A DNA stretch of 64,000 nucleotides from Methanotrichaceae archaeon (GTDB taxonomy: Archaea > Halobacteriota > Methanosarcinia > Methanotrichales > Methanotrichaceae): assembly GCA_963803145.1 (NCBI GenBank), contig CAWDLW010000017.1, positions 1 through 64,000 of the forward strand. Reading direction: 5' to 3'. Made by a program: the position numbers and the translations under genes. The stretch's first letter is position 1. Each line of letters begins with the position of its first letter. Below the pieces are notes generated by a model. That model saw only the letters and a list, made by a program, of their open reading frames with translations. It had not been told where the DNA came from and did not search any database. Below are positions 1 to 64,000 of the stretch, piece by piece.

Positions 1-39
1 TATGCTATACTAGGACCGTGAACTGGTGTAGAGGCTCAT

Positions 40-71
40 GTGTAGTTAGCTTTTTCGGATGTCATCTACAC
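40..71. repeat. Copy 1 of 32-bp imperfect palindromic repeat GTGTAG-N20-CTACAC (candidate recombination site)
   Basis: GTGTAGTTAGCTTTTTCGGATGTCATCTACAC; same motif at 1374, 4449 and (partial) 6421. Confidence 0.9.
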
Positions 72-107
72 CCAGCACCTACCTTCCAAAAAGTTTATCA
101 CGCTTGT

Positions 108-125
108 TATCCCACTAATGGGATA
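108..125. promoter_or_regulatory. Inverted repeat TATCCCA-N4-TGGGATA, probable autoregulatory operator of the AbrB-PIN operon
   Basis: Lies between a BRE/TATA-like AAAAAGTTTATCA and the ATG at 135; core conserved in the duplicate at ~3483-3497. Confidence 0.55.
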
Positions 126-134
126 GTGAATTAA

Positions 135-395
135 ATGCCAGTCACAAAGGTCGATGAGAAGGGCAGAGTAGTCCTGCCAAGTGAGTTCAGGCACAAGATG
201 GGGATAAGCATCGGCGACGAGTTTATTGTGGAGGAGCTGGGGCCTGATTCTCTCGTCCTGAAGCGGGTAAACCTGCGGGCTCTGATGCAGGATATCATAG
301 AGAAGGCCAAGAACATCGATATGGATAAGCTAGAGGCTGAGATCGAGGAAGAGGCTAACCGGCTTGCCAGACGAAAATACAAGATTCTTGATTGA
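135..395 (+). CDS. AbrB/MazE/SpoVT-family antitoxin (VapB-like)
   Basis: N-terminal KVDEKGRVVLPSEFR..MGI..GDE swapped-hairpin motif; overlaps a PIN gene. Confidence 0.9.
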   Translation: MPVTKVDEKGRVVLPSEFRHKMGISIGDEFIVEELGPDSLVLKRVNLRALMQDIIEKAKNIDMDKLEAEIEEEANRLARRKYKILD

Positions 396-777
396 TACCA
401 ACCTGTTCGTGGCAGCTAGCAAGAGCGGTTGGACCAGGAGCACAGATCTGCTCATAGCCCTCCTCGAAGGTCCATGGGATCTGGTTGCCGATGACATGCT
501 AATTTCCGAATACGAGCGATACGCGGACAGATTCGGCGCCCGAGATTTGCTGGCCTTGCTTAAGCTTAAGGTAATCGTAATAGAGCAATCTGGGGAAGAT
601 GTCGCTGCCTGCAAACCATTCTTCTCAGCAGGCGGAGCAGCGGATACAGTCCATGCAGCGACCTGTCTGCATACGGGAGCCACCTTAATCTCCAATGACG
701 CCCATTTTAACCGGATAAGAGATGCCAGTATCATCAAGGTCTGGAAGATCTCGGAAGCGATAAAGAGAATCCTTTGA
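364..777 (+). CDS. PIN-domain toxin (VapC-like)
   Basis: FLIDTNLFV, DTVHAATC and LISNDAHF motifs. Confidence 0.88.
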   Translation: MPDENTRFLIDTNLFVAASKSGWTRSTDLLIALLEGPWDLVADDMLISEYERYADRFGARDLLALLKLKVIVIEQSGEDVAACKPFFSAGGAADTVHAATCLHTGATLISNDAHFNRIRDASIIKVWKISEAIKRIL

Positions 778-813
778 TTATATCGGCATCTGACGCCAAG
801 TGAGAGATGCAAT

Positions 814-1011
814 ATGTATGACCGAGAAGCGATAATAAAAAAGATTCAATCTCTTGCGGATACAGATCTGGACGAGGTCGCAGAATTCCTGCGCTCCCTG
901 GAGATGAAGAAAGCAGTCGGTAAGCGCAAGCCGGATGCCCTCTCCCAGGTTATAGGCATATGCGAGGGTCCTTCAGATCTGGCTGATAAGCACGACAGCT
1001 ATGCCTACTGA
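814..1011 (+). CDS. Small antitoxin-like protein (DUF2281-like)
   Basis: 65 aa, LDEVAEFLRSL..., DLADKHDSY C-terminus; overlaps a PIN remnant. Confidence 0.65.
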   Translation: MYDREAIIKKIQSLADTDLDEVAEFLRSLEMKKAVGKRKPDALSQVIGICEGPSDLADKHDSYAY

Positions 1012-1115
1012 TAGGTCAATCTTCATAGATAGCTGGCCTTTCTGGCCCTGGCGAACAGAAAAGACAGCTATCATCAGAAAGCTGTCTGTAGCTATGAAGA
1101 GATAAAGGAAAAAGA
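1001..1115 (+). pseudogene. Frameshifted, truncated PIN toxin N-terminus
   Basis: MPTDRSIFIDSW / AFLALANRKDSYHQKA readable across a frameshift. Confidence 0.65.
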
Positions 1116-1158
1116 CGACAAAAATTGATTTAATGCTGTGATGAAAATAATGTATGAT

Positions 1159-1302
1159 TCAGCGTTTGCTTGCACGCCTACGTCGCAATTCCTCTAATGT
1201 GATCCCCTCAGATTTGTGCTTTTGTAAATACTCATATTGGGAATCAACATATGCCGCCTCACTGTAATAATCTATCTCTTCTTCTTTTACGACGGCTGCC
1301 AT
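1159..1302 (-). CDS. 47-aa acidic antitoxin-like protein (RelB-like)
   Basis: MAAVVKEEEIDYYSEAAYVDSQYEYLQKHKSEGITLEELRRRRASKR, hand-translated, below the ORF-track cutoff. Confidence 0.45.
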   Translation of the reverse strand: MAAVVKEEEIDYYSEAAYVDSQYEYLQKHKSEGITLEELRRRRASKR

Positions 1303-1304
1303 CC

Positions 1305-1405
1305 TTTCCTGACCGCGATCTCCAGCAATTCACGATTTCTTTGCACATACTGTAGGCCGGAGTAGGGACTCATGTGCAGTTAGCTTTTTCGGATGTCATC
1401 TACAC
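1305..1405 (-). repeat. Copy 2 of the palindromic repeat (1374-1405) plus ~70 bp of the wHTH gene 5' end
   Basis: Aligns with 4385-4480 and 6355-6444; one substitution in the core. Confidence 0.9.
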
Positions 1406-1639
1406 TGATTACGGTCCTGGTCTTTCTTTGGTCAGAGCCAGCTCCTACAGGACTCTTCATGTGGACTTTGTTGTCGTAATAAGGAGGGAGGCAAAAGCCT
1501 ATGTAGAAAATAGGTTATCGACTTTTGCCAATACACTATACGTCTATTGCCGATATTTAAGACTTTCGCCATAGCTAGAGAAATATGTGTCTGTTGCCTC
1601 ATAGATAGATAAGCAGAAAATAGCAAAATCGAAGACTCA

Positions 1640-2124
1640 GGCGGGGCCAACGCCGATCCACAGCGCCCTTTTAGGAGGAACCTGTCACAGAGTGCAGGCC
1701 TGACCCAGCTCAGAGTTCGATTATACGCCTGGGGCTAGAAGGCGGCACAGCACTGGAAATTCACACAGCTCCCTTCAATAGGGACCCCCAGGCATCGCCA
1801 GACGCGGGGCCTTGTGCTAGCCTTCTTGCCTTTGGCTTGATGCCGCGCCATGCCCCGACCGTGTATTAGCGTTAAGCCTGTCGGCAGATTGCTACGCAAG
1901 TTACGGCGTGCAACTTTTTCTCTGCCGAATTTCAGCTTAACAGGCTCGTAGCCGAATGCAGTGCCACGAAGACATGCATCTCCTGGAACAAGGACGCGAT
2001 CCACCCTAGAAGCGACCGCATGCTCAACCATCGATAGGGCAAACATCCAAATCTCCTTGCCAAACAGAGCATTATCAGATACGTTAAGCCCACGGCACAC
2101 CCGCCACCCTTTGCATGGCGCGCC
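1640..2124 (-). ncRNA. Candidate large structured non-coding RNA (~480 nt), family unknown
   Basis: About ten nested helices; G-U wobbles work only on the minus strand; TATA-like CTATAA ~25 bp upstream. Confidence 0.6.
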
Positions 2125-2125
2125 A

Positions 2126-2152
2126 AATTAACTATATAATCGTTATAGATAT
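2126..2152. promoter_or_regulatory. AT-rich bidirectional promoter-like segment
   Basis: TATATAA at 2133-2139 (plus) and ATCTATAA at 2150-2143 (minus), each ~25 bp from the start of a structured region. Confidence 0.5.
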
Positions 2153-2163
2153 TTGTAGTTGTC

Positions 2164-2290
2164 GCTCGGAAAACAGCCTTTGGGTAAGAGCATAAACTGT
2201 TATTCGGAAGGAATAGCAAGCGTAAGGCCAAGTCGCTGGGGCAAACACAACCGGAGAGTTGTGGCCGATCGGTCGTACGCCTCTCCGAGC
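2164..2290 (+). ncRNA. Candidate ~127-nt structured RNA, family unknown
   Basis: Closing helix GCTCGGA/TCCGAGC; internal GTTATTC/GAATAGC, GCGTA/TACGC, CACAAC/GTTGTG. Confidence 0.5.
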
Positions 2291-2409
2291 TGAAAGGCAT
2301 GGGCATGCAAAAGATTTGATAATGCAGAAAGCTAATGGAGTGGACGGCGCGAACCTATGAATGATTAGCAATGCACCGATATCAGTAATCTTGGATGGTG
2401 GGCGAGATA

Positions 2410-2857
2410 TGATCGAAATTAAGACACTGCTTTGGCTGATTTGGCCTACATTGGATCTAAAGTTCAAGCCAAAACTAGCGTGTACCTAATCGCAGGTGCA
2501 TCCCTTCTGTTGCATGGCTTGAGATGCCACGAAGGATATCGATATCTTTGCCCGAATGAAGAAGCTGACAGGATTGCATAAGAGCTCAGGCTGTCTGGCA
2601 AGATGGAGTCGTTGCTGGCATCAATGACGTTCATTTCCTCCGGTTATTTCTGAAATCTTTCACGCTTCAGATCTTCGTCAACGAGGTGTGGATTGGCGAT
2701 GAATACCAGCTTCTAAAGGCTGCACTGTGATTCGCTCACCTTTGGTGTTGTGACCTTCTTGAATCCTGATATCAAGACTCTAATTATGATCAAGGATAGG
2801 CATATCCAAGCATTGTACAACGATTGGAGGAAACTGAAAGGAGAGACATCTGTCTGA
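2410..2857 (+). pseudogene. Decayed nucleotidyltransferase (DUF6036/AbiEii-like)
   Basis: VYLIAGASLLLHGL / ATKDIDIF motif across frameshifts. Confidence 0.6.
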
Positions 2858-2890
2858 ATTCTGATGAGGATATCAGCCTTTTCGAGATTA

Positions 2891-3178
2891 CTAATCTAAG
2901 TGGGCAATGTCCCAAATCTCTCCTTTTAAAATACCCCATCCACGTTTTGTAAGCCGGATTTGATTCATCCCATTTCTAAGAGAATGCCCTTCTTCAAAAG
3001 TGCCAGATTGTGTATTTATGAAACCCCATCTTTCCAAGCGTGTTAAGCGATCTTCAAATTCTGTTTCATCAAGGCCAAGGGCTCTATTAACATTGACCGG
3101 ATTGACCCATTTGGTCAGGGATCTTTCGAGGATCGATTCGAGGATCTTTCTATCTGCTCCAACTATGTAATCAATCAT
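2891..3178 (-). CDS. Winged-helix protein
   Basis: DRKILE...LTRLERWGFI...IRLTKRG pattern. Confidence 0.65.
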   Translation of the reverse strand: MIDYIVGADRKILESILERSLTKWVNPVNVNRALGLDETEFEDRLTRLERWGFINTQSGTFEEGHSLRNGMNQIRLTKRGWGILKGEIWDIAHLD

Positions 3179-3452
3179 CTCTACTCCAATTTATCCTACC
3201 ACGATGGGAACTATCTTCGCCGAGTATCTATCACACCAGCAAATATTTATAATGATTGTTGTTAACATATAAGTACCATTCATAAGCTGAATGCGACCAC
3301 CTCCGGCATGTTAGATCGTGCCGGATTCTCCTACGTTTATTAGTCTAATATCTGCCCGATGCTATTTCATATAACTAAAAAATTTAATTTTTTTAATTCT
3401 TTAATTGACCTATTTGGCCAGACCCTCGAATGGATACCACCATGCTTTGTAC

Positions 3453-3845
3453 CTACCTCTAAAAAGTTTATCGCGCTTGTTCTCCCACTAATGGGACCGT
3501 GAAGGATAATGCCAGTCACCAAGGTCGATGAGAAGGGCAGAGTAGTCCTGCCAAGTGAGTTCAGGCGCAAGATGGGGATAAGCATCGGCGACGAGTTTAT
3601 TGTGGAGGAGCTGGGGCCGGATTCTCTCATCCTGAAGAAAGTAAACCTGCGGGCTCTGATGCAGGATATCATAGAGAAGGCCAAGAACATCGATATGGAT
3701 AAGCTAGAGGCTGATATCGAGGAAGAGGCTAACCGGCTTGCCAGACGAAAATACAAAATTCTTGATTGATGCCAACCTGTTCGTGGCAGCTAGCAAGAGC
3801 GGTAGGACAAGGAGCTCAGATCTCCCAAGCCCTCCTCGAAGGTCA
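3453..3845 (+). repeat. Near-identical duplicate of 79-472 (promoter, AbrB gene and PIN 5' end)
   Basis: Direct comparison shows only scattered substitutions. Confidence 0.95.
3509..3769 (+). CDS. AbrB-family antitoxin, paralogue of 135-395
   Basis: Differs from the first copy at four residues. Confidence 0.9.
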   Translation: MPVTKVDEKGRVVLPSEFRRKMGISIGDEFIVEELGPDSLILKKVNLRALMQDIIEKAKNIDMDKLEADIEEEANRLARRKYKILD

Positions 3846-3883
3846 TAAATCCAATAGATTATATCAGACGTGAGGTAAAATAA
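3738..3883 (+). pseudogene. Chimeric PIN remnant: 5' end of the PIN at 364 joined to the C-terminus of a different PIN
   Basis: Identity with copy 1 ends at GAAGGTC (~3844), then VINPIDYIRREVK*. Confidence 0.6.
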
Positions 3884-4093
3884 TGTCCGACGTTGATGCA
3901 ATGGATGACGTCGAGATAAGGGCACGGGGACTGGATGCTCTCTACAAGGCCCTGGGACCGGCCAGAGCCCATAAGTTCCTGGGCTATGTTTCACCGCGAG
4001 CCCACCGACTACGTTGAGATCTCCAGAAGGCTTTACGAGGGACAGACAGTTGAAGAGATCTTCGAGCGGGCAAAGAGAGAATGGACTGGATAA
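3883..4093 (+). pseudogene. Small antitoxin-like gene with a +1 frameshift
   Basis: MSDVDAMDDVEIRARGLDALYKALGP.. / ..EPTDYVEISRRLYEGQTVEEIF; 211 nt. Confidence 0.6.
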
Positions 4094-4148
4094 TGAATAG
4101 TGAGATTTCGGAACTTCACCGAGCCGTCCCGAAACCAAGTCCGAGAGC

Positions 4149-4448
4149 TTAAACATTCGATTCGAACATCCCATTCCTGGATGTGGCCATCTTCCCCACT
4201 TGTGCAAGCCACCCTAGCTCCAGTAAGACCACATCAAGCTCGGTCTGTCTCGTCTGCAATCGGCGAGCCAGGTCGCTCTTGGCCATCGAGCCACCATGCT
4301 CTGTAAGTGTCCACAGAACACGATCTTGGTCATTTCTGGCAAGGGTCTTTTTCACCTGTTTCTGAAAGCTAGGTTATCTTTACCTGACCGCGATCTCTGG
4401 CAATTCACTGATTTCTTTGCTCTTACTGTAGGCGGAGTAGGGATTCAT
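4149..4448 (-). pseudogene. Small winged-helix gene remnant next to repeat copy 3
   Basis: DRVLWTLTEHGGSMAKSDLARRLQTRQTELDVVLLEL; homologous to 6117-6420. Confidence 0.7.
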
Positions 4449-4480
4449 GTGTAGTTAGCTTTTTCGGATGTCATCTACAC
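4449..4480. repeat. Copy 3 of the 32-bp palindromic repeat
   Basis: Identical to 40-71. Confidence 0.9.
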
Positions 4481-4634
4481 TAAACCATATGGACTTGAAT
4501 ATCGCCTTAGCTACGAGTAATGCTGATACCAGTTGGCTGCAGATTACATTCTAATAATGTGCCTTTGCCGACGAGAACGTAATGATTATTTAGATGAATG
4601 ATGAACAGGTTATTCTTAAGGAGCTTGGAAGTCC

Positions 4635-5786
4635 ATGGGGAGATTATTGTTTGTCCTGCTACTAGGTATGGTGGTGGCTGCACCAGTTCTCGGGCAACAG
4701 ACTGCTATAGGTGAGAAGAGCGGGAAAGATGTAGATTCGCTAATAAAAGATCTTAAGGACGATAATAGCACGATCCGAGCGAATGCCGCAGAAGCTCTTG
4801 GAAAGATCAATGATTCCAGAGTCGTAGACCCATTGATCCATGCTCTGCATGATAGAAATAGCAGTGTAAGACAAAATGCTGTACTTGCTTTAGACTCATT
4901 AGCGGGAGGATCGCTGATCCAATCGCTGAAGGATAAAGATATCGAAGTCAGAAAATGCGCCGTATATAAACTTGGCAGCTTTGGAGTGAACGGACTATTG
5001 ATTCAAGTTTTGAAAGATCAAACTCAAGATAGTAATGTTCGAGTAAGTGCTGCATTTGCACTTGGTTCGCTCGGGAATGAAGAAGCAGTCGAACCATTAA
5101 TTCAAGCTCTCAATGATACCGATCCCAATGTACGAGCTGAAGCTGCAATTGATCTTGGAGATATCGGAGATAAACGAGCAGTAGAACCGCTGACTCGGGC
5201 TCTCAAGGATGAGAATAGCAGAGTCAGAGATTATGCTGCACAGGGTCTCGGAGAGATCAACAATACACGGTCCGACTTCATTCCTGGAGAAGCACACTCA
5301 AGAGAGTTTAGCATGGCCGCCGATTCGTGCACTATTTCATTTCCACAGAATTTGAGTCAATCGATCAACATAAGTTCAATAAATCCCGACGAGGCGGTGG
5401 CCGGAAACTCTAATTCTGTAAGTGTTCACTTTAATGTTACTCGATTTGGGTTTCCCATTTTTGGATTGCAGTTGGCTGATAAAAATTTTGAACTAAATGC
5501 GCTCAAAGTTCCGCCTAAAGGTCCTGAGGTTGTATCTAATCTAATTGGCTTGACAATTTCCAACGGGATTGCGTCTAATTACGAAATTGTTATCGGTCCA
5601 GCAACTTATCAGGGCAAACAATATACTTGGGTGGCCGGGACTTATACAGTGAAGTTACATTGTATTAACGCTGGAAAAGAGCTTGCCAACAAGACATTCA
5701 GCTTTTCTGTCAGAGGGAATGCAACAGCAGAGTCTCTCGGAAAGATCAATGATACCCGGGCTGAAGAACCACTAATTCAGGCTTAG
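4635..5786 (+). CDS. Secreted HEAT/PBS-lyase repeat protein with an inserted beta-rich domain
   Basis: Signal peptide; VR..AA.ALG.I.D.RAVEPLI.AL.D repeats; residues ~240-360 resemble ORF 62309-62812. Confidence 0.85.
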
Positions 5787-5929
5787 GGTTGACGATGTCT
5801 TTATTCGATCACCTTCAAAGAGGCTCTGACAAAAATGGGATGGCAACAGGACAGAGCATAAGGCAGGAAGTAGTCTCCAGATGGCGCAGCTCTTGCTTCT
5901 CATCTGAATATTTTTCGGAATACGCCCCA

Positions 5930-6120
5930 GAAAATGCCTTCTGAAAAAGTGAGACCAAATAGCCTAGTGACGAATACAGGCTCAACAGGATGCCAAACAT
6001 CTCCAATGCAAGAGCCACGATAAAAGCCAGATATGCACCTTGGGGCTTGATATGCTTTTTTATAGAATGGCGTGAGAGCCAGGAATGATTCAAAGAGCTG
6101 GCTGAAATGTTGATGGTCAT
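5930..6120 (-). pseudogene. Fragment of an isoprenylcysteine-methyltransferase-family membrane protein
   Basis: LTPFYKK / GAYLAFIVALALEMFGI / LFGLTFSEGIFWG in shifting frames. Confidence 0.45.
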
Positions 6121-6420
6121 CGCCCATCCCTCAATCCTACAACGAGCTTGCACTTAATCTCCGTTACCTTGACTTTCCCGGCACGCTCAAGCTCCTGCAA
6201 GACTACACAAGCTCTGTTTGTCTCGTCTGCAATCGGCGAGCCAGGTCGATCTTGGTCATCGGGCCACCATGCTCTGTAAGTGTCCGCAGAACACGATCTG
6301 GTCATTTCTTGGCAAGGGTCTTTTCCACTTGTTCTGAAAGCTACGGGTATCTTCCCTGACCGCAATCTCTAGCGATTCATTGATTTCTTGCTCATACTGT
6401 AGGCCGGAGTAGGGACTCAT
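6117..6420 (-). pseudogene. Full-length but frameshifted small winged-helix gene
   Basis: MSPYSGLQYEQEINESLEIAVRE / LTEHGGPMTKIDLARRLQTRQ / VLQELERAGKVKVTEIK. Confidence 0.7.
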
Positions 6421-6444
6421 GTGTAGTTAGCTTTTTCGGATGTC
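6421..6444. repeat. Copy 4 (partial) of the palindromic repeat; right arm missing
   Basis: GTGTAGTTAGCTTTTTCGGATGTC then diverges. Confidence 0.85.
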
Positions 6445-6644
6445 TCCAAAGCCAAACATCTCCGGCATGACCTTTCTCTGCAATCTTTCCCTGAGTCTGT
6501 ACCCAACACTCAATGTTCTATAGTCCTACTCAACAATGCTCAATGGACAACAAGTGACGGAGCACAAAAGTAGATAATACCATGTTATGGTGAGACTTCA
6601 TAACAGCAGGATCAAATATCAATACCGCTTTAAAAGCTATCACA

Positions 6645-6872
6645 ATGAAGACCTTACATTACAAAGTCCTGCTCCGAAAAGAGGAGGATGGAACATATAC
6701 TGTGATTGTACCAGGCTGCTTAACATTCGGGCGAACAGTCGAGGAGGCGTTAGCGATGGCAAAAGAGGCAATTGAAGGCTTTATAGCTTGCATGATTGTA
6801 CGTAGTGAAGAAGTACCTATTGAAACCCATGATTCAATGGTATGCACTATTGCAGTTGAAGCAAATGCTTGA
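6645..6872 (+). CDS. hicB: HicB-family antitoxin
   Basis: EEDGTYTVIVPGCLTFGRTVEEALAMAKEAIEG motif. Confidence 0.88.
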   Translation: MKTLHYKVLLRKEEDGTYTVIVPGCLTFGRTVEEALAMAKEAIEGFIACMIVRSEEVPIETHDSMVCTIAVEANA

Positions 6873-6906
6873 AGGCTGAACAATTTAAACGCATACCTTG
6901 ATTAGA

Positions 6907-7004
6907 ATGGCCCGGCTGCCTTGTATAGCACCTGAAAAACTCACAAAAATACTTGAAAAATGCGGTTTCGAGCTTGAAAGGATCCGCGGTAGTCATCACT
7001 TTTA
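6907..7004 (+). pseudogene. hicA: HicA toxin truncated by IS insertion
   Basis: MARLPCIAPEKLTKILEKCGFELERIRGSHHF ends at the IS terminus. Confidence 0.8.
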
Positions 7005-7994
7005 TGCTGTGTTGCACAATATATATTATTATCATTCTCATTAAGTAATTCATTATTAAGTCTATCAAGATAAGCTATATGCTTATAATTATATCATAAA
7101 AAATGAAAGCCCTTTGAATTTCCGAAATCATGCCATCGGTTGAAGATGCTCTCACGGTCTCCCCAAAAATCCGCTTGACTGAAGAGAATAAACCTTCAAC
7201 TGCCCATCGTCGCCCATATTGGTGTATTTGTTTCCAGGCTTTGTACCCATTTTTCTTGAATTCGAGAACAGCATTTGACCTTGGTGAGGGATCATCGCCA
7301 ATTACGGCATTTTCCCTGATCTTTATTCCAGGACAATCCACTCCTTTCTCAGCCATCAGATTGAAGGCATCGTTCGTATCATATGCACCATCCATCAGGC
7401 CCTCTTTTACATCAATGTCTTTCAACAAAGGGCGCAATACCTCACTATCCGCAGTATCCTCCTCTGTAACCTCAATTGATAGGAGCTTCTTCGATTCGAC
7501 ATCAACAGCTACATGCACTTTTAGCCAGCCTTTGCGAGTCTTTCCATGTTTTTCGCGAATCCAATCACCTCTGTTTGTGACCTTTATGCCGGTCGAATCT
7601 ACTGCAACGATAGCATCGTTTTCTGGAACTGTTATTTGTAGAGCTAACTTTGAAATTCGTCGAAATAACGTCGTATAATCTGCAGCTACCAATCCTGGTT
7701 CATACTTGGAAATCTTTCCAATAAATCCTTCTATCTGACGGTATGGCATTCGCAAAAAGGAATAGATCACCGCAACAAAAATTATAAATGTATTGGGATA
7801 TTTAAATGGAGCGCCCGATTTTTTGCGGTTCATTTTCCTCAGTTCGCTATTCCAATTTTTCACGCATTGCAGGTCAAAATAGAATTCGCCCCTTCTTACG
7901 AGCTGAGCGTTGTATTCAGGCCAATTTCGTTGGTCGATATAGATCATTACATAATATTTATATTTAAACTATTTATAGCTTCTGCAACACAGCA
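7005..7994 (-). mobile_element. IS5-family insertion sequence (990 bp)
   Basis: Terminal IRs TGCTGTGTTGCA (7005-7016) and TGCAACACAGCA (7983-7994); no matching target duplication. Confidence 0.9.
7075..7947 (-). CDS. IS5-family DDE transposase
   Basis: NWPEYNAQLVRRG, VDSTG, WLKVHVAVD, DGAYD, RWAVEGLFS motifs. Confidence 0.93.
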   Translation of the reverse strand: MIYIDQRNWPEYNAQLVRRGEFYFDLQCVKNWNSELRKMNRKKSGAPFKYPNTFIIFVAVIYSFLRMPYRQIEGFIGKISKYEPGLVAADYTTLFRRISKLALQITVPENDAIVAVDSTGIKVTNRGDWIREKHGKTRKGWLKVHVAVDVESKKLLSIEVTEEDTADSEVLRPLLKDIDVKEGLMDGAYDTNDAFNLMAEKGVDCPGIKIRENAVIGDDPSPRSNAVLEFKKNGYKAWKQIHQYGRRWAVEGLFSSVKRIFGETVRASSTDGMISEIQRAFIFYDIIISI

Positions 7995-8700
7995 ATAGAA
8001 GGCATCAACAAGATTTAATAAGCAAGACCCGAAAATTTATCGATTTTTGGAGAGACTTCCCATCAAAGAATGATCTATTAGCGGAACCTGGGGATGTTAT
8101 TAGCAGGGAGGATAAAGTGAATTTTGATAAATTTGTTGAAATCATTGTATAAAAAAGGCAAGGATAAGCATCTTTCGGGATCAACAATCAAATCTGAATG
8201 CATAACTTATTTAGATGACATCATAAATAGCAAAAACTATACAGATGATTATATTGGCAGAGAATTGAAATCTCTAATAAAGAGATTGGAGGATAAAGTG
8301 CATCAGCGGATAGTTATATTTCCAATAGATAATTTAGTCTTGCCCAATTGTAAAGTCGATTTAGGATCTGGCGAATTAGTGCCATCTAGTCAGATTGAGA
8401 ATGAATTTGGGGAAAAAATGCATGAAACTGCTGTGTTGGATATGTCCAACACACCCGTAAGCATAAGGCCATTCGTAGGAAGGACGGAAAATAACTAAAA
8501 ATCGATATCAAGAGATGAAAATCTCGTTAAAGTTATTCAACACAGCACATGAAACTGAACTAAACGGTCCAACAGTCACTACTTTGAAAAAGACAATAAA
8601 AGAAAGTATTACGGATAGGGCGTGTTTGAAGCTTGAAGTAATTGCTGAAGAACAGAACAAATATAAAGAAGCTTGGATTGAATATGATAATATCATTCCT
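7995..8700 (+). pseudogene. Fragment of a low-GC gene of unknown function, cut by IS5, a MITE and IS630
   Basis: Removing the MITE joins ...EKMHET to ELNGPTVTTLKK in frame. Confidence 0.55.
8429..8547. mobile_element. 119-bp MITE with IS5-type ends
   Basis: TGCTGTGTTG...CAACACAGCA; 8-bp duplication CATGAAAC at 8421-8428 and 8548-8555. Confidence 0.88.
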
Positions 8701-8702
8701 CC

Positions 8703-9676
8703 CTTGATAAATTATATAAAAAAGAGACTGATCTAAGGATTAAGGAACGGTTATTGGCAATAATACATTTATATGAAGGGAAAAACGTATATGAGGTAGC
8801 TGATATTTTAAAAAGGGGCGAGAGGACAATAAAATATTGGTTAAGCAGATGGAATAATCAAGGCTATAATGGATTGACACCAAAGAATAGAAATGGCAAA
8901 AAGCCAAAGATGTCTCTTGATGAATGGGATAGAGTTATTAAAGAAATTGAAGACAAAGGAATGACGATAAAAGACGTATTAAAATATGTAAGGGATACAA
9001 GAGGTATAGATTTTTCATATAAATATGGCTGGCGAATTTTAAGAGTAGTGAAAAAAGTTAAGTATGGGAAACCATACATCAGAAATGAAAAGAGGCCTGC
9101 AGATGCAGAAAGTTTTTTAAAAAAGGATAAAATCAGTGCTGACCACTGTTACTGATCCTGTTATAGGATTTCTTGATGAAAGCTCTTTACAACAGCGCCC
9201 TAATACACGTAGAGTCTTAAACACTCATTTAATAAATTATAAACCTGGAAAGGTTAGATCAAGAACTATTTTTGGATTTATAGCATTAAATGGCAATGAT
9301 GAGGTTATGGTTTCCAACTCCTCTAAGAAGGAAGCGTTGATGGCATTTGCTCAAAATATAAGAAATAATAATATTATGAGGCCAATTTGTATACTTTTAG
9401 ATAATGCTAGAATTCATTTGGCCAAGAAATTTAGAAAACTAGCTGAGGAAATCGATATTCACTTAATTTATAATATCCCCTATTCACCAGATTTGAATCC
9501 TATAGAATTCGGTTGGAAGGATTTCAAAAGAGAGATCGCCAAATACACTGATTTCGATGAAGCTATTATAGCTAGCCAAGATTGCGCTTTAGAAATATTT
9601 TATTCCAAAAAGGATGGATATTCAAAGTCCTGGGTGGAGCGATTTCTTAGTGCAAAAAGCTAGGAGATTAACTATA
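8703..9676 (+). mobile_element. IS630-family element, 5'-truncated; OrfA (HTH, to 9155) and OrfB (DDE, 9136-9663)
   Basis: FLDES, LDNARIH, PYSPDLNPIE motifs; slippery TTTTTTAAAAAAG at 9113-9125; no start codon before LDKLYKKETDLRIKERL. Confidence 0.88.
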
Positions 9677-10067
9677 ATACACCTAATAATCCGAGGTTTT
9701 TCTTCATGTTGGTTCACCTTTCTCTGAATATCACATATAATAAAGTTAAAATGCGTATACTACTATCATATTTAATGGTTTCCATCAGTTACACCGTCGC
9801 GTTTTGTGGTCAATGGAGTTGGGAAACGCTATCCCTAGCCATATTCCTTCGACGCCTTAATATGCGACAGATCCCCCTGCTTTGGGTTGCTTATGCAACT
9901 TGCTGAAAATGATACCTTACCAGGAGCTTACAAATAGTAGATAAATGCATTATTAATTCTAGTATTTTTGAGGTTGAAAATAAATCCACCACGAAGTGAA
10001 GCCCTCAAAGGAGATGGATTCAGCCCTTATACTCTAGCTCCTTGGCCTTGTCGCTGGTTGCATCTGT

Positions 10068-11275
10068 TTATGTTGTACGACCCAATGCCTTGAGTGCAGC
10101 TTCCGCCGCCGATCGGACTTGCTTATTCTCATCCTTTAAAGCTTGAGTCAATGGCTCTATTGCTCTGGCATCTCTGATCTCACCGAGAACAAATACAGCA
10201 TTTCCTCGTACATAGCTATTATTATCCTTGAGAGCCAGGATCAGTGGTTCTAAAGCTCGTTTATCTTTGATCTCACCTAGAGCCAATGCAGCACTGCCTC
10301 GTACATAGCTATCATTATCTTTGAGAGCTAGGATCAGTGGCTCTATAGCTCTGGTATCATTGATAAAACCGAGGTAACTATTCAGCCTACCCTAATCAGC
10401 ATCTATAGTTGCATTCTTCGAAATTTCACATAGGTACTCTGCTGAACCTGTCTTTTGGATATGAAGCCGATAGATATTGATTTCCATTTTGCTTGGTGCT
10501 ATGACGGGATTAATCTCACTTCTCAAAACCACTATCATACGACCGTCCTAGGGAGGCTGAATAGTTACAAACCGAGAACAAATACAGCATTTCCTCGTAC
10601 ATAGCTATTATTATCCTTGAGAGCTAGGATCAGTGGTTCTAAAGCTCGTTTATCTTTGATCTCACCGAGAGCCAATGCAGCACTGCCTCGTACATAGCTA
10701 TCATTATCCTTGAGAGCTAGGATCAGTGGCTCTATAGCTCTGGTATCATTGATCTTTCCGAGAGCATATACAGCATCTTCTCGTACATAGCTATCATTAT
10801 CATTGAGAGCCAGGATCAGTGGTTCTACAGCTCGGGTATCATTGATCTCACCGAGAGCCAATACAGCACCTTCCCGTACTTGGCTACCATTATCATTAAG
10901 AGCCTGGATCAGTGGTTCTACAGCTCGGGTATCATTGATCTCACCGAGAGCCAATGCAGCACTTTCTCGTACATAGCTATCACTATCCTTGAGAGCCAGG
11001 ATCAGTGGTTCTACAGCTCTGATATCATTGATCTTACCGAGAGCCAATGCAGCATCTTCTCGTACTTGGCTATCATTATCCTTGAGAGCCTGGATCAGTG
11101 GTTCTACAGCTCGCTTATCTTTGATCTCGCCTAGTGATTCTGCGGCATCCGCTCGAATCGTGCTATTGTCATTCTTGAGATCTTTGATTAGCGAGTCTAC
11201 ATCTTTCGTCTGTTGCCCTAAAGCCGGTGCAGCCAGCACCATACCAAGTAGCAGGATAAACAATAATCTCTTCAA
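10068..11275 (-). pseudogene. Secreted HEAT-repeat protein interrupted by a MITE
   Basis: 93-bp tandem repeats; removing 203 bp (MITE plus one TSD) restores a 334-aa frame; paralogue of 4635. Confidence 0.88.
10374..10568. mobile_element. 195-bp MITE
   Basis: Perfect 15-bp IRs GTAACTATTCAGCCT / AGGCTGAATAGTTAC; 8-bp duplication AAACCGAG at 10366-10373 and 10569-10576. Confidence 0.92.
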
Positions 11276-11307
11276 GGATTACAGGCCCCTTGAGAATAGA
11301 CTGATGT

Positions 11308-11323
11308 TTATTCATATGAATAA
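11308..11323. promoter_or_regulatory. Perfect 16-bp palindrome TTATTCATATGAATAA upstream of the HEAT gene
   Basis: About 35-50 bp upstream of the start; degenerate version upstream of 4635. Confidence 0.4.
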
Positions 11324-11681
11324 TCGTTATGTTCATATTGGCCCCGATACTCATTGGGGTGTGTTCTGAAGTACATGCAGTGATCTCACCCCTTGCAAGG
11401 TAACCTAATAAAGCTTGAAACTTCTGAATATAATGGTAGTCAGAAATTACATACTATTACGGGGAAGATATTCTATGAAGCAATGGTGCATAGTCTCAAT
11501 CCCCGCATGATCACTTAGAAACCTCAATAGCCCAGATCCAAAATAATATGGCTCACAAATGGCCATAGCGAACTCCGAGGTAGTATCAGAGAAATCTTAT
11601 GTGCCAGCGTATCAGTAGTGGTATAAATAATATCTCAACCGAGACAGTCATTAACGCAATTACTGGAGCACATAAAAAGAA

Positions 11682-14213
11682 ATGAGAAGATTACCCGAAC
11701 TCCTCGCACCAGCAGGATCGCCTGATGCTTTGTTGGCTGCTGTAGCTGCCGGAGCCGATGCCGTATACCTAGGCGGCATTAGATTTGGTGCAAGAAAATT
11801 CGCCCAGAACTTCGATGAGTCGGAGCTAGAGAAGGCCATAGACTATGCTCACCTCCATAGAGTTAAGGTGTATATCACAGTGAACACTCTGATCAGGGAT
11901 AGCGAGCTTTCTGATGCCGCAAGATACCTTGTCAAGCTCTACGAGATTGGCGCTGATGCAGTTCTTGTTCAGGACATAGGCCTGGCAGCTCTGGCCCGAA
12001 CGCTGGTTCCCGACCTCGACATTCATGCATCGACGCAGACGACTATCCACAACAGCCAAGGCGCTGCCTGGGCAGCAAAGCTTGGAATGAAGCGCGTTGT
12101 CCTTGCGAGGGAGGTTTCCGTCAACGAGATCAAAAAGATGGCAAAGGAAGCGAAAGTTGGGCTGGAGGTTTTCGTCCATGGCGCCCTATGCTACTGCTAC
12201 TCAGGTCAGTGCCTCCTCTCTTCGGCTATTGGCGGCAGGAGCGGGAACAGAGGGATGTGCGCCCAGCCATGCAGGAAGCCCTATGTGCTCCTAAGAGGCG
12301 ATAAGGATCTGTATGGCCGTCCCGCAAATCTATTGGCCGCTGATATAAAGGATCGTTTTCTGCTCTCAACCCGCGACTTATCGGCCTACAGCAACCTGGA
12401 TAAGGTCGTGAACTCGCCTATTGAGTCCCTCAAAATCGAAGGCAGGATGAAATCGCCTGAGTATGTGGCCATAGTGACTGATATTTATCGCAAGGCTTTA
12501 GACAAGATAGCCGAAGGGACCTGGTCTCCCTCAAAACAGGATATGTCGGATCTTGCATTGGCATTCAATCGCGATTTTACAGGGGGCCACCTTTTGGGAT
12601 CGAAGGATATCATGGGACGCACGATGTCAGATAATCGAGGGCTTCTCATAGGCACTACGGTCTCATACGACTCTCAGCATGGCGAGGCCTCAACGAGGCT
12701 CCTGACATCCCTTATACCCGAACAGGGTGATGGGCTTGTCTTCATGGCTCCAGGCCAGGAGCTGGGAATGGTTGTGCATAAGCCCATCTTAAGGGATGGG
12801 CTACTCAAGCTCAAGACACCTGATAGGGTAAGGCCTGGAGCTAAGGTCTACCTAACAAGCAGCAATGCCATCTCAAGAAGAGCTAAAGATATAATCACCC
12901 GTCCTGCGATGCAGAGTTCTACGGTGCAGAGTTCTACGGTGCAGATTCCCATCGATCTCAGCATCGCCTGGGACGACGGCGTGCCTGTAGTCTGCGTTGA
13001 TGGGCCGGAGGAAATTGGACGCATTGAGTTCAGGGCGGATTTCAGGATGGATCCGGCGCTGAATAGGCCCCTGACATCCGAACAGATCGAGGCTCAGCTT
13101 CGCAAGACCGGAGGCACCCCATTCCTCATACGGAAACTTGAGATGAAATATCCTGGTGGGCTTTTTGCTCCCCTAAGTGCCCTTAACAAGCTTAGGCGCG
13201 ATATTCTGGCGAAGGTCGAGGCTGCTCTGCTAAGCGCCAAACGGCCTTCACCTGAGAGAGTAGAGGCCGCAAGGGAGAGGTTAGTAGGTATGGATTTGGC
13301 TCCTGTAAGGCGGCCATCGAGCAGAGTTCCATCTCTGGCAGCCTATACAGATAGCCTTGATGCCGTTAAGTCCGCTGCAGAAAGCGGATGCAGGCGAATC
13401 TATTTTGAGCCACACCTTGATAGAGGATACAGCAATAAAGACTACGCGGAAAGTGTTCTTGATCTTTTGAAAGAGGCGAAGGAACTATGTGCCGACGCAC
13501 GACTCATCTGGAAGTTGCCAAGGATTACCAAGGACGGCTATCTTAAGATCGCTGTGCCGCTTATATCTCAATCCAACGTAAGTGGAGTTATGGTCGAGGG
13601 AGTTGGCGCAGCTGAATCAGTCCTTTCTGGAGTGCCAGAGATGCCTATATCTGGCTCGATGAGCCTGAATATCTGGAACCATCTGACGGTATGGCAGCTA
13701 TCTCAGTTCGAGCGGCTGACACTGTCGCCTGAGCTTTCTTACGAACAACTATCTGAGATTGTGGCCGGAGCACGTTTAATGAAAATCCCAGATCTGGAAC
13801 TGATAGTCCAGGGCAGCCTGGAAGTGATGGTAACCGAGGACTGCCTGCCCTGCCTTGCTCAGGGCAAAGCCCAGTTCTGGGGCCTTCAGGATTTCAAGAG
13901 AATATTTCCACTTCGCATAGACGATGAATCCAAGACGCATATCTTCAACTCAGTTGAGACATGCCTCATAGATTATATGCCGAAGATATTTGAGATCGGC
14001 CTTGACGGCATTGCAGTTGATGCCCGAGGAAGAACTGGAAGATATGCAAAAGAAATGACTGAGCTGTACATCAGGGCTATTGAGCTGACTGAAAAAGGAG
14101 GAGCATCTCTTGGAAATGACCTTGAGAGCCTGAAGGAGGAGGCCAGGCAGAGATCTTTGGGCGGCATAACATCGGGACATTTCCTTAAGGGCTTGAAGGA
14201 AGAGTTATCGTAA
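11682..14213 (+). CDS. Peptidase U32 family protein with DUF3656 (RlhA-like RNA hydroxylase)
   Basis: PELLAPAGS, HGALCYCYSGQC, NRGMCAQPCR, KIEGRMK motifs. Confidence 0.9.
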   Translation: MRRLPELLAPAGSPDALLAAVAAGADAVYLGGIRFGARKFAQNFDESELEKAIDYAHLHRVKVYITVNTLIRDSELSDAARYLVKLYEIGADAVLVQDIGLAALARTLVPDLDIHASTQTTIHNSQGAAWAAKLGMKRVVLAREVSVNEIKKMAKEAKVGLEVFVHGALCYCYSGQCLLSSAIGGRSGNRGMCAQPCRKPYVLLRGDKDLYGRPANLLAADIKDRFLLSTRDLSAYSNLDKVVNSPIESLKIEGRMKSPEYVAIVTDIYRKALDKIAEGTWSPSKQDMSDLALAFNRDFTGGHLLGSKDIMGRTMSDNRGLLIGTTVSYDSQHGEASTRLLTSLIPEQGDGLVFMAPGQELGMVVHKPILRDGLLKLKTPDRVRPGAKVYLTSSNAISRRAKDIITRPAMQSSTVQSSTVQIPIDLSIAWDDGVPVVCVDGPEEIGRIEFRADFRMDPALNRPLTSEQIEAQLRKTGGTPFLIRKLEMKYPGGLFAPLSALNKLRRDILAKVEAALLSAKRPSPERVEAARERLVGMDLAPVRRPSSRVPSLAAYTDSLDAVKSAAESGCRRIYFEPHLDRGYSNKDYAESVLDLLKEAKELCADARLIWKLPRITKDGYLKIAVPLISQSNVSGVMVEGVGAAESVLSGVPEMPISGSMSLNIWNHLTVWQLSQFERLTLSPELSYEQLSEIVAGARLMKIPDLELIVQGSLEVMVTEDCLPCLAQGKAQFWGLQDFKRIFPLRIDDESKTHIFNSVETCLIDYMPKIFEIGLDGIAVDARGRTGRYAKEMTELYIRAIELTEKGGASLGNDLESLKEEARQRSLGGITSGHFLKGLKEELS

Positions 14214-14264
14214 AAAAATACTGAATCAATCAAACAATCAAAACCAAATCGACCGAAATTGAAG

Positions 14265-15167
14265 TCAGACCTCAATTCCCAGCCGTTCCGCTGTAAGAAG
14301 ATAGAAGCTTGCAAGGCCCCTCCAGCCTCTCCAGGCCTCGGCAATCCTTCGAGCCTCGACGCCAGTTATCATCTTATCGCCGCAATAATAATGGGATATG
14401 CATCTTCTTATGCCTAGATCATCTGCAGGTATGGCATCCAGCCTGGCCATGCCTCTGACCATGGTAAGCTCGGCAGTCCATCTGCCCACCCCTCTTATCT
14501 TGCTAAGCTCTTCAATTATGCTGCTATCATCGTAATCTCGAAGGCTTTCTAGATCAAGGCCTTTTACTACGAGATTGGCAGAATCCCAAACATATTCTGC
14601 CTTCCTCATGCTCAGGCCGCAGTTTCTGAGCTCCCCCACCGTTGCTTCAGCCAGAGCATCTGGCCTAGGAAAAGCGTAGTAAGCCTTGTCATTTATCCTC
14701 AAAACATCTCCGAAGGTCTCTATCACCCTTCTCTGCAGACTCCATGCCGCCTTCAAAGATATCTGCTGCTCTATAATGGAGTCGATAAGTGCCTCGAAGA
14801 TGGTTTGTGTTGCCGGGCTGCGGAGACCTCTGAGGCGGCTAGTCAGTGCAGACATCACCCTATCACCCTTCACAGCCTCGTAAAAAGGCAGGAGGTTAAG
14901 ATTTAGGTTGAATAGCCTGCGAACTATTTCCTCGGCCTCCTCTACCTCATCACCCGAGAATTCATCAGGCACCAATTCAACCGACAGCTCAGGCGCATCA
15001 ATCGATCCTAAGGAACGCAAAGTGACAAGAGCTAATCGCTCACCGAGCCTTATAACCTGCCAAAATACACCTGCTTCGTACCTGCGAAACCGCGCATCGC
15101 CATCAGAGAATATTCTGGCGCTGAGGTCGAGGTCAAAAGGAGGTACGGGCTTGATCTTCAATTCCAT
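14265..15167 (-). CDS. alkA: DNA-3-methyladenine glycosylase II (HhH-GPD)
   Basis: IIEQQIS, LSKIRGVGRWTA, PADDLG motifs. Confidence 0.9.
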   Translation of the reverse strand: MELKIKPVPPFDLDLSARIFSDGDARFRRYEAGVFWQVIRLGERLALVTLRSLGSIDAPELSVELVPDEFSGDEVEEAEEIVRRLFNLNLNLLPFYEAVKGDRVMSALTSRLRGLRSPATQTIFEALIDSIIEQQISLKAAWSLQRRVIETFGDVLRINDKAYYAFPRPDALAEATVGELRNCGLSMRKAEYVWDSANLVVKGLDLESLRDYDDSSIIEELSKIRGVGRWTAELTMVRGMARLDAIPADDLGIRRCISHYYCGDKMITGVEARRIAEAWRGWRGLASFYLLTAERLGIEV

Positions 15168-15223
15168 ATTGCCATTATAACTATTACATATTAGTTATTA
15201 TCTACTATCCATTAGCTGGCCGC

Positions 15224-15460
15224 TTATCCCTTTCCCGAGATGTATGCGCAGTAGCCGTAGCTGATAGGCCCAGTCTTTGTGGTTTCACACGGAAAATCTG
15301 GGCACTTAAAGCATAGCTCCACGCCTTTATTGAAGGCGCAGGTGGCTATTTTGCACATCTTGTTCTCCTTGGGCCTACAGCCCTCATCTCCATTGGGACA
15401 TCTCCCCTGCACCATGCGAGGGCAGGCCTCGCAGGCAATGCCGCATACTCCTATCTTCAT
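15224..15460 (-). CDS. Small Cys-rich protein (DUF3795-like)
   Basis: CGIACEACP...CKIATCA...CFKCPDFPC. Confidence 0.8.
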   Translation of the reverse strand: MKIGVCGIACEACPRMVQGRCPNGDEGCRPKENKMCKIATCAFNKGVELCFKCPDFPCETTKTGPISYGYCAYISGKG

Positions 15461-15710
15461 TTCCTATCGCCTTGGTGGTCTCATGCCTTATCCGTATAAA
15501 GACAATTTGATCAGTTCTGCTCCCGTTATACTATCATAATAAATAGTAAGTGATGCATTATGATACTACATACGCGGCTATCGAAAGCGATAAAGCCCAA
15601 ATCATCGGTATCAGGGCAATCGCTAGTTTAGTTTGGGTGGATGGCTCGTGATAAACAAGGGCGATAAATGATAACAGTTAGTTAGGGATTCTGAGATAAC
15701 CACCATTATT

Positions 15711-16184
15711 ATGGGAGGGCATATGACAGATAGGTCTGATCAAAAGATACCGATATATTTCGCAGATACCGGCAAAGCAGATCGGGTGGACAAGATAGTT
15801 AAAACAGATGATGAGTGGAAGAAGATTCTAACTCCCGAGCAATTTAGGGTCGCAAGAAAGAAGGGGACAGAGCCTGCATTCACAGGAGAGTACCATGATT
15901 TTCATGGAGATGGTATCTACAAGTGCGTTTGCTGTGACACAGATCTGTTTGATTCCAGGGCGAAGTTCGAATCGGGAACCGGCTGGCCAAGCTTCTGGGA
16001 GCCTATATCTGAACAGAACATAAGGACTCATGAGGACAGAAGCCTCTTCATGATCAGAACTGAAGTGCTCTGCGCTAGATGTGACGCACACCTCGGACAT
16101 GTCTTCGATGATGGTCCGCCGCCTACATATAAGCGCTACTGCATGAACTCGGCGGCTCTGAAGTTTGCGGATAGAAGGAAATGA
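15711..16184 (+). CDS. msrB: Peptide-methionine (R)-sulfoxide reductase
   Basis: [23 protein letters not shown] motifs. Confidence 0.96.
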
Positions 16185-16352
16185 AATCATATTTTTGGAG
16201 TCAAGCGGCGGTGCACCCACTGCAAGCAGTAGGGCATGCAACGCGCCGCTGGGTTAAGCTATAGATGGTTAACTAGTCTCTCCCTAAGTTGGATAACGAA
16301 TGCTCTTTATCTCACCCGCAGCAGCCTGTTAGACATTAAGTACAAAATCTGT

Positions 16353-16607
16353 TTATTCTATTTTTGTTTTATCTACCTCAGAAAGGGATATTTCCAGGCC
16401 TTTAAGCAGTTCATTCATCAGTGGAGCGACCTTATCTTTAAATTCGGGATGTTTATCAACAAGCATATCTATAGTTATTATAGTACCGATCATACTCATA
16501 CTGGAATTTAACTCCGAGAGTTCATTGCTTATATTTCCTAGTTCTTCTAAGATCTCTATAAGAGTTTCATTCAGGTCCTCAATTTGGGTTTCTTTTGATC
16601 TTGTCAT
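16353..16607 (-). CDS. Hypothetical acidic coiled-coil protein
   Basis: 84-aa ORF with protein-like composition. Confidence 0.55.
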   Translation of the reverse strand: MTRSKETQIEDLNETLIEILEELGNISNELSELNSSMSMIGTIITIDMLVDKHPEFKDKVAPLMNELLKGLEISLSEVDKTKIE

Positions 16608-16769
16608 GATTCTTAATTTCAGCTGACCTATTTAGGAGTTACGCAGTTGATTCAGAAGATGTTCTCCCTCGATAGATATGATGACTATGCGCTTATCATA
16701 AACCACTGACGGTTTTTATTGAAATGGCAATATCTAATTCAACTGTGTAACTTCTGCTTTTTAAAGTTA

Positions 16770-17072
16770 TTAGATAGTATAGTCCACAACAACTCTGTTC
16801 TCACATGCCTTGCCAACGAAATCCACAACCTTCAGATGCGCGGGGTGCTTCTGGTAGCTGTAAAGATCCTCCTTGGTATCGAACTTAGAGTATAGGACGA
16901 GGTCATATGCAACATTAGAATTGATTGAGTTGATCCCCACCTCGAAGAACTTGATTTCATCGATGATCTTCTCCAGCGCTTCAAGCTTCGACTTTAGCCT
17001 CTGGATATTCTCGACCTTGCTTGCTCCCTCCGCAGAATCCTTAAGTTTGAACATGACTATATGCTTGATCAC
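16770..17072 (-). CDS. Dabb-family stress-responsive A/B barrel protein
   Basis: IKHIVMFKLK...YQKHPAH..V...VVDY; GTG start after GGAGGG. Confidence 0.88.
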   Translation of the reverse strand: MIKHIVMFKLKDSAEGASKVENIQRLKSKLEALEKIIDEIKFFEVGINSINSNVAYDLVLYSKFDTKEDLYSYQKHPAHLKVVDFVGKACENRVVVDYTI

Positions 17073-17289
17073 ACTGCATCCCTCCCGAGTGCCAGTAATG
17101 CAAATCAGTGATGTGAAACCAATAATACAAGAGGTTAATAATATTTTGCCCATCAGGAACAACGATTTAACGATTTTACAGTATTCCTTTCTGAACAGAA
17201 TCGCATCAGCACGAACTCATCCGTAGCAGATACATGCAAAAGACTCTAAAGAGGGAGGCTACTTAGACCTACCCATGCATATTTCATGC

Positions 17290-19110
17290 CTATCTCGCAC
17301 CGCCTCCGCCTCCGCCGAACCCTCCTCCACCGCCAAATCCACCGCCTCCGCCAAAACCGCCGCCAGATCCACTTGTTGGAGGCGCTGTAATGCCGTAAAC
17401 ATGTCCAAAGTATATCGGCATGTAGCCGATCGCATGTGCCTCAGGAATCCTTATGTTCAGGCGCTCCATAGCCTCAGCGACCTTCTTGCCTACACCAAGG
17501 GCAGTTCCATAAACCAGCCATTCCTTCCAGATGCTTAGGTCTTCGGGCGTATACTTTTGGATCATGGCGAAATCTGAGAGAAAGCGCCTGAAGGCATCCC
17601 ACTCAAGCTTCTCCTTGTAGTAATCGGCTTTCCATCTGCCGAACAAGGCCGTTGGTGCAAATACAGGCGGCAGAGATTCTATGAATATTACTATCGATGC
17701 CAAGAGCCCTGAGAGAAGCATGGGATACACATTTCCCAAATTAAGATAAAGGGCCAATATTGCTATTACTATTAATAGGATCAGTCCTGCGAGTCCTGCT
17801 GCTTTCGGCCTGCCGCTCGAGACAAACTCGTTTGATACCGATTTATCTGCTGCCCTCATAAGATCATCCATCTCTTCGCGGATGGCGCTCAGGCCATACC
17901 TATCCATCCTCGAAGAATCCCTGAGAGATTTTACAGTCTCTTCGAAGACATTCGCATCAAAGATGCCATTAGAGGAGTGATCGCTTAGGAACCTCAGGAC
18001 CTTGTGCTCATAGGTGTCATCGGTCTCATTAGGCTTCAGCAGCCTTATCCTCAACCCGCCCTCGGAATCGATATCAATTATTCCTCTTCTTTGAAGATCG
18101 AGAAGAGTTGCAAAAAACCCGTTCTGGTCGAAGTTAAAGGCATCGCCCTCGAATACAAGGTTGACAACCCATGGCTTTCTCTTGTTCGGCACGTAAGCGA
18201 GAGACTTCGGAACTGTGAATGATCTCTCACGGCCAAATCTGTAGTAGATCAATATGATCAAAAATGGAAATAGCAGCATAGCTGCCATTAAGGCACTTGT
18301 TAGCGATGAGATAATCCCGTAATTTCTTGAGTAAGCGGAGTTAGCAGAGAGCGTTTTGCCCTCGACATCCGAAACAGTGCTTGGAAATCCCTGCAGGGTA
18401 TTCGATACCTCTGGCTTCAGAAGCATCTCGACCTCAAGAAGAGCATTCTCAGGGCTTTCGCCTGTTATGACCCACGCATCTTCCTCCTTTTTGAGATCCA
18501 TTGGTGGATGAGAAAATATCTGAGCTATATTGCCAGCTGGGTCATGGATAGCTATAGCCACATGCTTGTAAGGCAGGTGCTCGCTTGCAAACTGGAGATT
18601 CAAATGGCAGTAGTTCGCATCGCATTCAAGGGGAGGATGAAGTATGAATGAGTAATCTATCTCATAGCTGCCGGAATCAAAGAAATCCGGCTTGTAGCAG
18701 CCTATCTCGTTTGGCAGCGCTAAGGATGTGATATCAGACACATATTTTGAGGGTGATCCTGGCATGTATGAGGATCGGAAAGTTCGGACAGATCCCTGCC
18801 AATCCTTTGCATAGGGTATTGTCCAGGCTGGTGGGGAAACATCTATCAATTCCACATAAGGCTGGCTGAGCACATCAAATGACAACGGCACCATCCAATT
18901 CCTGTAAAGCATTCTATATTTGCCGGAATCACTGATGTTGTAGACGAACTTCTCCTGTAGTGAGCCGTTCAGGTAGAAATCCGCCCGATACTCATCTACG
19001 AATATAGCGCCGCCAATGCCAGACCGGCCTATCAGCATAAAGCCAACTAGGCCGATGATAAATGCAATGGCTACCAATACCGCAAGCTGCTGCCGCTCAC
19101 TCAATCCCAT
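17290..19110 (-). CDS. DUF2207 membrane protein
   Basis: [23 protein letters not shown] and Gly-rich GGGGGAR tail; follows lemA. Confidence 0.9.
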
Positions 19111-19697
19111 TTCACCTCTGGACGTCGAGGCTCAAAGTCTTCAGAGATTGTATAGCCTCTGCGCCTGAGTTCGTCCTCCTCGAAGTTGAGATACTCAAGC
19201 TTCCTCATGCCTGCCGAGGAGGCCACGAATCGAGAAGGAACCGTATCAAGCATTGTGTTGAACTCCTGGACTATGTTGTTGTAGGTATATCTATGCCTGG
19301 ATATCTCATCTTCAACATCGCGGATTGCGTTCATAGTAGTAGTAACAGCTTCAGAGGTCTTCAGCTGAGGATAGTTCTCCGCTACCGCCAGGATGTTTCC
19401 AACCAATCCTTTGCTCGCCCCGTTTATTTTGGCGAGCTCATCGGGGCTAGCACTTCCGAGGCTTGTCCTCATGCTCGTGATCTTTTCTAGGGTATCTCGC
19501 TCGAAATGGGCATAGCTTTTTGCTGAGTCCACCAGCTGCTCTATCATATCAAGCCGCTTCTTCATAGCGACTCTGATCTGAGAGAGAGTGGCCTCTGCGC
19601 CATTCCTCAGGCTCTGGAGGCGGTTGTAAACGACGATGAAATAAAGAATGATGATGAGCAGTACAGCCAGAGGAGCGAAGAGGATCAGAGATGCCAT
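19101..19697 (-). CDS. lemA: LemA family protein
   Basis: N-terminal [25 protein letters not shown]. Confidence 0.93.
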
Positions 19698-19913
19698 AGA
19701 CCTTAGCTTGGTTTACAGCTTTAAATATTTGATCGGAGGTAAGGCTATCTGAGCACAATCTTGCTTCTGATAAATGTATCGTACATTTAACAAAGATCAC
19801 CTTATGGAAAGTGCTGGATAAATCAACAGGTTACACATAGTATATTTACAGAAAAAGCGCTCCGAAACCCTTTTCTCTTGAAATACCTCAATGGTCTACT
19901 TGTGAGATTGACC

Positions 19914-20231
19914 ATGAGGCCCTTAGTGATATTATTAGCTATGTTCATCTTGGCGACTTCTACTTCGGCTGCTTTAAATTTATCAGGCTCAAATGGCAAA
20001 ACTATCTTGGCAGATCTGCAAAACACGTCTAATAAGACCCCAATTCCTAATAATTCCAGCGGTTTCTGGAGCTGGGGGACGGTTCCAGAAGGTCATGCAG
20101 TACAGAATGGCAGCATTGTTGATAAACCCCTCAATATTGTTCTCAATACAGGCGAAGATAGTGGAGCGATGGAAACGCCTGCTCAGGCTATGGGATTGAG
20201 TGATTCTATTGTGAACGGCTTTATGGAGTAA
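19914..20231 (+). CDS. Secreted hypothetical protein
   Basis: Signal peptide MRPLVILLAMFILATSTSA; N-x-S/T sequons; WSWG.VP.G motif. Confidence 0.7.
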   Translation: MRPLVILLAMFILATSTSAALNLSGSNGKTILADLQNTSNKTPIPNNSSGFWSWGTVPEGHAVQNGSIVDKPLNIVLNTGEDSGAMETPAQAMGLSDSIVNGFME

Positions 20232-21023
20232 TTAGTTGGAGACCAATCCCTTAGATAGTCTCTAAGTTCTTTCTTTAATTTTATATCTGCAGCTAGCGCT
20301 AATAAAGCCTGTTTGCTGCCTATGCGGACAGGTCCAGAGATTCAGTAGCAACCCCCGACCGAGAGTGCTTATCTTTAAGCTCACTTTTCTTCTGGCTACT
20401 ATTTGCCGCCCGAAATTTACATACTCGATTGAGATCCAGACGAAGCACGAACAGCTCTATGTGTTCTTTCATAATCGATTCATCTACTTTATGTACACTG
20501 ACGTTTATAATAATTAATTCTTAATATATAAGCATGCACTAATATATTATTAGAATCGACAATCAGGCAACAAAAAACAAAGTTGTTCGTTATATTTTTA
20601 TACACCAATATCGTTTTGTTGTCTTTTTTCACTGTTATCTATCCTATCGCCTTCAAGCGATTTTTAGGCTTGCCCCTAGGATACATTATGCTCTGAGATC
20701 CTAATATCAGATCGTTTTGAAAATTAATTTTTGTAGATTTTTCGCCAGATTGTCCAAGTCTTGAGTATTCATCTTGGGATCATTGCTGGCTGAGATGAGC
20801 TTTTTGAGAGAAGAGCTTGCTGATTTTAGCTATGATAAATGAAATTCCGCTGCATAACTCCAATCACTATCATACTCACTTGACTTAGGCGACCCATCTA
20901 AAAACCTAGTAATATTGGGATTATTGGGATTTATATCAGATATACTGATATCATTTCCGGTCTTAAAATTCTTATTTAAAACCTTCAGACTACTTTATTT
21001 AGTATCATGAGTCAGTAATTAAT

Positions 21024-21218
21024 ATGTATTCTATTAAGAGCTTTATGAAACGGGGTTATTGTCCGAGTTGCAATAGATACTATGTCGTGTCTGTGAACGA
21101 TTGCTGCACTGAATGCGGTGGCAACTTGAAGACATATGAACGGCCAATGAATAGCGGAAAGGCGGATAAACCGAAAATATTTTTGGCACTTGGGCCTCCT
21201 CTCGATCCGGTCGTATGA
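21024..21218 (+). CDS. Small zinc-ribbon protein
   Basis: CPSC...CTECGG. Confidence 0.55.
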   Translation: MYSIKSFMKRGYCPSCNRYYVVSVNDCCTECGGNLKTYERPMNSGKADKPKIFLALGPPLDPVV

Positions 21219-21905
21219 AAAGTATAAAAAGTATAAAGCGATCTTAGAAAATGTTCTGGATATGCTGCACCCATTTAGATCAAATCTAAATTTGATCGAA
21301 CTAATTTAATGGGTGAATTTTTAGCGCTTTGTCTTCCTCAACTCGCGAACTTCTGCCTCGACGGTCATCATGAACTATAATTCATCCGATTCTTTTTTAT
21401 AGTGTGCAGTTTGATTATGTTATGTCCATAGCTGGCGGAAAATCGATATGCTTAAAAATATAGGCATGCCAAAGAGGCGAGCTTTTTCGCAGTGTTTTGG
21501 TAAGCTTGTAATGGCTTGTGGATTGAATCATAAATTGCAAGGGTATATCCTTCTAGGCGCGCTCCCTAAATACTTCCTTATACAATGTACCAGTTTCAAG
21601 CGAAGGGATGATCTATAGCCCTCTGCCATACCTCTCCTACCTTATCCCTTCGCTTACCGGATAAATTTTATGGCTTAAGGTTAATGCTAGCTGCTCTTAA
21701 GATGGCGATATCAAGGGAGATCATATCAGCGATGTTCAATGCAAATCTTTCTGATTTAGCCGCAATAGTCCAATAGTATGCTTTGAATTGAGTGCTGTAC
21801 CTAGGGTACTACATAGAACCAATACATAAGGGAAAAGTTAATAAATAATGAAGATACATAACGTTTAACAGTTAATAAATACACATCAAAAGGAGCGTGG
21901 AGTGT

Positions 21906-22007
21906 ATGGCTGAGAATACACGGGTCAACGTGTTCCCTGTATTCATAGGAGCGGCGGTACTATTCGTTCTCGTGATCGTCCTGCTTTCTATGTGGGGCAG
22001 AATTTAG
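21906..22007 (+). CDS. 33-aa single-TM small protein
   Basis: MAENTRVNVFPVFIGAAVLFVLVIVLLSMWGRI after GGAGTG. Confidence 0.5.
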   Translation: MAENTRVNVFPVFIGAAVLFVLVIVLLSMWGRI

Positions 22008-22132
22008 GCAAAATTAGAAGTGATGATTTTTTTAAGGATATACCCCATGTTATAATAGAGCGTGCGGTATTTGTCCATTCGCATATAATGCGTCTTCTCT
22101 TGAAATTGAATCGACCATAGCGATTTGGATTG

Positions 22133-24088
22133 CTAACCCATAACTTGCCAAGTAAAAACAAATGCCACCTCCCCCCAGGCCTTCTCCATCAGCTTCCCAT
22201 AGTACCCAGCATCGAACCTCGAAGCCACTCTGGCTGGATCCACCTCCCACCTGGCGGCATTCTTTATCACATAGCTTATCTCCATGCCTGGGGCCAAAGT
22301 AATCCCGCGCCTCCTGTAAGCCTGAACAGCCGAAGCCTCGGCGCACCTATGGGAGTAGCTTAGCCTGCTTACCCTGCGACAAATGGCTAGCTCCCCCACA
22401 TCTGCATTCTCCAGGCCCTCAAAGTATCTCCTTCGTACCTCCTGGGCTTTGGGCTCTATAAGGTGTAGCTCCTCCAGGCTCTTTGCCTCAGCCAACACAT
22501 CGAACAGTTCCTGCTGCATTTTCTTGATGTACTCAGGTGTGTCTCCCTTCCTGGTAGCCACTCCTCGAACCTTCATCTTGCCTGTAGTCAGCCGTCCGAA
22601 GTATCGATTGTAGGCTCCTGAGCCATCGGCCATTGGGAGGAATGTGATCCAATTGTAGGAGTCAACCTCCGTTAAGATGCCCGTCTCCCTCTCTACGGCC
22701 TCCTTATAGCTAGAGATTGGCTCTCCTTTGACCCATAGACAATCCACTATTCCATGCAGAACCTCAAAGCCCATGTCCTCAGCCATGCCTTTAATCTGCA
22801 TCAGCAGCTCTCTGGAGAGGGCCGTGATGCTTTCGTGCACCTGTATCTGGCCGAACTTGGCGTTCCTGTAGCCGGTGTAGCCAAAACATGTAACCAGCAT
22901 CCACTTGAGCACTGAATCTAAGCCCGCATACTCAGGGTCGATCTTTTTCAGCCTCTTGGTCTCGATCCTCAAGTTTAGCAATGATGCAAGAACAGTGCTC
23001 AAGAAGCCCTTTTTCTCAGGATGCTCAATCGTCTCAGGCGAGAGGTTGTACTTGACTATGATCGAAGGATAGAGCGAGGTGAAGTCGATCTGGTGGATTT
23101 TTTCGTACACTCCGGGATCCGGCTGGAAGATCATGCCTCCCTTATCTGCCGCCCTCAGCTCACAGATATTCCTCGCCGCCTCTGCATCCCTTTTCCTGAA
23201 GGGCACAGCGATTCCCCGGCGCAGGGCCTCGTAGACCTCGTAGCTTGAGATCAGAGTTCCGGGAGTGAACCTCGATGTCAGGTTGGGTGAAAGTCCAGTC
23301 AGCCTTGATGCAAGGAGCACACCTTTCAGCCCGCTTTCACCGTAGATGAAGCTCTTGGCTGTATCAATGAGTATTCGGCCTTCTGGTATCAGGGCGCCTT
23401 CCTTATGCTTTACCTGGCCGTAGCTCCAATATGATTTGGAGGCCATCTGCTTGAAGAATCCAGTGCGGCTAATGGTCTGTTCTAGGCCAAGCCTCCTGGC
23501 CTTATGGATTACAAGTGGGATCCAGGTATCTGCATGAGGAAGGAGGATGATATCAGGATCGTGTGCCTTGATAAACTCCAGTAGGTCTGATACCACCTGC
23601 TCCTCTGGGCCTTCAAGCCTCCTCTTGCGTTTGCCCAGGACCTCAACGCAGGATATCTCCCTGGCCAGGCTGGGGTCACCCAGGACCTGCAGCTCCATGA
23701 TGCTCAGTGGGATCTCAAAATCTGGAGAAAAGCGAGACTCATCTCTACTGCCGCAGGGGAAGATGTCATGCTCTGCCATGTATCGCTGATCCTGCCGGAC
23801 ATCGACATTGTAGAGTTCGGCGGCGTAATTGGTCTGTATCTCGATCTTTTCTGCTACTGATCTGTCGGCGTAGATCCTGTAGCCCTCGAAGACTCCATAG
23901 ATGGTCCTGAAGCTGCACTCCTCAGCTCTGTAGCGCCTCTCCAGGGCATCGATCATCTCCCTATGGGCAGCAGGGTCTTTGAGGTGCATGTAGAAGCAGG
24001 GAGGATAGGCGGTGCTGGTGCTGGTGAGCCTCTTGTCTCTGCCCCACAGTTCAACACAGCCCTTGTAGTAGCAATCGAAGATCCACGT
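22133..24088 (-). CDS. polB2: Family B DNA polymerase, PolB2 type; likely start codon is ACG
   Basis: DFTSLYPSII, KWMLVTCFGY, motif C HGIVDC; frame open 33 codons upstream of 23989 to ACG-TGG-ATC after GGAGGG. Confidence 0.88.
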   Translation of the reverse strand, partial: TWIFDCYYKGCVELWGRDKRLTSTSTAYPPCFYMHLKDPAAHREMIDALERRYRAEECSFRTIYGVFEGYRIYADRSVAEKIEIQTNYAAELYNVDVRQDQRYMAEHDIFPCGSRDESRFSPDFEIPLSIMELQVLGDPSLAREISCVEVLGKRKRRLEGPEEQVVSDLLEFIKAHDPDIILLPHADTWIPLVIHKARRLGLEQTISRTGFFKQMASKSYWSYGQVKHKEGALIPEGRILIDTAKSFIYGESGLKGVLLASRLTGLSPNLTSRFTPGTLISSYEVYEALRRGIAVPFRKRDAEAARNICELRAADKGGMIFQPDPGVYEKIHQIDFTSLYPSIIVKYNLSPETIEHPEKKGFLSTVLASLLNLRIETKRLKKIDPEYAGLDSVLKWMLVTCFGYTGYRNAKFGQIQVHESITALSRELLMQIKGMAEDMGFEVLHGIVDCLWVKGEPISSYKEAVERETGILTEVDSYNWITFLPMADGSGAYNRYFGRLTTGKMKVRGVATRKGDTPEYIKKMQQELFDVLAEAKSLEELHLIEPKAQEVRRRYFEGLENADVGELAICRRVSRLSYSHRCAEASAVQAYRRRGITLAPGMEISYVIKNAARWEVDPARVASRFDAGYYGKLMEKAWGEVAFVFTWQVMG

Positions 24089-24258
24089 ATTTTCCCTCCC
24101 ACCCCTAGCAAATCTCCCCTCAGAGGTATGGCGGGCACGAGGCTAAAAATGTCGGGCATGTGTGCGGAGTGAATGTGATAAGAGAATCGGAAATGATATC
24201 AAATCAAAGATGTGCTGACCTATTTTCAACTCACACTATTTTTATCTTCTAAATTTTA

Positions 24259-27200
24259 TTATTTGTTGTGGATAATATTGCGCAATAGAGTTGCGAGATT
24301 GTCAATCTTCACAGGCTTTGCTATGTAACCATCCATGCCAGCTTCCAGACACTTTTCTTGATCACCATCCATTGCGAAGGCTGTGATGGCCACTATCTTC
24401 GGCCCATTATCAGGCCAACGCTTTCTTATCTCCTTTGTAGCAGTGAGCCCGTCCATCTCAGGCATCTTGATATCCATGAAGATCAGATCGTATGGCCGGA
24501 TTTGGAGGGCCTGCAGAACCTCACAGCCATCAGCTACTGCATCGGGCCTGTAGCCCAGACGTTTCAGCATTGCGACGAGAACTCTCTGATTTGAAGGGTT
24601 ATCCTCGGCTACGAGAATGCTCAGTGGCTTTTGAGCCGAGAGGTTCTCGTAGGCAGCAGCTTTATCCTTCTCACCTACGTCTAATTGTTTTCCTGGAATA
24701 GTCTCTGCCTGAATAGTGAATCTGAAAGTAGAGCCTTTGCCTTCTTCACTTTCGGCCCAGATCTCTCCGCCCATGAGTTCCACAAGCTTCTTACAGATGG
24801 AGAGTCCGAGTCCTGCGCCATCACGCTTGCGGCTTATTACATATTCAAGCTGAGTAAATGGTTGGAAGAGCCTATCCATTTTCTCCTGAGGCATTCCAAT
24901 GCCTGTATCTTTGACTGCAAACGTTATCTGGCGCTTGTTGCCTTCGAGAGCTTTGGAGGATACAGATATCGATATCTCTCCATTATCTGTAAATTTGACA
25001 GCATTACTAAGCAAATTGGCTAGAACCTGTCGAAGCCTTCCAGGATCACCAATGATAGTATCCGGTGTTCCGTAGTTGATGGTATAAGCAAGGTTCAGGC
25101 CCTTATCGTTGGCCTGCATTGCCACCATACTCATTGACTCCTCAATGCAATGCTTGATGCTTAACGGCTGGTGCTCCAGCGTTATCTTCTCCTTCTCAGC
25201 CTTGGAAAACTCCAGGATATCGCTGATTAGGGCCAGGAGAGCTTCACCGCCCACCCTGATTCTCTCAATATACTCCTTCTGATCCTGGGTGAGGTTATCT
25301 TCCAAGAGTAGGCTTGAGAAGCCTATAACAGCATTCAGAGGTGTCCTTAGCTCATGGCTCATATTTGCAAGGAAAGCGGCCTTGGCCTCGATTGCAGCCT
25401 CTGCTGCCGCTTTAGCCTTCAATAAATCTTTCTCTGTCTCTTCGTGCTCCAAGATCTCAGCATGAAGCTGTTGATTGATTTCTTCAAGGTTCTCTTTTGC
25501 CTCAGATAGCTCAAAGGTTCTCTCTCTGATTCTAAGCTCTAGCTCATTACGGGCTTTTTGTAGCTCTTCAGTCGTGGACCTTAGCTCCTCATTACTTGCG
25601 GCCAACTCCTCATTGACAGCAGCCAGCTGCTCATTAGCCTCCTGAAGATCCCTTGAATGCACTTCTAGTTCTTGTAGCAGACTCTGCCGTTCCTCCTCAG
25701 CCTTCTTGCGCTCGGAGATGTCAGCAGAGATGCCGGCTATCGCGTATATTCTCCCCCGCGCGTCCCGAAGTGGGAACTTCGTCGTAAGCCATGTAATCGA
25801 GCGGCCCTTGAGCTGGCTATACTCCTCGAACTCTAGTGCCCTCCCCGCCTCCATCACCTGGCGATCGTTTGCCTCATGCCAGTCTGCATCATCCTTGGGC
25901 ATGAACTCGTGCCGTCTCTTTCCGATCATCTGCTCCGGCGTCGAGTTGAGGAGCTCTGCCGTGGCGGTATTCGCCAGCAGAAAGCGTTCTTCCAGATCGA
26001 AGGCATAGATAACGGCCGGTGTGTTGTCGATGATGCTCTGGACCTGCCTACGAGCCGAAGCCACCGCCTCTTCCGCCTTCTTGCGTTCTGTGATATCTCG
26101 TGCGATGCCTATTATACCGATGATCTCGCCACTATCGTTGCGGTAAGGTGTTTTAGTGGATAGATAAGTTCTGTAGCCATCAGGCGTCTGGGCTACCTCT
26201 TCGATCACCTCAGTTTGGCCAGACTCCATTATCCGTCGATCGTTCGCCATAATGGTCTCCCCAATCTCCGGATCATCGTAGAACTCACGATCGCACTTGC
26301 CCATGATAGATTCACGGGGCTTGCCGATCATTTGAATCAAGGCAGGATTCGCAAAGATAATGCGACTCCTCAAGTCCTTGACAAAAACTAGATCGGTGGT
26401 GTCATCGGTAATGGCACGCAGGAGAGCTTGGCCTTCCCGTAGAGCCTCCTCTGCCAGCTTTCGCTCGGTGATATCGAAGAACGACGCCACGGCCCCAAGC
26501 AGGTTTTCGCTATCATCATATACCGGCTGTGCGTTCACCAGTCGCCATCTTAACTTCCCATCAGACGTTGGGACACCCATTTCAACATCCTGCACAGCCT
26601 GCCCAGTACGAAGTGCTACTATCGCTGGTTGTTCATCAACCGGGAAAAGTGTGCCATCTGGTCGGATTATTTGCCAACGTGGATCGAGTTTGGGATCGGC
26701 TAACTCCTCCAGAGTATGACCATGTATGCGTTGTACAGCATCGTTAACCTCTTCCACATCGCCTTTAGTGTTGAGGAAGACGATGCCTTCTGAGAGGGAT
26801 CTAAAGACGGCACGGAGTTTCGCTTCACTCTTGCGAAATGCTTCTTCGGCCTTCTTGCGCTCAGTGACATCCTGATAGGTACATATTAAAAGTTCGATTT
26901 TGCCATCCGGTTTGAGAACTGGTTCGGCGCTGATTTGCATCCAAATTAGATCACCGCCCTTGGGCAGTCTCACGCCCACAAGCTTGTTCCTGATAGGTTT
27001 GCCAGTCATTGCTGCCTTTCGGACGGGATGATTATCAACGTGCAGCAATGTGCCGTCTTCTTCGTATACCTGCCAATCACTCCAATTCTGGTCATTGACA
27101 TTTTTTATGTCAGTATCTTCTGATAGGCCAAACATCTTCAGGAATGCAGGATTGTATATTGTGAACTTGCTGGATTCATCTACAAGCGCCACGCCAGAAC

Positions 27201-27759
27201 TCAAGTTTTCGATAAGCGCCTTAAACTGCCCTTCGCTCTTTCTAAGCGCCTCCACCATTTTCTTGCGCTCTGTGATATCCATGAAGATAACCGCAAACTG
27301 GCGAGGCGCAGGGCTATAAGCGAAAACCTCGTAATGCCTTTTAAGTGCTGGAGAATAGTTTTCGAACTGTGTAGGCTTACCTGTGAGAGCAACGGCACCA
27401 TATTCCCTAACCCAGCGTGGATCATCGTCAGGCAAGATCTCGTTATGTGATCTACCTATCACATCCTTCCGTTTAAGGCCAGTAAGCCGCTCGAAGGCTG
27501 GGTTAATATCTAAAAATCGAAAATCAGCAGGCGTACCATTTTCATCGCAGATGACCTCATGTAAAGCAAATCCTTCAGTCATACCATTGAAGAGTCTACG
27601 ATAGCGCTCCTCGCTTTCTTGTAGCTCCGACTGAGCGCGCATGAGCTCATCGTTCCGCTGTATAAGCTCCTCATCAGCAGCCGATAGCTCCTCAAGGCTG
27701 GCCTGAAGACTCTCCAAAGTATCGGATAGGATTTTAGCCGCATTTGCTGGATTGCTCAC
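24259..27759 (-). CDS. Hybrid sensor histidine kinase with five PAS domains and a receiver domain
   Basis: Repeated DITERK linkers, HELRTPL H-box, DTGIG/GLGL G-boxes, DIKMP receiver. Confidence 0.95.
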   Translation of the reverse strand: MSNPANAAKILSDTLESLQASLEELSAADEELIQRNDELMRAQSELQESEERYRRLFNGMTEGFALHEVICDENGTPADFRFLDINPAFERLTGLKRKDVIGRSHNEILPDDDPRWVREYGAVALTGKPTQFENYSPALKRHYEVFAYSPAPRQFAVIFMDITERKKMVEALRKSEGQFKALIENLSSGVALVDESSKFTIYNPAFLKMFGLSEDTDIKNVNDQNWSDWQVYEEDGTLLHVDNHPVRKAAMTGKPIRNKLVGVRLPKGGDLIWMQISAEPVLKPDGKIELLICTYQDVTERKKAEEAFRKSEAKLRAVFRSLSEGIVFLNTKGDVEEVNDAVQRIHGHTLEELADPKLDPRWQIIRPDGTLFPVDEQPAIVALRTGQAVQDVEMGVPTSDGKLRWRLVNAQPVYDDSENLLGAVASFFDITERKLAEEALREGQALLRAITDDTTDLVFVKDLRSRIIFANPALIQMIGKPRESIMGKCDREFYDDPEIGETIMANDRRIMESGQTEVIEEVAQTPDGYRTYLSTKTPYRNDSGEIIGIIGIARDITERKKAEEAVASARRQVQSIIDNTPAVIYAFDLEERFLLANTATAELLNSTPEQMIGKRRHEFMPKDDADWHEANDRQVMEAGRALEFEEYSQLKGRSITWLTTKFPLRDARGRIYAIAGISADISERKKAEEERQSLLQELEVHSRDLQEANEQLAAVNEELAASNEELRSTTEELQKARNELELRIRERTFELSEAKENLEEINQQLHAEILEHEETEKDLLKAKAAAEAAIEAKAAFLANMSHELRTPLNAVIGFSSLLLEDNLTQDQKEYIERIRVGGEALLALISDILEFSKAEKEKITLEHQPLSIKHCIEESMSMVAMQANDKGLNLAYTINYGTPDTIIGDPGRLRQVLANLLSNAVKFTDNGEISISVSSKALEGNKRQITFAVKDTGIGMPQEKMDRLFQPFTQLEYVISRKRDGAGLGLSICKKLVELMGGEIWAESEEGKGSTFRFTIQAETIPGKQLDVGEKDKAAAYENLSAQKPLSILVAEDNPSNQRVLVAMLKRLGYRPDAVADGCEVLQALQIRPYDLIFMDIKMPEMDGLTATKEIRKRWPDNGPKIVAITAFAMDGDQEKCLEAGMDGYIAKPVKIDNLATLLRNIIHNK

Positions 27760-27967
27760 ACATTTTGCCTGGAGTTCCTCTAATCGCAGGGAAAGCTCGG
27801 AGGTCTTTTGGGAAAGGTTATCAATCGCATTTCGACACCGGCACTAACTGAAACTCATAATTACGGTTATTATCTATAATTTTCCCTCCAGTTACAGTCA
27901 TTCAGCCAGTACTGAGAGTTAGGAACAAAACTGGAGGTGTTTAAGATTCACCACCATCTGAGGAACT

Positions 27968-28198
27968 TTATTTTGCTATGGCCTGATCCCTTCTCTTCAT
28001 CTCCACCAGCACCGAAAACACCGCCGCCTCTAAGGGATCATCCAGCGCATAGAATGCCTCGCTTGAATGCTTCTTGGCCATCTCAGCAACCATCTGCCCG
28101 TATATCTGGTCCTCTTTCTTCAGCGCCTTTGAAGCCTTCATTCATCTGGCCGAGACATCCTTCACGGCCATTCTAATGCTCCCAAAGCTCCTGCCCAT
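27968..28198 (-). pseudogene. PolB2-associated small helical protein with a nonsense codon
   Basis: MGRSFGSIRMAVKDVSAR*MKASKALKKEDQ...DDPLEAAVFSVLVEM. Confidence 0.7.
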
Positions 28199-28200
28199 AG

Positions 28201-28431
28201 CTATTCACCCAGGCAGAAGGCAACGGGCCATAATCCATCAGATGCCGGCATTTGCTCCACAGCCCAACTCCTCTCCTCAAGCCTGCTCTTGATTATCTCC
28301 TCAATATCCTCAGGCCTAGCATGGAATATCTCGGCCAGGATCTCCTTGGCTGCCTGGAGCTCCAGGATCCTAGTGTTGACCTTCTTTTTGGGCTCTAGGG
28401 GCCTGGCCTCACGCCTATGCCACAGGATCAT
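28201..28431 (-). CDS. Small hypothetical protein of the PolB2 operon
   Basis: Overlaps the upstream gene at ATGA; 76 aa. Confidence 0.65.
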   Translation of the reverse strand: MILWHRREARPLEPKKKVNTRILELQAAKEILAEIFHARPEDIEEIIKSRLEERSWAVEQMPASDGLWPVAFCLGE

Positions 28432-28941
28432 GAGAATGCCTCCAGCGTCGTCTGGCTCTTCTGAGCTCTCGGATTAGCCTTTGCTACAACTCTCGCCTCA
28501 GCCCTCGGTCCTTCATCGAAGTAAAACACCCTGTCGGCATTCTTGACCAGCTCCTCAAGGTAAGGGTCTGCTCCTGGTGCATAGAGCAGCACAGCCGCCT
28601 CATTCGAAGCCACTCTCATGGCCTGGGAGACGTATTCAGTCATCTCTTGGGCATTTTCGTATAGTAGGGGATCATGCTCTATTATCACAATCGTATGGTG
28701 ATTCTGCTCAAGAACTGTCATGAGCTGGAAGACGGTGAAGGCCCTGCGAACATCCAGGGCCTCGAACTTGCGGTCCAGGCTGCTGAGGATTGAGGAATAG
28801 TTCCCGCAGACGTAGATCACATTGAACCTCTGCAGGTTGAGATGACTATTAAGGGCCTGTGATGAACATCTCCCTTGGGGCCAGGAGGGCGTTGAAGGAC
28901 CTGGATCTGAGGGTTATTGTGGGGTATAACTCAAAGTTTAT
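28428..28941 (-). pseudogene. Degenerate RadA/RecA-fold protein of the PolB2 operon, frameshifted
   Basis: RRAFTVFQL motif; N-terminal FELYPTITL..FNALLAP in another frame; ATA at the expected start. Confidence 0.7.
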
Positions 28942-29036
28942 ACTAATAGATGGATACTTCAGGGATTAAAGGATGAGGCGAGTGTGCAGCGTGAAAGTAT
29001 GAACGGGTTAGGTTCGCTGTATATTTACCGCACATT

Positions 29037-30059
29037 CTATCTGAGCATAGTCTTGCTCAACGTCACGAGGAACAGAGCCATCAGCAGCCACCCAACAAGC
29101 GTCTCCGTAACCGTCAAGTATTCGTAGGACCCGTCGATGATCAGGTTCTGGGGACTTTTGCCAAGGAACTCCATTGTGCTGAAGTAGAATGCATCCTTCA
29201 AAGTGGATTGTGTCTGGTGTGATGCAAGTGCTGCACCATCGAACTTCACCGCATTGCCCAACCAGAAGATGCCTGTAAAGAGGATAATGATTGTGATGGC
29301 GAGCATTACTGTATGCGATGGACGAACGCCATAGCCGCAGGAGGCCCATGCTAGGCGATCCAGTAGCTTTGGCATCTTAGCTGATGCTCGTGCCTGCTTC
29401 TCTTTTCTGTACTGATAGTAGCAGTCATCCCCATCCTCGAACTGCTCGAGGTTCCTGAAGTTCTTCGTCAGAGCCAGATAAACAGAGCCGTTGTACGGCA
29501 GATGGTCCTTTATCGTGTCCCAGCGAACCGCTATGCGGTTGAAATCAAGGTCCTTCAGATATATGCTCGATCCATGTTCAAACGTTGCGTCGGATAGATG
29601 AATAGTGTAGGTATTTGCATTTGCAAGGTTCAGGTTTTGGTGGAAGTTCGAGCCACCGAACCCAGCATCGCCATTGAATTTAGTTCGTGAGAAGTTTGCC
29701 TCTGTCATGAACTCGGCACGTGAGAAGTTCGCCTCGCCCTGGAACTGTGCCTCAGAGAAGCCTGCATCTTCACAGAACTGTGAATCAGAGAAGTTTGTCG
29801 CCTTTGTGAAAACGGTGCCGTCGAAGTCCACAAGCCTGGAGAAGCTAGATCTGTCGAAAAATACATCGCCCTTGATCACAGAATATTCAATCTTAATTAT
29901 TGAACTGATGATCCTTCTTTTGTCCCTATTGACCGGCAGGTCGATCCTGTAAAGATCAAGGTCACCGAAGATGATCACATTCTCATATTCAACTGGCTTG
30001 CCCTCCTCAATCTTCTCCAGTATCTCCTCGGCCTTGATCATCAGCAGGCTATCCGACAT
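29037..30059 (-). CDS. Pentapeptide-repeat protein with C-terminal two-TM channel-like domain
   Basis: ANFS.A.F repeats, GYGVRP, AFYFS. Confidence 0.85.
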   Translation of the reverse strand: MSDSLLMIKAEEILEKIEEGKPVEYENVIIFGDLDLYRIDLPVNRDKRRIISSIIKIEYSVIKGDVFFDRSSFSRLVDFDGTVFTKATNFSDSQFCEDAGFSEAQFQGEANFSRAEFMTEANFSRTKFNGDAGFGGSNFHQNLNLANANTYTIHLSDATFEHGSSIYLKDLDFNRIAVRWDTIKDHLPYNGSVYLALTKNFRNLEQFEDGDDCYYQYRKEKQARASAKMPKLLDRLAWASCGYGVRPSHTVMLAITIIILFTGIFWLGNAVKFDGAALASHQTQSTLKDAFYFSTMEFLGKSPQNLIIDGSYEYLTVTETLVGWLLMALFLVTLSKTMLR

Positions 30060-30118
30060 AAGCAGAACCGATTATCGACGAAACGAGATATCTCTTGCGG
30101 TCAGCTTCTCTACTTAGG

Positions 30119-30787
30119 CTAAAACTCTCCAGATCGATTTGCCCCCAGAAGCATCTCGCCAACCCAGTCCCAATCATGGTCATAGATGTGCGCAGAGGCG
30201 CTTACTGTAGAGATGGAGCCGGGTATTGCGTCCACCTCCTTCGATACATTCTCCAGCAGCCTCGAAAGCCCATAGAGGTTTGCTGGATAAGCGCCAGCGA
30301 AATCGTGGCTCCTGAAGAAGACCTGCAGATTCAGCCGCCCATCACGGAGCTTAAAATCATCGACAATCATGCATGGAACCTCGTCCCGGCTCGTGTCCAC
30401 AGGAGGAATCCAGGTTACGGCTGTAGCCCTGCGTGTGGATGCCGATGCCCTCAGCCGATGTATCACCTGCTCAATCTGATCGACTGCTTCAGCACCAGGC
30501 AGGCTCCAGCTCCGAAGCCTTTCTCCATAGGTATACTCGAAGCCCGGGTTTACGCCGCAATAAAGCTGTAATGCGTACTCATCAAGGCGCTCCCGGTTCC
30601 AGGAATATTCGGTCGGGATCATATCACTGTAAGGATCCTCAACTATCACCTGAAGGCCGAGCATCTCCTTTATCCTAGTCCCTCGCTCGTCAGTTATCTC
30701 AGCACCTTGCCTCCAGATCAGATTGAGCCCACGGTGCCATGCATCTGATATCGTTCTGCCGCGAATGAGCCTGCCGATTTTAGCCAT
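30119..30787 (-). CDS. thyA: Thymidylate synthase, archaeal type
   Basis: YTYGERL, RRATAVTW, VPC, FRSHD, SAHIY. Confidence 0.93.
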   Translation of the reverse strand: MAKIGRLIRGRTISDAWHRGLNLIWRQGAEITDERGTRIKEMLGLQVIVEDPYSDMIPTEYSWNRERLDEYALQLYCGVNPGFEYTYGERLRSWSLPGAEAVDQIEQVIHRLRASASTRRATAVTWIPPVDTSRDEVPCMIVDDFKLRDGRLNLQVFFRSHDFAGAYPANLYGLSRLLENVSKEVDAIPGSISTVSASAHIYDHDWDWVGEMLLGANRSGEF

Positions 30788-30823
30788 GATCGGAGAAAAT
30801 GAATAAGGGAAAATAGAAACAGG

Positions 30824-30979
30824 CTATGCCTTCTTGCCCCCTATCTCCGCTAATGCTTCAGGCGGAAGGGCCTTGAGAATATCTATCTTTTTCGCGCAGC
30901 GCGTGGGTATGCCGTATTTCTTGGCGATGGGCCGCAGGTCGCTCATACTGTATCCCTTGGCAATCTCCTCTAGATCCAT
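30824..30979 (-). CDS. 51-aa basic helical protein (SAP/Rho-N-like)
   Basis: MDLEEIAKGYSMSDLRPIAKKYGIPTRCAKKIDILKAL..., hand-translated. Confidence 0.55.
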   Translation of the reverse strand: MDLEEIAKGYSMSDLRPIAKKYGIPTRCAKKIDILKALPPEALAEIGGKKA

Positions 30980-31013
30980 GGGACGAACTCTGATTACAGC
31001 TACTTAAGTATTT

Positions 31014-31343
31014 TCAGACCTGACTCCATTCAACCATAGTCAAGTGATTCAGCTCTAAATCCAACTCTCCGTAGTTTAACCTGATAGAAAGAATGCCACT
31101 GTGTATTAATAATATCACTATTATGAACATCTCAAGCAGCACAAAGGCTGCTAGAAGCATAGCTCCCATACTTGGAGTCATGGCCATCTCTATTATGAAA
31201 TCCCAGAGAGTCCTTCCTACAACCATTCTTCCACCAATAGCAATAGCGCAAACAGAAAGATCGTCTGGACTTAAGATAAAACCTAGGCAGATATGCGGAG
31301 TGAAAGTGATCCAAAGCATGAAAAGGGTTTTTACTGATTGCAT
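31014..31343 (-). CDS. Small membrane protein (start uncertain)
   Basis: Hydrophobic segment AMLLAAFVLLEMFIIVILLI. Confidence 0.35.
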   Translation of the reverse strand: MQSVKTLFMLWITFTPHICLGFILSPDDLSVCAIAIGGRMVVGRTLWDFIIEMAMTPSMGAMLLAAFVLLEMFIIVILLIHSGILSIRLNYGELDLELNHLTMVEWSQV

Positions 31344-31358
31344 GATATCTTGGATCCA

Positions 31359-31892
31359 ATGGGTGATTTTGAGTGGGCTCTGACAAATGCTTTGAACTCC
31401 TTCTTTGAAAGGGAGAACTTAAGCGCAATAGCATACAGGCTGAAGCAATCGCGCTTCGCATCTCAATTGGTGGATATTCTTGTTGATTCGAGGTACCCTG
31501 AGTATTATCTGGCGATAGAATGTAAGAGCCTTGATGCCCGAAAGACTAAGTCGCTCTACTTTACGCAGCACTTCAGCTCCACAGGTGGCGGCCACCAGAT
31601 TGCCAGAGAGACTGAGTTCATCACACGCTCGGGAAGGATTGGCATACTTGCCGTTGAGCTGCGCCAAGGAGTAGGCGTTGCCCGGACTGCGCATTTCCTG
31701 CCATGGGGATACGTCCATGAGATCTTCGAATCTGGAAAACCTGGCGTGACGGTTGAGGAAATTAGGGCCAATCCTGCGCTTGAGAGGAAAGGCGGAGCCT
31801 ATGAGATCTCAAGGCTTGATATAATCAGAATATCAGGATACTACGATATGGCCTCAGACCAAGATATCGAGACTGATACTCTCCCCGAGTAG
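31359..31892 (+). CDS. PD-(D/E)xK nuclease, Holliday-junction-resolvase-like
   Basis: FE..L, DILVD, AIECKS, HQ motifs. Confidence 0.75.
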   Translation: MGDFEWALTNALNSFFERENLSAIAYRLKQSRFASQLVDILVDSRYPEYYLAIECKSLDARKTKSLYFTQHFSSTGGGHQIARETEFITRSGRIGILAVELRQGVGVARTAHFLPWGYVHEIFESGKPGVTVEEIRANPALERKGGAYEISRLDIIRISGYYDMASDQDIETDTLPE

Positions 31893-31999
31893 CCAGAAGG
31901 GATTTGTCAAAGAGATAAATCAATTGATAAATCAATTCACTTAACTCCAGGCAAGTTTAGTTGCATTAAGCTTTTATTCCAGACCACGTTCCTTTGTGC

Positions 32000-32512
32000 A
32001 TGAAGCTTCCGGGCACTGCGACGCAGGAGGAAAATATCCATATCGCCTTGGGGAAGATGAATATCCAGGAGGGAAATGTATTCCTGGATATCGGCTGCGG
32101 CTCAGGAGCAGTCTCGCTCGCAGCCTCGCACTTCACTAATAGGATCTATGGCATAGATATTAGGGCCGAAGCTGTTGAATCATCGAAGTCGCTTGTGCCT
32201 TCAGGATTCTTTTTCAATGGAGAGGCATCACAGATAATTCCTGATCTGCCGACTGTGGATAGATGCTTCATCGGCGGGACGAGAGATATAGAAAAATTCT
32301 TTCCGGCTTTGATAAATAAGGCGGCGCCAGGATGCATAATTGTTGCAGATATTGCGAGGATCGGCATGGCTTCAAAGGTCGCTAAACTGATGAAAGATCA
32401 AGGGATATTTTATGAGCTCTTGCATATACAGATCGCCCGCGGCTATGATCTTGCAGGGGACATCGCCCTGCGGCCTATAAACCCGATATTCATGGTGGCG
32501 GGAAGATGTTGA
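32000..32512 (+). CDS. cbiT: Cobalt-precorrin-6B C15-methyltransferase
   Basis: DIGCGSG, FIGGT, NPIF; first gene of the cbi operon. Confidence 0.88.
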   Translation: MKLPGTATQEENIHIALGKMNIQEGNVFLDIGCGSGAVSLAASHFTNRIYGIDIRAEAVESSKSLVPSGFFFNGEASQIIPDLPTVDRCFIGGTRDIEKFFPALINKAAPGCIIVADIARIGMASKVAKLMKDQGIFYELLHIQIARGYDLAGDIALRPINPIFMVAGRC

Positions 32513-33111
32513 TCGGCATCAGCCTTGGGCCCGGTGACCCGGGGCTTTTAACCTTCAAAGCTGCAGATGCAATGAAGAGCAGCATCAAGGTTTTTGTGCC
32601 AGGAGAGATGGCCGCAGAGCTTGCAAAGCCGTATTGCTTGCCGGAAGTTCTTGATTTCCCGATGATAGAGGATGCTATAAAGCTGGAGGAGATATGGTCA
32701 AGGAACGCCGACATCGTGGCATCCTATGCTGAAAAGGGTCCAACTGGGTTCGCATGTATCGGCGATGTCAATACATTCTCTACATTCAGCCATCTCAAAA
32801 GGGTTGTAAAGCAAAGGCATCCCGGGATTGAGGTTGAAACTATACCTGGAGTTGGAATTGTGCCTGCCCTAGCATCGCGATTTGATGCAGCCCTGGATGG
32901 ATCATTCGAGGTCTCAGACGGATCTGAGGTCGCATCAGTTATCAGGATGAAGGCAACAAGGCCAAGAAGGATTGCCGATGAGCTAAGAGAGCGCGGCTTC
33001 AACGAGTTCGTGCTCGGCGTAAAGCTCTGCACCCCGGATGAAAGGATAATATACGACGATATGCCTGAAAGAAGCGATTATTTCAGCGTTCTTTTAGCTC
33101 GGAGGCGGTAG
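32506..33111 (+). CDS. cbiL: Cobalt-factor II C20-methyltransferase
   Basis: [17 protein letters not shown]. Confidence 0.9.
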
Positions 33112-33112
33112 T

Positions 33113-33823
33113 ATGAAGGTCTATTTTGTGGGCGCAGGTCCTGGGGACCCTGAGCTTATCACAGTCAAAGGGAGAAGGCTGATTGAGGAGGCCGACCTTG
33201 TAGTTTACACAGGCTCGCTGATAAATTCCGATCTTCTAAAGGGCCTTAAGGCCGAGCTTGTGGATAGCAGCAACCTATCCCTTGAGACTACTACCGCTAA
33301 GATTATTGAGGCTCTCAAATCAGACAAAAAAGTTGTGAGGCTTCACAGCGGCGACCCATCGCTCTATGGAGCGATCCTTGAGCAGATGAAGCCGCTTGAG
33401 GATGCTCATGTAGAAGTTGAGGTTGTCCCTGGAGTCTCATCCCTCTTTGCGGCATCGGCTGCACTGAAGACGCAGCTTACTCTTAAAGGCGTATCAGAAT
33501 CACTAGTAGTGACAAGGCCGGCAGGCACGACACTTGAAAAGGATGAGATCGCATCGCTCTCGAGGCACAGAAGTACAATGGCAATATTTCTGGGCATAGA
33601 TAAGATAAGAGAGGTCATCGGCTCCTTGGATTTGCCAAGCAATACGCCTGCCGCCGTAGTCTACCATGCTTCATGGCCAGATCAGAAGGTTTTGATCGGC
33701 ACTCTGGAGGATATTGCTGATAAAGTTGAGGCTGCAGGCATCAGCCGCAGCGCTTTGATACTCATCGGAGGAGTAGTAAAGCGATCGGGCTTCAGGAGGT
33801 CGCATCTATACAGAGATCGGTAG
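33113..33823 (+). CDS. cbiF: Cobalt-precorrin-4 C11-methyltransferase
   Basis: [34 protein letters not shown]. Confidence 0.93.
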
Positions 33824-34686
33824 CTGTTCTCGTCTTCCCTAGAGATCTAGATAAAGGGGAAAGGATTGCACAGGCTTTAGCCGAAAGCTACAATCCAGCA
33901 GTTGTAATCTACGGTGATAACATCGAAGAGATGCTGAAGAGCTTCGACCTGGTAGTAGCAGTAATGGCAGCCGGCATAATTGTAAGAAAACTCTACGGCC
34001 ATATGAAGAGCAAATGGGAGGATACGCCAGTTGTTGCAGTCAGCTCCTCTCTGAGCTGCGCTGTTCCTATAATTGGCGGACACCATGGGGCAAATGAGCT
34101 GGCCCTTTTTTTGGCCGACCGATTGAGTATGTTTCCAGCAATCACAACTGCGACAGAGGCATCTGGCAGGCAGAGCCTTGAAGGCGTGGCCAAGGTCTTG
34201 AACGCAGAAATCATTAACCGCGAATCCTCAAAGGATGTCAACCTTGCGTTTCTAAGAGAGGATGTGCCTGTAATAAGGCTGAAGGGCCCTAAAGTGGTAG
34301 TAGTAGATGACGACGTGGCGGTTTTGAAGTCTAAAGGACTGGTTGTTGGTTTGGGCGCAAGGAGGGGCATCGGGTCTGGGGAGGTGCTTGATGCCATAGA
34401 TTCTGCCCTGAAAACGTCCGGCAGAAGAAGGGAAGAAATAGGGATCATAGCTACAGCATGGCTCAAGAAGGATGAGAAGGGAATATCGGATGCTGCTACA
34501 GCCCTCGGAAGAGATGTAGTCTATCTCCCAGAGTGTGTGCTGAATTCCCAAGAGCCAACAACGCCATCACGTGCAAACGATCTCGGTCTTTCAGGTGTGG
34601 CAGAGTCGGCTGTATTGGCAATTGCAAAAAGACTCATCATGCCTAAAAAGGTCTACGGGAGGGTAACGGTTGCCCTCGGAGAATAA
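33808..34686 (+). CDS. cbiG: Cobalt-precorrin-5A hydrolase; probable ATA start
   Basis: [26 protein letters not shown]; frame open from 33808 after AGGAGGT. Confidence 0.88.
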
Positions 34687-36079
34687 GCTTTCAATCATCG
34701 GCATAGGTCCTGGCAAGCGCCGACGGATGACATTTCAAGCTGTCGATGCCATAAAAAAATCAAAATTCATTGTGGGCTATAGGCCCTATCTTGAGCTGAT
34801 CGGCGATCTGCTGGATGGGAAGGAAGTAATCTCAAGCAGCATGGGAAAAGAGGTAGACAGGGCCAAAGTTGCCGTAAGCCTTGTCGATGAAGGCCCTGTG
34901 GCGCTTGTAAGCAGCGGAGATCCAAATATCTATGGCATGGCTGGGCTGGGGCTTGAGATCGCATCAAGGAGTATGAGCCTAGATAGAACAGAGATCGTTC
35001 CAGGGGTCACTTCATTTACTGCCGCTTCCTGCGCTGCAGGCATCATCTTTAGAAAATCAGTCGCAGTAATCAGCCTGAGCGATCTCCTCACACCCTGGTC
35101 TAGCATCGAGCGCCGCCTTAGACTTGCTTCAGAGCTAGGCATGCCTATTGCGCTTTACAACCCCAAGAGCCACAGGCGCGAATGGCAGTTGAATAAAGCC
35201 CTGGAGATATACGGCAGAGACACTGTTGCGCTTATCGCAAAAAATGTTGGCCGCGATGGCGAGGAGATCCTATGGACAAAGGCCGGAGACCTGTTGGAAA
35301 AGGATGATCTCAAAGATAATATCGATATGTTCACACTTGTCATTCTCTGCGGCAATTCTGTGAGCTGCGGCAGTGCGACACGTGAATCCAGGATCAACAT
35401 AGTAGGCATAGGTCCAGGCAGCTCCAACATGATCACGCTAGAAGTCGAAGAGCTATTGGCAAACTCGGGGAAAATCTTCGGGCCTGAGAGATATCTCCAA
35501 TCCGTCAGAGGCATCTCGAAAGGAGATGAGGTTACCCATCAGGGATCATGTGCCGAAAGGATGGCCATGCGATTTAAGGAGGCTAAAGCAGCCTACGATA
35601 AGGGAATTGCATCATCAATTTTGACAGGGGGCGATCCCAGCATCTTCAGCTCAGCCTGGAGAGTCCTAGAGGATGCCCAAGGCATTGGTGTACATATCGC
35701 CTCAGGTGTGAGCGCCTTTTCTGCCGTTGCTGCTAGGGCTGGTGCACCTCTAGTAAATGATTTCATCCTTCTCTCAGGGCCTAACGATCCTATGCAAATT
35801 GCAGCGCTTGCTAATGCAGGTTTTGGAATAGCGATCTACAACGTCCAGGGAGCTGAAATCGAGTCGATTTTGCAAGGGATTGATCCAAATAGGCCATGTG
35901 TTCTTGCGAGGGATGCGGCGCGAAGCGGCGAGGAGATCATAGTATTAACCGCGAGCGATCTTATGGCGTCCAAACCCAGCGGTTTCAGGTTCACCCTCCT
36001 GATAGCATCCGAGAATTCCTATATAAAAGATGGAAAAATAATAACACGAAGAGGCTATGAGACCAGGTACAGCTATTGA
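34670..36079 (+). CDS. cbiH: Precorrin-3B C17-methyltransferase with a second tetrapyrrole-methylase domain
   Basis: SGDPNIYGMA, ISLSDLLTPW, YNPKS, TRRGY; second GIGPG/GGDP domain. Confidence 0.9.
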   Translation: MPSENKLSIIGIGPGKRRRMTFQAVDAIKKSKFIVGYRPYLELIGDLLDGKEVISSSMGKEVDRAKVAVSLVDEGPVALVSSGDPNIYGMAGLGLEIASRSMSLDRTEIVPGVTSFTAASCAAGIIFRKSVAVISLSDLLTPWSSIERRLRLASELGMPIALYNPKSHRREWQLNKALEIYGRDTVALIAKNVGRDGEEILWTKAGDLLEKDDLKDNIDMFTLVILCGNSVSCGSATRESRINIVGIGPGSSNMITLEVEELLANSGKIFGPERYLQSVRGISKGDEVTHQGSCAERMAMRFKEAKAAYDKGIASSILTGGDPSIFSSAWRVLEDAQGIGVHIASGVSAFSAVAARAGAPLVNDFILLSGPNDPMQIAALANAGFGIAIYNVQGAEIESILQGIDPNRPCVLARDAARSGEEIIVLTASDLMASKPSGFRFTLLIASENSYIKDGKIITRRGYETRYSY

Positions 36080-36723
36080 AGCGTGAGATGATGGATGAGA
36101 AATACACAGATATCGGCGCGACTACTGAGGAGGCCATGGAGATCAGCAGAAAGAGCAGAGGCTACATCTCTGGAATCGTGGGCGATTCATCTCAGGAGGA
36201 TAGAATCAGACAGCGGTGTGTTATCGCCACAGGCGACCTGAGCGTTGCTGAGATACTAAGATTTATGCTAGACCCTGTTCAGGCCGGCCTGAAAGCCCTC
36301 GAAAAAGAGGCTCCGATCTATGCAGACATAAAGATGGTGGAGGCAGGCGTAATCAAAAAAATACATAAAAGCGCCATTAAGACCTTCTTAGGAAGCGGCG
36401 ACGATCTGGCCCACACACGAGGGATCACGCGAACATCTGCTGGGGTTCTGGCATTACAGAGTGAGCTTTCGGGCTCAATAATAGTAATAGGGAATGCTCC
36501 CTCAGCCCTTCTTACGCTCTGCGATCTTATGGAGTCCGGCAAGGTAATGCCTGCATTAGTAATAGGCGTTCCAGTAGGCTTCGTAAATGCAGCCGAAAGC
36601 AAAGAGAAGCTAAGGGGGATAGCTGTGCCCTCAATATCCACAGTAGGCACTCGGGGCGGAACTCCAATAGCAGTTGCCGCCATGAATGAGATCATAAATA
36701 TCTACGCCAATATGAGATCATAA
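36076..36723 (+). CDS. cbiC: Precorrin-8X methylmutase
   Basis: GNAPSAL, PVGFVNAAESK, RGGT. Confidence 0.93.
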   Translation: MKREMMDEKYTDIGATTEEAMEISRKSRGYISGIVGDSSQEDRIRQRCVIATGDLSVAEILRFMLDPVQAGLKALEKEAPIYADIKMVEAGVIKKIHKSAIKTFLGSGDDLAHTRGITRTSAGVLALQSELSGSIIVIGNAPSALLTLCDLMESGKVMPALVIGVPVGFVNAAESKEKLRGIAVPSISTVGTRGGTPIAVAAMNEIINIYANMRS

Positions 36724-36729
36724 ATTTCC

Positions 36730-37734
36730 ATGCCGATTATTGATCCTGTTACGGGCTTCGAGATTCCTGACCTCTGGATATCAGATGCCGAACCTGGTGC
36801 TCTGGAAAAGATAAGAAGCGGACTATGGGTTCTTCTATCTGATGGAAGAATGCTACGACGAGGGACTACGACAGGAACAACTGCCGCCGCTGCTTGTAAG
36901 GGCGCGATCCTATCTCTTATGAAGGATGTAAAAGAGGTGGATGTGATGACGCCAGCTGGAATCAGGGTATCTATGCCCGTGAATGCAAGCAGAGGCATAT
37001 GTTCTGTCTTCAAGGAGGGCGGTGATCACCAGCTCGATGTCACCAGCGGTATAGAGATTATTGCAGTAGCGAGCCCTTCAGAGAAAACCGAGCTGGTAGC
37101 AGGAAAAGGAGTAGGCAGGATTTCAGGGAGAGGGCTCTGTGCACCCATTGGTCATGCCGCTATAAGCCAATCTGCCAGAAAGCAGATTATGGAGGCTACT
37201 ATCGAAGGATTAGTCTGCACGGGATTGAAAGGCGTTAAGGTCGAGCTAGGCGTGCCAAAGGGCGTTGAGGTTGCTCTGAAAACACTTAATCCTAAGCTCG
37301 GAATTAAGGGAGGAATATCTATCCTCGGATCAACCGGCTTTGTCGAGCCCTGGAATGAGCATTTGGTTGAAAGCCGGGCTGAAGAACTAAAGGGCATAGA
37401 AAAGGTTCTGGCGACCACTGGAAGGACTGGACTAAAGTATAGCAGAATCCTGTTTCCGGAGCATAAAGCTGTTCTCATTGGCAGTCAGCTCCATCATCTC
37501 GAGTTTGTTAAGGATCAGGACAGCATATTATGTGGGCTGCCTGCACTGATATTGAAATGGGCCTGGCCCGATGTGCTTGAGGGAACAGGATATAATACAA
37601 TAACGGAGATGATTGAGAGAGAACCCGAACATCTGAACATCTCGATTGCTCTCCAAAAAACCAAAGCTAAACTTCCATTCACAAGAATAGTCCTTCTTCA
37701 AAGGGATGGAAAAATCTTCAGGGATGTCAGATGA
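36730..37734 (+). CDS. cbiD: Cobalt-precorrin-5B C1-methyltransferase
   Basis: GTTTGTTAAAA, TLNPKLGI.GGISILGSTG. Confidence 0.93.
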   Translation: MPIIDPVTGFEIPDLWISDAEPGALEKIRSGLWVLLSDGRMLRRGTTTGTTAAAACKGAILSLMKDVKEVDVMTPAGIRVSMPVNASRGICSVFKEGGDHQLDVTSGIEIIAVASPSEKTELVAGKGVGRISGRGLCAPIGHAAISQSARKQIMEATIEGLVCTGLKGVKVELGVPKGVEVALKTLNPKLGIKGGISILGSTGFVEPWNEHLVESRAEELKGIEKVLATTGRTGLKYSRILFPEHKAVLIGSQLHHLEFVKDQDSILCGLPALILKWAWPDVLEGTGYNTITEMIEREPEHLNISIALQKTKAKLPFTRIVLLQRDGKIFRDVR

Positions 37735-38297
37735 TAATAGTAGGAGTGGGCGCGGGCCCCGGGATGCTTACCCTGGAGGCGATAAAATCTATCAATGAGG
37801 CTAAGCTGATCTATGGGTCCGAGAGATCGATAGACCTGGCCAGGGAGCATATAGATCCTTCCTGCTCAGTAAAAATTATAGAAGACTATAAGAAACTCAG
37901 TGAGCTTCCCGATGAGGCAGTTGTTCTTTCTACTGGCGATCCAATGCTCAGCGGTCTCGGGCATTTGAAAGGGATGGTAATCCCCGGCATATCCAGCATG
38001 CAGGTTGCCTGCGCTCGCCTGAAAGTTAGCCAGCTAAAAGTTGTACCTATAACCATACACGGCAGAAGCATGGATCCAGAGGCCATTGCCTCTTGCTTAC
38101 GTAATGGCAGGGATGTGTTTCTCCTAGCCGATGACTCTGCTGATATCGAGGGCCTTTGCAGCTACCTCGAAAGCCAGGGCATCTCAAGGGATGTTGCTAT
38201 ACTTACAGATCTCGGGTATCCCGAGGAAAAGATTATTCTGGGGAAGACTTCCGCGCCACCGAAGGCAACAGGCCTCTACAGTATCATGATCTTCTAA
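37731..38297 (+). CDS. cbiE: Cobalt-precorrin-7 C5-methyltransferase
   Basis: STGDPMLSG, PGISS.Q, LGYPEE. Confidence 0.9.
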   Translation: MIIVGVGAGPGMLTLEAIKSINEAKLIYGSERSIDLAREHIDPSCSVKIIEDYKKLSELPDEAVVLSTGDPMLSGLGHLKGMVIPGISSMQVACARLKVSQLKVVPITIHGRSMDPEAIASCLRNGRDVFLLADDSADIEGLCSYLESQGISRDVAILTDLGYPEEKIILGKTSAPPKATGLYSIMIF

Positions 38298-38338
38298 TTA
38301 ATGTCTTCTAAGCCAGGGTCTTCTAAATCATGGTTCCT

Positions 38339-39142
38339 CTAAGGATTGCACGCCTTGCAGGGTTGATATCCTTGCTTTTGTGCCTCCTCGGCATTTGCAA
38401 AGTAGACCTTATTTTCAGGCTTAATCTTTATCGCATAGGAACAATCTGGTCGGTGATATTTTTTGGAAGTTTTGCTTCCTACAAGCCCTCCTACCACGCC
38501 ACTTGAACCAGTTAGGATCTCCGACAAACTGCTTTGTGAGCTGGAGCTGGACTCTTGGACCTGAGTCAAATTATTTGAAGGGGCCTGCTTGGACAAATAA
38601 CCTTTCAGGCTCTCATCAGAAATGACATGAGGTTCTTTTTCACCCAGGGATACGAATACATATTGAACCCCCTGACCTTTATTTGATGCTTCAAACTCGC
38701 CGATGCACCTCCTTGTTCCAGATTCGATGAATCCTTCCGGGCCTGAGATCTCTAAGGTACAGTTATAGGTACCTTGAGGGATCTTTTTGTTCTTAGATAT
38801 CTCAAAATGCTGATCTTTAGTGGGCTCTATATCCATCATCATATACCTTATATCATCAATCCTTTGGCTACCATTCTGAAGTTCGGCATCTATCATAAGA
38901 TAGGGCAGAGAGGCATTGCTCCAGAGTACAATGTCACCCTCTGTTCTAAAAAGATCTTCACTAACCTCTGAGGTGAAATCGATATCTAAACGGCTGGTGC
39001 TGCTTTTCTCCACAGCCAGCTGCGGAGTGCTGCCCATCATGTTGGTTCCGCTCTCTATGCAGCCCATAATGCATAATAGAATTAGAATAAGCGGGAATAG
39101 ACCTAAATACTTGCCACACTTTCTAAAATATCTAAGAGACAA
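38339..39142 (-). CDS. Probable lipoprotein with C-terminal Ada-like metal-binding domain
   Basis: Hydrophobic N-terminus ending GC; KYHRPDC...GYQPCKACNP. Confidence 0.8.
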   Translation of the reverse strand: MSLRYFRKCGKYLGLFPLILILLCIMGCIESGTNMMGSTPQLAVEKSSTSRLDIDFTSEVSEDLFRTEGDIVLWSNASLPYLMIDAELQNGSQRIDDIRYMMMDIEPTKDQHFEISKNKKIPQGTYNCTLEISGPEGFIESGTRRCIGEFEASNKGQGVQYVFVSLGEKEPHVISDESLKGYLSKQAPSNNLTQVQESSSSSQSSLSEILTGSSGVVGGLVGSKTSKKYHRPDCSYAIKIKPENKVYFANAEEAQKQGYQPCKACNP

Positions 39143-39148
39143 TTGGTC

Positions 39149-39171
39149 AACCCCTTTATTTCCAGTGGAAC
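39149..39171 (-). promoter_or_regulatory. Origin recognition box (ORB)
   Basis: GTTCCACTGGAAATAAAGGGGTT matches the archaeal ORB consensus with G-string. Confidence 0.8.
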
Positions 39172-39200
39172 ATTTGGGTCAGCATCAACCAAACTCAGCC

Positions 39201-39668
39201 TTACCTTTCCATAGATCGCAGTGCTTTCAAAGCTGCCTCTATGCAATCGAATTGCTTCCTTAGCTTATCCAGATCCTGCTCCCTATCGATGCCGCTTGCC
39301 AATTCCTTCAGCTTGCGAAGAATGGCTTTCCTGAGAGCCGCCTCCTCGACACTAAGCCCTTCTTGTGCCGATGTATCTATATCAGATCTAGCCTTGTCTA
39401 TAGAAGACTCTTCTGTTGGCATTTTCTCTTCTTGAGCGACCTTGCCTTGGTCAGACCCAGAAGATTCATCTTTCATTCCTTTTGCTGTGTCTTCGGCCGC
39501 GCCCCCTTCCCCAAAGGAACACACAGGACATACTACCTGGCCCCTATACCTGAACAGCGGCGCACCGCAACTGTGATGAGTAGCAAGCATTGTGCCCCCC
39601 TGCTCTAGCAGTCTCGTTATCCTTTTCAGCATCTCCTCTTCATCCATGCCTATCACCGATATAGCCAC
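39201..39668 (-). CDS. UPF0148 zinc-ribbon protein
   Basis: LLEQGGTMLATHHSCGAPLF...CPVC. Confidence 0.85.
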   Translation of the reverse strand: MAISVIGMDEEEMLKRITRLLEQGGTMLATHHSCGAPLFRYRGQVVCPVCSFGEGGAAEDTAKGMKDESSGSDQGKVAQEEKMPTEESSIDKARSDIDTSAQEGLSVEEAALRKAILRKLKELASGIDREQDLDKLRKQFDCIEAALKALRSMER

Positions 39669-39792
39669 TTTATGAGTTTAGTTATCTTAATCGTTTAATT
39701 ACCATATACGTTTAAATACAACAACTATAACATCACTTCTCAACTAGAACGGATACCATCATTAACCTTTTTCCCTTAGTAAAGGTGATTCC

Positions 39793-40053
39793 ATGACAGC
39801 TGAGGAAACTATTAAGCAATGCGTCGAAGCCTTAGAACGCATTATGAGCGACGATGCCGTCCCACGGAACATCAGACGCTCTGCAGAGAACGTTAAAGCC
39901 ATTCTCCAGGATAAAAGTACGAACGAGGCGATCAAGGCTGCATCTGCCATATCTGTACTTGATGAAATAAGCAATGATCCAAATATACCTCTTCATACAA
40001 GAACTCTTATCTGGAACGTAGCAAGCCAGCTTGAAACAATACCAGTAGGATAA
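39793..40053 (+). CDS. UPF0147 family protein
   Basis: [17 protein letters not shown]. Confidence 0.92.
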
Positions 40054-40914
40054 GCTATAGTCAGATTCTTATCGGTGTCAAAGCCGCTCTACATCATAAT
40101 CGATTATCTAGATGCCATAAAATGTAACCGCTAGGATCGAGCTGAGAGCCAATTCCGATTTTATAGACTGAAGGCTGAGAGGGGGACCGCATAATTTCCA
40201 CTGGAATCCAAACAGGTCTGGCTATCGGCACTTCGCCAAGACCAAATATAGCATGGTATGACTTCATAGGATTATATACGAGATAGCCAACAGAGACCTT
40301 ATTTATACATGCCTAGCATAAACAGAGCATTTAAGCACTTTCAGACATATCAAAAATTTTTACAGAATCTTCGGCATACGCGTTTGAAGCTTATATCTAG
40401 AAACTCAAATATAAAGCAATGCTCACCGAAGTAGAACGCACTTAGAACGGATGCATATTGGTCAGCAATCTTTGCACACTTCAGCCTTAGCACGCTTTAA
40501 TTAAAGAATCGGGCCTTTTATGTAAATTAGAGTATAAACCACGAGAAATGTGATCCTAAAGCTCTATCTCTTAATGCATAAGAAGCGTTAGCATATGACG
40601 TATCATCGCGAACGGATATACCGATAGCCAGAATTATCCTAAAGCGAGGATAAAATAAGCAAAATATCTTGCCACTTTGGCGCATATGTTATTCAAAATT
40701 AATCAGCCCCATGGAAAGATTTAAGTATAATTGATTGTATACACTTAAATGACTAAATTTATTTTCATAATCAATCAAGCTAAAAGACAAATTTATTTCA
40801 TCTCCATTAGAAACAATGGGGGGGGTGGGTAGCGTTTCCATTGGAAATGGAGGAATGTCACGATAACTCTTAATACAACCTTAACCCAAGGAAAAATGTT
40901 CGAGGGGAATTATC
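40054..40914. other. Probable replication origin (oriC)
   Basis: 860-bp intergenic region before cdc6; ORB-like sites at ~40195-40208, ~40802-40826 and ~40834-40853; AT-rich stretch ~40718-40800. Confidence 0.8.
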
Positions 40915-42135
40915 GTGACTACATCGGGAGGGTTATTTGCCGATCTATTGGCTCAGGGGGGCATATTTCAGAATAGAGATGTCTTGAGGCCGACATATAC
41001 ACCCAGTGAGTTGCCTCATAGAGAGGAACAGATAAACAGTTTGGCTTCTGTTTTAGTGCCAGCTTTGAGGGGAGAAACTCCTTCGAACGTTCTTATTTAT
41101 GGTAAAACTGGAACAGGCAAAACAGCCGTCGCCAAATATGTAGGCAAGGAGCTAGAGGAAGCAGGCTTTGGTATCAAGTGCTCTGTGATCTATATCAACT
41201 GCGAGATAGTCGATACCCAATATAGGATCCTGGCACATCTTGCAAGGCATTTCGATAAGGAGATACCTATGACCGGCTGGCCGACAGATCAGGTCTATGC
41301 CGAGTTCAGGAATTCATTAGATGACGAAAAACGTGTGGTAGTCATCATGCTCGATGAGGTTGACAAGCTGGTCAAGAAAGGAGATGATGTGCTCTACAAT
41401 CTCTCTAGAGTGAACTCCGACCTGTTGCGTTCCAGAGTCAGCCTTATAGGCATATCAAACGACTTGAAGTTCACTGAGTTTCTTGATCCCAGGGTTAAGA
41501 GTTCTCTTGGGGAAGATGAGATCATATTTCCTCCATACAATGCTGAACAAATTAAGGATATACTTGGGCAAAGGGCAAAGCTGGCCTTCAAGCCTGGGGT
41601 TCTTGAGGAGGATGTTATACCCTTATGCTCTGCTCTTGCAGCACAAGAGCATGGTGATGCACGGAGAGCATTGGATTTGCTCAGGATCTCAGGGGAGCTG
41701 GCTGAGAGAGCACGCAGCGTCATAGTATCTGAGGATCATGTTCGCTCTGCCAGAGAGAAGATCGAGCAGGATCGTGTAGATGAAGTGATTAAGACTCTTC
41801 CAACACAGTCAAAGCTAGTGCTATACAGCATAGTGCTTCTTGAGGAGCAGGGGATAAGGAATATTACAACCAGCGCCGTCTATAATATGTATAAGCAGCT
41901 CTGCCCTATGCTGGAGACGGATTATCTGACTCATAGAAGGATAACCGATCTTATAGCCGAATTAGATATGCTGGGCATACTTCATACAATAGTTGTAAGC
42001 AAAGGAAGGTATGGAAGGACAAAGGAGATCAGCTTGAGCATCTATCCCGGAAAGCTTAAGGCTACATTGCTTCAGGATTATCGCCTAAAAGCCTTGAGCG
42101 ATGTTAACGTACCTGTTCAATCAAGGTTCGGCTAG
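40915..42135 (+). CDS. cdc6: Orc1/Cdc6 replication initiator
   Basis: GKTGTGKT Walker A, LDEVD Walker B, GDARRALD, SKGRYGRT wing. Confidence 0.97.
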   Translation: MTTSGGLFADLLAQGGIFQNRDVLRPTYTPSELPHREEQINSLASVLVPALRGETPSNVLIYGKTGTGKTAVAKYVGKELEEAGFGIKCSVIYINCEIVDTQYRILAHLARHFDKEIPMTGWPTDQVYAEFRNSLDDEKRVVVIMLDEVDKLVKKGDDVLYNLSRVNSDLLRSRVSLIGISNDLKFTEFLDPRVKSSLGEDEIIFPPYNAEQIKDILGQRAKLAFKPGVLEEDVIPLCSALAAQEHGDARRALDLLRISGELAERARSVIVSEDHVRSAREKIEQDRVDEVIKTLPTQSKLVLYSIVLLEEQGIRNITTSAVYNMYKQLCPMLETDYLTHRRITDLIAELDMLGILHTIVVSKGRYGRTKEISLSIYPGKLKATLLQDYRLKALSDVNVPVQSRFG

Positions 42136-42366
42136 CAAATTTTTATATTTGATGCGTCCAGGATTCAGTTCTGTTGGATTTGGGTAATAGCCCGATAAAA
42201 CCAATAGTCATCTCAAATATCATAGCACCACAGGACTCAACGGAAACTGTGTTCTCTATCCCAGGGACAAAATAGGTAAAGACAGATCTGTAAATCTGCC
42301 TTTATTGCTCTTTCCCTCTAATAGAGTTTCATGAGATAGTAAAAGGTTTATTTGCCAATTGAAAGT

Positions 42367-42798
42367 TTAACTCACACTTATGCGCTTTTTGGTAGTTACT
42401 ATCTCTTTGGGCAGAGTAATTTTAAGAACGCCATTATCTATCTTCGCATTAGCTTCTTCCGCCTTTACTGCGACAGGCAGGGGAATCAATCGTTCGAATC
42501 TGTTATAGTTACGTTCACGTTTATGATAGCCCTTCTCTGATTCCTCTCTTCCCTCCTTTCGCATAGCGACAATGCGCAGCTCGTTATCTAGGACAGAGAT
42601 ATCTACGTCCTCTTTATCGATGCCAGGCAGATCTAGGGTGACAATGACAGCATCATCTGTCTCCTTGACATCTGCTGGAGGTATCTTAACATCTCCTCCT
42701 AAGTTTGCTGGGAACCAATTAGTTATTCCCAGATGTTCCATGAGTTTATTTATCCCATTCTGCAACTGTTGCAGATCGTCTGAAATCGGCCCTGCCAT
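42367..42798 (-). CDS. Hsp20 small heat-shock protein
   Basis: DLPG, FER.IPLP, NGVLKITLPK. Confidence 0.93.
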   Translation of the reverse strand: MAGPISDDLQQLQNGINKLMEHLGITNWFPANLGGDVKIPPADVKETDDAVIVTLDLPGIDKEDVDISVLDNELRIVAMRKEGREESEKGYHKRERNYNRFERLIPLPVAVKAEEANAKIDNGVLKITLPKEIVTTKKRISVS

Positions 42799-43128
42799 CG
42801 TATCACCACAAATATATTAGGTATCAACGTATTTAAAATTATTATAAATATGGCAGCTATAAATCAGCTAGCTTTTATCCGCTTAGCATTAAAATAAGAA
42901 CTGCATACCGGCTTCTACACATCTTTCAGATCTACATTCCCTATTTCATTATAATATGCTCAAACCTAAAACTGCGGAAACATTAATACCACAGAAGCAT
43001 TATTTCCTGGGTATTAGATAGTGATGTAGAGGCAGATAAAGGCGAAGCCTGCTTCATAAATCCTAAAGCCATTGAGGCGGGCAATATCCAAATAAATTAT
43101 ACAACAATATTTAAGCGGTGGGAGATAA

Positions 43129-44691
43129 ACGAGGTCAAGTTACAGCATAGGTGGGGTTTTATTAGTATTTCTCTCAGCAATTGCTGCAGCCGAGAGTTTG
43201 CCCGCATCCCATGCACTTCAAGAGGTTCGAGCTGGCGATATACTTAGCCAAATTAGGGATGGAACACCTGTATACTACGATGGGATTAACATCTCCGGCA
43301 ATCTGGATCTGAGTGGCCTCGGCAGTGTGAATAGTTCATTGACGATCATAAACTCCAGTATACCTAATAGCAACTTCGCAGGGGTAACCTTTGATAAGGA
43401 AGCGATCTTTTGGGGTACTGCATTCGGTAATACCAGTTTCGATAAAGCTATATTCATCGGTTTAACATATTTCGATAATACATCTTGGAGACATACCAGC
43501 TTCTCGGAAGCGGTCTTTAATCAGCAGGCATTCTTCGGTGGCACTGAGTTCCTCAACGATGTGAGTTTTGAGGATGCCCAATTCAAGGAGGATGCGGACT
43601 TTAAACAGGCGCATTTCCTTGGAAATGCTTACTTCAACTATACTCACTTTAACTCTTATTCCTACTTTTCAGACGACAGGTTTTTTGGAGACGCCTCTTT
43701 TTCGGATATCAAGTTTGATGGTTCGTCAGATTTTACTGGTGCCAACTTTACCCATGGTGCCAGATTCATTCGATCTGAGTTTGATTCGCCAATCTTTAGC
43801 AATGCTTTCTTTGGAGGCTTGGCGCAGTTTGGCTTAACTAGATTCCATCGCCTTGCTGGTTTTGATTCTTCCATCTTTGCTGGGGAGGCCGACTTTGCTC
43901 TTGCTCGCTTCGAAGATGCTGTTTCATTCAGCGATGCCAGCTTTAGGGATGACGCTATCTTCGGAGGTATAAAATTCGAGCGCCTTCTCAACTTCAGGGG
44001 CGCCAGGTTCGAGAAGAAGTTGAACCTAAAAGCATCTCAGATTTACGATGTTCTGCTTGAGAATGCAACCTTTGGCATTGCATCGAAGATAATCCTTGAG
44101 GACACAGATTTCTCAATATTTAGGGCCCCGTGGAGAACTATTGGCGATCATGTTCAGTACAATGGCGGGGCCTATCTTTCCTTAGTCAAAAACTATAAGG
44201 ATCTAAATTGGTTCAGCGATTCTAATGACTGTTATTATTTATATAGAAAACTTAGCTTAGATTATGAGACATTAAGCCCTATGAAGTTCATAGATTACCT
44301 CGCCTGGATCTTCTATGGTTTCGGCGTGAAGCCTGAGATTCCACTTGGTTGGTCGGTTCTTATCATATTGGCCTTAGGGCTCGTGTTCAAGTTCGTCAAA
44401 AGCTTAAGGAAATTCATTCGAAAGGAAACTATAAACATGATACCATCAAAGGATGGATACCTAGAGGCTCAAATCGAGACCTCCCTTATAGAGGTGCCTA
44501 TCTCTTTTATCGATCCTTTCCTATTCAGCCTGTCAAACTTCACATCTGGCTGGACAACTTTTCTCTATCCATTTACAGATTTTAAGGCGACGGGGGGACA
44601 TTCGCATCTGGCAATAATGGAAAGAATACTAGGCTCGGTGTTTATTTCTCTCATCCTGGCGGCAATCGTCAAGACATACTTGATAAGATGA
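43129..44691 (+). CDS. Pentapeptide-repeat membrane protein with signal peptide; probable ACG start
   Basis: F..A.F repeats, GFGVKP, C-terminal TMs; in-frame signal peptide upstream of 43198; paralogue of 29037. Confidence 0.82.
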   Translation, partial: TRSSYSIGGVLLVFLSAIAAAESLPASHALQEVRAGDILSQIRDGTPVYYDGINISGNLDLSGLGSVNSSLTIINSSIPNSNFAGVTFDKEAIFWGTAFGNTSFDKAIFIGLTYFDNTSWRHTSFSEAVFNQQAFFGGTEFLNDVSFEDAQFKEDADFKQAHFLGNAYFNYTHFNSYSYFSDDRFFGDASFSDIKFDGSSDFTGANFTHGARFIRSEFDSPIFSNAFFGGLAQFGLTRFHRLAGFDSSIFAGEADFALARFEDAVSFSDASFRDDAIFGGIKFERLLNFRGARFEKKLNLKASQIYDVLLENATFGIASKIILEDTDFSIFRAPWRTIGDHVQYNGGAYLSLVKNYKDLNWFSDSNDCYYLYRKLSLDYETLSPMKFIDYLAWIFYGFGVKPEIPLGWSVLIILALGLVFKFVKSLRKFIRKETINMIPSKDGYLEAQIETSLIEVPISFIDPFLFSLSNFTSGWTTFLYPFTDFKATGGHSHLAIMERILGSVFISLILAAIVKTYLIR

Positions 44692-44799
44692 CTCCAATGA
44701 GATCACTCACTATCTAAAGAACGGGCTGATAAAGTCAGACAGGGATTTCACGAACCGATTACAACCCCCGCTAACGCCAATTCCGATAGGAAAGCCGAT

Positions 44800-44829
44800 A
44801 AAAAACAGGGAGGCATGGAATATGCCCTC
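44800..44829 (-). terminator. Hairpin followed by T-run downstream of the dehydrogenase cluster
   Basis: GAGGGCATATTCCATGCCTCCCTGTTTTTT on the minus strand. Confidence 0.4.
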
Positions 44830-44906
44830 TCAGATTTGTTTGCCTCATCAGTTCTTGCTTAAAGATTTACATAGACTGGGATTTGGAATGGTCTGATACA
44901 GATCGC

Positions 44907-46436
44907 CTACATCGTGGCATTTGCTGGAGCTATCTTGTATACTTTGCCTGTATTTCCCGAGGGTCCGCCCATCTGGCTGGTCATGATGTAAACCTCGTGA
45001 TCAGAGTCCTCTCCGAAGCCACGCACATATGCATCTATTCGACCGCTTGAACTGCTGGCTACTTTGATCTCCTCAGTCGGCCACATTTGCACATCTGCTG
45101 CGGTCAGGCTGTCGGCGGTTGCTGGCATGCTCCACTTCCATCCCGATGGCGGGGTAGCAACAAGCAGCGTGCCGTTGTCAAGTGGAGTGTAGGAGCTCCA
45201 GTCCCCGAAGATATATCGCCCCTGGAAATCGGGCAATGCCTTGCCTCTGTAGACATATCCTCCAACGACCGTCTGTCCGATATCGTGCCCAAGCTCGACT
45301 ATTGGACCAATCAGTGGTTCGCCACTGTAGCCTCTTGTCCTGCAGCTCGCTGGCGGTTGCTTTGAATGGTTTGGATCGAAGCAGTGGGTTCCCTCTCTGA
45401 TGTTCCAGCCATAGTCGCATCCTTTGACGATTATGTATACGCTCTCAAACAGGTCCTGTCCTGCGTTCCCCACGAACATAAGGCCGCTCTGAGGGTCGAA
45501 TGATGCATACGCAGGATTTCTCAGGCCATAGGCATATATCTCAGGCTGTGCAGATTTATTGTCGAGGAATGGATTATCGGAGGGTATGCTGTAGGGCTTT
45601 CCGCCGCCTGCATTATTCACATCAATCCTGAGGATCTTGCCTAAGGGTTTTGTCAGGTCCTGGGCGTTTCCTATCCCGGGTGTGTGGCCGGTTCCTGTAT
45701 CATCGGCCCTCCCGCCATCGCCGGTTGGTATATACAGGTAGCCATCAGGGCCGAAGCGGATCTGGCCGCCGTTATGGTTAAGGTAAGGCAGGTCTACCTG
45801 CATGATCATCTTCTCAGAGCTCATGTCTACCTTGTTCGGATCACTCTTGGACACGGTGAACTCTGATAGTTGGTTCGTATGATCCCAACCCTTTGGTGCG
45901 TTCGATCTAAGAGGTATGCTGTAGTAAATGAATACTCTGCCGTTATTCTTGAAGTCGGGATGAAACGCAAGACCGAGCAGGCCGCGCTCATCATAGGATG
46001 GGCTCAAATCGATCATCTTGCTGCTGACATCCAGGAAGGGCTCTTTTAGGAGAGTGCCATTGGCATACAGTATTCTGATAGTCCCAACTTGATCCACTAT
46101 GAAGAGCCTGCCTGTTCCATCGTTGGGTGAGACAGCAGTCATTGGCGCTGTCAGGCCATCGGCAACTACTTTCACTCCAATGACTGGCTTAAATGTGCCC
46201 GATGGCTGGGTCAGCTTGGTGATCGATTGAGTTCCATCGAACCCAGCAGCCAGAGGAGAGTTTTCATTTGTCAGATCTGCTTGGGATGCATTGGATCCTT
46301 GTGTTTGGCCGATCATCTGTGGATTATTCGTGTTATTCATTCCTGTTTGAGCAGCAGAAAATGGTTGTACACTTAATAATATCAACAGTGTCATTGATAC
46401 TGGAAAAATATATTTTAACATATTGGATATCTCCAC
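44907..46436 (-). CDS. Secreted PQQ-dependent sugar dehydrogenase family protein (GSDH)
   Basis: ERGLLGLAFHPDF, NHNGG, GKILRIDV, YAYGLRNP, YGW. Confidence 0.92.
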   Translation of the reverse strand: MEISNMLKYIFPVSMTLLILLSVQPFSAAQTGMNNTNNPQMIGQTQGSNASQADLTNENSPLAAGFDGTQSITKLTQPSGTFKPVIGVKVVADGLTAPMTAVSPNDGTGRLFIVDQVGTIRILYANGTLLKEPFLDVSSKMIDLSPSYDERGLLGLAFHPDFKNNGRVFIYYSIPLRSNAPKGWDHTNQLSEFTVSKSDPNKVDMSSEKMIMQVDLPYLNHNGGQIRFGPDGYLYIPTGDGGRADDTGTGHTPGIGNAQDLTKPLGKILRIDVNNAGGGKPYSIPSDNPFLDNKSAQPEIYAYGLRNPAYASFDPQSGLMFVGNAGQDLFESVYIIVKGCDYGWNIREGTHCFDPNHSKQPPASCRTRGYSGEPLIGPIVELGHDIGQTVVGGYVYRGKALPDFQGRYIFGDWSSYTPLDNGTLLVATPPSGWKWSMPATADSLTAADVQMWPTEEIKVASSSSGRIDAYVRGFGEDSDHEVYIMTSQMGGPSGNTGKVYKIAPANATM

Positions 46437-46535
46437 TCATCTGTTCATATTTGGGATCAAAATTTCTTTTTAATTTATCCGGTTGCAGGGAATAAATAAG
46501 TTTTGTATAAGAATAGCGTTAATGCAACGGTAAGT

Positions 46536-47858
46536 TCATGCGTAGGAGTTGCCGGGGACAATTCTGTATATTCTGCCTGTATTCCCGGACGGTCCCTGCA
46601 TTTGAGATGTCAGCAAATATAGCTCTTGATTGGGCCCCTTTTCGATGGAAAGCACATAAGCGCTTACATTGATCTTGAGATCTTCGGCATTCCATTCTTT
46701 GCCTGATGGTTGTGGAGCTGTAGCCATCAACCCACCAACGGGCGTGTTATAGCTTTTACTTCTATATCCAAAGATATAATGCCCATAAAGGGTAGGGAAC
46801 GCTGTGCCTCTGTAAATAAATCCATTAACTATCGGTTGGCCGAGATCATAGCTATATTCAATAAAGGGATCTATTAAGGGCTCTCCTAGATATCCCAGGC
46901 TCCTACAGCTGGTGATCGGTATAGATCTGTCTTGAATGTTGAAGCAATAGGATCCTTCTTTGATGTTCCAGCCATAGTTACCTCCTTTGGCAACCCTATT
47001 TACCTCCTCCCATCTCATTTGTCCAGGATCATCTGCGAAGAGGCTTCTATTGCCCTTAGCATCAAAAGAGATGATGGGATTCCTGAAGCCATAGGAAAAT
47101 ATTTCAGGCAGTGCATTTCTCACGCCTATAAAGGGGTTATCAGAAGGTATACTATATTGCCCGTTGATGCTTGTATTGTCTATGTCTATTCTCAGTATCT
47201 TGCCGAGCAGAGTAGAGCGGTTCTGGGCATTGCCTTCTGGTGCATGGCCTATGCCTACATCATCCGATCCGCCTCCATCGCCTGTCGGGATATACAGATA
47301 TCCATCAGGGCCAAAGATGATGCCGCCTCCATTATTATTAGGCTCGGGATGATCTATCTCCAGGATAATGCGCTCTGAATTAGGATCTGCTCTGTTAGGG
47401 TTATCATTTGAAACATTGAACTCAGATAGACGATCGATATGATCCCAGCCTTTAGGCGCATCCGGTTTAAGTGGGGCGCTATAGAATACGAAGACTCTGC
47501 TGCTGTTCTTAAAATCAGGATGAAGCGCTATGCCTAGAAGGCCGCGCTCATCATAGCTCGGATTCAGCTTCACAATCCGCTCACGTAAATCTAGCAAGGT
47601 GTCATTAAGAAGAGTGCCATTCTCTGTTACAACCTTGATCAATCCTGTCTGATCTGCGACGAATGTTCTACCAGTGCCATCATCAGGGCCGACGATCTGA
47701 ACTGGAGCGGTGAAACCATCTGCCAATAGCTTCAGCGTAAGATTTGGCAGTGAGGTAGCATTAGGCTGCATTATATCTGGATACATCTGGCCCGAGCACG
47801 ACAGCGTGATAATGTATGCCGATAGGACGATGATGCATAGTGAAGCAGATCTTTCCAT
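46536..47858 (-). CDS. Secreted GSDH-family paralogue, His of the NHNGG motif replaced by Asn
   Basis: Same motifs; PNNNGG. Confidence 0.9.
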   Translation of the reverse strand: MERSASLCIIVLSAYIITLSCSGQMYPDIMQPNATSLPNLTLKLLADGFTAPVQIVGPDDGTGRTFVADQTGLIKVVTENGTLLNDTLLDLRERIVKLNPSYDERGLLGIALHPDFKNSSRVFVFYSAPLKPDAPKGWDHIDRLSEFNVSNDNPNRADPNSERIILEIDHPEPNNNGGGIIFGPDGYLYIPTGDGGGSDDVGIGHAPEGNAQNRSTLLGKILRIDIDNTSINGQYSIPSDNPFIGVRNALPEIFSYGFRNPIISFDAKGNRSLFADDPGQMRWEEVNRVAKGGNYGWNIKEGSYCFNIQDRSIPITSCRSLGYLGEPLIDPFIEYSYDLGQPIVNGFIYRGTAFPTLYGHYIFGYRSKSYNTPVGGLMATAPQPSGKEWNAEDLKINVSAYVLSIEKGPNQELYLLTSQMQGPSGNTGRIYRIVPGNSYA

Positions 47859-47874
47859 AGTATCCTCTTGGTTG

Positions 47875-49368
47875 TTATGTCTGTCCAGTCATATTTCCTG
47901 CAGGAATAATCTTGAAAACCTTGCCGGTCGTTCCAGTCAGCTCTCCTATATCCGATGTCACCACATATAGCTCATGGCTTGCATCTTCTCCAAATCCTCT
48001 CACATACGCGTTAATTCGTCCGTTCGGATTGGTCGTAACCCTGATCACTTCTGTTGTCCACATCTCCATATCAGAAGGAGTAATGTTCTCTGCAGATATG
48101 TCGGAAGTTAGATTTCCGTTCTGGCCAGCAGGCGGCGTAGCTACCAGCAGTGTGCCATTATCGAGTGGACTATAAGAGCTCCAATCCCCGAAGATATAGC
48201 GCCCCTGAAAATCGGGCATTGCCTTGCCTCTATATACAAGTCCGCCAACTACCACCTGACCTATATCATGGCCGAGCTCTACTATGGGACCTATTAGAGA
48301 CTCATTCCTGTAGCCGGAAGTTCTACATTCGAGCGATGGTTGTTTTGGATGGTCTGGACTGAAGCAATGTGTGCCCTCCCTTATATTCCATCCATAGTTG
48401 CCTCCTTTCAGAACCATATCCACCTCTTCAAACAGCTCCTGTCCGCCATCTCCAACAAAAAGCCTGCCGCTTTGAGGGTCAATCGACGCTGTAGCAGGAT
48501 TTCTGAAGCCATATGCATATATCTCAGGCATAGCTGTCTTATTGCCCAAAAATGGATTATCCGGAGGTATGCCGTAATGCTTTCCGCCGCTGGCATTGTT
48601 TACATCGATTCTGAGGATCTTGCCCAGAGGATTCGTCAGATCCTGGGCGTTTCCTATCCCGGGTGTATGGCCAATCCCGGTATCATCTGCTCTTCCACCG
48701 TCACCTGTGGGCACATAGAGATATCCGTCATTGCCGAAGTAAATTTGGCCTCCATTATGGTTCAGATAGGGCATGTCGATATCCATGATGATCTTCTCTG
48801 AGCTTGCATCTGCCCTGTTTGGATCATCCCTTGAGACGTTGAACTCGGATAAACGGTTTGTATGGTTCCAGCCAACTGGTGCACCCGGCCTCAAGGGCAC
48901 GCTGTAGTATATGAATACCCTGCTATTGTTCTTGAAGTCCGGATGGAATGCCAGACCAAGCAGCCCGCGTTCATCATAAGAGGTTATAATCTTCACAGTC
49001 TTGTTGCTCACATCCAGAAAAGGCTTCTTCTGCAAGGTTCCATTAGAATCCAGAATGCTGATAGTGCCAGGCATATCGACTATGAACAATCTTCCTGTTC
49101 CATCATCAGGAGCGGCGACAGTCATGGGTGCAGTAAACCCTTCTGCCACAAGCTTGAGACCAATATCCGACCTAAATGCGCCCATAGGATGGGCCAGTAC
49201 AGTATGTGATTGGTTGCCTATGAGAACAGCGGCATATGATGAATTTGCATTGGTCAGATCGTATTTGGAAATGCCGGGTTGATCGCCTGTTACAGTTTGG
49301 CTTGCACATAACGAGAGCCCTATTGATGCTGATAAGATCGCTATAATAAGAACCGAGAGATTCTTCAT
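47875..49368 (-). CDS. Secreted GSDH-family paralogue
   Basis: Same motifs; close to 44907. Confidence 0.92.
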   Translation of the reverse strand: MKNLSVLIIAILSASIGLSLCASQTVTGDQPGISKYDLTNANSSYAAVLIGNQSHTVLAHPMGAFRSDIGLKLVAEGFTAPMTVAAPDDGTGRLFIVDMPGTISILDSNGTLQKKPFLDVSNKTVKIITSYDERGLLGLAFHPDFKNNSRVFIYYSVPLRPGAPVGWNHTNRLSEFNVSRDDPNRADASSEKIIMDIDMPYLNHNGGQIYFGNDGYLYVPTGDGGRADDTGIGHTPGIGNAQDLTNPLGKILRIDVNNASGGKHYGIPPDNPFLGNKTAMPEIYAYGFRNPATASIDPQSGRLFVGDGGQELFEEVDMVLKGGNYGWNIREGTHCFSPDHPKQPSLECRTSGYRNESLIGPIVELGHDIGQVVVGGLVYRGKAMPDFQGRYIFGDWSSYSPLDNGTLLVATPPAGQNGNLTSDISAENITPSDMEMWTTEVIRVTTNPNGRINAYVRGFGEDASHELYVVTSDIGELTGTTGKVFKIIPAGNMTGQT

Positions 49369-49557
49369 TACAATACTTCCCTACGATATCTGGATAAGAA
49401 CATTCAACTATATCTATTATTTATTAGACTCTTTTGTGTTAAATAAGTTTTGAATCTAAATGATATAGGCTTCAAACCAAGATTTCCGACTAATAGTAGT
49501 AAAAGAATTAAACCAGTGAGAGATATATATTTGTAACCTCTTTGAAGAGTTGGTAAA

Positions 49558-51768
49558 ATGAAAGCAGAATATATTATCCATCGATGGGATAGGCTGCTGC
49601 TGATAATGTTGATTCTAGCAGCATTAGCGATACCGATATTGGCAGAGAGCAACATCACGGCGGCAGGCGTTCCTCCGGAAATAACACAGTCTTCCAAAGA
49701 CTGGCCACTGGCGAACAAAGATTACGGTAATACCAGGGCTACAATTGACTCTACTATAAATTCAGGAAATATAAACAATCTTGGAGTAGCCTGGGCCTTC
49801 AAGATACCCGGCATAGGCATATACGGCGGTGGCACGAGCAATCCGATAATCCTCGGAAACACCGTCTACTTCCAGGATCTGAAGGGCAATGTCTTCGCGC
49901 TGGACCTTCAGACAGGAAAAACTAAGTGGGCAAACATGTTCAACTCCTCAGCTGTTGAAGGGCCAAATGGGCCTGTTGTAGGCTGGGGCAAGGTCTTCAT
50001 AGCCAAGGACATCGAGAATATGACCGCCCTCAATGCGAGCAACGGCAAGGAGCTGTGGTCCACAAGGCTATCCAATGTATTCACAACAGGCATAGATATC
50101 CAGCCAACGATCTATGATGGGATTGTATATATATCGACAGTTCCTGGGACTGGCGATGTATTCTACGCGCCTGGTGGTATAGGCGTTCTTTATGCCCTTG
50201 ATCAAAATACTGGAAAGATACTTTGGAACTTCAGCACAGTTTACCCAAACAATTTATGGGGTCATCCTGAGGTCAACAGCGGCGGAGGCGCATGGTATAA
50301 TCCAGCAATTGATCTCAAGACAGGAATAACCTTCTGGGGTATAGGCAACCCGGCACCATGGCCTGGCACACTTGAGTGGCCGGATGCAACGAGTCGGCCT
50401 GGACCGAACCTATACACAAACAGCATGCTCGCAATCAATCATCGTAACGGCAGCCTGGTGTGGTATAATCAGGTATATCCGCATGATCTCTATGATCTTG
50501 ACTTCCAGATATCGCCCATACTTGCAAGCGCCAACATAAGTGGAAAGCAGCAGGATATAGTCATGGGCTCAGGCAAGATGGGACGCGTTTATGCCTTCAA
50601 CAGAAGCACTGGATCGATACTACGGGTGACGGTTGTGGGCAAACATGAGAACGATCAGCTGGAAGTTCTGCCCAATGGTACTATGACAGAGGTCTATCCG
50701 AGCTCCCTTGGTGGAGTAGAGACTCCGATGGCATATTCTGATGGAGTTGTTTATGTTGTTAATAACGATCTTGCATCATATTATTCCCCGACAAGCAGAG
50801 CAGGGTCGAATTTGAGCACAGGCAAAGGCGGTCTGACCGCGATCGATGTTAAGACAGGACAGATACTCTGGCTAAAGAAGTTCAATTCATTGAATGTAGG
50901 CGCTGCAACTGTTATCAACGACCTGGTCTTCACTGCGACATATGATGGGGACATCTATGCTTTCAATAAGAATACCGGCGATAGGGTTTGGAAATACACA
51001 GCTCCTGCTGGAATCAATGGCTGGCCGGCTGTAACAGGCGACACCATTGTCTGGCCTGCAGGGTTCGGCAATGCCACATTGATCGCCTTTAAGCTAGGAT
51101 CGAGTATAACCACTCCACAGGCGATGATCATCCAGCCCAAAGAAGGAGCTGTCCTGACCACAAATAATGTCAACGTCTCTGCGAAGATCCAGAACTTCAA
51201 CCTGAATAAAGTCTCAGGCGGACAGAGCACAACTGTTCAAGGCTACATCAACTACTTCATGGATGTCCCAGTTCCGACAGCTGCAGGAAAGCCTACTTTT
51301 ACCGCTTCCGGAACATACGTACAATCCGGAAATACATCGTATACCTGGAAGAACGTGAGCGCAGGGATGCATAACTTCTCTATTGAGCTTGTTAACGGCA
51401 ACAATACCCCGTTGAATCCTCCAGTAGCAGATACTGTCACAGTGAACGTACCGAACCTGATGGTCCAGAAAGGACCCAGTGCCAACATTACACTGATTGC
51501 AAAGAACCTGGCGTTCAATACCAGTACAATCACAGTTCCAGCAGGAGCACATGTAACAGTCCACTTCAGTAACGAGGACCAGGGCATATCACATAACTTC
51601 GCTGTATACACTAACCCATCTGCTCTGACAAGGATCTTCGGCGGAGAGGTTATAATAGGGGTATCATCTACAACCTATACATTCACAGCTCCATCAACGC
51701 CTGGAACATACTTCTTCAGGTGCGATGTACATCCGAATACAATGACAGGCCAGTTTATTGTAAAATAG
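49558..51768 (+). CDS. Secreted PQQ-binding beta-propeller protein with C-terminal cupredoxin domain
   Basis: ALD..TG...W repeats, PHDLYDLD; HNF...C-D-V-H-P-N-T-M type-1 copper ligands. Confidence 0.88.
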   Translation: MKAEYIIHRWDRLLLIMLILAALAIPILAESNITAAGVPPEITQSSKDWPLANKDYGNTRATIDSTINSGNINNLGVAWAFKIPGIGIYGGGTSNPIILGNTVYFQDLKGNVFALDLQTGKTKWANMFNSSAVEGPNGPVVGWGKVFIAKDIENMTALNASNGKELWSTRLSNVFTTGIDIQPTIYDGIVYISTVPGTGDVFYAPGGIGVLYALDQNTGKILWNFSTVYPNNLWGHPEVNSGGGAWYNPAIDLKTGITFWGIGNPAPWPGTLEWPDATSRPGPNLYTNSMLAINHRNGSLVWYNQVYPHDLYDLDFQISPILASANISGKQQDIVMGSGKMGRVYAFNRSTGSILRVTVVGKHENDQLEVLPNGTMTEVYPSSLGGVETPMAYSDGVVYVVNNDLASYYSPTSRAGSNLSTGKGGLTAIDVKTGQILWLKKFNSLNVGAATVINDLVFTATYDGDIYAFNKNTGDRVWKYTAPAGINGWPAVTGDTIVWPAGFGNATLIAFKLGSSITTPQAMIIQPKEGAVLTTNNVNVSAKIQNFNLNKVSGGQSTTVQGYINYFMDVPVPTAAGKPTFTASGTYVQSGNTSYTWKNVSAGMHNFSIELVNGNNTPLNPPVADTVTVNVPNLMVQKGPSANITLIAKNLAFNTSTITVPAGAHVTVHFSNEDQGISHNFAVYTNPSALTRIFGGEVIIGVSSTTYTFTAPSTPGTYFFRCDVHPNTMTGQFIVK

Positions 51769-51861
51769 ATATTTTGAGGAGAACTGCATCTCCTCACCCC
51801 TTTTATTTGAGCAGTTTAGACACTATGAGCCAGGTACTTGTATTATACTGCGGAAATTATG

Positions 51862-52722
51862 TTATTTGCCTGAGAAGGGCACGTACTCGACTCCAGGCCT
51901 GCTCCTGCCTACTTCCATCCTATAGAGCTTCATCAGCTCATAGACTTCCTGGGGAACATCTGTGCTCACACAATCTCCCAAAAGCGCCTTGGCATCATCT
52001 GCCATGAAAGGATGATCATGAGTATATTTGCCCGATACAAACTCCTCTATTATTATCCCCATCCTATCCTCGCCGCATTTGCCCTCAAGTATCTTTCTCA
52101 GCAGCACATCAATTTGGGCGAGAGCCTTTGCAGCCTCCTCTGCGTAGATCAGGATTTTATCGGATACCCTGTCCTTATTCTTCTTCTCTACGGCCTTGAT
52201 AATGGACGTGGCAGGGTAAGCGCCCTGCTGGTCTCCAAGCTGAGGATCGACCGGCCCTAGGGCTGCATGTGTGTCCATGATAATCTGATCAGCTGCAAAT
52301 GCAATAAGAGTCCCGCCGCTCATGGCGTAATGAGGAACTAGGACAGTCTTCTTCGAGGGATGGGCCTTCAGCGCCATAGCGATCTGCGTGGCGGCGAGAG
52401 CCAACCCTCCGGGCGTATGCAGTATTAGGTCTATTGGAACATCCTTTCTGGCAGATCTAATGGCTCTCAGGACCTGCTCGCTATCATCAATATCGATATA
52501 TCTTGCCAGGGGTATTCCAAGGAAGCTTATTACCTCCTGGCGGTGGATCAGCGTTATGACCTGGGACCTTCTACTCTTGCTGAGCCTTGTGAGGATGCGC
52601 CTCCTCTCCATCTGCAGTAAGTTTCTCTGGATCATTGGAACAAGAAACAGCAATACGAATAGTAAAACCCATATATTGTTTATTATGGAATCGAAACCAA
52701 TCTGAGCTTGAAGGAGAGCCAT
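51862..52722 (-). CDS. ClpP-class serine protease (SDH_sah family)
   Basis: LHTPGG, AMSGGTLIA, GPVDPQ, THDHP. Confidence 0.9.
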   Translation of the reverse strand: MALLQAQIGFDSIINNIWVLLFVLLFLVPMIQRNLLQMERRRILTRLSKSRRSQVITLIHRQEVISFLGIPLARYIDIDDSEQVLRAIRSARKDVPIDLILHTPGGLALAATQIAMALKAHPSKKTVLVPHYAMSGGTLIAFAADQIIMDTHAALGPVDPQLGDQQGAYPATSIIKAVEKKNKDRVSDKILIYAEEAAKALAQIDVLLRKILEGKCGEDRMGIIIEEFVSGKYTHDHPFMADDAKALLGDCVSTDVPQEVYELMKLYRMEVGRSRPGVEYVPFSGK

Positions 52723-52994
52723 TATATTATACCTCGCTAGTTTGTATTAAAGATTTTTCGGTTGCAGCCCGACTTGCTGAGGATGGCATTCCAAACTCCC
52801 AGCACAAGATGGCTTATTGTTGCCGATCTCAGTACAAATGATTAATATCGCCAAGCAGATACAATATTTCCTGAGATAAGTTTCTGATTGCTGTCATACG
52901 AAAGTTTTTTTAAATATAGGGGAATTAGTATTTAGCAATATAACTCCTCCTCTGGAATTGGATGGATTTTTGAAAGGAAATTTGGTGATGTAGA

Positions 52995-53228
52995 ATGTTG
53001 TGCTACAATATAGCCAGGGACTTTCTCCAGGACAGAAAAGGAAAGACAATAAAGGTATTGGTGGAAGGCGGAGGCTTTAGGCCGATAACCGGCAAGCTTA
53101 TAGATTTCGATGATGCCGTCATGGTCCTGGAGACAGAGGGCGGGCTGCAATGGATGCTGGATATGGCCAATGTGACAAGCGTGGCGGATGAATCAGGGAG
53201 TGCTGCCGTTGTTGAGGGAACAGCCTAA
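52995..53228 (+). CDS. Small Sm-like/SH3-fold protein
   Basis: GK.IKV...GKLIDFDD..MVLE. Confidence 0.6.
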   Translation: MLCYNIARDFLQDRKGKTIKVLVEGGGFRPITGKLIDFDDAVMVLETEGGLQWMLDMANVTSVADESGSAAVVEGTA

Positions 53229-53315
53229 AACAAGAGATAGAAAATCCTTTTTTCTAAAGCAGAGTTTATATCACCCGAAAATTAAAAGGAAAGATTGGCA
53301 GATGCCAGACGTTGC

Positions 53316-53717
53316 CTACATTATATTGCAAATAAAGACAACCTTTTCCAGATCTTTCATCGGCTTCACTGGATTACCTAATGCGAGCGCAGGCTCGATG
53401 CTCTCAATATTGGTTTGGAATTTGGTTGGATACGCAATATTGCCCTCGTTAAGGCTGCTCATACCAATGGCTCCTCCACTCATGCCTTTGCCAATCTGAA
53501 GAACGGATGAGCCCTCAGGCAAAGTCGCAGGCTGGATAGTTTCAACGGATGTGAGATTATTCGTTTTATTCAATACCGTTATATTTTTTGACATCGTATT
53601 ATTTACCGCCGCATTATTTTCTTGTGTAGCAGCTGACGATAGTACTGATACCAATAATATAGCAGCCATCAGCGCCATGATGCCTTTTGTGAAACTATCA
53701 CGCATACAATCCCTCAA
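53316..53717 (-). CDS. Secreted hypothetical protein
   Basis: Signal peptide and N-glycosylation sequons. Confidence 0.7.
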   Translation of the reverse strand: MRDCMRDSFTKGIMALMAAILLVSVLSSAATQENNAAVNNTMSKNITVLNKTNNLTSVETIQPATLPEGSSVLQIGKGMSGGAIGMSSLNEGNIAYPTKFQTNIESIEPALALGNPVKPMKDLEKVVFICNIM

Positions 53718-53763
53718 ATGTATGTGGACATCCTAAAGGATATCAAACTATTCAGCCAAAGTT

Positions 53764-54537
53764 TTACGCTTTAATCCTGTCATCATCTTTATCGAAATCG
53801 CATGTTTGGCTTTCGACAAATTCGTCTCCCTGCCTTATCAGCTCACTGACGATCTTGCCGTCAACAATTCGCAGTATCCTATCTGTCTTCTCTGCCATTC
53901 GCATATCATGTGTAACCAGAATGAATGTCTGGTTCATCTTGCGGTTCAGCTCTCTGAGTAACTCGTAAATTCTATCCGAGGTCTTTGTATCCAGGTTGCC
54001 GGTCAGCTCGTCGCCGATAACAATTGAAGGTCCATTGACAAGGGCCCTTGCGACGGCCACACGTTGATTCTGGCCGCCGCTGAGTTGACTGGGCCTGTTG
54101 TCCAGCCGATCTTCAAGGCCTACTGATACCAGAAGCTCCCTGGCCTTCACGCGAGCCTCCTCTCTGCTCTTGCCTGCGATAAGCATGGGTATCATGACAT
54201 TCTCAAGGGCGCTGAACTCGGGTATGAGATGATGGTACTGGAAGACAAATCCCAGCTCACGGTTTCTCAACATGGCCCTTTTATTTGGGTCGGCTGCTGT
54301 AACATCTATATCGCTCAGTAAGATCTGACCGCTTGTTGGTGTATCGAGAAGCCCGATCATATTCAGGAGAGTGCTCTTGCCGCTGCCGCTTGGGCCCACG
54401 ATTGATAGGAACTCGCCCTTCTTTATTTCGAGGTTGATATCATTTAGAGCTATGACATCGACCCCACCTTTATAGATCTTGGTCAGATTCTTTATGGTTA
54501 TTATGTTGTTATCGATTTTGCCTTTGGCATCAATCAC
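53764..54537 (-). CDS. ABC ATPase, LolD/MacB type
   Basis: GPSGSGKST, LSGGQ, TGNLD. Confidence 0.93.
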   Translation of the reverse strand: MIDAKGKIDNNIITIKNLTKIYKGGVDVIALNDINLEIKKGEFLSIVGPSGSGKSTLLNMIGLLDTPTSGQILLSDIDVTAADPNKRAMLRNRELGFVFQYHHLIPEFSALENVMIPMLIAGKSREEARVKARELLVSVGLEDRLDNRPSQLSGGQNQRVAVARALVNGPSIVIGDELTGNLDTKTSDRIYELLRELNRKMNQTFILVTHDMRMAEKTDRILRIVDGKIVSELIRQGDEFVESQTCDFDKDDDRIKA

Positions 54538-54759
54538 TCTCTATTGCCTCCGCTGGATAAATCCTGGGCCTTGCTGTCATTATCATTTGAGGGGTTCCTT
54601 CTCGCGCTGGTCACATCCATGGGATATTTCCCTGAATATTAGTTGTTATCCCTATCAATGCCAATTCAAAAAGCTCAGCTTCAAACAGTTAGTAATTGAT
54701 AATCAAGGGATCGGAATGGATAATCTCCGCTGAATAGATAATGGCTAACGTCCCTACTT

Positions 54760-55776
54760 TCAGCTATATTCCAGCGAGCTAACCATTGCAAGAGCGACAT
54801 CCGCCTCAAAGACATAGCCGAGCGCACCAAGAGCAATACCTTTGGCCTTCCAGGCCTTGGCATATCGCGGATTGATCTCAATTGCCGTATCAAGAGCTTT
54901 AATAGCTTCATCATATCTGCTCTGGGAAGAAAGAGCTATGCCTTTAGCATACCATGCCTTGCTGAAAAATGGATCAAGATTGGTGGCTTTATCATAGCAT
55001 TCAATCGCCTCGCTGCACTTATTCAGCTCATATAGAGCGATGCCTTTGTTATACCAGATGGCCGCATATTTTGAATCAATCTCTATAGCGCTTTCATAAG
55101 CTTTGACTGCTTCTACATATTTTCTAAGAACTCTCAGAGCATTGCCCTTATTATTCCATGCGGACACGTTTGCAGGGTTTAACATAAGGACCCTTTCGTA
55201 CAAATTCAGTTTGCTGCTCCACGCATCGATATTTTTAGGGTCCAGTTCGATGACTCTGTCATAGCATTTGTCAGCATCTTTGTATTTGCCCTGATACTTG
55301 AGAACATTGCCTTTGTTAAACCAGGCTTCGATATGTTCTGGATCCAGCCCGAGGGTATAATCATAATACCACATGGCCTCGATGAATCTTCCATAGAATT
55401 GGAAGCATCTGCCTTTGTTGTTCCAGGCGTTCGTGTTCTTTGGATCTAGTTCTATTACCTTGCTGTAACACTTCATAGCTTCATGATAATTTCTGAGATT
55501 TAGCAGCGAATTGCCCTTACTGATCCAAGCCTTTACATTCTTTGGATCCAGCTTGATGACCTTATCATAACACTTCGCTGCTTTGGCGTACTTTCCAAGA
55601 TCCATCAAAGAGCTGCATTTATCGGTCCATTCGTCGGCATTCTTGGGACCGTATAATTTGGATCTGATACAATCTAGAAAACAAGCAGCCTCTCCCCGAT
55701 CGAAAATATTTGCTATATTAGCCCATCTTTTCGGGCTCGGTGGGGCCATTGTGTAATATATATGCCGCCAACACAT
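54760..55776 (-). CDS. Tetratricopeptide-repeat protein
   Basis: AW.NKG..L...EA..CYDK.I.LDP repeats. Confidence 0.9.
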   Translation of the reverse strand: MCWRHIYYTMAPPSPKRWANIANIFDRGEAACFLDCIRSKLYGPKNADEWTDKCSSLMDLGKYAKAAKCYDKVIKLDPKNVKAWISKGNSLLNLRNYHEAMKCYSKVIELDPKNTNAWNNKGRCFQFYGRFIEAMWYYDYTLGLDPEHIEAWFNKGNVLKYQGKYKDADKCYDRVIELDPKNIDAWSSKLNLYERVLMLNPANVSAWNNKGNALRVLRKYVEAVKAYESAIEIDSKYAAIWYNKGIALYELNKCSEAIECYDKATNLDPFFSKAWYAKGIALSSQSRYDEAIKALDTAIEINPRYAKAWKAKGIALGALGYVFEADVALAMVSSLEYS

Positions 55777-55793
55777 ATATTACTTTTGAATAT

Positions 55794-56954
55794 TCACATG
55801 CTTCCAATCGCCTCAACAGGGTCCATCCTTGAGGCCTTCCATGCAGGATAAAGCCCTGCAACGAAGTTCACCAGAATTGCAAACACAACAGCAATGGCGA
55901 AGGATTCGGGCTGTATGGAGACATTCAGCCTTGAAACCCTATAGATCTCGCTCGGAAGCTCTATGTTATATGACATTATGAGCTGAGCAGTCAGATAAGC
56001 AAGCCCGCTTCCAAAGATGGCCGAGGGCGGGGCGAGTATAAGGCTCTCTATCAAAAATATCTTGAGTATGGATATACGCCGCGCCCCCATAGCCATCAAT
56101 ATGCCGATCTCCTTTGTGCGTCTGGTGATTATCATTATCATAGTATTGGCTATGCCAAAGCCTGCTATTGCAAAGATGAGTATGTAGAATATGAACGAGA
56201 AGAACGACTGTGTCTGGATGAGGTTCAGTATATCGGCATTCATATCCTCCCAGGATTTCGCCTTGTAGTTGAACTTTGAGTTCAGATCTCCGGTTATATA
56301 AGGAGCCTGATAGATATCGTTTATCTTGGCATCAACCTCGGTGACGACATCTCCCTTGCCGAGCAATTGCTGTGCAGTGGCGAGGGGCAGATAAACAAGC
56401 GATTCATCATTTGCATTTCCCATCTCAAAGATGCCTGCCACTTTGAGCTTCACAGAGCTGTTCTGTAGCACTAGCAGGAAATCATCGTCTGCCTTCAGCT
56501 TCAGATCCGAAGCGAGCTTAGTTCCTATGAATGCAGAGTACTTTCTTGATTTCAGGTCCTGGAAGTTTCCCAAAATCGTGTCCCTTTGAACATTCATCAG
56601 CTTATCTTCATCGTAAGGGTTGACTCCAATGAAGTTAACTCCTCTAACCTTATCTTTGTACTGAGCAGCAGCCTTTCCAGTAAGCCTTGAAGATACAGCA
56701 TAAACGCCAGGATATTTACTGATTATGTCTGACAGCGTTCTGAAAAGATAGATGTACTTCTCGTCCTCCTTCGGCTGAACGGTGATGTGCGGATTGTTCT
56801 CCACTGTTGTCTTAATCACATCTGATTGAAAGCCGCTCATAATCCCCATAAGCACTACGATTACAGCCACTGCTAGGGTGACGGCTAGAACAGTAAACAT
56901 GGCCATCTTGGGGTTTCTAATGATATGTCTTTTGGCTATGGTGAACTCGTACAT
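55794..56954 (-). CDS. ABC permease, LolE/FtsX type
   Basis: EIGILMAMGA, YPAWKASRMDPVEAI. Confidence 0.92.
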   Translation of the reverse strand: MYEFTIAKRHIIRNPKMAMFTVLAVTLAVAVIVVLMGIMSGFQSDVIKTTVENNPHITVQPKEDEKYIYLFRTLSDIISKYPGVYAVSSRLTGKAAAQYKDKVRGVNFIGVNPYDEDKLMNVQRDTILGNFQDLKSRKYSAFIGTKLASDLKLKADDDFLLVLQNSSVKLKVAGIFEMGNANDESLVYLPLATAQQLLGKGDVVTEVDAKINDIYQAPYITGDLNSKFNYKAKSWEDMNADILNLIQTQSFFSFIFYILIFAIAGFGIANTMIMIITRRTKEIGILMAMGARRISILKIFLIESLILAPPSAIFGSGLAYLTAQLIMSYNIELPSEIYRVSRLNVSIQPESFAIAVVFAILVNFVAGLYPAWKASRMDPVEAIGSM

Positions 56955-56960
56955 CTCAAC

Positions 56961-58124
56961 TCAGCCCTTAATGGCCTCCACAGGATCAAGCCTTGATGCC
57001 TTCCAGGCAGGGTAAGCGCCTGCAATCACGCTCAAAGCTGCTGCAAGTAAGACGATGACCAGATAGTTCCAGGGATTGATTACAACAGGTAGCGTGATAC
57101 TTTGTCCTCCCGGAGCTTCAACTTTAATCTCTAGGCTCTTTAGATACAGCGACATAATCAGGCCGACGATAGCGCCACTAGCGCCGCCTATGAATCCCAG
57201 AATGCCGCTCTCGACCAAGAAGACGTTCCTTATCGTTCTGCCCGTAGCTCCAAGGGCCATGAGCATGCCTATCTCGCTTGTCTTCTCATTCACGAGCATG
57301 TACATTACGCTCCCTATGCCGAAGGAAGCGATTATCATTATCAGCAGCATTATCAGTCTATTTTGGAAGCGCTCAACAGAGAGTGTCCTCAGTATGTCGG
57401 GGTAAAGCTGCTGCCAGCTCTCGGCATTATATCCATACGATGACAGGATTCTGCTCACGGCATCGGCCTGGTAGACATCATAGAGCTTTATATCGACGGA
57501 GGATGCCACATCGCCTTTGTTCAGGAAGCTTCTTGCGGTTGGAAGCGACACGAACGTCAGATCATCCGGCCATCCTGCGGGCGTACTGTAGATTCCCGAT
57601 ACGACGAGGCTTGTAGGTTCCGCATTAGGGAAGCTCGCATCGACAGTGTCTCCAAGCTTCAACTTGAGCCGGTCAGCCAACTGCTGACCCATAACAACGT
57701 TGTTTCCGCTCTCGATGGATGCGATATCGCCGCGGACGATGTTTTTGCCTATGCTTACGTAGATCCGAACCATGTCGGAAGGAATTACGCCATCCATCAC
57801 CACATTCTCGACGTTATCCTTATGCGTGAATGTAGCAGTTGTGCCTAAGCTTGGGGATACTACAGATACGCCCGGAATTGATACTGCCTTATCTATGAGG
57901 TTTTTGTAAAGGTAGATGTAATCGTCCCCTTCCTTCGGCGAGACCGTAACGTGCGGCAGATCCTCGACGATAATATTGAAGAGCATCTCCTGGAATCCGT
58001 CCTGAAGCGATACAGACGTCATGGAGATGGCTACAGCAAGCCCTATGGCCAGTACGGATAAGGCGGTTTGCCTTCTGCGAGTAGTGATATGTCGCAGGGC
58101 AATGAAAGGCGCGAGCAGCTCTAT
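56961..58124 (-). CDS. ABC permease, LolC/FtsX type; start ATA (58124) or CTG (58118)
   Basis: In-frame N-terminus FIALRHITTRRRQTALSVLAIGLAV upstream of 58022; YPAWKASRLDPVEAI. Confidence 0.9.
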   Translation of the reverse strand: MELLAPFIALRHITTRRRQTALSVLAIGLAVAISMTSVSLQDGFQEMLFNIIVEDLPHVTVSPKEGDDYIYLYKNLIDKAVSIPGVSVVSPSLGTTATFTHKDNVENVVMDGVIPSDMVRIYVSIGKNIVRGDIASIESGNNVVMGQQLADRLKLKLGDTVDASFPNAEPTSLVVSGIYSTPAGWPDDLTFVSLPTARSFLNKGDVASSVDIKLYDVYQADAVSRILSSYGYNAESWQQLYPDILRTLSVERFQNRLIMLLIMIIASFGIGSVMYMLVNEKTSEIGMLMALGATGRTIRNVFLVESGILGFIGGASGAIVGLIMSLYLKSLEIKVEAPGGQSITLPVVINPWNYLVIVLLAAALSVIAGAYPAWKASRLDPVEAIKG

Positions 58125-58178
58125 CCCTTCCCTGCCATAATATCAGTCATAGTTGTAATCATCCTAGCATTGGTAATT

Positions 58179-58234
58179 TTATCACTGGTCATCTTATCAC
58201 TGGTCGCCATATCATTGCCAGCTTATCACTGGTC
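58179..58234. repeat. Three copies of TTATCACTGGTC between divergent genes
   Basis: At 58179, 58194 and 58223. Confidence 0.7.
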
Positions 58235-58387
58235 CAGGTGCCTGTCTAATGCCGACATCAACAATGATCTTCCAATCGCCACGGCTTGATTAACCTTTCC
58301 AGCCAAGGCAGCAGCCCTAATCGCGGCAGATTCCAGGGTTAATTTTAAACCCATTTAGGCGTCTATAAGCTCCAGCAGGTAAATCCC

Positions 58388-59419
58388 ATGAGAATGTATC
58401 CAGTCTTGTTCGCGGCCGCCCTTGTGGCCATGATATGCACGGCCCAGTCACAGGAGATAACTGATGTCTTCTCCAACATAGCGCTGTCAGATACATCTGT
58501 CAGCGGAGATGTTGCAGGCGATCAGCTCAATCTCGACCTCTCCTCAGGCGGCCAGGTTCTTCAGACGCGGACATTGAGCCTCGACGGTCCTGGCACATAT
58601 GTATATGAATGGAACCCCTCTGGGGCTGACAAGGGATCATATGATGTCTGCGCCAGCCTTCTTAATGGGGGAAAGGTGCAATCAAAGAGGTGCTATACAT
58701 TCTTCTATGCAGGCCAGACGCCTGTGAGATTCGATGTCAGAGACTTCAATGCAAACTCAAATGGCATACATCTCTCCATATTGTCTGCGGACCCCACAAT
58801 TGTGGATATCTATTACATGCTCATAGTGGGAAACAAAGCGCTTTACATATCAAAGGATGAATCTGTCTCTATAGCCAGTGGGATGCCTCTGGAGATCGAT
58901 AGACCCTGGCACCAGATCCTTCAAGACGGCCAGGAATATTCAGGGCTAGTCAAGATCGTCGAGATCAATAGCAACTTGACAAGGGCTTTCGTGAACTCCT
59001 TTGTCGCTAAGGATAATGCGATGATAACAGAGACCTACGAGGATGAGACAGGGGCGAGCGCAACAGTTCTCGGCGACTCCAGAGTTCCTTTTGCAGGAAA
59101 GCTCGAGTTCATCCTATCCCAGAACGGCACTGTGCTTCAGACTGTTGAGAAGAAGACACCAGTGCTCCTCACAGGCAAGGATGAGACCGTGGAGATCTCA
59201 TGGAATAAAACGCTGGACCCTGGGATCTATCAGCTAAGAGTGATTCTTCTTGGGAATATGGGTGATGTGAGGGATGTGAAGGAAAGCATAATCGAGGCCA
59301 AGCCGATTGTCTCGCTTACAAACACAACTGCGCCCCAAAAGAGCCCGCTGCCTGAGGCTGCAGCATTTGTTGCTCTGGTTGCAGCTGCATTCATCAGACG
59401 GAGGAGATCCTGGCGATGA
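58388..59419 (+). CDS. Cell-surface protein with C-terminal motif-TM-polyArg sorting-type tail
   Basis: Signal peptide, Ig-like strands, KSPLPEAAAFVALVAAAFIRRRR. Confidence 0.8.
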   Translation: MRMYPVLFAAALVAMICTAQSQEITDVFSNIALSDTSVSGDVAGDQLNLDLSSGGQVLQTRTLSLDGPGTYVYEWNPSGADKGSYDVCASLLNGGKVQSKRCYTFFYAGQTPVRFDVRDFNANSNGIHLSILSADPTIVDIYYMLIVGNKALYISKDESVSIASGMPLEIDRPWHQILQDGQEYSGLVKIVEINSNLTRAFVNSFVAKDNAMITETYEDETGASATVLGDSRVPFAGKLEFILSQNGTVLQTVEKKTPVLLTGKDETVEISWNKTLDPGIYQLRVILLGNMGDVRDVKESIIEAKPIVSLTNTTAPQKSPLPEAAAFVALVAAAFIRRRRSWR

Positions 59420-59519
59420 TTATGCAGGGTGATTACGATTATGGGAAGGCCGATATGCGCCTCAATATGCGCTTATAAATACTGTAAATGCATTTAATAC
59501 ATTTTGTCGGAGGTTTGGG

Positions 59520-59957
59520 ATGAATAAAATGGTGATCTGCTTAACATGCCTTGTAGCTTTAATGGCTGCAACAATTGCGCCATCCTTTGCCCAGGGTGGT
59601 CAGAATACTGCTACGAACACTTCTCTGAACTCTAGTAATATGACCAATAACTCTACGGGGCCGGCGCTTCGCGTTGGCTTTGAGACAACAAAGCCAGTCA
59701 ACAACCTTGATAGGTTCGGGAATAAGTCGGCTTACAACATCGAAGCATACTCACAGAACAAGCTTCTTTACAACACCAGCAATGCAACTCCAGTTCAGCC
59801 TGTGTTTAACGTCAGCGAGCGTTCAGGGGTTCCGCCCACGATCATATATAATACAGGACAAACAAAGCCCATGGTTAGCATCAACACATCCTCATCGCTG
59901 CCCGTCTACAATATCGCAACCTACTCACCGATAATGATGGGCACTCCAATTCCTTGA
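59520..59957 (+). CDS. Secreted Asn/Ser/Thr-rich hypothetical protein
   Basis: GGAGG RBS, signal peptide, sequons. Confidence 0.75.
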   Translation: MNKMVICLTCLVALMAATIAPSFAQGGQNTATNTSLNSSNMTNNSTGPALRVGFETTKPVNNLDRFGNKSAYNIEAYSQNKLLYNTSNATPVQPVFNVSERSGVPPTIIYNTGQTKPMVSINTSSSLPVYNIATYSPIMMGTPIP

Positions 59958-60042
59958 AAAAGGCTCCTTGCTATTTCCTGTAGGTATATTCAAGAGGAGC
60001 CCTAGAGGTCTTTATGTCATCGGCAGAGTTCAGAGAACGCTC

Positions 60043-60180
60043 ACCACAGAGAAACGCCATGCCCAGAGAGTCTCCAAGGAAAATCGTCTTTGTGCTCTTT
60101 GTGACCTTTGTGGTGAATTAGTTTTTTTATTGCCACAAAACGAACGAGATTCAACCACAAAGAGCACAAAGAACGCACAA
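60043..60180. repeat. REP-like palindromic element of 9-bp CTTTGTGNN units
   Basis: CTTTGTGCTCTTTGTG (~60087) and its exact reverse complement CACAAAGAGCACAAAG (~60156); between convergent genes. Confidence 0.7.
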
Positions 60181-60266
60181 ATGATCTTTTAAATCGGAAG
60201 GATGTCGCTTGGAAGGGATTTTTTAAGTTATCCTTGTAGTTCGAAAACTCCTCTGAGGCCCTGGCC

Positions 60267-60692
60267 TCAGAGGTATTTCTGAATTCTGTTTGCGAGCGCA
60301 GCCTTGGGATAGGCCCCAACGATCTTGTCTAACAGCTTTCCGTTTTTGAACACGAGCATCGTCGGTATCGCAGAGATCCTGTACTTGTTTGATGTTTTCA
60401 TATTCTCGTCAACGTTCAGCTTTCCGAAGACGACAGTGCCCTTCATCTCCCGCGCCAGCTTCTCGATGACAGGTCCGACCATCCTGCACGGCCCGCACCA
60501 CTCCGCCCAGCAGTCCAGAATGAACAGAGGGTATTGGCCTACAGCAGAATCGATACTGTCATCTTTGACTACAACAGGCTTATCGGGCAGTTGAACACTA
60601 GGTTCAGACGCACCTTGCGGCGGCTTATTTATTTCAGTCATCATTCTCTCCATTTTCTTTTTTCTTATCTCATCAAGCTCATCCAAATTCAT
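60267..60692 (-). CDS. trxA: Thioredoxin
   Basis: WCGPC. Confidence 0.95.
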   Translation of the reverse strand: MNLDELDEIRKKKMERMMTEINKPPQGASEPSVQLPDKPVVVKDDSIDSAVGQYPLFILDCWAEWCGPCRMVGPVIEKLAREMKGTVVFGKLNVDENMKTSNKYRISAIPTMLVFKNGKLLDKIVGAYPKAALANRIQKYL

Positions 60693-61261
60693 GCCTCCAG
60701 CTTCTCTTTGGCATCGGTAATAATGGACTTGAAGTGGCTCAAATCAACGGGCATTATCTCGAAGGGCAGGTTGGTGAAGTCGAAGAACTCCAGAAGCTCA
60801 AGCTCCTTCTGGGAGGCGTCATTCAAAGTATCCATGTAGACCACGCCTTTGAAGGACCCCATCTGCATGCGAGCCTCTGTCGGGCCCCAGTTCAGCCTGC
60901 GGAAGATCTCCTTCCATGCATCCAGCCAGCCCGGCGAGAGGTAAAAGAACAGGCCCTGCTTGGCCTTGTTCTCCATGCCCTTCCTGGTGATGAAGGCATC
61001 TACGCAGTTCTGGCAATCGGCAATCTTTGCATTAAAGGGCTTGAGGATATCATCGATTTTTGGATGGCACTGACCGTATACTACTATTATTCCATCACAG
61101 CCTTTGCAGCTCTCCAGCTCCTTTTTCAGAGCATCTTTGAGTTCGTCGAAGTCAACGTGCAGACCGGGTTCAAGGTAGTGAGCCTCGAAGGGGAATCCAA
61201 GCTCGTCTCGCAGAGCCTCGATCTCCTTCTGAAAGATGCCGCAGGCAATGATTGCGTACAT
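60689..61261 (-). CDS. DUF1638 family protein
   Basis: IACG, GLH, YGQC, NCVD, YLSPGW. Confidence 0.85.
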   Translation of the reverse strand: MYAIIACGIFQKEIEALRDELGFPFEAHYLEPGLHVDFDELKDALKKELESCKGCDGIIVVYGQCHPKIDDILKPFNAKIADCQNCVDAFITRKGMENKAKQGLFFYLSPGWLDAWKEIFRRLNWGPTEARMQMGSFKGVVYMDTLNDASQKELELLEFFDFTNLPFEIMPVDLSHFKSIITDAKEKLEA

Positions 61262-61374
61262 GTCTTTACATCTTTAGGCGGCGATGGGATATATCTATTA
61301 TCGTAGGGGTGCGAGGAAATGATATCTTTTCTACGAGTAAACAGGCGCTGATGTTAGCGATTTTCCGGTTTTCC

Positions 61375-62220
61375 TCACAGTGGATTTTCGTACACCCATA
61401 TCTTACGGCGCACTTCTATTGCTTTCCCATCTTCTGGGTCCATATTTTCGATATAATCTCTTAGCACTTCTTTGATAAGCGGAAAAGGATATCCATAAGT
61501 ATCAATGATATCTTTTATCTCAGTTTCAGGTTTCATAAACTTAATTATCTCCTTTTGTATCTTTAAGAATTCTTTAATTGATTTATTCAAATGATAATTT
61601 TCTCTAAGATCTCTTAGCCTTCTTTCCTGGTTTAATCTCTTATGAAGTTTCTTATATAATTCGTTTACTTTTTCTGAATCTAGCAAGTCAGGATTCCAGC
61701 TAAAAAGCTCTTGTTTGAGCGGGACAGGGTATTTACCCTTCCATTTAACATACTCTGCTAATACTTTTAGAATGTCATCATATCTTTTAAAATTGGTTAT
61801 TTTATTTTCATTCAGTAATTGATCAGTCTCATGTTTATCGATTTTGATTAATCCCTCTTTGGTTAAATATTCTTGATGGTTAACCATTATTATAGCTTTG
61901 ACTAGATTTTCGATAGAAAGACCTAGCAATAGATAATAGATCTCTTTTAAATGGATATCATCGTTTTCTTGTGTCAACTCCGCGTTCATCTCATAATATG
62001 GATAACTACGAGAACAGATTTTATCATGAGGAACCTTATATGCCTCAAATATGATATCTGCAGCTCTTTTAAGCAGTTTGGCATATCTTTCCCAACTAGA
62101 TGGCCCGATACTAAGAGCTCCTTTGATAAAATCTTCTTCAATCATCTTTTCTATAGCTTCTTCTGTTAATGCAGAAAGTGCAATGATTATCCCTCCAAGT
62201 GCCCATTCATTATTTCGCAA
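61375..62220 (-). CDS. Low-GC hypothetical protein, possibly HEPN-like
   Basis: GLSIENLVKAI...H....L...WKGKYPVP; visibly AT-rich. Confidence 0.7.
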   Translation of the reverse strand: MRNNEWALGGIIIALSALTEEAIEKMIEEDFIKGALSIGPSSWERYAKLLKRAADIIFEAYKVPHDKICSRSYPYYEMNAELTQENDDIHLKEIYYLLLGLSIENLVKAIIMVNHQEYLTKEGLIKIDKHETDQLLNENKITNFKRYDDILKVLAEYVKWKGKYPVPLKQELFSWNPDLLDSEKVNELYKKLHKRLNQERRLRDLRENYHLNKSIKEFLKIQKEIIKFMKPETEIKDIIDTYGYPFPLIKEVLRDYIENMDPEDGKAIEVRRKIWVYENPL

Positions 62221-62308
62221 CTAGGTCTCTCAGTATATACTAGGATTGATTAATAGTGTAAAAAGTTCTTTTGTTTGCATTTATTTTAATTATAATAAAT
62301 TAAAAAAA

Positions 62309-62812
62309 TTAGTGCGACAAGTGTAGCGGTATTGTAAAGCTAAATGTCGTGTTTGCTTTTACTTGTCCGCCCACTACATAGTCAAGTCGTGCATTATAGG
62401 TCCCGCTCACCCACTTGGGTTTCATGCCAAGAATAGCAGTTGGAGCTATCGACATATTGTTCCCACAGTTATTAGCAACATGGGGATCACTCCATTGTGA
62501 TAGGCCTGTAATAGCTAGAGATGGGGCATGTGAGGGTGCCTTAAGTGTTGCCAATCTGAAATTGGATGCACTCAATCCGCATATGCCGCGAACCAGTGGG
62601 CTGCTAACATTAAAATATACTGATACTGGATCACTATTCTGCGGGTTTGCAGTAGGTGCAAATATCGCTATTATGTTAATTTTTAGTGGAAGATTAATCA
62701 GTTTTCCTGACGTTGGTGAAATCGTTTTATTTTCAGCGAATGCACAATAAACACTGGATGACACGATAACAATTGCTATCGCCGCAAGCAAAAATTTCGC
62801 AGACTTCGTCAT
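62309..62812 (-). CDS. Secreted beta-sandwich-like protein
   Basis: Signal peptide; similar to the insert domain of 4635-5786. Confidence 0.75.
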   Translation of the reverse strand: MTKSAKFLLAAIAIVIVSSSVYCAFAENKTISPTSGKLINLPLKINIIAIFAPTANPQNSDPVSVYFNVSSPLVRGICGLSASNFRLATLKAPSHAPSLAITGLSQWSDPHVANNCGNNMSIAPTAILGMKPKWVSGTYNARLDYVVGGQVKANTTFSFTIPLHLSH

Positions 62813-63069
62813 ATCCCTCCCTTTGAATATTTTTTGCTTATTGTCTCTGTGTACTTAAGGATTTCCAATATTGAAAGAAGACCGTGCGTTGAAACCTAGA
62901 AAAACACCTTTCCACATCTTCTAAAAATGGGTTTTTTGCTAGAACGCCTGATTAGTCAGCACTTTGTGAGCTATGGCCGATACCCTTAATAGCTGAATGC
63001 CCAAATAACCCTGCGCAATAACGATCATCCATTAATGATCGTCTCAGCAAGCCAAATTTGGTGGTACAA

Positions 63070-64000
63070 ATGAACTCCTGTAGAAGACTAATTGCAGCAC
63101 CATTATGTATAGTCCTGCTCATAGCGTTCGTTGGCATCCAGAGCAGCGCAGGCCAATGTTACACTTTGCCCTCTCCCGATACTGGCGAAGTTCGCATCTT
63201 CGCACAAAGTGTCTGCGGCAGCGTTGATAACGATCCGCCGAACCCCACGGTTTTCACAATAGATACGCCAAGTACAATCACGAAATTAGGCACCTATCAT
63301 TGGAATCATGGCGCTGGGGCAACTCCCGGCACCATCGGGCTAAAGGGCGAGGATGGCACCGTTTATGGGCCGTGGCAAGCCTCAGGCCTGCCGGGCCAGG
63401 GCGGAGTGCCAAATGCAAATTGGGTAGTGACCTTATCGAATGGAGTAGATCTGCCTGCCGGGACCTACGAGGTTATGGATTCAGATCCCTCAACCTGGGC
63501 TTATGGCAGCGAGAGCGGGAATAGCGGAGTAGTATCTGTTGTCGGCCTCAGTGGGAGCAGTGCAAATCATAACGCTGCAGGCCATAATACCGGCAATAAA
63601 AATACGGGACAGCCGCCGTGTGCAGTAGATGCGGTAGACTTTTCTCCAAGGGATCCAACGGATCTGTATCATGCCGGTCCCTTGCTCGTTCCAGGCTCGT
63701 ATAAATTCTATTACGGCAAAAGGACTGGAACCCAAATTGGGCAGCCTGACAGCTGGCAGACTTATGGGCCGGTTGATATTCATGGCGGCAAGTTCTACGT
63801 TTTTGATACCGTAAACGGGGAGCTGAGCGAGCAGGATCCCAAGATGATCAATTCGATGATCAATCAGCCGGGGCCAACCGAATCTCTGGTATGGTACAGG
63901 CTCAGCACACAGAACGCCTATGTGGTCTGCTTCGACGGGCCGCTGAACGGTAATAATGGAGGTATACAGATTGGAGGCCAACAGCCAACTGGTGGCAATT
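63070..64000 (+). CDS. Secreted protein, runs off the window end
   Basis: Open frame MNSCRRLIAAPLCIVLLIAFVGIQSSA...TYHWNHGAGATPGTIGL...GTVYGPW; absent from the ORF track because it has no stop. Confidence 0.8.
   Translation, partial: MNSCRRLIAAPLCIVLLIAFVGIQSSAGQCYTLPSPDTGEVRIFAQSVCGSVDNDPPNPTVFTIDTPSTITKLGTYHWNHGAGATPGTIGLKGEDGTVYGPWQASGLPGQGGVPNANWVVTLSNGVDLPAGTYEVMDSDPSTWAYGSESGNSGVVSVVGLSGSSANHNAAGHNTGNKNTGQPPCAVDAVDFSPRDPTDLYHAGPLLVPGSYKFYYGKRTGTQIGQPDSWQTYGPVDIHGGKFYVFDTVNGELSEQDPKMINSMINQPGPTESLVWYRLSTQNAYVVCFDGPLNGNNGGIQIGGQQPTGGN

What the first reader, a model, noticed from the sequence alone, without database searches (positions are those of the whole stretch)
35..6444. Integron-like array of cargo blocks delimited by a 32-bp palindromic site at the 5' end of a wHTH gene
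Seen: four direct copies of the site (40, 1374, 4449, 6421). Its 11-bp arms match 8/11 as inverted repeats around a 10-bp spacer. On the minus strand the site is followed directly by the ATG of a small winged-helix gene. Similarity stops sharply at CTACAC on the right, while the left extent varies (~5, ~70, ~240, ~300 bp of the gene). The blocks between sites (1.3, 3.1, 2.0 kb) hold TA modules, candidate ncRNAs and a HEAT protein; HicBA follows the last site. The core is better conserved than the decayed wHTH copies. Established: tyrosine recombinase sites are inverted arms around a short spacer, and TA-rich cassettes are typical of integron and pdif arrays. Inference: repeated site-specific integration by a recombinase encoded elsewhere, or one-ended transposition. 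The site does not fit canonical attC.
Basis: partly seen in the sequence, partly recalled or inferred. Interest (0 to 1): 0.85.

Follow-up and report, generated by a model that had tools for sequence, protein, structure and literature searches.

The report
Repeated promoter-end module with cargo blocks
Four decayed head-to-tail copies of the promoter end of a small winged-helix gene separate blocks of toxin-antitoxin and other genes in a methanogen genome; the repeat always ends at the same base, which hints at targeted recombination, but it is not an integron.

Summary
The four copies exist (40, 1374, 4449; 6421 lacks the last 8 nt) and occur nowhere else in this 4.13-Mb Methanotrichaceae genome. 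The repeat is not a free-standing 32-bp site. It is the upstream end of a ~0.4-kb module: a promoter-like 32-mer, a ~165-nt leader, and a 66-aa winged-helix gene. All window copies are frameshifted or truncated. The module is 91-93% identical in another genus whose shared genes are ~70% identical, so it moves horizontally. In four different contexts homology stops at the same base after CTACAC (98% identity to the left, 26% to the right). Other breakpoints also exist: 8 nt inside the site, in the leader, and in the gene. The palindrome is no better than chance (103 such 8/11 palindromes in the window) and does not fold. No integrase, tRNA, attC-like structure, or virus or plasmid match was found.

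Best reading (~0.4): stepwise accretion of DNA segments that each carry a module copy, recombining with the resident copy. The 32-mer acts as the wHTH gene's promoter/operator, and its outer edge is a preferred breakpoint. The integron-like reading is partly supported.

By-product: cargo block 2 holds a copy of a multicopy, ~640-nt structured RNA that is very abundant in a peat metatranscriptome.

The parts
40..71 (.). site copy 1 (full 32-mer); right junction J1 to the AbrB-PIN module
   Evidence: same junction in metagenome contig L012 and in a contig of run X1 that starts at 42
1..39 (-). diverged leader remnant of copy 1, cut by the contig start
   Evidence: window = C17:1-64000; alignment
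85..777 (+). MazE/AbrB-like antitoxin (135-395) and PIN toxin (364-777) with own promoter-like AAAAAG+TTTATC box
   Evidence: Pfam; three copies compared
814..1011 (+). 65-aa ORF, weak DUF2281 match (below cut-off)
1159..1302 (-). 47-aa ORF whose ATG is fused to the 70-nt leader of copy 2; its 5' part also lies beside the module in G042
   Evidence: 88% over 102 nt
1304..1373 (-). 70 nt of leader, copy 2
1374..1405 (.). site copy 2 (1 mismatch)
1406..1470 (.). flank F, shared with both G005 copies (junction J2, probably the older arrangement)
1486..2128 (-). copy of a multicopy structured RNA family; the divergent small ORF seen beside other copies is missing here
2891..3178 (-). 95-aa ORF, weak wHTH-PRTase-associated match (below cut-off); part of the 1472-3420 block that G005 holds at 87%
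3458..3848 (+). second AbrB copy (96% to 134-433) with truncated PIN
3883..4215 (+). module X: frameshifted small antitoxin-like ORFs plus tail; lies right of the site in contig L011
4216..4448 (-). wHTH pseudogene (3' end missing, frameshifted) plus leader, copy 3
4449..4480 (.). site copy 3 (full); junction J3
   Evidence: J3 also in contigs of runs X3 and X4 and its flank in G042
4635..5786 (+). HEAT-repeat protein with signal-like N-terminus; paralog on contig C5
5815..6153 (-). small hydrophobic ORF whose ATG overlaps the stop of wHTH copy 4 (ATGA); no Pfam family
   Evidence: hydrophobic stretch seen by eye
6117..6420 (-). full-length but frameshifted and stop-bearing wHTH gene plus leader, copy 4
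6421..6444 (.). site copy 4, first 24 nt only (junction J5)
   Evidence: the same kind of junction can be read in database protein P0003
6645..7044 (+). HicB (6645-6872) and HicA (6898-7044); HicA matches only profile positions 3-25 of 58 and is followed by a DDE transposase gene (7075-7947, minus)

Best explanation
What is repeated is the upstream end of a gene module. On the minus strand the module reads: a 32-bp element (GTGTAG, then a 20-nt stretch holding a BRE/TATA-like run of A's followed by an A/T-rich stretch, then CTACAC), a ~165-nt leader that is a decayed N-terminal extension, a 66-aa winged-helix gene, and in some copies a small hydrophobic ORF.

The module moves horizontally among Methanotrichaceae.

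The array most likely grew by accretion. DNA segments that carried their own copy of the module (circles or incoming DNA) recombined with the resident copy in Campbell fashion. This left cargo between direct repeats of the module, and older copies then decayed by deletion from the gene side.

The 32-mer most likely works as the core promoter/operator of the wHTH gene. Its outer edge is in addition a preferred breakpoint, exact to the base. This points to a sequence-specific step: a recombinase or nuclease acting in trans, or a bound protein that blocks replication.

Shown: the anatomy, the decay, the horizontal spread, the exact edge, and the recurrence of arrays. Inferred: promoter/operator function, circular intermediates, and any enzyme.
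For: Anatomy
- One intact copy in G005 (88-aa ORF; wHTH by weak Pfam matches, DUF7343 4e-5).
- 107 database homologs. All 29 that I aligned start at the 66-aa form.
- Long forms P0046 and P0064 open 27 nt from the site.

Decay
- Stops and frameshifts in copies 3 and 4. Copy 2 keeps 70 nt.

Horizontal spread
- The unit is 90.6-93.6% identical between G000 and G005, against 69-72.6% for syntenic genes.
- The site occurs in 2 of 105 genomes of the order.

Exact edge
- Between four junction classes, identity is 0.98 in the last 30 nt of the site and 0.26 in the next 30 nt.
- Each class is also seen in another genome, metagenome contig or run.

Recurrence
- Contig L011 holds module, cargo (X, two HicBA-like ORFs named by eye) and a second module fragment between the same neighbours that flank a single module in G005.
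- Removing 72-1405 from the window restores the site-F order seen in G005.

Island
- Synteny with same-genus G002 begins only at window base 11,493.
Against: - No recombinase, tRNA or circle junction was found.
- Only contigs, not reads, could be laid, so excision could not be tested.
- Breakpoints also lie 8 nt inside the site (copy 4), about 18-35 nt into the leader (G042), 70 nt into the leader (copy 2) and inside the gene (copy 3, L011). Recombination here is therefore not confined to one point.
- The cargo blocks are mosaics of other repeated modules, as in a plain junkyard.
- Promoter function rests on position and likeness only. An RNA-library contig covers 4254-4472, which does not fit a start just downstream of the site, though its depth is low and it may be DNA.
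- Better conservation of the site is not significant (p = 0.067).
Confidence: 0.4

Rival explanations
1. A true site-specific cassette system. The 32-mer is the crossover site of a recombinase encoded elsewhere, and blocks are captured and excised as circles with one site each.
For: Three independent junctions fall at exactly the same base next to an inverted repeat. All four copies are in direct orientation. The cargo is rich in TA modules. A second array exists in L011. The genome holds 13 tyrosine-recombinase matches on other contigs.
Against: No recombinase lies on C17, on L011 or L012 (by eye, not searched with a profile), or next to the G005 copies. No integrase gene is shared at 80% or more between G000 and G005. 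Arm and spacer geometry (6 perfect bp, 20 nt apart) is unlike known core sites (recalled). The site does not fold. Other breakpoints exist inside the module. Homology between copies runs 70-330 nt beyond the site, so ordinary homologous recombination suffices.
Confidence: 0.17
2. Plain junkyard. Ordinary segmental duplication, illegitimate recombination and deletion in a TA-rich variable island. The 32-mer is only the promoter/operator, and the shared edge reflects selection for an intact promoter plus deletion of useless DNA.
For: All copies are pseudogenes. AbrB-PIN is duplicated with other boundaries. IS5-like and IS630-like genes lie next door. Many breakpoints exist. The AbrB module also begins about 14 nt before its own promoter box in 3 of 3 copies.
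Against: Selection can set a lower limit but does not explain three junctions with at most 1 nt of left-over flank. The same junctions recur in other genomes and runs at 88-98% identity, so they are old and stable. In junction J3 about 95 nt of unrelated DNA follow the edge, so trimming to functional edges did not happen there.
Confidence: 0.25
3. The 32-mer is the terminus of a transposon, provirus or MITE whose first inward gene is the wHTH, as small HTH genes sit behind the terminal repeat of some IS (recalled). The copies are stumps of repeated insertions or of one-ended transposition.
For: One exact end with a variable other end. The two arms look like abutted terminal repeats. The unit is spread horizontally.
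Against: No further copy of the 32-mer or of its half-sites beyond chance in 4.13 Mb. Only 2 copies in G005. The duplicate pair in G005 shares 110 nt beyond the supposed end. No transposase is linked. No match in viral contigs, phage or plasmid records.
Confidence: 0.07
4. A Xer/dif-like site, with blocks that behave like the pdif modules of Acinetobacter plasmids.
For: Eleven-nt imperfect inverted arms; TA cargo.
Against: The spacer is 10 nt, not 6. All sites are direct rather than alternating (both features of pdif are recalled). The site is absent from 103 of 105 genomes of the order, so it is not the chromosomal dif.
Confidence: 0.03

Closest known systems
Tandem accretion of integrative elements at one attachment site (ICE/CIME arrays; islands stacked at tRNA genes) - recalled
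   Same: Direct repeats of part of a target gene separate unrelated cargo. One end of the repeat is exact and the other varies. Older units lack their own recombinase and decay.
   Different: The target here would be the promoter end of a small regulator gene, not a tRNA 3' end. No integrase or excisionase was found. The blocks are only 1.3-3.1 kb.
Integron cassette arrays / CALINs, including archaeal ones (PMC9668308, passages seen)
   Same: An array of cargo separated by one recurring imperfect palindrome in one orientation; no integrase nearby, as in CALINs; addiction modules among the cargo.
   Different: The site does not fold as a single strand and is 32 bp. It continues into 70-330 nt of shared gene sequence. 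The blocks hold several genes on both strands with their own promoters.
Autoregulated MarR/TrmB-type winged-helix genes with an operator over their own promoter - recalled
   Same: A small wHTH gene. An inverted repeat brackets a BRE/TATA-like box at the right distance from the long-form start codon. Further GTAG-like repeats lie in the first 35 nt of the leader (by eye).
   Different: This does not explain clustering, an exact edge in four contexts, or 91-93% identity across genera.
pdif modules (XerC/D) of Acinetobacter plasmids - recalled
   Same: Short inverted-arm sites flank TA and other small modules.
   Different: Spacer length, site orientation, chromosomal island setting, archaeal host.

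Membership tests
Integron / attC array | Integron integrase (tyrosine recombinase with the IntI-specific domain) next to the array, or elsewhere for a CALIN | tested here: not met
   PF00589: 13 matches in the genome, none on contig C17. The IntI-specific domain was not tested.
Integron / attC array | attC folds as a single-stranded imperfect hairpin (passages of PMC9668308) | tested here: not met
   The DNA fold gives only the 6-bp stem: -2.5 to -3.3 kcal/mol, z 0.12, 0.19 and -0.40 against 200 shuffles.
Integron / attC array | Tandem short ORFs, generally in one orientation, each followed by an attC | tested here: not met
   The blocks are 1.3, 3.1 and 2.0 kb, hold 1-5 genes on both strands, and include an RNA gene.
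Xer/dif or pdif-type site | 11-nt arms around a 6-nt spacer; one chromosomal copy per genome, conserved among relatives (recalled) | tested here: not met
   The spacer is 10 nt. There are four copies in one array. The site is present in 2 of 105 genomes of the order.
IS / MITE terminus | Dispersed copies with the same end, a partner end and target duplications | tested here: not met
   No copy lies outside the array in 4.13 Mb. Half-sites occur once each elsewhere. No partner end was seen.
Integrative element at a tRNA gene | A tRNA gene or fragment at the repeat | tested here: not met
   ARAGORN found 0 tRNA genes in the window and in 5 related loci.
Core promoter/operator of the wHTH gene | Lies about 25-35 nt upstream of the start of transcription or of a leaderless start codon; BRE/TATA-like box; bound by the regulator | tested here: inconclusive
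   The site ends 27 nt before the ATG of the long forms. Its spacer holds a run of A's plus an A/T-rich stretch like the neighbouring AbrB box (by eye). Start of transcription and binding cannot be tested here.
Winged-helix DNA-binding protein | wHTH fold or profile match | tested here: inconclusive
   Pfam DUF7343 4.1e-5 (23.8 bits, cut-off 27.6); MarR and TrmB are weaker. The AF2 model has pLDDT 77 with helices plus a beta-hairpin wing. Foldseek against PDB found no match at E <= 0.001; the best hits are Z-alpha, MarR and ArsR folds at E 0.2-0.5.

The most novel reading that the evidence does not exclude
The 32-mer is the crossover site of an undescribed archaeal cassette-accretion system in Methanotrichaceae. 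Promoter-bearing cassettes (TA modules, a structured RNA, surface proteins) each carry the site plus the small wHTH gene as an accessory or regulatory factor. A recombinase encoded elsewhere stacks and shuffles them, and this moves them between genera.
Probability: 0.15. Interest if true: 0.8.

Novelty: new variant of a known kind. Interest (0 to 1): 0.45.

Why it matters
Little is known about how Methanotrichaceae, globally important acetate-using methanogens, acquire and shuffle accessory genes. Here a small module is exchanged between genera. It ends at the same base in every context and nucleates tandem arrays of TA and other cargo. This gives a concrete, testable handle on recombination in these hard-to-grow archaea: one 32-mer, one 66-aa protein, and a short list of host recombinases.

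If the edge is enzyme-made, this is a new cassette platform. If not, it is a clean example of a promoter/operator acting as a recombination hot spot.

The cargo also exposed a conserved, multicopy, very highly expressed structured RNA with no Rfam family. That RNA may matter more than the array.

Tried and rejected
Searches that found nothing
- Rfam found nothing in the window, L007 or L008 at gathering scores. At E <= 1 in 1300-2900 it gave only a chance IRES hit.
- Viral contigs: 0 pattern matches and no protein relative. Plasmid and phage records: no match.
- Exact-pattern scans found only the G005 MAG in genome contigs and two contigs in metagenome contigs.

Tests that did not help
- The consensus fold of leader plus site has 40 pairs and only 1 compensatory change, so there is no support for a leader RNA structure.
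- I tried to sample junctions through spurious ORFs that read across the site. The first query was too short. A longer one found no candidate.
- Paralogous wHTH genes (35-46% identity; C11, C25, C27, C42) show no similar upstream site by eye.
- The 73% homolog on G005:C161 has another upstream region.
- No 'empty site' could be defined. G002 has an unrelated 728-aa ORF where the island lies. Contig C5 of G000, syntenic on the far side, starts inside an unrelated gene.
- No wHTH gene lies next to two other copies of the RNA, so wHTH-RNA linkage is not general.

Run data
- No run held more than 0.19 of the sampled words. Only contigs could be laid. Parts without cover say nothing.

Tools and steps not available


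Full report
**Setting.** The window is the first 64 kb of contig C17 of a 4.13-Mb, 51-contig genome. Its only close holder of the same site, G005, is filed as a Methanotrichaceae archaeon MAG and belongs to the same family but another genus. Synteny with the same-genus genome G002 starts only at window base 11,493 (87% identity). In G002 the far side is syntenic with contig C5 of this genome. The array therefore lies in a strain-specific island that also holds an IS5-like gene (7075-7947) and an IS630-like gene (8754-9663).

**The observation.** The repeat finder gives four direct copies of a 56-nt family at 25, 1359, 4434 and 6406, plus longer families to their left.
- The 32-mer with up to 3 mismatches occurs at 40, 1374 and 4449, against 0.00 expected in 100 shuffles.
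- Its first 24 nt occur four times in the whole genome, all forward, all here.
- Copy 4 diverges after 24 nt.
- Copy 1 lies 39 nt from the contig start, so its left extent is unknown.
- The named cargo is real: MazE/AbrB-like + PIN, a second AbrB with a truncated PIN (96% identical DNA), a HEAT-repeat protein, and HicB with HicA. HicA matches only profile positions 3-25 of 58 and is followed by a DDE transposase gene.

**What is repeated.** Alignment of the four copies with two from G005 and two metagenome contigs shows a module, not a bare site. On the minus strand it reads: the 32-mer, about 165 nt of leader, then a winged-helix gene.
- Only G005:C74 has an open gene, an 88-aa ORF from a GTG. 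Pfam gives DUF7343 at 4e-5, below its cut-off, with weaker MarR and TrmB matches.
- An AF2 model (pLDDT 77) has helices and a beta-hairpin wing. No PDB fold match reaches E 0.001.
- The protein database holds 107 relatives. I aligned 29, chosen for lengths of 59-69 aa. All begin at M/L-P-R-N/S-D, about 165 nt from the site, and the alignment shows 80% mean column identity.
- The ATG that touches the site opens only 14 codons in G005 (reading).
- A second ATG 27 nt from the site opens long forms in a few relatives. P0046 is in frame after a shift, and P0064 has a sense codon where G005 has TAG. The leader is therefore best read as a decayed N-terminal extension.
- In the window every copy is broken. 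Copy 4 is full length with frameshifts and stops, copy 3 lacks its 3' end, and copy 2 keeps 70 nt of leader fused to the ATG of an unrelated 47-aa ORF.

**Distribution.**
- The 24-mer (up to 3 mismatches) is found in 2 of 105 genomes of the order, G000 and G005.
- Leader plus site by BLAST is found in 4 of 105: G000 and all 3 genomes of genus g4.
- Close protein relatives (E <= 1e-12) occur in 2 of 392 genomes of the class and in 1 of 401 sampled from the phylum, G000 itself.
- Between G000 and G005 the module is 90.6-93.6% identical, while syntenic genes are 69-72.6% identical. This means recent horizontal transfer.
- Block 1472-3420 is likewise 87% identical to a third G005 contig.

**The edge.** To the right of CTACAC there are four unrelated continuations:
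- J1: the AbrB promoter (copy 1, contig L012, a contig of run X1).
- J2: flank F followed by the RNA gene (copy 2, both G005 copies).
- J3: copy 3, contigs of runs X3 and X4, and its flank in G042.
- J4: contig L011, and a joint in run X3.

Between classes, identity is 0.98 in the last 30 nt of the site and 0.26 in the next 30 nt. At most one base of flank is shared, so at least three independent breakpoints fall on the same base.

Other breakpoints exist too:
- 8 nt inside the site (copy 4; the same junction can be read in database protein P0003).
- About 18-35 nt into the leader in G042, where a piece of the 47-aa ORF takes the site's place.
- 70 nt into the leader (copy 2).
- Inside the gene (copy 3; the 41-nt fragment in L011).

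**The palindrome.** It consists of a perfect 6-bp inverted repeat 20 nt apart plus 2 of 5 further matches.
- Such 8/11 palindromes occur at 103 of 63,969 window positions at this spacing, and 2,034 times over spacers 0-20.
- As single-stranded DNA it folds no better than shuffles.
- Its conservation (3 of 32 variable columns, against 19 of 70 in the leader) is a trend only, p = 0.067.
- Its spacer carries a run of A's followed by an A/T-rich stretch, like the box before the neighbouring AbrB gene (by eye).
- It ends 27 nt before the long-form ATG. By what I recall of archaeal promoters, that is where a core promoter for a leaderless or short-leader mRNA should sit.

**No recombination machinery was found.**
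- There are 13 PF00589 matches in the genome, none on C17.
- There are 17 in G005. Of the 15 loci fetched, none matches G000 at 80% or more over 200 nt or more within the integrase gene itself.
- No tRNA genes were found in the window or in five related loci.
- There is no hit in viral contigs, phage records or plasmid records.

**Arrays recur.** G005 and contig L011 share the same neighbours: genes syntenic with C20 on one side and the upstream region of a CHASE4 histidine kinase on the other.
- G005 has one module followed by F.
- L011 has a module, 61 nt, module X, two ORFs that look like HicB and HicA by eye, and then a 41-nt fragment of a second module fused to the kinase upstream region.
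- This is cargo between two module copies, with later deletion.
- In the window, removing 72-1405 restores the site-F order of G005.

**Mechanism.** These facts fit Campbell-type insertion of segments that each carry a module copy. Homologous recombination within the 100-400 nt shared sequence would suffice for that step. It does not explain why the module always ends at the same base. I therefore commit, at about 0.4, to accretion at a promoter/operator module whose outer edge is a preferred, sequence-defined breakpoint. The agent of that cut is unknown. Rivals:
- A dedicated site-specific cassette system, 0.17.
- A plain junkyard with selection for an intact promoter, 0.25.
- A transposon or provirus terminus, 0.07.
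- A Xer-type site, 0.03.

**Comparison with known systems.** It works most like accretion of integrative elements at one attachment site (recalled). It looks superficially like a CALIN.
- Membership in the integron family fails on three tested features: no nearby integrase, no attC-like fold, and no cassette architecture. The family features were taken from passages of PMC9668308 (search listing).
- Xer/pdif, IS/MITE and tRNA-island memberships also fail on tested features.
- I did not search the literature for this particular module, so I make no claim that it is unpublished.

**By-product: a structured RNA.**
- Window 1474-2160 has no conserved ORF: the longest open run varies from 70 to 184 codons among 25 copies, with no 3-nt periodicity.
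- It belongs to a family found in 63 of 105 genomes of the order, including 54 of 59 in the largest genus, with several copies per genome and about 70-75% identity.
- On the window's minus strand the consensus fold has 143 pairs, 97.1% of cells canonical, and 36 pairs with changes on both sides. When partners are slid by 1-3 columns the figures are 39-46% and 6-12. None of 200 within-pair shuffles reaches the observed pairing.
- The plus strand gives 95 pairs and less than half the energy.
- In a peat metatranscriptome the summed contig depth is 84,285 (bin 1639-1872) and 469,500 (bin 1873-2106), against 0-94 in the bins outside the RNA gene and 973 in the bin at its 5' edge. Contigs cannot give strand or ends.
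- Rfam has no match. Two literature searches (listings only) turned up nothing relevant, which does not show that it is unpublished.

**Limits.**
- Only eight site-bearing sequences could be read.
- Earlier findings could not be consulted.
- Paper supplements were not requested.

Noticed in passing
window 1486-2128 (minus strand); paralogs G000:C18:129189-129919 and C42:11407-12139: A multicopy, ORF-less, ~640-nt element with a conserved secondary structure: 143 pairs, 36 with double-sided changes. It is found in 63 of 105 genomes of the order and reaches a summed contig depth of 469,500 in a peat metatranscriptome. It has no Rfam family. It is a candidate new large structured RNA of Methanotrichaceae.
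   Followed up: partly
L061:2284-2460 (G000:C18), L007:13095-13325 (G005): A small lysine-rich ORF (58-76 aa, no Pfam family) lies divergent from the 5' side of most RNA copies, behind a conserved TATA-like box. It is missing from the window copy.
   Followed up: partly
window 1474-1570; also G000 C8:84393-84494, C8:533826-533915, C17:86131-86231, C17:87290-87386, C17:203974-204069, C1:13435-13525, C42:46756-46832: The ~100-nt 3' part of the RNA (a purine-rich run, then an inverted repeat of the type GGCAAAAG...CTTTTGCC) also occurs alone at seven or more places in the genome, several of them beside TA-like genes.
   Followed up: no
G000:C11:16629-17271; C25:8771-8908: Paralogous small wHTH genes (35-46% identity) lie in tandem. 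Each is followed by a short membrane ORF that ends in the motif WWQFWK. The same tail appears in read-through forms of the wHTH relatives P0088, P0096 and P0100.
   Followed up: no
window 85-433, 3458-3807; G000:C12:133567-133942: There are three copies of the AbrB-PIN module. Their homology starts about 14 nt before the promoter box in all three, and two are cut at nearly the same place in the PIN gene.
   Followed up: partly
window 28201-28820 (minus); remnants left of the wHTH gene in G005 and L012: A two-gene family (130 aa + 76 aa, no Pfam family) has many paralogs in the genome. Its pseudogene remnants lie convergent to the wHTH gene in three of the related loci.
   Followed up: no
L044:17029-19669 (G002) and G000:C30:86157-88796: A 2.6-kb stretch with a 728-aa ORF is 96.5% identical between two species of the genus, whose syntenic DNA is 83-92% identical. 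It sits at different loci in the two genomes, and in G002 it lies where the island lies in G000.
   Followed up: no
window 2409-2848: An ORF-poor stretch of cargo block 2 is conserved in G002 (77%) and in G005:C150. It has high DNA depth in run X3 (187-220). Its nature is unknown.
   Followed up: no

Follow-up and report, generated by a model that had tools for sequence, protein, structure and literature searches.

A multi-copy family of large structured non-coding RNAs in the archaeal family Methanotrichaceae

Only a handful of structured RNA classes longer than about 300 nt are known to us beyond rRNA, RNase P RNA, SRP RNA, and introns, and the large RNAs of unknown function (OLE, GOLLD, ROOL, raiA and similar) are, to our knowledge, all bacterial. 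ROOL, GOLLD, and OLE form multimeric cages. The omega RNAs of TnpB/IscB and the bridge RNAs of IS110 are located within or next to the gene for a nuclease or recombinase, with a variable guide segment at one of their ends; group II introns have a domain V/VI core and a 5' GUGYG, often together with a reverse transcriptase (RT) ORF.

Positions 1633-2124 (approximately, minus strand) of a 64,000-nt stretch of a Methanotrichaceae genome (the window, to which all coordinates refer) are one gene in a family of large non-coding RNAs that occurs in multiple copies. The RNA resembles ROOL, GOLLD, and OLE, as we know them, in size (hundreds of nucleotides), ornate fold, invariant junctions, narrow range, abundance, and freedom from an obligatory adjoining protein gene. 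It differs in that their Rfam models do not match it; they are bacterial, whereas this family is archaeal, chromosomal, and multi-copy, with a putative promoter of its own; and it is not seen in phage or viral DNA and has no tRNA neighbours. No tRNA or tmRNA genes were found in the window. Archaeal RNase P RNA, whose conserved P4 core the model RF00373 captures, is likewise a two-domain stable RNA of several hundred nucleotides, with long-range closing helices and a stable-RNA style of promoter; however, it has its own gene elsewhere in the genome (three places, 208-215 bits, none at this locus), whereas the present family is multi-copy, has several architectures, and scores nothing against RF00373. 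Similarly, archaeal SRP RNA (RF01857), about 300 nt long, is structured and abundant and has its 5' and 3' ends paired, but its gene is elsewhere (G000:C34:22164-22479, 181 bits), and no RF01857 match is seen here. Transposon guide RNAs (TnpB/IscB omega RNA, HEARO, IS110 bridge RNA) share with this RNA a structured form, a length of 150-400 nt, and many copies per genome; this RNA differs from them, and was rejected as one of them, in that no nuclease or recombinase gene recurs beside it, both of its ends are conserved and paired (the 5' end in helix H1, the 3' end in H2'), and the HEARO model does not match. A group II intron was rejected as well: there is no match to Rfam Intron_gpII or D1-D4, and no RT-like ORF among the recurring neighbours.

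The comparison with Rfam 15 (4227 models, including RNase P, SRP, group I/II introns, OLE, GOLLD, ROOL, HEARO, raiA, and small ribozymes) agrees with the first-pass annotation of this sequence, which had seen no signature of RNase P, SRP, rRNA, a group I/II intron, or a hammerhead. Zero matches at gathering thresholds were obtained for the whole 64-kb window; a scan of 1300-2700 with E-values up to 10 gave two irrelevant weak matches, both outside the RNA; and the variant loci L006 and L007 also gave zero matches. A description of this RNA was looked for, and not found, in the open-access text of the Methanothrix/Methanosaeta ncRNA literature. That the family has already been described, and is missing from Rfam 15, modelled there too narrowly, or published outside open-access text, appears quite improbable in view of these negative results, even counting in its favour that the literature search was limited to open-access text without supplements and that genome sequences of Methanothrix soehngenii and M. 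harundinacea have been available for a long time. We regard the family as probably new to description.

The own genome of the window copy holds at least nine family members: nine strong 3'-domain matches are found there, each of at least 86 bits, as well as two further full-length copies at 76-78% identity and partial matches. The assembly has 6.77% contamination and three RNase P RNA genes, hence it may mix more than one strain. In BLAST searches, the 691-nt unit (1480-2170) matches 41 of 61 family genomes, many of them at several places. Covariance model R1, of the central part, matches 70 of the 105 genomes of the order (one family only), and R2, a 3'-domain model from 44 diverse copies, matches 82 of the 105 family genomes and 11 of the 16 genera, at 1-11 places per genome (150 listed family places and 200 more); the window copy scores 171.9 bits with R1 and 129.7 bits with R2. 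R2 finds no copy in genera g6 (0/7 genomes) and g5 (0/3). Outside the family, R1 has no match in any of 76 genomes drawn from the class's other four families, and R2, searched across 146 other genomes of the phylum, gives just one match, at a non-credible 24 bits. An exact pattern of the 3' domain, searched in one genome per species (185,579 species), matched 58 stretches, of which 56 are labelled Methanothrix, Methanosaeta, Methanotrichaceae, or Methanosarcinales. One stretch is a true 3' domain (78.5 bits) on a 5.6-kb contig binned as Oscillospiraceae, the contig probably being misbinned; a match in Ramlibacter, of only 8 bits, was rejected as chance. Among the genomes searched, the RNA family is found only in Methanotrichaceae.

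For the comparative analysis, 33 full copies (alignment A2) and 44 diverse 3' domains (alignment A7) were aligned with MAFFT and Infernal models. The resulting anatomy of the gene and of the elements around it is given in Table 1.

Table 1. Features of the RNA gene and its surroundings in the window
Feature	Position	Strand	Remarks
Conserved promoter block (putative role)	2125-2166	-	Inverted repeat ~CCGCAAACTA ... TAGTTTGCSG around two TATA-like boxes
RNA gene, type 1, ~490-505 nt	1633-2124	-	33 aligned copies, RNA-library contigs, covariation
Domain 1	1842-2124	-	Closed by H1; two three-way junctions and a long arm
H1	2113-2124 with 1842-1853	-	12 pairs, 4 compensatory
5' strand of H3 and H4a-c	2076-2096	-	Three-way junction together with the H6 arm
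H3	2091-2096 with 1858-1863	-	Double changes
H4a-c	2076-2090 with 1943-1954	-	H4b and H4c: 3 compensatory pairs
Variable insert V1	1986-2064	-	Length varies, ~0-100 nt; held by Hy
Hy	2066-2069 with 1980-1983	-	Paired in 33/33; sole variation U-G to U-A
Hairpin H5	1955-1980	-	GAUGCA...UGCAUU, UUCG-type loop; 8 pairs, 99.5-100% of cells
Long arm H6-H7-H8	1870-1942	-	Long hairpin of the first-pass annotation; compensatory: 3 H6, 1 H7, 4 H8 pairs
H8	1888-1914	-	Bulged A and GUAA-type loop; one pair G-C in 19, A-U in 14; kept in type 2
Variable inter-domain linker	1784-1841	-	Mostly gap columns in the other 30 copies
Domain 2 (also D3)	1639-1783	-	Multi-helix junction closed by H2'; covaries (A7)
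Ha (domain 2 hairpin)	1771-1783	-
Hb (domain 2)	1751-1770	-
Variable part of domain 2	1712-1750	-
H2' (closing helix)	1705-1711 with 1639-1646	-	Encloses He, Hf, Hg
He	1679-1700	-	Within H2'
Hf	1667-1678	-	Within H2'
Hg	1650-1666	-	Within H2'
T-rich spacer	1585-1632	-	T-runs after the last helix in aligned copies; poorly conserved
Companion module B	1480-1575	-	BRE/TATA-like box, 10-bp hairpin (GGCAAAAGTC...GACTTTTGCC), CCTCCCTCC tail

The predicted 5' end is at about 2124, and the 3' end would fall somewhere from 1633 to the T-runs located at about 1610-1626. The GCCGCG/CGCGGC closure of H1 is also present in type 2 copies (see below) and in short variants. In domain 1, H3 and H4a-c stack around the long arm, and H4c, Hy, and H5 make the second junction; in the shortest type 2 copies, the Hy-type CUCU/RGAG helix takes the form of a simple hairpin. 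The pairs of H5 are nearly invariant and hence uninformative on covariation either way. The inter-domain linker, judging by the gap columns, appears to be partly an insertion of the window lineage. In H2' (GGGCRGG/CCY-GCCU), three positions show replacement of G-C by A-U, in different lineages. Domain 2 is the part common to most variants. Throughout the RNA, the junction nucleotides are almost invariant, and the peripheral hairpins vary freely.

RNAalifold on the 33 copies gives 92 pairs, 23 of them with compensatory changes; the tested 96-pair structure consists of the RNAalifold pairs plus the 5'-closing helix of the first-pass annotation. In A2, 95.9% of 3149 cells are paired in this structure, vs 38-42% with the 3' partners slid by 1-3 columns, and in A7 the figures are 93.3% vs 32-45%, part of the tested structure being derived from the very alignments used for testing. 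Compensatory changes are seen in 26 pairs (95 cells) of A2, vs 5-15 pairs (7-20 cells) when slid, and in 20 of the 32 pairs of A7, and 0 of 500 column shuffles equal the pairing and compensatory values of A2 or reach the compensatory value of A7; the aligned sequences are paralogues and close relatives, hence the compensatory cells are not independent, and the shuffles ignore relatedness. Clear covariation is exemplified by one He pair, which is A-U in 10, U-A in 8, and G-U in 8 sequences. The strand is also shown: 484 cells are G-U and 46 are A-C, so that the minus strand pairs at 95.9% and the plus strand would pair at 82.0%, which bears out the earlier argument for a minus-strand RNA from the asymmetry between G-U and A-C positions.

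Eleven helices had been proposed from the single sequence. Mapped on the 33 aligned full-length copies, seven of these survive the family test, two are plausible but out-competed, and two are not conserved. Helix 1844-1853/2113-2122 is paired in 19-33 of the 33 sequences, depending on the pair, with compensatory changes in three pairs. In the long arm, six of seven pairs of 1871-1877/1935-1941 are kept in at least 30 sequences, seven of eight pairs of 1881-1888/1921-1928 in at least 27, and 1889-1897/1906-1913 is correct after placement of the bulge (10 pairs, 27-33 sequences, compensatory changes in 4 pairs). Of helix 1770-1774/1780-1784, the three middle pairs are kept in 29-31 sequences, and helix 1650-1655/1661-1666 is kept in 28-33. 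Helix 1996-2001/2014-2019 is paired in 15-29 of the 33 and lies in a variable, poorly aligned part. Both out-competed helices are compatible with the aligned sequences: 1961-1970/2089-2098 has no compensatory change, and a rival pairing of the same bases, H3, covaries (at 2095-1859, 22 sequences have C-G and 11 have U-A, with none broken); 1644-1650/1700-1706 has one compensatory change, and its rival H2' has five covarying pairs. Helices 1791-1796/1839-1844 and 1728-1734/1786-1792 are the two that are not conserved.

Some pairings suggested by RNAalifold were also set aside. The closing helix 5' GGCGGGY/3' CCYGCC, which shows only one-sided changes, was dropped, since its 3' strand, CCYGCC, covaries with an internal partner, GGGCRGG, and the pairing UCGUG/CACGR in the central part was rejected in favour of H3, where double changes are seen. 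An inter-domain pairing GGCGG/CYGCC is compatible with 29-33 of the 33 sequences, shows no double change, and is missing from type 2; it is possible, and is kept here as an idea only. The window copy has two mismatches in H2' and further mismatches in one V1 hairpin, and hence could be a weaker family member.

Folding energy of the single sequence does not distinguish the RNA. The minus strand has a minimum free energy of -195.9 kcal/mol (RNAfold), vs -187.9 +/- 6.8 for dinucleotide shuffles (z = -1.18), and 14 of 100 shuffles fold as well; for the plus strand z = -0.54. The expectation that the energy would be better than that of shuffles thus fails on both strands, and the description of the stretch as highly structured and paired almost throughout, which finds no backing in these energies, holds on the comparative data from the 33 copies; since the single-sequence energy is unremarkable against shuffles, the claim of structure rests on the comparative evidence. 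The stretch is indeed GC-rich, as had been noted, with a GC content of 0.51-0.585 across 1601-2100 vs 0.39-0.48 in both flanks.

Reading the locus as a protein-coding gene, a pseudogene, or the cis-acting leader of a neighbour would draw on the only sizeable ORF there, of 121 aa, across 1735-2100 of the minus strand. A Pfam search with this ORF gives zero matches, and it is not conserved, in line with the earlier view that no credible protein is encoded here: in all 32 other copies it is broken by at least one stop in the homologous frame, reading from the homologous start, and, measured against the window ORF, 414 of 437 indel runs in these copies have lengths not divisible by three. The variation is hence of a non-coding, not a codon, type, and the coding reading fails because of these frame-breaking indels. 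The longest ORFs of the copies lie in differing frames and strands (median 75 aa; at least 100 aa in 6 of 33). Against a leader, the downstream genes vary among copies, and T-runs follow the last helix. We consider this whole group of readings highly improbable.

A TATA-like box about 25 bp ahead of the first helix had been predicted from the sequence, and indeed the distal of the two TATA-like boxes, at 2144-2154, precedes the first RNA helix by about 27 nt. Among paralogues and genera alike, no part of the unit is better conserved than the block that contains it (83-93% identity). The similarity of paralogues starts about 12 nt ahead of the box AACTACAAATATCTATAACGATTATATAG, which is flanked by the inverted repeat; the right arm of the repeat extends into the first RNA helix. 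In the own genome, the 22-nt box occurs only at family members (4 places with at most 3 mismatches; 0 for the reversed control). The spacing of BRE and TATA elements in archaea is the basis on which this block is assigned a putative promoter role. As the palindrome flanks the TATA boxes, one dimeric regulator for all copies is suggested. On the other side of the gene, the T-rich spacer is likely the terminator region. Module B lies about 60-110 nt beyond the T-runs and follows almost every one of the 33 full copies, as well as many of the divergent copies. It is present at seven places in the own genome, three of them beside full copies and four without a full copy; one of the latter has a weak remnant of the 3' domain just upstream.

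Presence of the RNA in RNA libraries was assessed from sampled words and contigs. In 20 RNA runs (18 studies; metatranscriptomes of peat, bioreactors, freshwater, and soil), 24-33% of the words sampled from 1400-2300 are found; the word shares of 0.24-0.33 in the 16 runs where contigs were not placed are not counted as evidence. In four of four RNA runs (four studies), contigs were placed on 1633-2150 at 90-100% likeness, and give neither strand nor ends. The summed word depth reaches about 5x10^5 over the conserved core 1855-2002; this depth mixes paralogues and species and is a poor measure of expression, and RNA libraries can contain DNA. Bins 1411-1632 and 2151-2400 have zero cover in the four runs, and 1300-1410 has a depth of at most about 5, which is not taken as evidence; the zero contig cover of module B carries no information on its expression.

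Covariation, non-coding variation, and cover by RNA-library contigs are all observed for this locus, which is very probably a member of a real, conserved, structured ncRNA family. Together with the absence of Rfam matches, and of a description in the open-access literature covered, these results sustain the first-pass proposal of a new large minus-strand ncRNA class.

The same features bear on the possibility that the RNA acts alone, as a putative ribozyme or a self-assembling particle like ROOL, GOLLD, and OLE, its junctions being an active site or contacts between copies. A length of about 340-520 nt, many helices, near-invariant junctions with variable peripheral hairpins, several UUCG- and GNRA-type loops in the alignments, the absence of a protein gene common to all copies, and the high summed depth in RNA libraries would fit this possibility; however, known ribozyme models do not match, and neither a cleavage-site signature nor a circular joint is seen in the contigs, where joints are few, come from single contigs, and have mostly short sides. 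On this evidence, an RNA acting alone seems unlikely.

Several architectures are observed. Type 2 copies, 400-490 nt long, occur in genera g2, g8, g15, and g16; they keep the promoter block, H1, Hy, H8, and domain 2, and differ in the 5' region. The own-genome copies L006 and L007 (~340 nt) have a strongly reduced domain 1, while in two g8 genomes a domain-1-only RNA is present, which ends with CAUUCCCUCCUCUU followed by an AT-rich stretch. These variants show that the two domains are separable modules. Types 1 and 2 are found together in one genome in G026 (g15; L012 and L103) and in G017 (g2; L025 and L109). With both types found across several genera, the paralogues appear to predate those genera.

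We also clustered ORFs of at least 60 aa around the 33 loci. Recurring neighbours are DUF1699 (upstream, on the same strand, at 10 of 33 loci), a Lys-rich protein of 58 aa (divergent, upstream, 8 loci), MC1 (6 loci), a wHTH protein, and a Dabb protein. No protein family is found beside every copy of the 33, and no transposase, recombinase, nuclease, RT, or TnpB/IscB is a recurring neighbour. Two other genomes have loci syntenic with the window locus, with the same 95-aa wHTH ORF about 720-760 nt upstream; the genes downstream of the RNA differ between copies. The window copy itself is located amid toxin-antitoxin modules and a repeated element of about 94 nt.

The 58-aa gene is present in 44 of the 105 genomes, all of them in RNA-bearing genera; in RNA-bearing genera g8, g9, g10, g13, and g14 it was not found. 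Among the best 30 loci of this gene, 14 have a 3' domain within 1.5 kb and the other 16 have none near; the linkage may largely be inherited synteny. The protein has no family in Pfam or NCBIfam, no usable match in the Atlas, and no match among PDB sequences. Its AlphaFold model is a three-helix bundle (pLDDT 85.7), for which a Foldseek search gives nothing better than E 2.7.

The RNA had been suggested to be mobile cargo, a claim that is not upheld by these data. A mobile-element RNA, i.e., a transposon guide, a retroelement RNA, or integron-like cassette cargo, spreading within and between genomes, would account for 1-11 copies per genome, for truncated or decayed copies and tandem or nearby duplicates, and for the surroundings of the window copy. 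However, gene order around the copies is kept from genus to genus (the same wHTH ORF at 3 loci; MC1, the 58-aa gene, and DUF1699 at 6-10 loci), and the coexistence of architectures in G026 and G017 suggests old rather than recently spread paralogues. Moreover, no terminal inverted repeats or shared flanks bounding the unit are seen among paralogues, no transposase, RT, or TnpB/IscB recurs, and no copies were found in the searches of plasmids, phages, and viral contigs. An element of this kind is thus very unlikely, and an integron-type cassette in particular was rejected for lack of terminal repeats or shared flanks, for its cross-genus synteny, and for its absence from the plasmid, phage, and viral searches.

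Pyrimidine-rich elements of the CCUCC type occur at three sites. The 3' domain has a conserved GGCUCCUCC; the tail of the domain-1-only variant ends with a stretch of this type in both g8 genomes; and module B has CCCTCC in the hairpin loop and CCTCCCTCC after the hairpin. Such elements could mimic the anti-Shine-Dalgarno end of 16S rRNA and bind ribosome-binding sites or partners, making the RNA a base-pairing or decoy regulator. The 3'-domain motif is, however, partly paired, and its adjoining loop is not conserved; besides, some 500 nt of covarying structure far exceed what pairing needs. A regulator of this kind is therefore improbable, somewhat more so than an RNA acting alone.

Invariant junctions, variable peripheral hairpins, and two autonomous domains are typical of RNAs that act through their shape, hence a structural RNA acting in trans is favoured. 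The gene would be transcribed from its own conserved, palindrome-flanked promoter, and one dimeric regulator may control all copies jointly. The RNA folds as two domains, the first closed by the 12-bp 5' helix and the second by H2', and might act in trans as a structural RNA, most likely as the scaffold or core of a ribonucleoprotein. A possible partner is the small Lys-rich protein of 58 aa, predicted to form three helices and divergently encoded beside many copies. With a modest lean in its favour, we prefer this explanation as a whole, i.e., a stable structured ncRNA of about 500 nt with its own promoter and a role as putative trans-acting ribonucleoprotein core. The scaffold mode of action, taken separately, is held more tentatively, at somewhat below even chances; regulation by base pairing, a leader role, and the RNA of a mobile element are each less likely than a ribonucleoprotein scaffold.

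For annotation, the family matters because gene callers can lay spurious ORFs over the RNA, e.g., the 121-aa ORF, and reads of the RNA in rRNA-depleted metatranscriptomes would otherwise be tallied as "unknown". For microbial ecology, it is a potential abundant and highly specific marker transcript of Methanothrix, a major biological source of methane; the host clade is important both in anaerobic digesters and in the production of methane worldwide. For RNA biology, a class that is archaeal, covaries clearly, and comprises several architectures and many paralogues offers a new fold, and possibly a new function. More speculatively, and less likely than not, this may be the first large, ornate, lineage-specific class of archaeal RNA, acting in catalysis, as a self-assembled particle, or as the core of a new ribonucleoprotein with the 58-aa protein, its copies being switched together via the palindromic promoter. 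If true, such catalysis, self-assembly, or new ribonucleoprotein would give the RNA a role without parallel among known RNA classes.

The domain-1-only RNA, found at L033 and L034, single loci of two other family genomes, lacks the 3' domain and has the 3' terminus CAUUCCCUCCUCUU; a search of G022, the genome of L033, with R2, the covariance model of the 3' domain, gave no match to this domain. The short version of L006 and L007 has the promoter and the 3' domain as in the family, with a reduced 5' domain. In the 3' domain, the loop of hairpin Hb carries a duplicated AGCUAAAUACC segment in two own-genome members, L004 and L005.

The own assembly (G000) holds three RNase P RNA genes, two of them scoring identically, and has a contamination of 6.77%, which suggests a mix of close strains; the copy numbers counted for it may therefore be too high. 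L168, a 5.6-kb contig titled Oscillospiraceae MAG, bears a true 3' domain of the RNA (78.5 bits) and is most likely a Methanotrichaceae contig misbinned to a bacterium.

Around the window copy, the toxin–antitoxin region is interspersed with a repeat of about 94–110 nt, whose terminal GTGTAGTTAGCTTTTTCGGATGTCATCTACAC is able to form a hairpin; this repeat probably corresponds to the cassette boundaries of the first-pass annotation. The 300-nt duplication spans an 86-aa ORF, whose start (MPVTKVDEKGRVVLP) looks SpoVT/AbrB-like from its sequence, and the beginning of the partner ORF that lies downstream of it and probably encodes a PIN-type toxin; the second copy of this partner is apparently truncated. 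The 93-nt tandem array is probably a gene of a repeat-domain protein.

Coordinates of variant RNAs and associated features (G000, own genome; C, contig; L, locus)
Feature	Location	Strand	Remarks
Domain-1-only RNA	L033 (G022:C1 ~1537275-1537640); L034 (G049:C29)		~300 nt
Short RNA version	L006 (G000:C11 ~27160-27703); L007 (G000:C2 ~11413-11960)		~340 nt
Duplicated segment in Hb loop	L004 1529-1693 (G000:C18:130783-130960); L005 1459-1617 (G000:C11:81416-81587)
RNase P RNA genes	G000:C9:3971-4272, C38:46773-47074, C17:254301-254602
Repeated element, ~94-110 nt	window 25-80, 1304-1414, 4379-4489, 6351-6461		74-87% identity
300-nt duplication	window 134-433 and 3508-3807		96% identity
Tandem array	window 9996-11221		at least 9 units, 93-nt period, 62-87% identical to reference unit
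58-aa Lys-rich protein gene	L002:2117-2293	+	homologues beside other RNA copies
Module B	window 1480-1575	-	~95-nt unit: BRE/TATA-like box, 10-bp hairpin, tail
Module B without full RNA copy	G000:C17:86145-86231, C17:87294-87386, C8:84393-84494, C8:533826-533871

Many RNA copies have, in divergent orientation, a gene for a 58-aa Lys-rich protein with three helices in the predicted structure; no known family was found for it, and a longer paralogue (about 100 aa) is encoded at another place. Most copies have module B downstream, its hairpin formed by the arms GGCAAAAGTC...GACTTTTGCC with CCCTCC in the loop, and its tail being CCTCCCTCC. Module B is also seen without a full RNA copy at four places in the own genome; it may act as another small RNA, as a leader, or as a site where a protein binds.
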